Shown piece after piece: positions 1 through 32,382 of a stretch of DNA of 32,382 bases. The notes beneath the pieces were generated by a model, which saw nothing but the letters and a program-made list of their open reading frames with translations, ran no database searches and was not told where the DNA came from. Within the stretch, counting starts at the first letter, position 1, and each line of letters starts with the position of its first letter. This DNA comes from Myxococcota bacterium (GTDB taxonomy: Bacteria > Myxococcota > Myxococcia > Myxococcales > Myxococcaceae). Both the position numbers and the translations under genes were made by a program. The stretch lies in the NCBI GenBank assembly GCA_049322255.1, contig JBMORE010000030.1, positions 1-32,382 on the forward strand. Reading direction: 5' to 3'.

Positions 1-1
1 C

Positions 2-22
2 AGATTCCGCGGCGAATCTTTT
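2..22 (+). terminator. possible intrinsic terminator of an upstream gene
   Basis: AGATTC-cgcggc-GAATCT stem followed by a short T run; weak and at the window edge. Confidence 0.25.
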
Positions 23-112
23 GACAACCGGCTTTACATTGGATCAGCGAAACTCCGCGCGACGCACCAAGACAATGGAAGTGTCCAAGTCACTCATCTC
101 AAGGAGCTTCAC

Positions 113-484
113 ATGTCCCGCGTTGCCAAGTCCGACGTCCACGCCGCCCTCTCCCGCGCCGCCGCCATCATTCGCGAGGCAGACGTCAATAAGAACAGCC
201 GCATCGCCCGCGCCGAAATCGCCAAGAAAATCAAATCGATGCCCAAGGGCGTGGAGCGCGACCTGGTCTCCATCTTCTACAAGTTCGCCGACAAGCGCGA
301 CCACAAGCCCTACGCCCAGCTGACCGCGGCCGATTTGGCGAGGACCCTGGAGTACGCCAAGGAGAAGCTGGTCAGCCAGTACGACAAGAACAACAACGGG
401 CTCTCCAAGGCGGAGATTGCGAAGATGTCGACGACGGCGAAGCTGGCGGTGGAGCTGGCCAAGCAGCTGGAGTCCGGGCGGTAG
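113..484 (+). CDS. small helical protein with two EF-hand-like loops; resembles the N-terminal domain of myxobacterial NuiA-family proteins
   Basis: AAGGAG RBS before ATG 113; strong GC3 bias; DVNKNSRIARAE and DKNNNGLSKAE loops; family link recalled, not searched. Confidence 0.7.
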   Translation: MSRVAKSDVHAALSRAAAIIREADVNKNSRIARAEIAKKIKSMPKGVERDLVSIFYKFADKRDHKPYAQLTAADLARTLEYAKEKLVSQYDKNNNGLSKAEIAKMSTTAKLAVELAKQLESGR

Positions 485-493
485 CAGGTACCG

Positions 494-1630
494 TTGGACC
501 GCCTCTTCAAGCGAGCCTTCGGAGACGAAGAGCCCACCCGTTGGGGCTCAGGGTGGGTGAGCGGGGTGTTGGCGGTGCTGTGCGGTTTTCTCGCGCTGGG
601 CGGCGTGCTGTGCTTCCACTTCCCCGAGCTGCTCACTTCCCCGGGTCTGCGCTCGCGGTATCCGGTGCCGCTGCTGCGTCTTCTGTTGCAGGCGCTGCTC
701 GTTCTCGGCTTGGTTTTTTCCCTTCTCAGCGCGTATCTGCGACGGCGAAAGGTGCTCGCGTTGACCGGCGCTTCGTTGTCGCTCCTCGCCGCCGGACTGG
801 GAGGAGGCGCGGTGCCGTTGCCCCAGACGGTGGAGACCGAGGTGGGGCTGGGTTTCGACTGGTTCCTCATCAACTTGTTCGTGCTGACCGTGGTGTTCGT
901 TCCCCTGGAGCGGGCGCTTCCACGCGACCCTGACCAGTTGGTCTTCCGGCCAGGTTGGACCACCGACGGCGTGCACTTTTTGTTCAGCCACCTCGCGGTG
1001 CAGCTGTTCACCTACCTGGCCCTGACCCCGGTGAGCGCGCTGCGGGACCGGCTCTTACCGGCCGAGCTGGTGGAAGTGGGCGCGCGTCTGCCGGTGGCGG
1101 TGCAGGTGCTGGCGGTGTTGCTGCTCGCGGACCTCACCCAGTACTGGGTGCACCGCGCCTTTCACCGAGTGCCGCTCTTGTGGCGCTTTCACGCCATTCA
1201 CCACTCCAGCGCGACGCTCGACTGGCTCGCCGGCTCCCGGCTGCACCTTCTCGACGCCCTCGTCACCCGTACCCTCGCGCTCGCCCCGGCACTCTTCTTC
1301 GGCTTTTCCGAAAGCGCGTTGGGCTACTACCTCGCGTTCGTCTCGGTGCACGCGGTGTTCATCCACTCCAACTTCGGCGCCCGGCTGCAGTGGCTCGAGC
1401 CCTTTGTGGTCACCCCGCGCATCCACCACTTTCACCACGCCGACGAAGCGGAGGCGCTCGACAAAAACTTCGCCGTGCATCTGCCCTTCCTCGACCGCGT
1501 CTTCGGCACGTTCTTTCTGCCGAAGGAGCGCTGGCCGCAGAAGTACGGGCTGGGCAAAGGCCGCACGGTGCCCGAAAGCTGGGCGGGACAGATCGTGGCT
1601 CCCTTTCGCTCCTCTCCCCGCCGGAGCTAA
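494..1630 (+). CDS. sterol desaturase / fatty acid hydroxylase superfamily membrane protein
   Basis: His boxes YWVHRAFH, FHAIHHS, FIHSN, IHHFHH; multiple TM segments; TTG start. Confidence 0.9.
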   Translation: MDRLFKRAFGDEEPTRWGSGWVSGVLAVLCGFLALGGVLCFHFPELLTSPGLRSRYPVPLLRLLLQALLVLGLVFSLLSAYLRRRKVLALTGASLSLLAAGLGGGAVPLPQTVETEVGLGFDWFLINLFVLTVVFVPLERALPRDPDQLVFRPGWTTDGVHFLFSHLAVQLFTYLALTPVSALRDRLLPAELVEVGARLPVAVQVLAVLLLADLTQYWVHRAFHRVPLLWRFHAIHHSSATLDWLAGSRLHLLDALVTRTLALAPALFFGFSESALGYYLAFVSVHAVFIHSNFGARLQWLEPFVVTPRIHHFHHADEAEALDKNFAVHLPFLDRVFGTFFLPKERWPQKYGLGKGRTVPESWAGQIVAPFRSSPRRS

Positions 1631-3189
1631 GGCGTCCAGGAGAGGTCGAAGATGTCGCCTCCGGTGACGACGTCCTGCACCACCGTGGGCGTTTGGTCGG
1701 CGCTCACCGCGTTGCCGATGCTCAGGGCCTCGAAATTGTTGTCCACCCGGACATCGCCGATGGCGGCGAGCTGTTGCGAGTTGGGCGACCAGACAGGGTC
1801 GTTGATGTCCATTCCTCCATCCAGCGCACCGACGCCCAATACCCGGGTGAGCGCTCCGCCAGCAGCCGGCAGGGTGTAGAGCTCGAAGGTGTTGAGGAAG
1901 GCGTAGTCGGCGGTGAAGGCCAGGCGGGTGCCGTCCGGGCTCCAGCGCAAGGGGGCGAAGAAACCGGGCTTGCCCGCAGTGAGCGTGCCGCTGGTGAGCC
2001 GGGTGGGCGCCGCCGAACCGTCCGCCGGCATGCGGTACACCTCGTAGACGCCCGTCACCAAATCGTCGGCGCTGAAGGCCACCGTGGTGCCATCGGGTGA
2101 GAGGCCGAACGCTCCCACCTGTGCGGGTGGAGCCGGAGTGTTGGGCAAGACGCCCAGGTTCTGTCCGTTGGCGTCCACCGTGTAGAGCCGAAACCCGGTG
2201 TCCACCGCCAGCCGTGCCTTGAAGAGCACCTTGTGGGTGGCGGTCCAGGCGAGCATCGCTTGCACACCGATGTTGGACCCCGCGGGAGTCCCCACCGCCG
2301 CCTGGCTCACTGCGGTCACCACGGTCGGCGTGGCGTTGCTGGTGTCGGCGATGTAGAGCTGCAGCGCCTGGTTCACCTCGAAGTCCCCCGTCACCGCCAC
2401 GTACCTCCCGTCGCGCGACCAGGCAAAACCCGAGGGCGCCAGCGCGGTGTTCATCGTCTGTCCCGTGGGGCGCGCGGGGCTCACCTTCACTGGAGTGCCC
2501 CCCGCCACCGGCACCACCCACACGTCGTAGACGGCGGCTGCGTCGAGGTCGGCGTCGAAGGCGAGGCGCTGCCCGTCCGGAGAGAAGGCGAGCGCGCGCA
2601 CCCGCCGGCCGGTGGGCATCGTCACCAGCGGCGTCGGAGCCGAGCCATCGGGGTTGGCGAGCACCAGGTCGAAGCGGCCTGTCTCCACCGAGTCGTTGGA
2701 CACCGCCAGCCGCGAACCGTCAGGAGAGACGGCGAAGGCGAGGATTTCTCCGGCGAAGGGGAGCGCTCCGCTCACCCCGGTGCGCCCGAGCTGGTCGGTG
2801 TTGTTGGTGAGGAAGTCTCCGCGGAACCACAGCGTGCCGGAGCCGCCGTCGTTTCCTCCTCCTCCCCCGCCGTCGTTGCCGCCGTCGCTTCCGCCGCCAC
2901 CGCCATCGGTCCCACCACCACCACCACCACCTCCTCCGCCCCCGCCTCCTCCTCCCGTGGCCGTGCATGCGCCCGACTGGCAGACTTGGCCTACGCTGCA
3001 GGTCGAGCACGCACCTGCGCTGGCGCCACATGCCGCCGCCTGGTCACCGGGGTGGCACAGGCCTTGGGCGTCACAGCACCCGTTGCAGTTTGCCGGTAAA
3101 CACTTGGCGGTAGGACGTCCGCACGAGCCAGCGGCCACCATCAAGCCCGCGGCCACGATTGCGGGGACCATCCAGCGTAGAAAGCGCAC
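1627..3189 (-). CDS. secreted/lipoprotein with Cys-rich N-terminus, Gly-rich linker and TolB-like (PD40) beta-propeller
   Basis: GAGGAGG RBS before GTG 3189; signal with AGSC lipobox-like motif; repeated [FW]SPDGxxLAF blades. Confidence 0.85.
   Translation of the reverse strand: MRFLRWMVPAIVAAGLMVAAGSCGRPTAKCLPANCNGCCDAQGLCHPGDQAAACGASAGACSTCSVGQVCQSGACTATGGGGGGGGGGGGGGGTDGGGGGSDGGNDGGGGGGNDGGSGTLWFRGDFLTNNTDQLGRTGVSGALPFAGEILAFAVSPDGSRLAVSNDSVETGRFDLVLANPDGSAPTPLVTMPTGRRVRALAFSPDGQRLAFDADLDAAAVYDVWVVPVAGGTPVKVSPARPTGQTMNTALAPSGFAWSRDGRYVAVTGDFEVNQALQLYIADTSNATPTVVTAVSQAAVGTPAGSNIGVQAMLAWTATHKVLFKARLAVDTGFRLYTVDANGQNLGVLPNTPAPPAQVGAFGLSPDGTTVAFSADDLVTGVYEVYRMPADGSAAPTRLTSGTLTAGKPGFFAPLRWSPDGTRLAFTADYAFLNTFELYTLPAAGGALTRVLGVGALDGGMDINDPVWSPNSQQLAAIGDVRVDNNFEALSIGNAVSADQTPTVVQDVVTGGDIFDLSWTP
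2842..2956 (-). repeat. GGN codon low-complexity tract encoding a poly-Gly linker
   Basis: runs of ccg/cca/cct on the + strand; GGGGGGGGGGGGGGTDGGGGGSDGGNDGGGGGGNDGG. Confidence 0.85.
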
Positions 3190-3303
3190 GCGTGAAACCT
3201 CCTCGAGGAAGCAAGGGGGCGGAACATATCCGCTCCCGGGGAGGATTTCTGTCACAAGGTGGTAAGGGTCGACGCGGGGGCTTCTGGCTCCTATAAAGCC
3301 GGC

Positions 3304-3927
3304 GTGCCCCGCAAGTACCTCGTTCTTCTCGCCCTGACCCTGCCGCTGGTGCTCCTCGACCAGTGGACCAAATACGTCGTCTTACGTGAGCTCACCACCG
3401 CCTTCGATGGTGCGCCCACCTTCGCTGCCCGCCTGGGGGTGATGATGTCCGAGGCGCCCGCGCCCGGCTTCGACGGGTTGCACTACCGTTACAAGCGCTC
3501 GGTGACGGTGTCGGAGAGCTTCTTTCGCTTCCGCTACGCCGAGAACCCGGGCGCGGCGTGGGGCCTGTTTCGAAACCTCCCCGACCACCTGCGGGGGCCT
3601 CTGTTCCACGTCGTCTCCATCGGGGCGGTGATTCTCATCAGCTACTACTTCCGCAAGCTCTCGGGGACCAAGCGCGAGGAGCGCTGGGCGCTGTGGGGGC
3701 TGCCCTTGGTGCTGGCCGGCGCGGTGGGCAACTACATCGACCGGCTGGCCCGCGGCTTTGTCATCGATTTTCTCGAGGCCCACTGGTTCGACAAAGCGGC
3801 CTGGCCCTCGTTCAACATCGCCGACGCCGCCATCTGCGTGGGCGTAGGCATGCTCGTGCTCGACGGCTTCGTGCGCAAAGAGAAGAAGGAAGCGCCCAGC
3901 GCGCTTTCGGACCAAAAGGCGGCCTGA
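3304..3927 (+). CDS. lspA: lipoprotein signal peptidase (SPase II)
   Basis: DQWTK, NPGAAWG, GAVGNYIDR, FVIDF, WPSFNIADAAI motifs; start GTG 3304 inferred. Confidence 0.95.
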   Translation: MPRKYLVLLALTLPLVLLDQWTKYVVLRELTTAFDGAPTFAARLGVMMSEAPAPGFDGLHYRYKRSVTVSESFFRFRYAENPGAAWGLFRNLPDHLRGPLFHVVSIGAVILISYYFRKLSGTKREERWALWGLPLVLAGAVGNYIDRLARGFVIDFLEAHWFDKAAWPSFNIADAAICVGVGMLVLDGFVRKEKKEAPSALSDQKAA

Positions 3928-5204
3928 TGATTCCCGTTCTCTACAAGTTCGTTCTCCAGAGCACCACTTCGCAGGTGTTCGGCTACCTGTTGGGGCTGGG
4001 GCTGGCAGCCTACGTCGCCTGGTCGGGCTGGCGGGGCGCCCACGGACCGGCGAATACAAAGACGGGAGAATTCGATCCTCCTACCCGAGATGACCGCATT
4101 CGTCGGGCGGCGATGTTCGGCCTCGCCGGCTTGGGTTTGGCCGCGCTCGGTCTCTACTACGCGCTGCCCACCACTCCCTTCGGCAAGGGCAAGGGCGAGG
4201 GCATTCCCATTCACACCTACGGGGTGCTGGTGGGCGGAGGCTTCATCGCCGCGGTCACCGTCTCGGCTTGGCTCGCCCAGCGCGAGTGGCTGGGGGAGGA
4301 GGGGGAGAAGAAGCGGGACCAAATCTTCGACCTCGCCTTCTGGGTGTTCATCGGCGGCATCGTCGGTTCGCGCATTCTCTTCATCATCGTCAACTGGAAG
4401 GACTATGCGGCCGACCCGAAGAGAATTTTCGACATCTCCGGTGGGCTGGTGTTCTACGGAGGTTTGATTGGCGCCGCGGTGGTGGCCTTCGTCTACGCGC
4501 GCAAGCACGAGATGGACTTCTTGCGGCTGGCCGACGTCGCCATTCCCACCGTCTCCCTGGGCCAGTGTCTGGGAAGGTTGGGTTGCTTCTCCGCCGGGTG
4601 TTGTTGGGGGGACGTGGCCCCCAAGGGCTTCGCGCTGGGAGTGAATTTCCCCGGCCCGGGGGTCAAAGACCTCTTCGGGAGTGCAGGTGGAACTCCCTCT
4701 TTGGCGTACACCTCGCAGGCCGCTGACACCCGCTACGTCATCGAGGCCACGGGGGAGATTTTTCACCAGGCGGTCCCGGGCGCGGTGAAAATCTCGGAGT
4801 GGGCCTCCACCCACGGGCACACCTTGCTCATCTACCCCACCCAGCTGTTCGAGTCGGTGGGCCAGCTGGTGCTCTTCGTCGCGCTGCTCACCTTGCGCCG
4901 CTACCGCCGCTTTCACGGGCAAATCTTCGGCATCTGGCTGATGTGCTACGCGGTGCTGCGCTCGTCGGTCGAGCTCTTCCGCGGCGACGTGGAACGCGGC
5001 ACCCTGCACGGGCTGCTCAACTACCTGGGCGCCACCAGCCTGGCGCAGAAGGTGCCGCTGGAGGCCTGGTACAACATCTCCACCAGCCAGTTCATCTCGA
5101 TGTGCATGTTCGCCCTGGGTGCCACCATCGTGGTGCGCAAGGCCAAAGAGGTGCTGGCGCGCCCGCCCCTGGTGCTCGAGCCCGCTCCGGCGGCGGCCAG
5201 TTGA
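3927..5204 (+). CDS. lgt: prolipoprotein diacylglyceryl transferase
   Basis: IHTYG, GGLVFYGG, GRLGCFSAGCCWG, YPTQLFE, RSSVELFRGD; ATG overlaps the lspA stop (TGATG). Confidence 0.95.
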   Translation: MIPVLYKFVLQSTTSQVFGYLLGLGLAAYVAWSGWRGAHGPANTKTGEFDPPTRDDRIRRAAMFGLAGLGLAALGLYYALPTTPFGKGKGEGIPIHTYGVLVGGGFIAAVTVSAWLAQREWLGEEGEKKRDQIFDLAFWVFIGGIVGSRILFIIVNWKDYAADPKRIFDISGGLVFYGGLIGAAVVAFVYARKHEMDFLRLADVAIPTVSLGQCLGRLGCFSAGCCWGDVAPKGFALGVNFPGPGVKDLFGSAGGTPSLAYTSQAADTRYVIEATGEIFHQAVPGAVKISEWASTHGHTLLIYPTQLFESVGQLVLFVALLTLRRYRRFHGQIFGIWLMCYAVLRSSVELFRGDVERGTLHGLLNYLGATSLAQKVPLEAWYNISTSQFISMCMFALGATIVVRKAKEVLARPPLVLEPAPAAAS

Positions 5205-5242
5205 GTTATCCACCCGTCTCGGGGATTCTCTCCAGCTGAACC

Positions 5243-5866
5243 ATGCAGACGTTGGCGGATGTCAAAAGGAAGATTGCGAGCGTCGACGAGGTGGCCAAGG
5301 AGTGCGACGCCATCGAGGCGGAGCTTGCCTCCCTGCGCGCCGCTTACGAGCAGTATTTCTTGGGCCTCGACCGCCAGCCCCCCAGCCGGAAGCACGCCGA
5401 GCTGAAGAAGCGGGTGCGGGCGCTCCAGACCAGCTTCGTCCGGCAGACCTCGGCGAAGTTTCGCACCCAGAGCCTTCTGAGCACCTTCCTCACCTACGAG
5501 CGGTTGTGGAACCGCACCCTCCAGGAGATCGAGGCCGGCACCTACCGCCGCGACTTGTTCAAGGCCAAGCTCCATTCGCAAAAGCGGCCCGAGCCGGCGA
5601 AGAAAGCCGAGGAAGCCAAGCCGGCGCCGGCCGTCCCCGCTCCGCCGAGTGGGCTTTCCGACGAGAAGCTGCGCGCGGTGTTCAACGCCTACGTCACGGC
5701 CAAGAAGCGCTGCAACGAGGATGTCTCCAGTCTCACCTACGACACCATGGCCGCCACCTTACGCAAGCAGGTGCCGGCGCTGCTCAAGCAGCACAACGCC
5801 CAGGGCGTGGACTTCAAGGTGGTCATCAAGGACGGTAAGGCGGTGTTGCGGGCGCTGCCGAAGTGA
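5243..5866 (+). CDS. MXAN_5187-like C-terminal domain protein
   Basis: YEQYFLG..PP N-region and SDEKLRAVFNAYVTAK...VDFKVVIKDGKAVLRALPK C-terminus, recalled as typical of this myxobacterial family. Confidence 0.75.
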   Translation: MQTLADVKRKIASVDEVAKECDAIEAELASLRAAYEQYFLGLDRQPPSRKHAELKKRVRALQTSFVRQTSAKFRTQSLLSTFLTYERLWNRTLQEIEAGTYRRDLFKAKLHSQKRPEPAKKAEEAKPAPAVPAPPSGLSDEKLRAVFNAYVTAKKRCNEDVSSLTYDTMAATLRKQVPALLKQHNAQGVDFKVVIKDGKAVLRALPK

Positions 5867-6405
5867 GCTTGGCGCCCCTCACCCCGACCCTCTCCCAGAG
5901 GGAGAGGGAGCTCTCGGAGCGGGTGTGCAAGCTGTCGCTGATGATTTTCGACATCGACGGCACGCTCACCGACGGGCGCATCTTCTGGGTGCCCGCCTCG
6001 GGGTGGACGCAGGTGTACAGCGTGCGCGACGGCATGGGCATCAAGCGGCTGCAGGAGGCGGGGCTGGAGGTGGCGGCCATCTCCGGCGGCGACAGCCTTT
6101 CGGCGCAGATGCGCATGCAGTCTTTGGGCATCAAGCACGTGCATTTCGGCAGCCAGGACAAGGTGGCGCACTTCGAGCGGCTCTTGGAGCTGCTCGAGGT
6201 GACTCCCGAGCGGTGCGGCTACATGGGCGACGAGGTGGTGGACCTGCCCTTGCTCTCGGCGGTGGGCTTTTCCGCCGCGCCCCCCGAGGCCCCTGAGGAC
6301 GTGCGCTCGGCGGTGCACTACGTGGCCCAGCGTCCTGCCGGCAATGGAGCGGCCCGCGAGGTGTGCGAGCTCATTCTCCGACACCGAAAACAGCCCTCTT
6401 TATAG
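5863..6405 (+). CDS. kdsC: KdsC/YrbI-family HAD phosphatase (KDO 8-phosphate phosphatase-like)
   Basis: FDIDGTLTDG, RDGMGI, YMGDEVVDL, GNGAAREVCE; GTG overlaps the upstream stop. Confidence 0.88.
   Translation: MSLAPLTPTLSQRERELSERVCKLSLMIFDIDGTLTDGRIFWVPASGWTQVYSVRDGMGIKRLQEAGLEVAAISGGDSLSAQMRMQSLGIKHVHFGSQDKVAHFERLLELLEVTPERCGYMGDEVVDLPLLSAVGFSAAPPEAPEDVRSAVHYVAQRPAGNGAAREVCELILRHRKQPSL
5871..5909 (+). repeat. 39-bp palindromic REP-like element, copy 1 (inside the kdsC 5' end)
   Basis: GGCGCCCCTCACCCCGA-CCCTCTCCC-AGA-GGGAGAGGG-A; 35/39 identical to 19042-19080. Confidence 0.85.
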
Positions 6406-6527
6406 CGCTCACTCTTCGACACCTACGGCGGAGCCTGTCCGCCGGGCCGGTTGTCGCTCTTCGGGCGCATTCCTAGGTTGCTGCCGCTCGCACGCATTGC
6501 GGGCAGGGAAGGGGAGCGGGCGTGGCG

Positions 6528-6932
6528 ATGCATCGGTCAGCGGCAGCTGCGTTCGTCTTTCTCGCTGGCTGTTTCGAGCCCTCCCCTGAGGCGGTGGAAG
6601 GGCTCAAGCAGGTGACGGAGGAAGCCCAGGCGACACACCAAGCCCTCGAAGATCTCGAAGAGCGGCTATTGGGAAACCAAGCGCGGGTGCACCACTGGAC
6701 GGAGCTGGCCGAGCGCCACCGACAAGTGTCGGCGGTGGCCTGCGAGAATCAGAACGCGCACGCCGACCAGATGGTGGCGCTGAGGGAGCTGCAAGAGGAG
6801 AAAGCGAAGCGGCTGCGCCGCGGTCGTTTCGCCAAGCCCGCCGCGCTGGAGAGCGCCGTGGGTGGGCCCGAGCCGGAGAAGAAGACGAGGCGCGCGAAGA
6901 AGCGGGCTTACCGGGCGGTGCCGAGAGAGTAG
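6528..6932 (+). CDS. hypothetical coiled-coil lipoprotein with basic tail
   Basis: MHRSAAAAFVFLAGC lipobox; E/L/Q-rich helical core. Confidence 0.75.
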   Translation: MHRSAAAAFVFLAGCFEPSPEAVEGLKQVTEEAQATHQALEDLEERLLGNQARVHHWTELAERHRQVSAVACENQNAHADQMVALRELQEEKAKRLRRGRFAKPAALESAVGGPEPEKKTRRAKKRAYRAVPRE

Positions 6933-7065
6933 ACGGTATGCAAGTCCGCGAGTGCCTCCGCTATAGGCCCGCGGATGCAAATCCTCCGGGCAATTTTCCT
7001 CACCTCGAGCGCGGTGTAGAGCTCGTCGTCGGGGAGAGACTGATTCGATGCTTCGCGGTTGGCAT
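6908..7065 (-). pseudogene. possible frameshifted RHH/CopG-type antitoxin remnant
   Basis: ATG 7065 gives MPTAKHRISLS; a 1-nt shift in ctctcccc continues as DDELYTALEVRKIARR; inverted repeat immediately upstream. Confidence 0.35.
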
Positions 7066-7077
7066 GGTCACAATATG

Positions 7078-7095
7078 GTTGTGGTGCAGCACAAC
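7078..7095. promoter_or_regulatory. inverted repeat GTTGTG-N6-CACAAC, candidate operator
   Basis: perfect 6-bp arms in an AT-richer intergenic stretch, 12 bp upstream of the minus-strand ATG 7065. Confidence 0.4.
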
Positions 7096-7168
7096 TACAA
7101 CACCGGCCGCGCGTACCTTTGCGCGAAGAGGGCGATCGCCGCGTCAGCGTGCGTGGTACAAGGCGCCT

Positions 7169-8176
7169 GTGAGAACACGGGCCCTTTCATTGTGCATGCT
7201 CGCCTTCCTCGGCTGCGCGAAGGCGGCCAAGGACCATCTGGAGGGCGCCAAGAACGCTCTCTTCGAGAAAAAGCCCGAGGAGGCCCTGCGCGAGTACCGC
7301 TTGGCGCTCGATACGCTAGAGAAAGACGCTTCGCCTGAGGCCCAGGTCTTGCGCGCGCGGGCGCTGCGTGGCGCGGCCGACACCTACTACCTCGAGCTAC
7401 GTGACGTGCGCAAAGCGGCGGAGGTGTACCGCGAGCTCATTTCGCAGTGCCCCGAAGCTCCGGAGACGCTGGAAGGGCGCATCTATCTCGCCGACATCTT
7501 GCGCAACTACTACCGTGACCTGCGGGGCGGCATTCGCGAGCTCTCGGCGGCGGTCGCGCGCAATCCTCCCCAAGGTGCCGAGCTCTCCTACCAAGTGGCC
7601 AAGCTGTACTTCGAGCTGGGTGACTACCAGCAGTGCGACCTCGAGGTGCAAAACCTGACGAAGAAGTACGAGACTTCGCCTTTCGTGGACGATGCGCTCC
7701 TGTTGCGCGCGCAGGCGCTGGCGATGGTCGAGGGGCGGCGCCCAGAGGCGATGCGCGCCTTTCAAGAGCTGATTGACCGCTTTCCCGACTCGGCGCTCCG
7801 GCCCCACGCCTTGTTCGAGCTGGGTCGGCTCCGGGCGGAGCTGGGCGAGGGGGAGAAAGCCATCGAGCTGTGGGTGCATGCGCTGGAGCACCATCCGGAT
7901 CCACAGGTGGTGCAGACCGTCATCGCCCGCACCCGCGCACGGCTTCGCGCCACCGTGCCCGACGCGGTGGGTCAGCGCGCCAAAGCATTCGATCGTCCCC
8001 CGGCGCAGGCGCGCGCTCGAGTGGCGCCCAAGACGTCCGCCGAGGCGGTGGGAGGCACGGCCGCCGAGGCGGAGCAGGAACGCTCCATGAACCCTCATGG
8101 CGCAGAAGCCAAGAAGGCAGAAGCCGAACCCGTCCCCCAAGACGCGCCAACGGAGGCGACGGCGCCGGCGCCCTAA
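7169..8176 (+). CDS. tetratricopeptide-repeat lipoprotein
   Basis: VRTRALSLCMLAFLGC lipobox; TPR helices (FPDSALRPHALFELGR); the upstream part of the 6938 ORF lacks coding character. Confidence 0.85.
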   Translation: MRTRALSLCMLAFLGCAKAAKDHLEGAKNALFEKKPEEALREYRLALDTLEKDASPEAQVLRARALRGAADTYYLELRDVRKAAEVYRELISQCPEAPETLEGRIYLADILRNYYRDLRGGIRELSAAVARNPPQGAELSYQVAKLYFELGDYQQCDLEVQNLTKKYETSPFVDDALLLRAQALAMVEGRRPEAMRAFQELIDRFPDSALRPHALFELGRLRAELGEGEKAIELWVHALEHHPDPQVVQTVIARTRARLRATVPDAVGQRAKAFDRPPAQARARVAPKTSAEAVGGTAAEAEQERSMNPHGAEAKKAEAEPVPQDAPTEATAPAP

Positions 8177-8182
8177 AAGCCA

Positions 8183-9469
8183 ATGAACCACGATCAGAGC
8201 AAAGCCCTCTTTTCCCGCGCCAAGGAGCTGATGCCCGGCGGAGTGAATTCGCCCGTGCGCGCCTTCCGCGGCGTGGGCGGCGAACCGGTGTTCTTCCGCT
8301 CCGGGAAGGGTGCCTGGCTCACCGACGTCGACGGCAACCGTTACGTGGACTACGTCGGCTCGTGGGGCCCACTCATCCTAGGGCACGCCCACCCAGCGGT
8401 GCTGGAGGCGGTGGCGGCCGCGGCGACGAGGGGCACCTCCTTCGGGGCGCCACATCCCGCCGAGGTGGAGCTGGCCGAGCGCATCGTGCAGACCGTGCCC
8501 AGCGTGGAGAAGGTGCGCTTGGTCTCCTCGGGCACCGAAGCCACCGGGGCGGCGGTGCGGCTGGCCCGGGGCGCTACCGGCCGGGACTGCGTGCTCAAGC
8601 TCGAAGGCTGCTACCACGGCGCAGCCGATTCTTTTTTGGTCAAGGCGGGCTCGGGGGTGGAGACCTTGGGGCTGCCCGACTCTCCCGGAGTCCCAGCGGC
8701 GCTCGCCCGGCTGACCCTCACCGCACCCTTCAATGACTTGGCCGCCGTGGAGGCGCTCTTCCACCAACGCGGCAAGGACATCGCCTGCGTCATTCTCGAG
8801 CCAGTGGTGGGGAACATGGGAGTGCTCCTTCCCAAGGAGGGCTTCCTTCTGGGGGTCCAAGCGCTGTGCCGAAAGCACGGAGCGCTCTTCATTGTCGATG
8901 AGGTGATGACCGGCTTTCGGGTGGCGCGCGGCGGAGCGCAACAGCTCTACGGCCTGTCCCCCGACCTCACCACGATGGGGAAAGTCATCGGCGGCGGGCT
9001 GCCGGTGGGGGCGTACGGCGGCCGGCGCGACCTGATGGCGAAGGTTGCTCCCGAGGGGCCGGTGTACCAGGCGGGCACCTTGTCGGGAAACCCGCTGGCG
9101 GTGGCCGCGGGCATCGCCTGCCTGGACGAATTGGCCAAGCCGGGGGTGTACGAAAAGCTCGAGGCCACGAGTAAGAAGCTGTGCGAGGGCATCAGCGCGC
9201 TCGCCACGGCGGCGAAGGTGCCGCTCACCGTCAACCGGGTGGGGAGCATGTGGACCGCCTTCTTCACCCCCGAGCCGGTGTTCGACTACACCAGCGCGAA
9301 GAAGGCGGACACTGCGCGCTTCGGCCGCTTCTTCCACGCCCTCTTGGAGAGCGGTGTCTACTTGCCGCCGTCGCAGTTCGAGGCGGCCTTCGTCTCCTTG
9401 GCCCACGGCGACGCCGAGGTGGAGCACACCTTGGCCGCGGTGAAGGCAGCGCTCGCCTCCATTCCCTAA
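8183..9469 (+). CDS. hemL: glutamate-1-semialdehyde 2,1-aminomutase
   Basis: [55 protein letters not shown]. Confidence 0.98.
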
Positions 9470-9489
9470 AGCTGGCAGGCCTTCGCCCG

Positions 9490-9523
9490 TTGGCACACGA
9501 CGGTGCTTGCAATACACTATTGC
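9490..9523 (+). promoter_or_regulatory. sigma70-like promoter with overlapping operator for the TA operon
   Basis: TTGGCA (9490-9495) - 17 bp - TACACT (9513-9518); inverted repeat GCAATA-cac-TATTGC (9509-9523) covers the -10. Confidence 0.65.
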
Positions 9524-9526
9524 CAT

Positions 9527-9742
9527 ATGAGTCACACAATTACCGTACGTCTCCCATCCGACCTCGCCGAGTGGCTGGCGGAGACATCAGCCAAGTCGGG
9601 TGTTCCGCAGGGGAAGATCATTCGCGACGCGGTTGAAAGAGTGCGCGTGCAGTCCAAAGCCAAGCCGTTCATGCGGCTCGCAGGCAGCATTCGCGGGGGC
9701 CCGCGAGACGTTTCGTCGCGGAAGGGCTTTTCGCGCTCGTGA
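9527..9742 (+). CDS. ribbon-helix-helix (CopG-like) antitoxin
   Basis: MSHTITVRLPSDLAEWL...GKIIRDAVE; stop overlaps the PIN gene start (GTGA). Confidence 0.85.
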   Translation: MSHTITVRLPSDLAEWLAETSAKSGVPQGKIIRDAVERVRVQSKAKPFMRLAGSIRGGPRDVSSRKGFSRS

Positions 9743-10146
9743 AGGGGATCGCCGATACCGGCTTCTTGGTGGCTTTTGCACGGGCCGCGGACGAGTTCCA
9801 CCCATGGGCGGTGGGTATCGCGGAGCAGGTGACGGAGCCCCTGCTGACCTGCGAAGCGGTGCTCGCCGAGACCGCATTTCATCTGGGGAGCGTTGGGCTC
9901 GTCGTCAGGATGATCCGAGAGGGTCTGGTGAAGCTGGATTTCGAGGTAAAAATCCATCTAAGCCAGCTCCTCATGCTGGCCGAGCGCTACGCGAACCGGC
10001 GCCCCGACCTGGCCGACCTGTGCCTCATTCGCATGAGCGAGCTGCACCCCAGACACAGCGTCATCACGGTCGACGGCCAGGACTTTCGCATCTATCGCCG
10101 CAACAAGCGTGAAGCCATTCCGCTCATCTGCCCGCCCGGCCGCTGA
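9739..10146 (+). CDS. PIN-domain (VapC-like) toxin
   Basis: IADTGFLVA, EAVLAET, DLADLCL, TVDGQDFRIYR acidic motifs. Confidence 0.9.
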   Translation: MKGIADTGFLVAFARAADEFHPWAVGIAEQVTEPLLTCEAVLAETAFHLGSVGLVVRMIREGLVKLDFEVKIHLSQLLMLAERYANRRPDLADLCLIRMSELHPRHSVITVDGQDFRIYRRNKREAIPLICPPGR

Positions 10147-10278
10147 CTGGGCCACCCCGGCACGGATACCGAGTCGAACCACAGAAACAGCGGCTCGCGC
10201 TCGTCGTGGGCGACCACGAGGCTTCGCTCGAGCCGGCTGGGCTGCGTCAGCAGTGACGTGCGTGGGCGCGGCGTCGCC

Positions 10279-11187
10279 CTACGGATAGACCTCGCGCGGC
10301 GGGGGCGGGGGCGCAGGCACGGCGTGGGGAAGCTTTTCCTCCCGCCGGTGGCGCATGAAGCGCTTGCCCAACAGCCCACCACCCACGGCGGCCACCAGCC
10401 CGAGCAAGAGGGTGATGAACAGGCCCCAGAGGAAGTCCGAGGACACCGCCGCCGCCTGCCCCGCCATCTGCTGAGCGGTGCTTCCCAGCTGCTCGCGCAT
10501 CTGCAGCCAGCGCGCCTCGAGCTGCGCCGCGATGTCCTGCGCGTCTTCGGGGGAAAGCTCGGTGCTCTCGGCCAAGGAGTCGACGAAGAGCTGGCGGTCG
10601 AACTGCCCGGTGCGCAAGGTCTCGCTCACCACTCCTTGCAGCGCGGCCTGCAGCTCTTCGGCCCTGACAGGCGGCATCCCTTGCGCCTGCAGCCGCTCGT
10701 TGATGGGCGCAATCAATTCCTGCGCGCTCACCCCCAGCGCCTGTTGCACCTGTTCGGCGCTCCCCACCAGCTGCCCGGTGAGACCCACCGCTCGCCCCGC
10801 CAGGCCCACCATTCCGCCCACCACCGAAGCGACGAGCGACCAGGCGAAGAACAGCGCCACGATGCTGGTGAGGGCCCACACCACCAGGCCGTGGAGGCCG
10901 CGCCCCCACGCGTCCAGTCGCAGCACCGAGCGCGCGGCGACGAAGCCGCCCACGAATAGACCGATGAGGGCAGCGAAGATGGTCCAGACCCCCAACCCGC
11001 GAACGGCCAGCCCCGCGCCCTCGGTGGGCTCCACCCGCCCCAGCCCAATCGCCCATCCCAACGCACAAAGCATCAGGCACACCGTGGCGGCGACGAAGGA
11101 GCCTCCGAAGATGGCTCCCCAGCTCAACTGTACTGGCGGACGCACGACGGGCTCGTGCAGGTGCTCGACGACGGTTGCTTCGGCCAT
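10279..11187 (-). CDS. conserved hypothetical multi-pass membrane protein
   Basis: GAGGAGG RBS before ATG 11187; LSWGAIFGG and GLHGLVVWAL TM motifs; Q/E-rich helical loop. Confidence 0.85.
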   Translation of the reverse strand: MAEATVVEHLHEPVVRPPVQLSWGAIFGGSFVAATVCLMLCALGWAIGLGRVEPTEGAGLAVRGLGVWTIFAALIGLFVGGFVAARSVLRLDAWGRGLHGLVVWALTSIVALFFAWSLVASVVGGMVGLAGRAVGLTGQLVGSAEQVQQALGVSAQELIAPINERLQAQGMPPVRAEELQAALQGVVSETLRTGQFDRQLFVDSLAESTELSPEDAQDIAAQLEARWLQMREQLGSTAQQMAGQAAAVSSDFLWGLFITLLLGLVAAVGGGLLGKRFMRHRREEKLPHAVPAPPPPPREVYP

Positions 11188-11332
11188 GACACCCTCCTCG
11201 TTGCCGCCCAACATTGGAGGCGCTCTGAAGCGGCGGCACGAGACGACCGCTGGGCTTGCCGTAGCCCAGCCAGGCGGGCGGTCGTTCTTGACCCCTTGCC
11301 CCTGCTGCCTCCGCTAGTCTTGGCCGCCCTCG

Positions 11333-12724
11333 ATGCAGCCCGAGCCTTCCTTGCACTCGCCCGTGGCCTTCGGCCGGTTCAAGCTCATCCGCCGAATCGG
11401 GGCGGGTGGCATGGGAGAGGTCTTCTTGGCGCGGGAGGAGAACGGCGCTCGCTCTCGGGCCTGCGTGGTGAAGAAGGTGTTGCCCAACCTGGTGGAGAAC
11501 CGGGCCTTCGTGGGCCGCTTCCTCGACGAGTCGAAGGTGGTGGTCCGCCTGCGCCACCCCAACGTGGCCCGGGTGTACGCGATGGGGGAGGTGAAGGGGG
11601 AGTACTTCCTGGCGATGGAGTACGTGCAAGGCAAGACGGTGTCCCGCTTCACCCGCCGCCTGAGAGATTTGAAGCAGCAGTTGCCCCTCGGTCTGGTGCT
11701 GCTCATCGGGGAGCGGGTGTGCCAGGGGTTGGCCTACGCCCACGAAGCCAAGGACGAGGACGGCGCCCCGCTGCACTTGGTGCACCGCGACCTCTCTCCC
11801 GCCAACGTGTGCATCAGTTACCGCGGAGAGGTGAAAATCATCGACTTTGGCGCTGCCCAGTCCACCCTCAAGGAAGAACAGACCGCCCCCCGAGTGGTGA
11901 TTGGCAACCTCACCTATATGTCCCCCGAGCAGGCGAAGAAGCAGATTGTCGACCGCCGCGCCGACGTCTACTCCACCGGGGTGATGCTGTGGGAGCTGCT
12001 CGCCTGGCATCTCTTGCCCCAAAAGGGCGACCCCCTGGAGCGCTGGCGTAAGGCGGCCAACCCGGTGTGGGAGCCGCCTTCGAAGCTGCATCCCCGGTTG
12101 CCCCTCGACGTCGACGACGCGGTGATGCGCGCTCTGCAAAAAGAACGTGAGCAGCGTTGGCGTGACGCGGCGGTCTTCGGTGCCGAGCTCAAGCGGCTTC
12201 GGAGCAAGTACGCCCCCGATGCATCCGAGCGCGACTTGGGCGAGTTGCTCACCCGGGCCTTCGCCGCAGAGAAGGTGGCCGAGGACGCGGTGCTGGAAGA
12301 GACGCTCCAGGGGGTACCTTTGGGCGAAGAGCCCACCGACAAGACCAAACGGCCCTTCTTCGCTCCGCCCACCGCGCTCGCTTTCGAGCACACCGCCATC
12401 GTGCCGCCGGCAGACGTCTTTCCGTCAGGAGACGACGAGGTGACCGACCCGGGCGAAGAGGGTACACCCACCCCAGCGCAGCGGCCCGCGCGGCTTTTGC
12501 CGGTCAACCCCACTCGCATGGTCTTCGGCGCCGACCTCACCGCCCCCCAAGACGAATCGCTGCTCCAGGAAATCGAAGCGCTCTCCTCCGACGATTTCGA
12601 GCCCTCCACCATCGCCAAGCGGCCCGGCCAGGCCCGATGGCTCCTTGCTTACGCCGCGGTGTTCGTTCTCGCTGCGGGGTTGGGCTTCTTCGGCGTGTGG
12701 TGGTGGGGAATGACGGGCCCGTGA
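11333..12724 (+). CDS. Hanks-type Ser/Thr protein kinase with C-terminal TM anchor
   Basis: IGAGGMGEVF, VVKK, HRDLSPAN, DFG, YMSPEQ, DVYSTG; terminal hydrophobic helix. Confidence 0.95.
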   Translation: MQPEPSLHSPVAFGRFKLIRRIGAGGMGEVFLAREENGARSRACVVKKVLPNLVENRAFVGRFLDESKVVVRLRHPNVARVYAMGEVKGEYFLAMEYVQGKTVSRFTRRLRDLKQQLPLGLVLLIGERVCQGLAYAHEAKDEDGAPLHLVHRDLSPANVCISYRGEVKIIDFGAAQSTLKEEQTAPRVVIGNLTYMSPEQAKKQIVDRRADVYSTGVMLWELLAWHLLPQKGDPLERWRKAANPVWEPPSKLHPRLPLDVDDAVMRALQKEREQRWRDAAVFGAELKRLRSKYAPDASERDLGELLTRAFAAEKVAEDAVLEETLQGVPLGEEPTDKTKRPFFAPPTALAFEHTAIVPPADVFPSGDDEVTDPGEEGTPTPAQRPARLLPVNPTRMVFGADLTAPQDESLLQEIEALSSDDFEPSTIAKRPGQARWLLAYAAVFVLAAGLGFFGVWWWGMTGP

Positions 12725-12759
12725 CGTCGGCGTGCGCAAGCGCGGCGCTGAAGGGTTGG

Positions 12760-13143
12760 CTACCGGCGTTGAGGGCGAGCGCTTCGCTGGGCGAAAAGCT
12801 GGGTCAACAAGTCACGCAGCACTTCCGGGGCGCAGGGCTTGCCCAACACCGGAATGTCGGCGCCGTAGCGCGTGCGCAAGTCGGTGCGGCCCGTGTGGAG
12901 AACGCACGTCACTCCCGGGTGCTCGCGCTGCACCCACAGCAAGAGGTCCAACCCGTCGACGGGCTCCATGAAGTAATCGGCGAGCACCACGTCGGGCCTC
13001 TCCTGGCGGATGAGTCGCTTGGCTTCCTCGGCGCTGGCGGCGGCCCGGACAGTCGCCTCCATGTGGGCTACCGTCCGCTGCAGCGCCGACAGCTCGCGCG
13101 GCTCGTCGTCTACCAAGAGCAGGGTGGGAAGCACAGAGCTCAC
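12760..13143 (-). CDS. single-domain response regulator (receiver)
   Basis: LLLVDDE, VVLADYFMEPVDG, LHTG, LGKP. Confidence 0.9.
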   Translation of the reverse strand: MSSVLPTLLLVDDEPRELSALQRTVAHMEATVRAAASAEEAKRLIRQERPDVVLADYFMEPVDGLDLLLWVQREHPGVTCVLHTGRTDLRTRYGADIPVLGKPCAPEVLRDLLTQLFAQRSARPQRR

Positions 13144-13232
13144 GATGGGCAGAAGCCTAGTCTAAGCCTTGAAAACGGAAATAGATAAAAATCCCCGCCA
13201 GGGCCCGGCTCGACCGCACGGCGAAGGCGTGG

Positions 13233-14165
13233 TTGATTTCCATCGTGCGCATCGTGCTCGCCCTGGGGTTTTTGGCCACGTCGGCAGCGGCCGAGTCGGT
13301 CGCGGTGGTGGTCGACCCCCGAGGCGTCGGCTTGGAAAGGGCTCAGAAGACTCGTAGCGCGGCCGAGGCGGCGCTGCGCGAGCTGTCGGCCTTCCGCTGG
13401 GAGGCGCTCGCGCTCCACGAGGTTTCCCGTGGGTGTGACCAGGCAGAGTGTCTGGTGCAGTTGGCCAAGGGCACTGGAAAAGATTTCGCCCTGGTGCTGG
13501 CGCCCTCTCCGCGCCGTCTCGAAGTGCACTGGGTCGACGTGGCCCAAGGCCGCACCAGCCGGCGGGTGGCAGAGGGCGAGGGGGAAGCGGCGGTGCGGGC
13601 GCTGGTGGAAGCGATGCTGCCCGCCTATGCCCGCAAAGGCTGGGGTGGCCTCGTCCTCGACGCTCCTTTGGCAAACGAGGTGAAGCTCGACGGCCGTCCG
13701 GTGCAGTTGCTTGCGGGCGCACCATGGCCGGTGGTGGCAGGCGAGCACACGGTGGATGTGCGCTTCCCCGGGGACGAGGCGATGTTGCACCGGTTGCGTG
13801 TGCCTGAAGGGGAGCGGGTGCGCTTGTCGGTGTCCCCCCGCTTGGCGGCCAGCGGGGAGCCGGCGGCGCGGGCCGGCGATCGACGCTTGCGGCTTGCCAG
13901 CTACGGCCTGTGGAGCGCAGGGGCACTGGCGGTGGCCGGCGCCTTCATCGCGGGGGCAGCCTCGCGCCACGCTGCCGCCGGCTTGGCGCCTTGTGACGCC
14001 ACCCGCCGCTCCTGCTTGTCGTACGACGAGGCGTTCGCTTCGCACCAGCGGGCGCAGGCCTACGCGCGCACCGGAGACGTGCTCCTCGGAGCCGGGATGT
14101 TGGTGGGAGGGGCTGGCGCGGGGCTTTTCTTCTACGACGCCCGGCGCCGCGGGGGAGAAGAGTAG
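13233..14165 (+). CDS. exported protein with PEGA-like domain and C-terminal hydrophobic segments
   Basis: signal peptide ending SAAA|E; NEVKLDG...VVAGEHTVDVR PEGA-like strand pattern; exact start uncertain (13233 or 13245). Confidence 0.75.
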   Translation: MISIVRIVLALGFLATSAAAESVAVVVDPRGVGLERAQKTRSAAEAALRELSAFRWEALALHEVSRGCDQAECLVQLAKGTGKDFALVLAPSPRRLEVHWVDVAQGRTSRRVAEGEGEAAVRALVEAMLPAYARKGWGGLVLDAPLANEVKLDGRPVQLLAGAPWPVVAGEHTVDVRFPGDEAMLHRLRVPEGERVRLSVSPRLAASGEPAARAGDRRLRLASYGLWSAGALAVAGAFIAGAASRHAAAGLAPCDATRRSCLSYDEAFASHQRAQAYARTGDVLLGAGMLVGGAGAGLFFYDARRRGGEE

Positions 14166-15440
14166 GTGCGCAAGGGCGGCACAGCGCTCTGCCTCGCCGT
14201 CCTGTCCGCGTTGGCCGGATGGAGCGCCTGCTTCGGTCCGCCGCCCTTCACCGGTCCATATCGGTGTGGAGAGGCCGCCTGTCCGCAAGGGTTGGTGTGC
14301 GACGACGGGGTGTGTTGCTCACCCTTGGGCGAGCCTGCCTGCCGTAGTTACGTCCTCGACGGCGGAGTGTGCCGAAGTGGCGCCACCCCCCTGCCGTACT
14401 ACGAGGACCTCGATGGCGATGGGTTTGGCAACGAGAGCGCGGTGCACCTCTACTGTGCGCCGCCGGTGTTCGACCCCTACGTGGCCAAGGGGGGCGATTG
14501 CAACGACAACCCGCAGGACGACGTGGGCAAGCTTTCCCGGCCGGGGGCCGAAGAGCTGTGCGACGGGCTGGACAACGACTGCGATGGGCAAGTCGACGAG
14601 GGACTTTCTCTCTCCACCTTCTACGAGGACCAGGACTTCGATGGCTTCGGAGACCCGGCGCGGCCGCGTCTTCTGTGCGCGGCTCCAGGGGGCTTTTCCT
14701 CCAACCCCGGAGACTGCGCCCCCGACGACCCTAACCGCTACCCCGGCGCCACCGAGGCGTGCAACGGCCTGGACGACGACTGCGACGGGCAAGTCGAATC
14801 GGCGGCACCCGACCGCTGCGATGGGTTGGACAACGATTGCGATGGGCAAATCGACGAACAGCCCGACTGCGGCGGCCCGGTGAATTTACTCGCCGCCGAC
14901 GTGGACCTCACCCGCGGCGCGCAGAACCTCAACGAGGCGCTCAACGGCAACACCGACGGCGGCTGCGTGAAAGACCGGCCGCGCGCCACCAACGAAACAT
15001 TTTCCAGCCCCACCTGGACCGGCACCTCCTCTAACTCGCATGTCTTTTGGGTGCAGTCGGCCAAGGGTTGGGACCTCTCGCGCCCCGGAGCCAAGCTTCG
15101 ACTGACCTTCGACCACACGGTGCTCCGCGCAGGCAACCCTGCCTGGTCACAGCATGGTCAGCCGGTGGTCTTCCTGTGTGACGACGTGGGCGGGCACCTT
15201 CGTTTCGTGCACCGCGACGCCAGTGGCAACTCGCGTCCGGCGATGGTGGGAGCCAACGGCGTGGTGGACAGCACCATTCCCCTCGCTGGAGACAGCACGT
15301 GGATACATGGCGGCGGCACCAACGTCGACCTCACCCGGGTGCGCCGGGTCGAGGTGATGGTGCAGCCGGCCTACAACAACGACGGGGGCGTGCCCACGTC
15401 CATCATTTCCTTCCAGTCCACCTTCGGCTTTCAGCGCTGA
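14166..15440 (+). CDS. Cys-rich lipoprotein with MopE-like putative metal-binding repeats
   Basis: WSAC lipobox-like motif; YxDxDxDGFG motifs; three CDGLDNDCDGQ[VI]DE-type repeats. Confidence 0.88.
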   Translation: MRKGGTALCLAVLSALAGWSACFGPPPFTGPYRCGEAACPQGLVCDDGVCCSPLGEPACRSYVLDGGVCRSGATPLPYYEDLDGDGFGNESAVHLYCAPPVFDPYVAKGGDCNDNPQDDVGKLSRPGAEELCDGLDNDCDGQVDEGLSLSTFYEDQDFDGFGDPARPRLLCAAPGGFSSNPGDCAPDDPNRYPGATEACNGLDDDCDGQVESAAPDRCDGLDNDCDGQIDEQPDCGGPVNLLAADVDLTRGAQNLNEALNGNTDGGCVKDRPRATNETFSSPTWTGTSSNSHVFWVQSAKGWDLSRPGAKLRLTFDHTVLRAGNPAWSQHGQPVVFLCDDVGGHLRFVHRDASGNSRPAMVGANGVVDSTIPLAGDSTWIHGGGTNVDLTRVRRVEVMVQPAYNNDGGVPTSIISFQSTFGFQR

Positions 15441-15476
15441 GCTTGACCATGTGGGTGGTGGCTCCTACGTCACATC

Positions 15477-15759
15477 GTGGAACCGAAGAGCGACCGAATC
15501 ACCTGGCGACAGGTGACCGAAGAGGACCGGGAGCGAATCCGCGGCGGTGGCGCGCGCGAGCGACATCTCCGATGTCGACTTCGACGTTCGCTTGGTCAAC
15601 AAGGCCGATCCGGTCTTCCTCAACAACGTGCTCAAGGACGGCTGGCTGCTCTACGAGGCTGACGCCGAGGAGCGCATTTGGTTCCAGGTCTACGCCACCG
15701 CGCAGTGGCTCGACTTCCGGCCGGTGTGGGAAGGCTTGCGCGAGCTGCTTGGCGCGTAG
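15477..15759 (+). pseudogene. internally deleted minimal nucleotidyltransferase (MntA-like antitoxin)
   Basis: N-terminal fragment (ITWRQVTEEDRERIR) joined out of frame to the C-terminal half (FDVRLVNKADPVFLNNVLKDGWLLYE...WLDF); GS-x-DxD catalytic segment absent. Confidence 0.6.
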
Positions 15760-15776
15760 AGCGTCAGCCCATGAGG

Positions 15777-17396
15777 TTACTGGCGCACCTGGGAGAAGTG
15801 CAGGCCGTGGCCGACGTACTCGAGGCCGATGAGCCCGCCCTGCTGCTTCCCCTGGGCGATGACGTGGAACATCGACGGAGGGGTGAACAGGCCGTTGCCG
15901 TCTCCGCGGGGGCCGGTGACTTGCCGCGCTTGGTCGAGCAAGGGCTGCATCGCGGCGCGAAACTCCCCGTAGCTGCCGTAGCTCTTCCCTACCGTGGCCA
16001 CCATCTGGCCGAAGAGGGCCTCCACCGCTTGCCGGCGCGGGTCGCTGGCGGGGAGCTGGTCGAGCTTCATCGACTCGAGCAGGCCTGGCTTCATCTTCTC
16101 GAGGAGCTGCGCCTGCGCGGGCGCGAGGGACTCTCCCAGCTGTTCCCGCGGCAGGTGGGTGCGCATGAAGTGCTCGACGATGTCCGACATGGTCATCGGC
16201 TGGAAGGCGAGCTTCTCCGAAAGCCCGGTGCGCGCCATCGCCGGCGCGTACTCGGTCATCGGCCGCAAGGTGTCGGGCGCGAGCGCCAGCTTCACCTTGC
16301 CGATGTGCGGGTTGCCGTTGGACTTGGTGAAGGCGTCGGCGGCGCCGCTGTTGTGCTTGCCCACCTGCGCGGCGAACTTCTCCCACGCCGCTTCTCCGAC
16401 GATGGGCGCCCAGGAGGCTTTGTTCAGCGGGAAGAGCACCCCCGCGGTGGTGGACAGGTGCGCCAACTCGGCGCAGTAGACCTGGTTCTCATCCCGCTGG
16501 AACCAGGCCTTGGCGTCGGCGTCGCCGCCCACGGCCAGAATCATTTTCTCCACCAGCGTCTTCACTTCCTTGGGTGAGCGCGCGCCCAGTGGGTCGCCTC
16601 CGTTGTAGTCCCCAGGGAACTCGGTCACGGTGTTGAAGCCCACCAGCATGGTGCGAATGTTGTCGTGGAAGCCCTTCACCTGGTCCGCCGAGAGGTAGTC
16701 GGGGAACTTGGGCCGCACGAAAATCATCGGGTAGGTCGGGGTGCCGAACTGCCCGCTCTCGTAGCTTTGCGGGTTGTTGACGGTGACCGCGCCCGACTCC
16801 ACCCCCACCACGATGCCGATGTGCGTGTCCTGCAGCTTGAACGCCTCTTTGTCTACCTCTCCGCCGGCCGTGGTGAGGGTGCGGTGCTCCGGGCGGTGGT
16901 GCTTGATGGCAAAGCCAAGCTCTCCCGGCTGGAACACCTTGGCGATTTCGGAGTCCCCGCCGCGGTCGTTGGAGTAGGGGATGATGTTGAGCGGCTTGCC
17001 CGGGAAGAGGTGGGTGGGCGCGGGAATCTTCGTGCCCTGGAGGTCGACCAGGGTGGTGAAAGCGTCTTCCACCTTGCTCATCGGCGGGTCGCCGGGGAAG
17101 GCGGCGTTGAGCTTGGCCATGTCCGCGCGGTAGCCGCTGTTCGGTACCGGGCGCAGGTCGATGCGGCCCGCCACGCTCACCGGAGCCGGCTCGCCAAAGA
17201 GCGCCGCCGCCCGGGCGTGCACGCGTAAAGATGGATTTTCAGCCCGCGCCCGCTCGAACAGGGTTCGCAGCTCCGTTTTGGCCTCGGGCGTCGCGGCCAG
17301 CGTCCACAGACGCCGCGCCTCTTGGGAGCTCAGGCGGTTGTTCCTCGTCGCCTGGCGGAAGGCGGTTTCGATGTCCGAGCCAACGCGGACGGGCAT
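15777..17396 (-). CDS. hypothetical protein, candidate permuted papain-like (NlpC/P60 YiiX/YebB-type) enzyme
   Basis: AGGAGAGG RBS; strong codon bias; motifs FQPGELGF, THIGIVVG, VYCAEL in permuted order. The ORF is secure; the function is inferred. Confidence 0.7.
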   Translation of the reverse strand: MPVRVGSDIETAFRQATRNNRLSSQEARRLWTLAATPEAKTELRTLFERARAENPSLRVHARAAALFGEPAPVSVAGRIDLRPVPNSGYRADMAKLNAAFPGDPPMSKVEDAFTTLVDLQGTKIPAPTHLFPGKPLNIIPYSNDRGGDSEIAKVFQPGELGFAIKHHRPEHRTLTTAGGEVDKEAFKLQDTHIGIVVGVESGAVTVNNPQSYESGQFGTPTYPMIFVRPKFPDYLSADQVKGFHDNIRTMLVGFNTVTEFPGDYNGGDPLGARSPKEVKTLVEKMILAVGGDADAKAWFQRDENQVYCAELAHLSTTAGVLFPLNKASWAPIVGEAAWEKFAAQVGKHNSGAADAFTKSNGNPHIGKVKLALAPDTLRPMTEYAPAMARTGLSEKLAFQPMTMSDIVEHFMRTHLPREQLGESLAPAQAQLLEKMKPGLLESMKLDQLPASDPRRQAVEALFGQMVATVGKSYGSYGEFRAAMQPLLDQARQVTGPRGDGNGLFTPPSMFHVIAQGKQQGGLIGLEYVGHGLHFSQVRQ

Positions 17397-17466
17397 GGGC
17401 CTCTCCTGTTTTTGCTTCTAAGCGAAGGAGCGCCAGCCTAGCTCTTTCCCAACTCAAGCGCGCCAA

Positions 17467-18651
17467 CTACCGTCCCACCGCGGCTCCTTGCCACCACTCG
17501 AGCTCGCGCCCCAGCGGGTCGCCTGGATCGAAGAAGACGAGGTAAGCCATCGCATCGTAGCCCAGGAAGGCGGGCCGGTCGCGCGCGACGTTCCCCAGTT
17601 GGTGCACGGTGCGCCAGGTGCCGATGTTGAAATAGCAACCGGGCCGCTCGCCGATGCGGCCGAGCGGGGTCATCGCGGCGAAGTGCGTGTGACCGTTGAT
17701 CGCATAGCATAGCCCGCGGTTCTCCTCACGCTGTAGCTCCCTCACCGCGGCGCGGGCGAATTTCACGTCGTGGATTCGGAACATCACGTCGTGCAGCGCG
17801 ACGAACTTGGCGTCCTCGGAGAGCCCCTTTTTTGCCGACAGCGCGAGGAGCAGCCTCATCTTCTGCGCGAAGTCGAAGCGGAAACGCTTGTGGTTTTCCT
17901 TGAACCAATCTTTCACCGCTCGGTTCTCGAGGAACTCCTCGATGAGCCGCGCCCACACTTTGGAGATCTTCTCCGCCACCTTCTTTGTCTCCGTGCGCGC
18001 CAAGGAGCGCACCCAGGCGGGAACCGCCACCACCGGCCGTACATCGTCGATGTCGTCGAGCCGCGGGTGGTCGAAGCCGAGGGCATTTCGAATTTCGATG
18101 GGGAAGCGGACGATCAGCTCCGGGCAGATGAGGTCCGACAGCGAGGCCCCGCCGGATGGGTCGTGGCAAATCGCGTCGACCACGTGGCCGTGATAGGCGA
18201 GCACGCCGGCCTCGGGGAAACGCGCTTCGGTGGGAAGCGGAGCCTCTCCACCTTCCATGCCGAGCGCAGCGCGCACCTTCGCCCGCGCGGCCGGCGCCAG
18301 ATTCAGCAGCCGGTCGTGGTTGCCCAAGACGTACTCGACCCGCAGCGCACCTTCCGTCACCTTCTGACGAATCGCGGAGAAGAAGTCCTTCTCCAGGGTG
18401 AGCGTCTGGTCGACGAGCTTCTCGATGTCCGCCGCCAGCTCGGGTGATTCTGGGTGGTACGGGCGGGTGTCGCCCTCGAGCCACTCGGGCGCCCGGACGA
18501 GGTCGAAGAGGTCGCCCACGAAGCACAAGGTGGCGGGAGCGCCGCGGCGTGATTGCTCCACGCGTTGCCAGAAGCGCTTGAATTGCGCCTCGCGCGCAAG
18601 GTGGGTGTGCGCGCCGGAGCGCAGGTGGAGATCGCTGACGAAGATGACCAC
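17467..18651 (-). CDS. calcineurin-like metallophosphoesterase
   Basis: SDLH, GDLFD, GNHD, YHGH, GHTH motifs. Confidence 0.9.
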   Translation of the reverse strand: MVIFVSDLHLRSGAHTHLAREAQFKRFWQRVEQSRRGAPATLCFVGDLFDLVRAPEWLEGDTRPYHPESPELAADIEKLVDQTLTLEKDFFSAIRQKVTEGALRVEYVLGNHDRLLNLAPAARAKVRAALGMEGGEAPLPTEARFPEAGVLAYHGHVVDAICHDPSGGASLSDLICPELIVRFPIEIRNALGFDHPRLDDIDDVRPVVAVPAWVRSLARTETKKVAEKISKVWARLIEEFLENRAVKDWFKENHKRFRFDFAQKMRLLLALSAKKGLSEDAKFVALHDVMFRIHDVKFARAAVRELQREENRGLCYAINGHTHFAAMTPLGRIGERPGCYFNIGTWRTVHQLGNVARDRPAFLGYDAMAYLVFFDPGDPLGRELEWWQGAAVGR

Positions 18652-18703
18652 GGGCGAATGAGCCTACCGCCTCCCCGAGCAGGCTCCTTGCGGTGAATTG
18701 TGT

Positions 18704-18732
18704 TTGCCTCGCTCCATGGCCCTTGGTAAGCC
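18704..18732 (+). promoter_or_regulatory. candidate promoter of the F0 operon
   Basis: TTGCCT - 17 bp - TAAGCC with an extended -10 TG; weak match. Confidence 0.3.
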
Positions 18733-18786
18733 CCGCCCGCTTTGAGGGCGGCGGCGGGAAACCCTTTGTTTTCCCGGGTCTTGGGT

Positions 18787-19038
18787 GTGAGCGAGAAGCA
18801 GGTGGGCGACGGCTCCGAGCTGTCTGACATGGCGAGGCTGATGCGGGCGGCGAGCCCGTACTTGTCGGCGGTGTGGCGGCTGGTGGGCGGAGCGGTGTTC
18901 GGCGTCCTCGCGGGCTACTGGCTGGACAAGTGGCTGGGGACGACGCCGTGGTTGCTGGTGGCGCTGTCGACGGTGGGCATCTCGGTGGGCTTCTACGCTT
19001 TCATTCGCAGCATGCTGCTCTTGGGGAAGAAAAAGTGA
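18787..19038 (+). CDS. AtpZ/AtpI-family small membrane protein
   Basis: GYWLDKWLGTTPWL signature; first gene of the F0 cluster; start 18787 or 18829. Confidence 0.88.
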   Translation: MSEKQVGDGSELSDMARLMRAASPYLSAVWRLVGGAVFGVLAGYWLDKWLGTTPWLLVALSTVGISVGFYAFIRSMLLLGKKK

Positions 19039-19445
19039 GTGGGCGCCCCTCACCCTTGCCCTCTCCCAGGGGGAGAGGGATGCAGTGGGCGCTGGCGGGG
19101 GTGGCGGGAATTGGAGTGGCAGGAGTGGTGGCGGCGAAGCTCCTGGCGGAAGGGTCGGAGCGGCAGGCGGCGTTGTTGGGTGTGGGGCTGGCGGCGGCGA
19201 GCGGTGGACTGGCGCTGTGGCTCAAGCGGCGAGCGGTGAGAGAAAGCTTGCAGGCGGCGCTCAAGGCAGTGGGAGTGATGTTCGCGGTGCGGGTGGTGCT
19301 GGTGGCGGTAGGGGTGTGGTGGGTGGCGCGGCAGGGGTTGGGCCCGACGGCCTTCGTGGTCGGGTTTTTCGGCGTGTACTTCGTCGTGCAGTGGGTGGAG
19401 ATTGGTTTTCTCCTCGCCGAGCAGAAGCGGCGCGGGGCTTCGTGA
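19035..19445 (+). CDS. ATP synthase I-chain-like four-TM protein
   Basis: four hydrophobic helices, located between the atpZ-like gene and atpB; start GTG 19035 (overlaps the upstream stop) or ATG 19080. Confidence 0.75.
   Translation: MSGRPSPLPSPRGRGMQWALAGVAGIGVAGVVAAKLLAEGSERQAALLGVGLAAASGGLALWLKRRAVRESLQAALKAVGVMFAVRVVLVAVGVWWVARQGLGPTAFVVGFFGVYFVVQWVEIGFLLAEQKRRGAS
19042..19080 (+). repeat. 39-bp palindromic REP-like element, copy 2
   Basis: GGCGCCCCTCACCCTTG-CCCTCTCCC-AGG-GGGAGAGGG-A; 35/39 identical to 5871-5909. Confidence 0.85.
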
Positions 19446-19455
19446 GGAACGCGAG

Positions 19456-20487
19456 ATGAAGGCGGCGATGAAGACCTGGGGGGTGCTGACGGCGGCGATG
19501 CTGGCGACGGGCGCGTTCGCCTCGGGAGGTGAGGGCGAGCACGGAGAGAGCGTGCCCGATTACATCCTCCACCACGTGTCCGACGACTCGGTCTACGAAT
19601 TCGAAATTCCGGCGCCGTTTTATACCGGCCACAACCCGCACATCGACCTGGCGAAGACCTTTCACTTTCTGCAGTTCGAGCTGAAGCCGGGAGCGTGCAG
19701 CCCCACTCCGGTGCACGGTGCCGGCCTGTGGAGCGAGCTCTTCGCCGGCTGCATCGACCTGCGCCCCACCAAGCACGTGCTGATGATGTGGATAGGCGCG
19801 CTCCTGCTCCTGGTGGCGCTCCTCACCGGCACCCACCGCGACAAGACCAAGCTCGTTCCCCACGGAGTGGGAAAGAACTTCTTCGAGATTCTGGTGCTCT
19901 TCGTGCGCGACGAAATCGCCATCAAGAACATCGGCAAAGAAGAGGGCCCCCGCTACACGCCCTACCTGCTCACCGCGTTCTTCTTCATCCTCTTCATGAA
20001 CCTGCTCGGGCTGGTGCCCTTCATGGCCACCGCCACCGGTAACTTGGCCATCACTGCCGGCTTGGCCACCTGCACCTTCGTCATCACCCAGTTGGCGGGC
20101 ATCCGTGCCGCGGGGCTGGGCGGATACTTGAAGCACCTCACCGGCGGAGTGCACTGGGCGCTTTGGCCAATCATGGTTCCGGTGGAGGTGCTCGGTCTGT
20201 TCACCAAACCCTTCGCCCTCACCGTGCGTCTGTTCGCCAACATGCTCGCCGGCCACGTGGTGCTCTTCTTCATCCTCGCTCTCATCTTCCTCCTCCACGG
20301 GGGGATGGCGGTGGTGAGCGTGCCGATGGCGGTAGGCATCTACATGCTCGAGCTCTTCGTGGCCTTCGTGCAGGCCTACGTCTTCACCATGTTGTCAGCG
20401 CTCTTCATCGGCATGAGCGTGGCGATGGGCCACCACCACGACGAAGAGCATCACACGCCCGAGGGCGCGCACGCCCATGGCAGCTGA
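19456..20487 (+). CDS. atpB: F0F1 ATP synthase subunit a
   Basis: KPFALTVRLFANMLAGH, ELFVAFVQAYVFTMLS. Confidence 0.97.
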   Translation: MKAAMKTWGVLTAAMLATGAFASGGEGEHGESVPDYILHHVSDDSVYEFEIPAPFYTGHNPHIDLAKTFHFLQFELKPGACSPTPVHGAGLWSELFAGCIDLRPTKHVLMMWIGALLLLVALLTGTHRDKTKLVPHGVGKNFFEILVLFVRDEIAIKNIGKEEGPRYTPYLLTAFFFILFMNLLGLVPFMATATGNLAITAGLATCTFVITQLAGIRAAGLGGYLKHLTGGVHWALWPIMVPVEVLGLFTKPFALTVRLFANMLAGHVVLFFILALIFLLHGGMAVVSVPMAVGIYMLELFVAFVQAYVFTMLSALFIGMSVAMGHHHDEEHHTPEGAHAHGS

Positions 20488-20499
20488 ACCAAGGACCCG

Positions 20500-20567
20500 C
20501 TGGAGGAAGGCCTCCAGGCGGAGGTAGCACCCGATGGGCCGAACCGACCCCCCCGAAAAGTGGGTCG
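20500..20567 (+). other. two intercistronic hairpins upstream of atpE
   Basis: CTGGAGG-AAGG-CCTCCAG (20500-20517) and CGACCC...GGGTCG (20545-20567). Confidence 0.45.
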
Positions 20568-20595
20568 AGCAAGAAGGAAGGAAGCTGTGGAGACT

Positions 20596-20826
20596 ATGAA
20601 TCCTTTGACCCTCGCGTATTTCGCCGCCGGCATCGGTGCTGGCATCGCCATCATCGGCGCCGGCTCGGGCATCGGTAAGCTCGCCGCCGCCGCCATGGAA
20701 GGCACCGCCCGCCAGCCCTCGGCCGGTGGCGACATTCGCACCACGATGATCATCGCCGCGGCGCTCATCGAAGGCGCCACGCTGTTCGCCCTGGTGGTGT
20801 GCATCCTCCTCGCGGTGAAGGCCTAA
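20596..20826 (+). CDS. atpE: F0F1 ATP synthase subunit c
   Basis: GxGxGxG helix, ARQP loop, ALIEG carrying the ion-binding Glu; GGAG RBS. Confidence 0.97.
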   Translation: MNPLTLAYFAAGIGAGIAIIGAGSGIGKLAAAAMEGTARQPSAGGDIRTTMIIAAALIEGATLFALVVCILLAVKA

Positions 20827-20849
20827 GCGCCGCGTTCGTCACGAAAACC

Positions 20850-20879
20850 GGTGTCCGGCGTCAGATGGCGCCGGGCACC
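20850..20879 (+). terminator. strong hairpin after atpE (mRNA stabiliser or partial terminator)
   Basis: 13-bp stem with 2 G-U pairs, GGTGTCCGGCGTC-AGAT-GGCGCCGGGCACC, followed by TTCT. Confidence 0.6.
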
Positions 20880-20896
20880 TTCTCGAAGGTGAATTC

Positions 20897-21436
20897 ATGA
20901 GCCCCCTCCTTCTCGCCGCCGCCAGCTTCCTCGACATCCGCCCCGGCCTCATCTTCTGGACCATCGTCACCTTCATCGTGGTGGCGCTCGTCTTGCGGGC
21001 CAAGGCGTGGAAGCCCATCCTCGACCTGGTGGAGGAGCGCGAGAAACAGATTTCCAACGCCGTCGAGTCGGCGAAGAAAGAGCGCGCCGAGGCCGAGCGG
21101 CTGCTCGCCGAGCAGAAGACCGCCATCGCCGAAGCGCGCCGCGAGGCCGCCGAGCTGATGCGCAAGAACCAGGCGGAGATGGAGAAGTTCCGCGACGAGC
21201 TGATGGCCAAGAGCCGCAAAGAGGCCGAAACCCTCAAGCAGGAGGCGACCCGCGCCATCGCCGACGAGCGGGCCAAGGCGGTGGCGGAGGTGAAGGCCGA
21301 GGCGGTCAACCTGGCCATTCAAATCGCCGAGAAGCTGCTTGGTGAGAAGCTCGACGACACCAAGCACCGCGCGATGGCCGAGCAGTTCATCGCCCAGCTG
21401 CCGGCCAAGGACGCCGGCGTGCGCCCCGTGGCGTGA
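20897..21436 (+). CDS. atpF: F0F1 ATP synthase subunit b
   Basis: PGLIFWTIVTF TM helix, AWKPIL, long A/E/K coiled coil. Confidence 0.95.
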   Translation: MSPLLLAAASFLDIRPGLIFWTIVTFIVVALVLRAKAWKPILDLVEEREKQISNAVESAKKERAEAERLLAEQKTAIAEARREAAELMRKNQAEMEKFRDELMAKSRKEAETLKQEATRAIADERAKAVAEVKAEAVNLAIQIAEKLLGEKLDDTKHRAMAEQFIAQLPAKDAGVRPVA

Positions 21437-21457
21437 GCCGTTAGGCGTTTACGCTCC

Positions 21458-22567
21458 GTGGGACTTTCTATCGGCATCGTCGGGCTGCCCAACGTGGGCA
21501 AGTCCACCCTCTTCAACGCCCTCTCCTCGGCCGGCGCCCAGGCGGCCAACTACCCTTTCTGCACCATCGAACCGAACATCGGCGTGGTGCCGGTGCCCGA
21601 TGAGCGGCTCGACCGCATCTCCGCGCTGGTGAAGCCGGAGAAGACCATCCCCACCTCGCTGGAGTTCGTGGACATCGCCGGCCTGGTGCGTGGCGCCTCC
21701 AAGGGCGAGGGCCTGGGCAATCAATTTCTCGCCAACATCCGTCAGGTCGACGCGGTGCTGTACGTCTTGCGCTGCTTCGTCGACGAGAACGTCACCCACG
21801 TGGAGGGCAGCGTCGACCCCGCGCGGGACAAAGACGTGGTGGACACCGAGCTGTGCCTCAAAGACTTGGAGACGGTGGAGAAGCGTAAAGAGAAGACGCA
21901 GCGCTCCGCCAAGGCGCCGGGCAAAGAAGGCGAGGTGGCCAAGCTGGAGCTGGCGGTGCTGGAGAAGGTGAAGGCAGGGCTCGACGCCGCCATCCCAGTG
22001 CGGGCACAGAAGCTCTCCGAAGAGGAACGGGCGCTGCTCGCCGACCTCTTCTTACTCACCGCCAAGCCGGTGTTGTACGTGGCGAACATCTCCGAGTCGC
22101 AGGTGGGGAAAGAGAAGGACGACCCGCTGGTGGCGAAGGTGAAAGCCATCGCCGACGCTGAAGGGGCCGAGATGGTGGCGCTCGCCGCCGCGCTGGAGGC
22201 GGAGATTCAGCAACTGCCCCCCGAGGAGCGGCCGAGCTTTTTGGAGAGCGTGGGCCTGTCCGAGCCTGGGTTGCACAAGGTGGTGCGCGCCGGCTACCGG
22301 CTCTTGGGGTTACAGACCTACTTCACCGTCGGCCCCAAGGAGTGCCGCGCCTGGACCATCAAGAAAGGCTGGCGGGCGCCGCAGGCGGCGGGAGTCATTC
22401 ACTCCGACTTCGAGCGCGGCTTCATCAAGGCGGAAGTCATCCGCTGGCAGGACCTGGTGGAGCTCGGCTCGGAAAGCGCGGTGCGCGAAAAGGGCCTTTT
22501 ACGCATCGAGGGCAAGGAGTACGTCGTTCAAGACGGCGACTGCATGCACTTTCGCTTCAACGTCTAA
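21458..22567 (+). CDS. ychF: redox-regulated ATPase YchF
   Basis: GIVGLPNVGKSTLFN, ANYPFCTIEPN, DIAGLV, GLGNQFL, GKEYVVQDGD, FRFNV. Confidence 0.98.
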   Translation: MGLSIGIVGLPNVGKSTLFNALSSAGAQAANYPFCTIEPNIGVVPVPDERLDRISALVKPEKTIPTSLEFVDIAGLVRGASKGEGLGNQFLANIRQVDAVLYVLRCFVDENVTHVEGSVDPARDKDVVDTELCLKDLETVEKRKEKTQRSAKAPGKEGEVAKLELAVLEKVKAGLDAAIPVRAQKLSEEERALLADLFLLTAKPVLYVANISESQVGKEKDDPLVAKVKAIADAEGAEMVALAAALEAEIQQLPPEERPSFLESVGLSEPGLHKVVRAGYRLLGLQTYFTVGPKECRAWTIKKGWRAPQAAGVIHSDFERGFIKAEVIRWQDLVELGSESAVREKGLLRIEGKEYVVQDGDCMHFRFNV

Positions 22568-22586
22568 CCACTCGCCGACGTCGACC

Positions 22587-25500
22587 TCATTGCCTGCGGC
22601 GGCTCCTTCGCAACGCCGGCAGCAGCCAGAGACAGCCGAGCAAGATGCTCAGGTCGGCGCCCGAAGAACAGCCACAACGGCGAAGCTCGCCACTGGAATC
22701 GGACGGGTTCTCCGCAGAACCGGCTCCTGCGTCTTCGCCGCCACTTCCGGCATCGGCCCCAGGTGCATTGCCGCTTACAAATTCAAAAGCTCCCCTGTCC
22801 CACACTCCGTCTGCGCCACGCACATTGCCAAAGGCATCGACGTTGTATGGAGCCTGCAAAGTGATGCCGGCACTGGTTGGTCCTACGAGAGTCACATCGC
22901 CATCAGAGAGATTGGTGAATGGATTGCCAGCTTCAGCCTGCCGGTTGGTTTCCGGTGGAGTGTTCGTTGTACTGAAATAGGCGTTATAGTCGTGCGTCGG
23001 GGTGGAACGCATGTCCGCCGTCATGTTGTAAAGCAAGTTGTTGTAGACAGTCGACTGCACCGCCGTCCCAATCCAGCCGCCATAACCATAAGGACTTTGG
23101 ACGTTGACGAAGGTGTTGTTGTAGACGACGCCCGTCATCTCCTGAGTCCCGTATCCGTTGATGACTCCGGTGATGCAGCCATCCCCGAACCGCATGTCTT
23201 TAAAAACGTTGCCATATATATAATAAGGCCCGGCATCGTCGTTGAGGACCACGATACACGCCGTTCCGGAAGTGCGGCCCTCGAACCAGTTGTATCGAAC
23301 GGTGAGGGCGGTGAGGTTGGAGAAGTTGTTGTTGATGTCCTCGCCATGGTTCGCTGCGGAGCTGAATCCATCAAGAACGACGTTGTACTCGACCAGCCAG
23401 TTGCTCATCGACTGCCCTGGCGAGGTTGCCCAAATGAAATTGGACCAGCCGCTGCCGTAGTTGTGACTGATGGTCACGCCGTTCACCGATCTGGTGCTGT
23501 TGTCTGTCTGTACAAAAAACTTCTCGACATCTCCCGCTGGAGCTGTCGCCGCAACATGGGAGACTTTAATGCCAGAAATATCCATATTGGTGTTGTAGAT
23601 GGAAACGGGATACCGCATGGTGGTAAATGCGAATCCGTATTGAGATGCCGATTTCGACATCACCGGCCCGACGGAGCCATCGAAAACCCAGTTGGACGTG
23701 TTGAATGTGACTCCTGATGTCCAAGTCGCCTGGGTGTTATCGACAGAATAACTGTTGTTCCATCCGACATCGGAGCCATGGTCTGCGATGGTTGCTCCTT
23801 TGATGGTGATTGCGATTGACCCCGACATGGCAGTGTCGAAGGTCCTTCCGGCATAAGAACCGCCCGCGACATAATAGGTATCCCCTCGAACGAGCGCCGT
23901 AGGCAGTGAAGTGTAAGCGTTCGTCCAGCTCGTACCGTCATTGGCTCCTGCTGCCCCTGCACGGACGTGGTGGTTGGCTGCTTCCGCGCTCGCTGCGCCG
24001 AGAGAAAGCAACGCTAGAAGGAAATAGCAGTTTATCTGCTTGGGGCGGCGTCTCCAAGCTGCCGGCAGCAGCAAGAGACAGCTGAGTAAGACACTCAGAT
24101 CGGCTCCCGAAGAACAACCACAGCCGCGAAGCTCGTCACCGGACTCAGCCTCGCCTTCCTCAGAACCGGTTCCTGCGTCACCGCCGCCGCCATCCCCCCC
24201 GGGTTCGACGCCGCCTCCTGCGTCGGTCTCAGGCGCACCACCGCCATCGGAGCCCCCGCCCAATCCTCCGTCGCACGAATTCGATGCGGGCAGGCAGGCG
24301 CCAGCTCCATCGCACTGGTCTCCGGTCGTACACGCCAGCCCGTCATCGCAAGTGTCCCTTTCGGGCTTGGGTGGGTAGCTGCACGACCCGGCGATGCACC
24401 GTGCACCCGCTGCGGCGCGACATGCCGGCGGTTGCGTACACTCGCCGTCGATGGCGCAGGCGGGAACGTATTCGTAGGCGCCCATGTCCCAGAGGCCGTC
24501 GGCGCCACGGGGATTGCCCACAAGGTCGGTGTTGTATGGCGCTCCCAAAGTGCTGTTTCCGGCCGCGGTGGGGCCAGCAAGGCGAAAGTCGGCGCCGGCG
24601 TAGTCCACGAAGGGGTTGGCCGAAGACGTCTGACCGTTCGGCTCGGAAAGGGTCACATCGGCACGGTTGTAGTCGTGGGTCGTGTTCGCGAACCCAACCC
24701 GTGTGTTCTTAAAGAACAGGTTGTTTTGTGCCACCCAGCCTGACGTATTCCCGATGCCGATGTATCCGTCTGTTCCGGCGAAGGTGTTGTTGTAGATGAA
24801 CACATTCCGCGTCTGCTGCTCGGCGGTCCAATTGGCAATCACACCGTTGGCGTTCCCCCAGGAGCTGGTCCAGCGGAAGATGTTTCCGTAGATGTAGATG
24901 CCATCGCCTCCGGACATGATGAGGCATCCGGTAGACCGGAAGTTGTTGACGTAGTTGTGTCGGAAGGTCACGTTCGTCAGCGAGCTTGGCGACGTGTGAT
25001 TGGCTGACCAAATCTCTCCATGCTGAGTGGCCGTCGTCCCAATCGTGCAGTCCCTGAAGAATGTGTGCTCGATGGTGATGTTCGACCATCTAGACCTCGT
25101 TCCCAGCGCTACCCGTCCCGCACGGTTGAAGCGGCAGTGGCTGAACGTGATGTTGCTCGCATCATAGAGCCCATAGACAGCGTCCTGTCCGACGGCGACC
25201 GCGTCTCCCGCGGGAAATGCCAGGGTGTCATTGTAGTCGTAGGAAAAGTCGATGTGCCGCAAGGTAATGTTGGAGATGGTCTGATTGAAACGAACCAGTT
25301 TCGCGAAGGCGGCATTGGTCGTCACCCGCACGCGGATTCCAAAGCCCCCATTCCAGCTGCCACTGCCGCCGCCAGTTTGTCCGTCGATTTCGTAGTAGCT
25401 GGTGGAAAAAGAGATGGGGTTGAGCTCGGCGGGCCCGTCGGCGTAGGAGACGTTCCAGCCGGTCTCGGTGCCGTGATCGGCAGCGGTCGCTTTCTTGACG

Positions 25501-25775
25501 TAGATGAACGTCGTCCCGGCTTGGGCATCGTCGAAGGTGTAACCGCCATAGGTGCCGGCAGAGAGGTAGTAGGTGTCGCCGCGGACCAAGGTGGCAGGCA
25601 GCGAGGTATAGGCATTCGTCCAATCTGAACCGGAGCCGCTGCCATTGGCGCCGGCGCGAACGTAGCGAGTCGCTGCCCCTGCACTCCCCGGCAAGCCGAC
25701 GAGCATGCCCAGTAAGGCCAGCCCAACCGCTCGGAATCTCCACCCTTTTTCTACAAGGAAGCGGAAGGCGCACAT
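22587..25775 (-). CDS. 1062-aa two-module surface polyprotein: [signal - beta-helix/choice-of-anchor-Q-like - Cys-rich - linker - MYXO-CTERM] fused to [signal - beta-helix - linker - MYXO-CTERM]
   Basis: two homologous YVRAG..WTNAYTSLP..LVRGDTYY ... YGNxF..YNNTF ... RGADGxWDxGA[YF]E modules; two xCGCSSGADLS + hydrophobic + RRR tails; start ATG 25775 inferred. Confidence 0.85.
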   Translation of the reverse strand: MCAFRFLVEKGWRFRAVGLALLGMLVGLPGSAGAATRYVRAGANGSGSGSDWTNAYTSLPATLVRGDTYYLSAGTYGGYTFDDAQAGTTFIYVKKATAADHGTETGWNVSYADGPAELNPISFSTSYYEIDGQTGGGSGSWNGGFGIRVRVTTNAAFAKLVRFNQTISNITLRHIDFSYDYNDTLAFPAGDAVAVGQDAVYGLYDASNITFSHCRFNRAGRVALGTRSRWSNITIEHTFFRDCTIGTTATQHGEIWSANHTSPSSLTNVTFRHNYVNNFRSTGCLIMSGGDGIYIYGNIFRWTSSWGNANGVIANWTAEQQTRNVFIYNNTFAGTDGYIGIGNTSGWVAQNNLFFKNTRVGFANTTHDYNRADVTLSEPNGQTSSANPFVDYAGADFRLAGPTAAGNSTLGAPYNTDLVGNPRGADGLWDMGAYEYVPACAIDGECTQPPACRAAAGARCIAGSCSYPPKPERDTCDDGLACTTGDQCDGAGACLPASNSCDGGLGGGSDGGGAPETDAGGGVEPGGDGGGGDAGTGSEEGEAESGDELRGCGCSSGADLSVLLSCLLLLPAAWRRRPKQINCYFLLALLSLGAASAEAANHHVRAGAAGANDGTSWTNAYTSLPTALVRGDTYYVAGGSYAGRTFDTAMSGSIAITIKGATIADHGSDVGWNNSYSVDNTQATWTSGVTFNTSNWVFDGSVGPVMSKSASQYGFAFTTMRYPVSIYNTNMDISGIKVSHVAATAPAGDVEKFFVQTDNSTRSVNGVTISHNYGSGWSNFIWATSPGQSMSNWLVEYNVVLDGFSSAANHGEDINNNFSNLTALTVRYNWFEGRTSGTACIVVLNDDAGPYYIYGNVFKDMRFGDGCITGVINGYGTQEMTGVVYNNTFVNVQSPYGYGGWIGTAVQSTVYNNLLYNMTADMRSTPTHDYNAYFSTTNTPPETNRQAEAGNPFTNLSDGDVTLVGPTSAGITLQAPYNVDAFGNVRGADGVWDRGAFEFVSGNAPGADAGSGGEDAGAGSAENPSDSSGELRRCGCSSGADLSILLGCLWLLPALRRSRRRQ
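22615..22697 (-). repeat. MYXO-CTERM-coding direct repeat, copy A
   Basis: 71/83 identical by hand alignment to 24061-24143. Confidence 0.85.
24061..24143 (-). repeat. MYXO-CTERM-coding direct repeat, copy B (internal)
   Basis: 71/83 identical to 22615-22697. Confidence 0.85.
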
Positions 25776-25814
25776 GCTGGGCTCCAAGGCTATGATGCTC
25801 GAGGGCTTCCACAC

Positions 25815-26804
25815 GTGAAAACCTTGCACCCGTCTTTGGCCCTGCTGTCGGGTCTTTTGGCGAGTGGCGTCTTCGCATCGAACCCGCAGGACGAATGCGA
25901 CCTCGATGCGCAAGTCGCCGCGACCATCGACAGACTTTCGAAGGCTTCGGTGGCGGAGCGCTTTCGCTGGCGCGTAGGTCGACGCGATGACCTGCTTTCC
26001 ATCACGTTGGCCGACCTGGGCGAGCGGCCCATCAAGCAACGCGAGGTCGAGGCGCCTCCGTCCTGCCACGCAGCGGCAGAGCTCGCCGCGACGCTCATTG
26101 TCGCCTGGATGAGCGAGCTGCCCACCGCGGAGCTTCCCTCGGCGCCGCGGGCGGTCAAACCGCCGGCTGCCCCGGTGCGGCGACACCCACCCAGCAATCA
26201 GGCTCCTCCGCCGGCTCCTCCGGCACCTCCCCAACCGGAGCCGCCTGCCCCCCACGTCGAAGTGGTTTCCGTGGAGCCAACACCACCGCCTTCCCCGTCG
26301 CGTGCTGGGGGATGGGACACCTCCCTGAGCCTGGACTTCAAGGGACAATGGGCGGGCACGCTCGCTCCCGCCGCCGCGCTTAGCGTCGACGTCGGCGAGC
26401 GCTGGGGCGGGTTTCTCGAGCTGGAGGGCATCTGGCCGCGCCGCGCTGCCTTCTTCGAGGGCGCGGTGAATTGGCAGCGCTCCTCGGTGGGGCTCGGCGC
26501 GCGCCGGCGGTTCGTTTGGGGTCGACTGTTCCTCGAGCCTGGGGTCAGTGCGGCCATGGTGCTGATGGTCGTTTGGGGCCAGGGCTTCGCGGTCGACCGT
26601 CGTCAGCTCGGCATCGACGTCGCCGGCTGCGCGAGGTTGCATGCGGGCGTGGAGTGGGAACCCGCTGTCGCTCTCTTCGTGGGAAGCCGCGGCTGTCTGT
26701 GGCGGTCCAACACGGCGCAAGTGGTGGGGGAGAGCCAATGGTTCCAATTTCCTCGCGGAGAGCTCTCGGCCGTGATGGGTGTGAGTTGGAGGTTTTTGCG
26801 GTGA
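25815..26804 (+). CDS. exported protein with Pro-rich linker and probable C-terminal outer-membrane beta-barrel
   Basis: signal ending GVFA|S; PPPAPPAPPQPEPPAP; alternating amphipathic strands ending GVSWRFLR. Confidence 0.75.
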   Translation: MKTLHPSLALLSGLLASGVFASNPQDECDLDAQVAATIDRLSKASVAERFRWRVGRRDDLLSITLADLGERPIKQREVEAPPSCHAAAELAATLIVAWMSELPTAELPSAPRAVKPPAAPVRRHPPSNQAPPPAPPAPPQPEPPAPHVEVVSVEPTPPPSPSRAGGWDTSLSLDFKGQWAGTLAPAAALSVDVGERWGGFLELEGIWPRRAAFFEGAVNWQRSSVGLGARRRFVWGRLFLEPGVSAAMVLMVVWGQGFAVDRRQLGIDVAGCARLHAGVEWEPAVALFVGSRGCLWRSNTAQVVGESQWFQFPRGELSAVMGVSWRFLR

Positions 26805-27412
26805 AAGGTCCTGGGCGCCCAAGGCCCACAACCGATGTGCTCCAGGCCGCCACCACCCAGCCTTGGCAGGTCCGTCAAGTGACGGCCGCCCACCCGACGC
26901 TGGAGGCGGTGTACCGGGAGTACGCCTTGGTGGTGGCCCGCTGGGCCGCGCGGTTGGGAGGTGGGCACTTGGACCCGGCCGACGTCACCCAAGACGTCTT
27001 CCTCAAAGTGGAGCGGGAGCTGCCCGCGTTTCGCGGCGACGCCAAGCTCTCCACCTGGCTGTACCAAATCACCCTGAACGTGGTTCGCACCCGCAGGCGA
27101 ACGGAGGCGTTTCGACGGCTGTTTCGCGCCCCCGCCGACGAAGGGTTGACGGTCTCCGACAGCCGGCCGCTGCCGTCGGATGAGCTCAGCCGTCGAGAAA
27201 CCTCCCGCCGCTTGCACCAGGTGCTCAATCGACTCAACGAGCGCTATCGCCAGGTGTTGGTGCTGTTCGAAATCGAGGGACGCAGCGGACAGGAAGTGGC
27301 CGATCTGATGCGCGCGCCCGTCGACAATGTCTGGGTTTGGCTGACCCGCGCTCGAGCGGCGTTCGCCAAACACCTCGAGCGTCTGGAAGCCGAGGAGGAA
27401 AAGGGGAAATGA
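26801..27412 (+). CDS. ECF sigma-70 family RNA polymerase sigma factor
   Basis: DVTQDVFL, FRGDAKLSTWLYQI, RQVLVLFEIEGRSGQEVA, LTRAR; GGAGG RBS and GTGA overlap. Confidence 0.93.
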   Translation: MKGPGRPRPTTDVLQAATTQPWQVRQVTAAHPTLEAVYREYALVVARWAARLGGGHLDPADVTQDVFLKVERELPAFRGDAKLSTWLYQITLNVVRTRRRTEAFRRLFRAPADEGLTVSDSRPLPSDELSRRETSRRLHQVLNRLNERYRQVLVLFEIEGRSGQEVADLMRAPVDNVWVWLTRARAAFAKHLERLEAEEEKGK

Positions 27413-28077
27413 GTCGCCACCGCTGGAAAGACGAGACTACCGATGGCCGCGAGTTGCGAGCCGCCCGCCTGTTGGCCGACGGAGACCCCGGCGTGCTGAT
27501 TTCGGCGCTCGGGCCGTTGGGCCAGCGCCCACCTCGCCGCGCACCGGGGAGGCTGCGGACGGGAGTCGTCGCGGTCGCGGTGCTGAGCTTCAGCGCCACC
27601 TTGGCTTCTGCCGCGAGCTTTGCCGCCTGGCGTCTATGGCCGGGAAAGGAGCCGGCTCCGGTCACCCGCCCGGTCGCATCGCCACCTCCCCAGGGCAACG
27701 AGGGGCTGGCGCAGGAGGTCGAGACGTTGCGACGCGCGCTCGAGTCGCTTTCTCGAAACGACCCAGAACAGTCGCTGCAAATTCTCGCCAGCTACGAAGG
27801 CCGCAGCGTTCAGCTCGAAGTCGACCGCCGAGTGGTTCAAGCGCGCGCACTCATGATGCTGTCGCGCTACGACGGTGCCCTGGCTGTTTTCAACGCGCTC
27901 TCGGAGGACCGGCTGACCCCGGGGCTCATCTTGCTGTGGGCAGATGCCCTGCAACGCAAGAACCAATGTGTGCAGGCGCAAACGATGCTCGACCGGCTCG
28001 AAGGTCAGCCGCTGTCGGGCGAAGAGCGAGATGCGCAGAAACGGTTACGGGCGCGATGCGCTGCCGGGCGACCTTGA
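27409..28077 (+). CDS. single-TM protein with periplasmic TPR-like domain, putative anti-sigma factor
   Basis: ATGA coupling to the sigma gene; short cytoplasmic N-terminus, TM (GVVAVAVLSFSATLASAA), helical repeat C-terminus. Confidence 0.7.
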   Translation: MSRHRWKDETTDGRELRAARLLADGDPGVLISALGPLGQRPPRRAPGRLRTGVVAVAVLSFSATLASAASFAAWRLWPGKEPAPVTRPVASPPPQGNEGLAQEVETLRRALESLSRNDPEQSLQILASYEGRSVQLEVDRRVVQARALMMLSRYDGALAVFNALSEDRLTPGLILLWADALQRKNQCVQAQTMLDRLEGQPLSGEERDAQKRLRARCAAGRP

Positions 28078-29486
28078 TGAGCCGCACGGTTGCCTGTGTC
28101 GCGTGGGCTTGTTTGGCCTGCAACCCGTATGTCGTGGGGGAGCGCGCTTCGCCACCGTCGACTTGTCTGGGGCAGCTTCAGCCGTTGGGTGGCTCGGCGA
28201 GCGGCGGCGGCGTCACCAACCGCAGCGTCACCACCGCCTGTGCGCGGGTGGCACTCGACCCTCGAGGCACCCCCTACGTGGCTTGGGGTGACCGCTCGTC
28301 GGGAACCAACGAGGTCTACTTGCGTCGCTGGGACGGCCAAGGCTGGGTGGGCGTCGGAGGCTCTGACGCAGACGGTGGGTTGTCCCTCGGCTCCGGCTCT
28401 GGTCTCGACAACGGCTACCGCAGCTGCATGGGAGACGTCGCGTTCGACGACCAGGGTCGAGCCTATGCGACGTGGGCCAACTACGACGGCACCCAGCAGA
28501 GCATCTACGTGCGCCGGTGGAATGGCTCGAGCTGGGAGGAGTTGGGTGCTTCCGCCCGCGGCACCGGAGTGGCGACGACGGCCTTCAACTGGTGGCCGCG
28601 TCTCTCGGTGCGCCCCGCGGGCGCCGCGGTGGTGTGGTCGCGCGCCTCCGAAGTGTATCTCTCCTGGTGGGACGGCAGCGCCTGGCGGCAACTGGCCGGT
28701 TCGGCCACCTTCCCCGGCGTCTCTGGTGCTGGCTCCGATGCGAAGCTGCCGGTGGTGGTGAGTGGCGCGAACGACGAGCTCTTCGTCGCATGGGAAGAGA
28801 TGCGACCAGGTGGTGCCACCGCGGTCTACTTGCGCCGCTGGAACGGCTCGGTGTGGGACGAGCTGAACGGTTCGGCCACTGGCCCAGGGCTGTCGTCCTC
28901 GACGGGGTCGGCAGCGTTCGTTTCGATTGCTCACACCGACAACGGTCCTGTCGTGTCGTGGGAACAGACCGAGACGGACGGTGGCGTCGATGTGCTCCTT
29001 CGCCGCTGGGATGGCGCCGGTTGGGCCTCTGCCACCGGCGTCACCCTGCGTGAAGCAGGATTGAGCCGTGCGCCGCGCCGTCCCAAGCTGGCAGTGGGGG
29101 CGGAGCAAGAGCTGTACGTCGCGTGGGAGCAAGACGAGCCCGCAGGCACCTCGGTGCAGCTCGCGCGTTGGACCGGGTCAGAGTGGGAGCATTGCGGTGG
29201 AAGCGAAACCTTGGTGGCCACGGAGGTACGCTCCACCTGGCCTGTTTTGGCTGCCACCGGTGACGGCCACCTCGCGCTGTCCTGGTTCGAGGAGACAGCC
29301 CCCGGCGTCTTACAAGTCTTTCTCGCCAAAGGAAGTGTAGCTCCTACTGGAGCGGCCCCAAGCGCTGGGAGTTACCAGGCCGGGGCAGGCTGCGCCGTCG
29401 TTCCTGGCTCCACCCTGCCGCTGATGGCAGCGTTGTTCGTGAGCTCGAATCTGAAAAAGGGGAATCGCAAGAGGAGAGGCACATGA
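28077..29486 (+). CDS. lipoprotein with Trp-rich propeller-like repeats and MYXO-CTERM-like tail
   Basis: MSRTVACVAWACLAC lipobox; about six VAW...YLRRW[DN]GxxW repeats; GAGCAVVPG-hydrophobic-KKGNRKRR end. Confidence 0.85.
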   Translation: MSRTVACVAWACLACNPYVVGERASPPSTCLGQLQPLGGSASGGGVTNRSVTTACARVALDPRGTPYVAWGDRSSGTNEVYLRRWDGQGWVGVGGSDADGGLSLGSGSGLDNGYRSCMGDVAFDDQGRAYATWANYDGTQQSIYVRRWNGSSWEELGASARGTGVATTAFNWWPRLSVRPAGAAVVWSRASEVYLSWWDGSAWRQLAGSATFPGVSGAGSDAKLPVVVSGANDELFVAWEEMRPGGATAVYLRRWNGSVWDELNGSATGPGLSSSTGSAAFVSIAHTDNGPVVSWEQTETDGGVDVLLRRWDGAGWASATGVTLREAGLSRAPRRPKLAVGAEQELYVAWEQDEPAGTSVQLARWTGSEWEHCGGSETLVATEVRSTWPVLAATGDGHLALSWFEETAPGVLQVFLAKGSVAPTGAAPSAGSYQAGAGCAVVPGSTLPLMAALFVSSNLKKGNRKRRGT

Positions 29487-32382
29487 AGCGCCAAACTGCT
29501 CTGTTCGTTTTCTCGCTGACCACCGGCGTGAGCCTTCTTTTTGCCGCGCGTGCCGAGGCCGCCAGCCACTATGTCCGCGCGGATGCTGGCGGAAACGGTT
29601 CCGGCTCCGACTGGACGAACGCTTACACGGCGTTGCCCACGACGCTCATCCGCGGAGACATCTACTATGTCGCCGATGGGGTCTACGGTGGCTATTCGTT
29701 CGATGACGCCGAGCTGGCCCTGCAACCCATCGTCGTCTTGAAGGCAACCGCGGCCGACCACGGCACCGAGGTCGGGTGGGATGGCAGCTACGGAGATGGG
29801 CAAGCAAGGTTCGGCCGGCTGGTGTTTTCCAGCGATTACTACGTCTTTGATGGAAACCGTTCGAACGGGTACGGGTTCTTGCTTCAGAGCGCCGGAGGAA
29901 CCGACGTCGTCAACCTGGGAAACTATGGCGCCGGTACGAGCCACAACACCATCAAGAGCACTTCCATCGACTGCCAGGGCGCGGCAGGGCAAAGAGCCAT
30001 CTTCGCCGCGGACAGTGACAACCTGGTGTTGTCCAACGTCGAGGCATGGAATTGCGACAACGACCTATTGGGAGCCAGGAATCTCACCAACCTCGTGATT
30101 GAGGGTTCCCACTTTCACACGAGGAACAACGCGGGCGTGGGCACGCATGGAGACGCAATCGAAATCACATCTTCAAGCAACGTGACCATCCGGAACACCA
30201 TCTTCGATTGGGCAGGGCAGATTCTATTCTTCGGCGGAGACACTTCAGGCGCGAACGGACGATTCGACGTCTACGGAAACGTATTCAGCGGAGGTGGGAA
30301 TTCCGGGCAGGGGATTGTACGCAACAGCTCCGGAACGGGCGGACCCATCAACGTGTACAACAACACCTTCTACGGGCTCGACACGGAGAACATCGAGTCG
30401 GGAATGACATACGGCGGCATCGTCAACAACCTGTTTGTCGCCGGTGCTGACAAGACGGCAGGAGCCACCACCGGAAGGGATTACAATTACTACACCGACG
30501 ACTACACGGATTACGGTGCCGATCCCCACCATCAACGTGGTCCGAGCATTCTGAGCAACCCGGCGCAGGGTGACTATGCGCTTTCCGTGGCCACCAATGC
30601 TGGAGCAGATTTGTTGAGCTTCCAGCCCTTGTACGGAAGCCTCGTGGTCGACAGGAATGGGCGACAGCGGGGCGCCGACGGAGTGTGGGATCGGGGCGCG
30701 TTCGAGTTTTCAGCCAACGCTCCACCTCCTCCGAATGACGGTGGGGTCGCTCCCGTCGATGCCGGCCCGGTGGTGGATGCGGGCTCGAATGACGATGCCG
30801 GCAGTGTTTCAGATGGCGGCCACTCCGAGAACATTCAGGAGGACGGGGGCGAGGTGGGCCCTGGGGGGGTCGACCAGGAGCCGGGCGTCGGGTGCGGGTG
30901 CCAGAACGTTTCTGGGTTGCTCACGCTCTCGTCTCTGCTTGGCTTGGTGGTCCTCATGCGCCTTTCTCGACGGCCGGGTCATCGGGCGATGCCGAGCCAA
31001 CGAGGAAGCGTGACACTTCGAAACGTCCTGCGGCTATTCGCTCTGCTCGTTCTTGTCGCCAGCGAAGCGAACGCGGCAAACCATTACGTCCGGGCCGGTG
31101 CCGCGGGTGCCGATAACGGCTCCGATTGGACGAACGCCTACGCGTCACTCCCTCCGACGCTGGTTCGAGGGGATACGTACTACGTCGCCGATGGCGCGTA
31201 TGGGAGCTACACGTTCAATGACCAGGCCGCATCGACATCGCTCATCACGGTGAAGAAGGCGACGAGCGCTGACCACGGGACGAATACCGGGTGGGACGAG
31301 ACATACGGCGACGGCCAGGCGATCTTCACCGGGTGGGTCTTCGACACATCGTATTGGCTGGTCGATGGGCAGACAGGAGGGGGCCCTGGGAGCTGGGAAG
31401 CGGATCACGGGTTCCGAGTCAAGACGACTGGCGGCGGGGCCAAGACCGTTCGGGTCAACGCCGACAACGTCGAAATCCGGCATGCCGACCTGGAGAACTC
31501 CGGAATGGACGTCGCTGGGTCCGGCGACACCGTCTACACCCTCGGAGCGATGAACCTCCGGCTCTCGCACTGCTGGCTCCACAACACCAATCGGACCAAC
31601 GTCCTCGTCAGCGGACCGATGGATGGCTTCGTCCTGGAATACAGCCTGGTTTCCGAGCGGCACAACACAGACGGCCTCCACGGCGAGCACATGTCCATCA
31701 ACAACACCGGAACGGGACGAAACAACGTCATCCGCCACAACATTTTTCGGAACGCGGGCGGTGCAAACACCGGCGTCATCGTCATCAAGGACTCCGTACA
31801 ATCCGGCTGGAAGATATACGGCAACGTCTTTTACAACACGCCGGGCTTCCCTGCGGTTTGCTCGGACGGCATCATCACTGACACCACCGGCGACAGCTCG
31901 ACCGACATAAAAATATACAACAACACATTTTTGCCTCATCCCGGCATCAACGGGAATGCGACCGTGGTTTCGTGGGACGTGCCGACAGGCAATGCGTTCA
32001 AAAACAATGTTGTCTTCGGCGGTTCCACTGTCATAGGGGTGGCTGCCCGAGACTTTAACTTATGGGATTCCTCGGCGGGAGCCTCCCAGGAGGCGAATGG
32101 GCAGTACTGGTCGGCTGGACAGAACGCTCTGTTCAAGAATCCGTCCGCATATGACTACACGTTGCAAGTCGCCACGGATGCCGCGGACAGCACCATTGGA
32201 TCCGAGTACAGCGTCGACATGCTCGGGGTCGTCCGAGGGAGCTTCGGAGTGTGGGACCGGGGCGCGTTCGAGTTTTCGGCCGCCGCTCCGCCTCCTCCGA
32301 ATGACGGTGGCGCCGCCCCCATGGATGCCGGCCCGGCTGTGGATGCGGGCTCGACCGATGATGCTGGGTCAAGCGCCGACGC
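29483..32382 (+). CDS. second multi-module surface polyprotein (partial, at least 966 aa, runs off the window; absent from the ORF track)
   Basis: hand translation from ATG 29483 (RBS GAGGAGAGG): MKRQ...AEA|ASHYVRAD...WDRGAFEF-linker-GCGCQNV-TM-RR, then in frame VTLRNVLRLFALLVLVASEANA|ANHYVRAG...WDRGAFEF; no stop up to 32382. Confidence 0.88.
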   Translation, partial: MKRQTALFVFSLTTGVSLLFAARAEAASHYVRADAGGNGSGSDWTNAYTALPTTLIRGDIYYVADGVYGGYSFDDAELALQPIVVLKATAADHGTEVGWDGSYGDGQARFGRLVFSSDYYVFDGNRSNGYGFLLQSAGGTDVVNLGNYGAGTSHNTIKSTSIDCQGAAGQRAIFAADSDNLVLSNVEAWNCDNDLLGARNLTNLVIEGSHFHTRNNAGVGTHGDAIEITSSSNVTIRNTIFDWAGQILFFGGDTSGANGRFDVYGNVFSGGGNSGQGIVRNSSGTGGPINVYNNTFYGLDTENIESGMTYGGIVNNLFVAGADKTAGATTGRDYNYYTDDYTDYGADPHHQRGPSILSNPAQGDYALSVATNAGADLLSFQPLYGSLVVDRNGRQRGADGVWDRGAFEFSANAPPPPNDGGVAPVDAGPVVDAGSNDDAGSVSDGGHSENIQEDGGEVGPGGVDQEPGVGCGCQNVSGLLTLSSLLGLVVLMRLSRRPGHRAMPSQRGSVTLRNVLRLFALLVLVASEANAANHYVRAGAAGADNGSDWTNAYASLPPTLVRGDTYYVADGAYGSYTFNDQAASTSLITVKKATSADHGTNTGWDETYGDGQAIFTGWVFDTSYWLVDGQTGGGPGSWEADHGFRVKTTGGGAKTVRVNADNVEIRHADLENSGMDVAGSGDTVYTLGAMNLRLSHCWLHNTNRTNVLVSGPMDGFVLEYSLVSERHNTDGLHGEHMSINNTGTGRNNVIRHNIFRNAGGANTGVIVIKDSVQSGWKIYGNVFYNTPGFPAVCSDGIITDTTGDSSTDIKIYNNTFLPHPGINGNATVVSWDVPTGNAFKNNVVFGGSTVIGVAARDFNLWDSSAGASQEANGQYWSAGQNALFKNPSAYDYTLQVATDAADSTIGSEYSVDMLGVVRGSFGVWDRGAFEFSAAAPPPPNDGGAAPMDAGPAVDAGSTDDAGSSAD
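30680..30788 (+). repeat. module-tail direct repeat, copy A
   Basis: 97/109 identical by hand alignment to 32246-32354. Confidence 0.85.
32246..32354 (+). repeat. module-tail direct repeat, copy B
   Basis: 97/109 identical to 30680-30788. Confidence 0.85.

Follow-up and report, generated by a model that had tools for sequence, protein, structure and literature searches.

How can a single reading frame carry a membrane-anchoring tag in its middle and then start again with a second export signal and a second exported protein? The stretch of DNA analysed here (the window, 32,382 nucleotides) is the entire contig C30 of a 4.85-Mb genome assembly, of 99.6% completeness, from an uncultured myxobacterium, and it raises this question twice, in ORF A on the minus strand and ORF B on the plus strand. 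Our analysis bears out the architecture that a sequence-only reading had assigned to both frames: a signal peptide, a beta-helix module, a linker, a tag composed of GCGC, a hydrophobic helix and RR, a second signal peptide and a second module, with no stop codon to separate them. We favor, at a probability of roughly 0.64, the interpretation that the product of each frame is a precursor that would be split by signal peptidase I and a myxosortase into two envelope proteins.

Layout and assembly of the two reading frames

ORF A extends from 25775 to 22587 on the minus strand and encodes 1062 aa from ATG 25775, a start inferred from an upstream GGAG, to a TGA at 22587–22589. The N-terminal signal peptide (aa 1–34, ending A-G-A; 25674–25775) is followed by module A1, a right-handed beta-helix (24456–25673) that is 67% identical to a stand-alone secreted Nitrospirota protein (L026). 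By its sequence, the next segment consists of a Cys-rich stretch and then an acidic Gly/Pro linker (aa 441–550; 24126–24455); modules, linker and tag are laid out as first described, and the Cys-rich stretch that module A1 carries ahead of its linker is an addition to that description. The internal MYXO-CTERM-like tag (GCGC, hydrophobic helix, RRR; 24042–24125) shares its Arg cluster with the second signal peptide, which ends A-E-A (23979–24041). Module A2, also a beta-helix (22761–23978), is 76% identical to a stand-alone secreted Elusimicrobiota protein (L049), and the frame closes with an acidic linker, a terminal MYXO-CTERM-like tag and the stop (22587–22760). Hydropathy analysis places hydrophobic stretches at the N-terminal signal, at an internal pair (residues 556–574 and 581–597) and at the terminal tag, and nowhere else. 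A single-sequence model of junction A, of low confidence (pLDDT 58.5), consists of two helices with a three-residue break, and about 480 residues lie downstream of the internal tag.

ORF B starts at 29483 on the plus strand and is still open after 966 codons at the contig end, position 32382. Its signal peptide (aa 1–26, ending A-E-A; 29483–29560) precedes module B1, a beta-helix (29561–30721) whose best relative is about 35–37% identical, with none close among the matches listed. An acidic Gly/Pro linker (30722–30889) leads to the internal MYXO-CTERM-like tag (GCGC, hydrophobic helix, RLSRR; 30890–30973), to a basic loop and second signal peptide ending A-N-A (30974–31075), and to module B2, another beta-helix (31076–32287). 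The start of a second acidic linker (32288–32382) is all that precedes the contig end. Here the hydrophobic stretches are the N-terminal signal and an internal pair (476–494 and 510–532; hydropathy), and at least 469 residues lie downstream of the internal tag. The modules are homologous, with about 37–42% identity, and the distances that had been given from GCGC to the cleavage site are correct: 49 aa in A (G551–A599 at position −1; 46 aa from the Cys) and 62 aa in B (G470–A531; 59 aa from the Cys). The further proposal of two independently anchored products fits ORF A, where both anchors are visible, whereas the second tag of ORF B lies beyond the contig end.

The intactness of the frames was evaluated with Logan contigs of the public run X1, which are contigs rather than raw reads and come from a different assembler. 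X1 carries 97% of the words of the window and may be its source sample; next to none of the window is present in runs X2 and X3. A single 8.6-kb X1 contig at 45x spans 22400–27635 with 0 differences and 0 gaps relative to the window, and junction A is thereby bridged. Overlapping pieces cover junction B completely, one of them running from 30945, within the tag helix, through the signal and into module 2 at 31955. Six base differences are listed between 27637 and 31955, and the three in ORF B amount to N155D and two silent changes. The continuity that had been claimed for both junctions is therefore upheld by the X1 contigs, which contain no frameshift at either, in one contig for A and in overlapping pieces for B.

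X1 contains three copies of junction B. The two extra copies, at depths of 21 and 26, carry 12 and 20 differences; one is gapless and the other has a 3-base deletion, no stop is found among the differences listed (8 of 12 and 19 of 20), and both stay in frame through the signal peptide. Over 30919–31086 their depths sum to approximately the single-copy depth. The genome assembly yielded neither of these copies and no continuation of ORF B. The copies might represent two alleles located after the tag of module B2, beyond the contig end, or belong to a related strain. Because the link runs via short shared pieces, the pairing of B1 with B2 rests on the path of the genome assembly. One junction B copy is apparently interrupted 3 codons past the cleavage site. 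At 31077–31086, two loose ends in X1 resemble imperfect inverted repeats around a 9–10 base overlap, a pattern suggestive of an insertion element just past the cleavage site in one copy; neither the interrupted copy nor the putative element was found in the genome assembly. The prospect that misassembly joined genes that are separate in the cell draws on the repeat in which the contig ends, on the several copies of junction B with their short connecting pieces, and on the possibility that both assemblies share a sample, but it is hardly credible given that a different assembler reproduces junction A letter for letter at 45x and that the window's own copy of junction B has no listed indel.

The DNA of the tails records how the frames may have been joined. 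The internal and terminal tags of ORF A are 81% identical in DNA, and the two tails align gap-free, with the terminal CAA TGA standing opposite an internal CAG ATA, a correspondence consistent with a stop having been lost where start and stop codons once overlapped. In ORF B, the end of module 1 and the first part of its linker are 87% identical in DNA to 32245–32367. In both frames the tails are thus nearly alike, unlike the divergent modules. Stop loss could also have left a long frame that is incidental, with module 2 produced mainly from an internal translation start as in an operon. The second signal region of ORF B has an in-frame ATG (30989) and, with GAGGA 3 bases upstream of it, an in-frame GTG (31010); both are possible restart sites that would give module B2 a normal signal peptide. 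Start and stop codons of adjacent genes in this locus do overlap, and in ORF A codon 568 is TTG and codon 581 is the ATA. Residues 549–602 of ORF A contain no in-frame ATG or GTG, though, and in ORF B the GAGGA is too near the GTG and is altered in one X1 copy. Translation of module 1 would, moreover, still read through and yield a fused precursor. We consider internal initiation as the main source of module 2 to be rather improbable, and retain the interpretation of a precursor that is cut.

Cargo modules and the central cassette

Modeled from a 91-row alignment with a pLDDT of 92.9, module B2 adopts a right-handed beta-helix. By TM-score its best fold match is the pectate lyase Pel9A (PDB 1ru4; TM 0.60, 14% identity, Foldseek E 3.8e-6), and PL6 lyases and GH136 enzymes are also matched; the right-handed parallel beta-helix is shared with these PL6, PL9 and GH136 enzymes at an identity of only 12–14%. 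Sequence matches of the modules to PDB entries are weak (E 0.0014 at best). The modules are probably carbohydrate-binding or lyase-like.

The best 80 matches were kept in each of the genome and metagenome scans for the module, so near relatives may be missing. Among the matches listed, the family is thinly scattered over many phyla: some members are single secreted proteins, others form arrays of separate genes, and others again are one-chain repeats with no internal signal (e.g., P0002). One such array, on an Elusimicrobiota contig of 8267 bases (L042), is a tandem of at least 5 separate beta-helix genes, most with their own signal peptide and some split across frames. Among the matches listed, a tag was absent from all 110 distinct homologous ORFs (99 loci outside the genome). 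A module profile matched 12 of 401 genomes of the phylum. Scoring was limited to 4 candidates in each genome, and among these, all full-length modules from other genomes were untagged. A search of 40 relatives for orthologues of the fused ORFs returned only matches to the tails. The condition under which the sequence-only reading would have been abandoned, that homologues are always separate genes, does describe this module family (0 of 110 ORFs fused), although it does not describe the class of joints considered below. Since the fusion is absent from the 110 homologous ORFs, selection on the two joints across species is unsupported.

The four modules of the window are not each other's closest kin: in a FastTree phylogeny, A1 pairs with the Nitrospirota protein and A2 with the Elusimicrobiota protein on starred branches. 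Local duplication of one module was ruled out, as the starred branches require at least 5 separate origins for the six modules of the genome; the other two are an unfused tagged module on C149 and an untagged module on C150. The modules have a GC content of 54–60% as against 66% for the genome, and they were probably acquired from other phyla. We infer an order of events in which the acquisition of modules was followed by a local graft of tails and then by fusion, and the two fusions are probably young and local. Beside ORF A, 18873–22567 holds ATP synthase membrane-subunit genes, named by their translations, and ychF, which ends at 22567 and is convergent with the ORF A stop at 22587. GC falls from about 66% to 55–62% across ORF A, and the drop marks a probable insertion boundary. 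Scans of the window for promoters and terminators gave results at the level of chance.

Between the two ORFs lies a cassette on the plus strand that begins with a gene for a 329-aa exported protein of no known family, the putative barrel of the sequence-only reading (25815–26804), for which Pfam and NCBIfam gave nothing significant. Its start is 39 bases from that of ORF A, and a gap of this size (25775–25815) means either that divergent promoters overlap coding sequence or that one start is misplaced. There follow an ECF-type sigma factor with sigma regions 2 and 4 (26891–27412, start codon not fixed), a membrane protein with one helix and a weak match to TPR, likely the anti-sigma factor (27409–28077, in ATGA overlap with the sigma gene), and a predicted lipoprotein with BNR-type repeats and a degenerate tag-like tail (28077–29486), whose stop overlaps the ORF B start in another ATGA. 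By this arrangement, the lipoprotein gene and ORF B are putative tag-to-signal neighbors that are still unfused. A paralogue of the lipoprotein on C18 has a strong terminal tag.

Relatives of the 329-aa gene occur in 13 of 120 family genomes (this tally and those for the two families described below include one unpublished genome, G219). The ECF gene adjoins the relative in 9 fetched stretches from 8 genomes, 8–18 kb each, with an anti-sigma-like gene matched in 4, and a tag, joint or beta-helix module was found near the cassette in none of the 9. The cassette is accordingly a recurring unit with variable neighbors, and we rejected a conserved ECF-controlled polyprotein system. With ORF B in its apparent operon and ORF A divergent from it, regulation of the two ORFs by the cassette is plausible from position alone, with no conserved link. 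The description of the locus as a new system does not survive this comparison, nor the fact that an internal MYXO-CTERM is in print for MXAN_5598.

The tag-signal joint and its distribution

The MYXO-CTERM model TIGR03901 (cut-off 20 bits) assigns 6.9 bits to the internal tag of ORF A and gives no hit for the terminal tag of ORF A or the internal tag of ORF B, and none of the window's tags is among its 39 matches in a scan of the genome at E ≤ 1. This model, which had been suggested as a check on both ORFs, thus leaves the window tags below its cut-off. When 33 terminal tags from elsewhere in the genome than the window served as the training set, the resulting profile gave 21.8 bits for the internal tag of A, 22.1 for that of B and 11.9 for the terminal tag of A when short pieces were scored, and 14.4 bits for B and under 13 for A with whole ORFs. 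Both internal tags contain GCGC with the invariant Cys, a helix after the motif whose hydropathy peaks at 2.19 and 2.25 over 15 residues, and an Arg-rich cluster after the helix (WRRRP in A and RLSRR in B); the motif of the ORF A terminal tag, the only one in C-terminal position, is RCGC. The window tags are divergent but have the three parts of MYXO-CTERM.

The internal signals have a basic n-region, a hydrophobic h-region and A-x-A before the mature chain, as judged by hydropathy and homology. They end exactly where the mature chain of stand-alone homologues begins, at the A-N-H-Y motif, and the internal signal of ORF A resembles the N-terminal signal of L049, the 76% identical relative of A2. 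The genome also encodes candidates for the processing and export machinery, including a myxosortase core (NF040914, 135.5 bits; cut-off 100), the type II secretin GspD (TIGR02517, 634.3 bits, over cut-off) and the signal peptidase I LepB (over cut-off), so that myxosortase and type II secretion occur together; the myxosortase and the 39 TIGR03901 matches are the grounds on which the genome is treated as myxobacterial. As described in the passages of the sources consulted, the MYXO-CTERM/MrtX pathway, with TraA as its prototype, shares with the window the Cys motif, helix, Arg cluster, N-terminal signal, myxosortase and type II secretin (PMC11980579; bioRxiv 10.1101/2023.06.07.544157). In contrast to that pathway, two of the window tags are internal and 0 of 3 reach the TIGR03901 cut-off.

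Reading on in frame from the 39 TIGR03901 matches of the genome revealed two more joints, in a 2044-aa CARDB/Ig protein on C54 and in a matrixin on C170, and one of these two genes exceeds the TIGR03901 cut-off in the genome scan. A third long read-on, on C13, lacks the Cys and was dropped. The C54 protein (G000:C54:37409–43540, minus; L119:1410–7541) has two homologous halves, an internal MYXO-CTERM and signal, and a terminal tag; chains related to it contain three or four units (P0075, P0082). In the matrixin-like metalloprotease of C170 (G000:C170:20989–22086, minus; L120:1490–2587), an internal tag and a signal peptide lead into a small second domain. The C54 and C170 families have matches in 80 and 89 of 121 family genomes, respectively. 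The series Cys, helix, basic residues, hydrophobic stretch and AxA is present in one frame in 30/30 and 30/30 of their best loci, a choice of loci that includes the window's genome and favors fused forms, while some genomes match one half only.

Across the joints of both families, 39–61 aa separate the Cys from the −1 Ala (47 of 52 rows scored). A joint profile was built from 52 of the 60 joints, with 8 near-duplicate or mis-anchored rows left out, together with the two window joints, of which junction B aligned poorly; in this alignment the Gly, the Cys, the Arg and the Ala near the cut are each at least 90% conserved. Among 1.84 billion representatives, the profile matched 240 clusters at E ≤ 0.001. 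Of the best 150 of these 240, 136 have an internal joint with both halves and the Cys, 87 of which are unrelated by BLAST to the two seed families; 9 of the best 150 have two or three joints per protein, and the window's module is absent from them. The suggested search for internal tags followed by signal peptides was therefore productive, with 240 clusters and two more genes in this genome, and by these counts the predicted joint is common in myxobacteria. One 2500-aa hit of the profile (P0154) has, instead of MYXO-CTERM, seven PEP-CTERM matches, at least one of which is followed by a signal-like stretch; the tag-signal joint may exist with exosortase tags too.

Material for new joints is also at hand. 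Within 45 codons of the terminal tags of the genome, a crude filter finds a signal-like stretch in 10 of 40 cases, about 4 of which look spurious, and such neighbors would provide the raw material for chance fusion. At G000:C55:17395–18897, the terminal tag of one gene and the signal peptide of the exported gene after it share DNA in different frames, which makes the pair a putative unfused counterpart, one frameshift short of fusion. The fusions of the window could be recent accidents in decaying, horizontally acquired DNA, with products that are tolerated or non-functional. The lack of fusion in the 110 homologous ORFs listed, the low GC of the modules, the junction copy in X1 that looks interrupted by an insertion and the nearby signal-like stretches are all consistent with such a history. 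It is nevertheless very improbable in our estimation: two different junctions and two variant copies are all in frame, all four modules are full length, and the same joint has been kept across many genera in other families.

Separation of one precursor at an internal signal peptide is familiar from the Bradyrhizobium japonicum FbcH precursor and from viral signal-peptidase polyproteins; these are not known to have a tail-anchor tag before the internal signal or to be surface-sorted by a sortase-like enzyme. An internal MYXO-CTERM has been described in MXAN_5598 of Myxococcus xanthus, probably a gene fusion, with processing of the N-terminal part proposed, and such cases were called rare (Guo, Haft and Wall, mBio 2025, PMC11980579). 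ORF A and ORF B resemble MXAN_5598 in that the frame continues past an internal tag into another complete envelope protein. In MXAN_5598 that second half is an outer-membrane barrel with an OmpA domain, whereas in the window it is a beta-helix module; unlike MXAN_5598 as described there, the halves of the window ORFs are homologous, a predicted cleavable signal follows the tag, and the second half of ORF A has its own tag. In the passages of PMC11980579 consulted, no second signal peptide comes up, and its main text does not use the word 'polyprotein'. In Haloferax volcanii, a strain-specific fusion puts the PGF tag of an ArtA substrate mid-protein, where it is still cut (reviewed in PMC6098224, on Abdul Halim 2017). 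As presented in that review, this case differs in its archaeal enzyme, in being a Tat substrate and in its downstream NifU domain, with no second export signal described. The literature searched, from which subscription papers were mostly out of reach, yielded nothing relevant on bacterial polyproteins that are divided at a second signal peptide downstream of a tail tag. Within those sources, the internal tag is already in print and a second signal after the tag was not found.

Proposed processing and its implications

In the model we favor, the joint would enter the membrane as a hairpin of two helices and be cut on both sides, so that one translation would give two envelope proteins. Sec would export module 1 until the tag helix brings transfer to a halt; the Arg cluster would remain cytoplasmic and serve as the n-region of the second signal, with which export restarts, and signal peptidase I would free module 2. 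The tag Cys would be lipidated, myxosortase would cut after it, and the type II system would carry module 1 to the surface, module A2 being anchored likewise through its own terminal tag. As for origin, divergent modules, probably from other phyla, would have been given near-identical tails, and neighboring genes would have merged via stop loss. The hairpin anatomy and the two-product reading were both part of the sequence-only reading, and they gain support, at the level of predicted proteins, from the enzymes in the genome and from a joint that is kept in two other families and many unrelated proteins.

Alternatively, signal peptidase I could be the only enzyme that cuts, in which case module 2 would be freed, the internal tag would be neither lipidated nor cut, and the hairpin would keep module 1 attached to the inner membrane. 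The divergence of the window tags, all scoring below the TIGR03901 cut-off, points in this direction, and a second helix beside the tag could conceivably block the entry of myxosortase. We regard this outcome as unlikely, considering that conservation of the Cys reaches at least 90% across the aligned joints and that both internal tags of the window keep GCGC, that the ORF A internal tag is so similar in DNA to the terminal one (81%), and that an internal archaeosortase tag is reported to be cut (PMC6098224).

If the joint is cut twice, as in the precursor model, then tail tags are not limited to protein ends, and many annotated 'giant proteins' of myxobacteria would be several proteins made in a fixed ratio. 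The long downstream half makes cleavage by myxosortase easy to follow, which would help to learn where the cut falls and whether the Cys is lipidated. ORF A offers a clean test case: its product is about 110 kDa, its halves are similar, and its internal tag is 81% identical in DNA to its terminal one. The special value of the locus lies in its two apparently young fusions of homologous cargo, adjacent to one another. More tentatively, and at somewhat less than even odds, the tag-signal hairpin may be a general self-splitting linker that allows myxobacteria to condense an operon of as many as four surface proteins into one ORF, in the manner of viral signal-peptidase polyproteins. The locus would then capture this linker arising afresh twice, with foreign beta-helix modules plugged into repeated tails that vary within the population.
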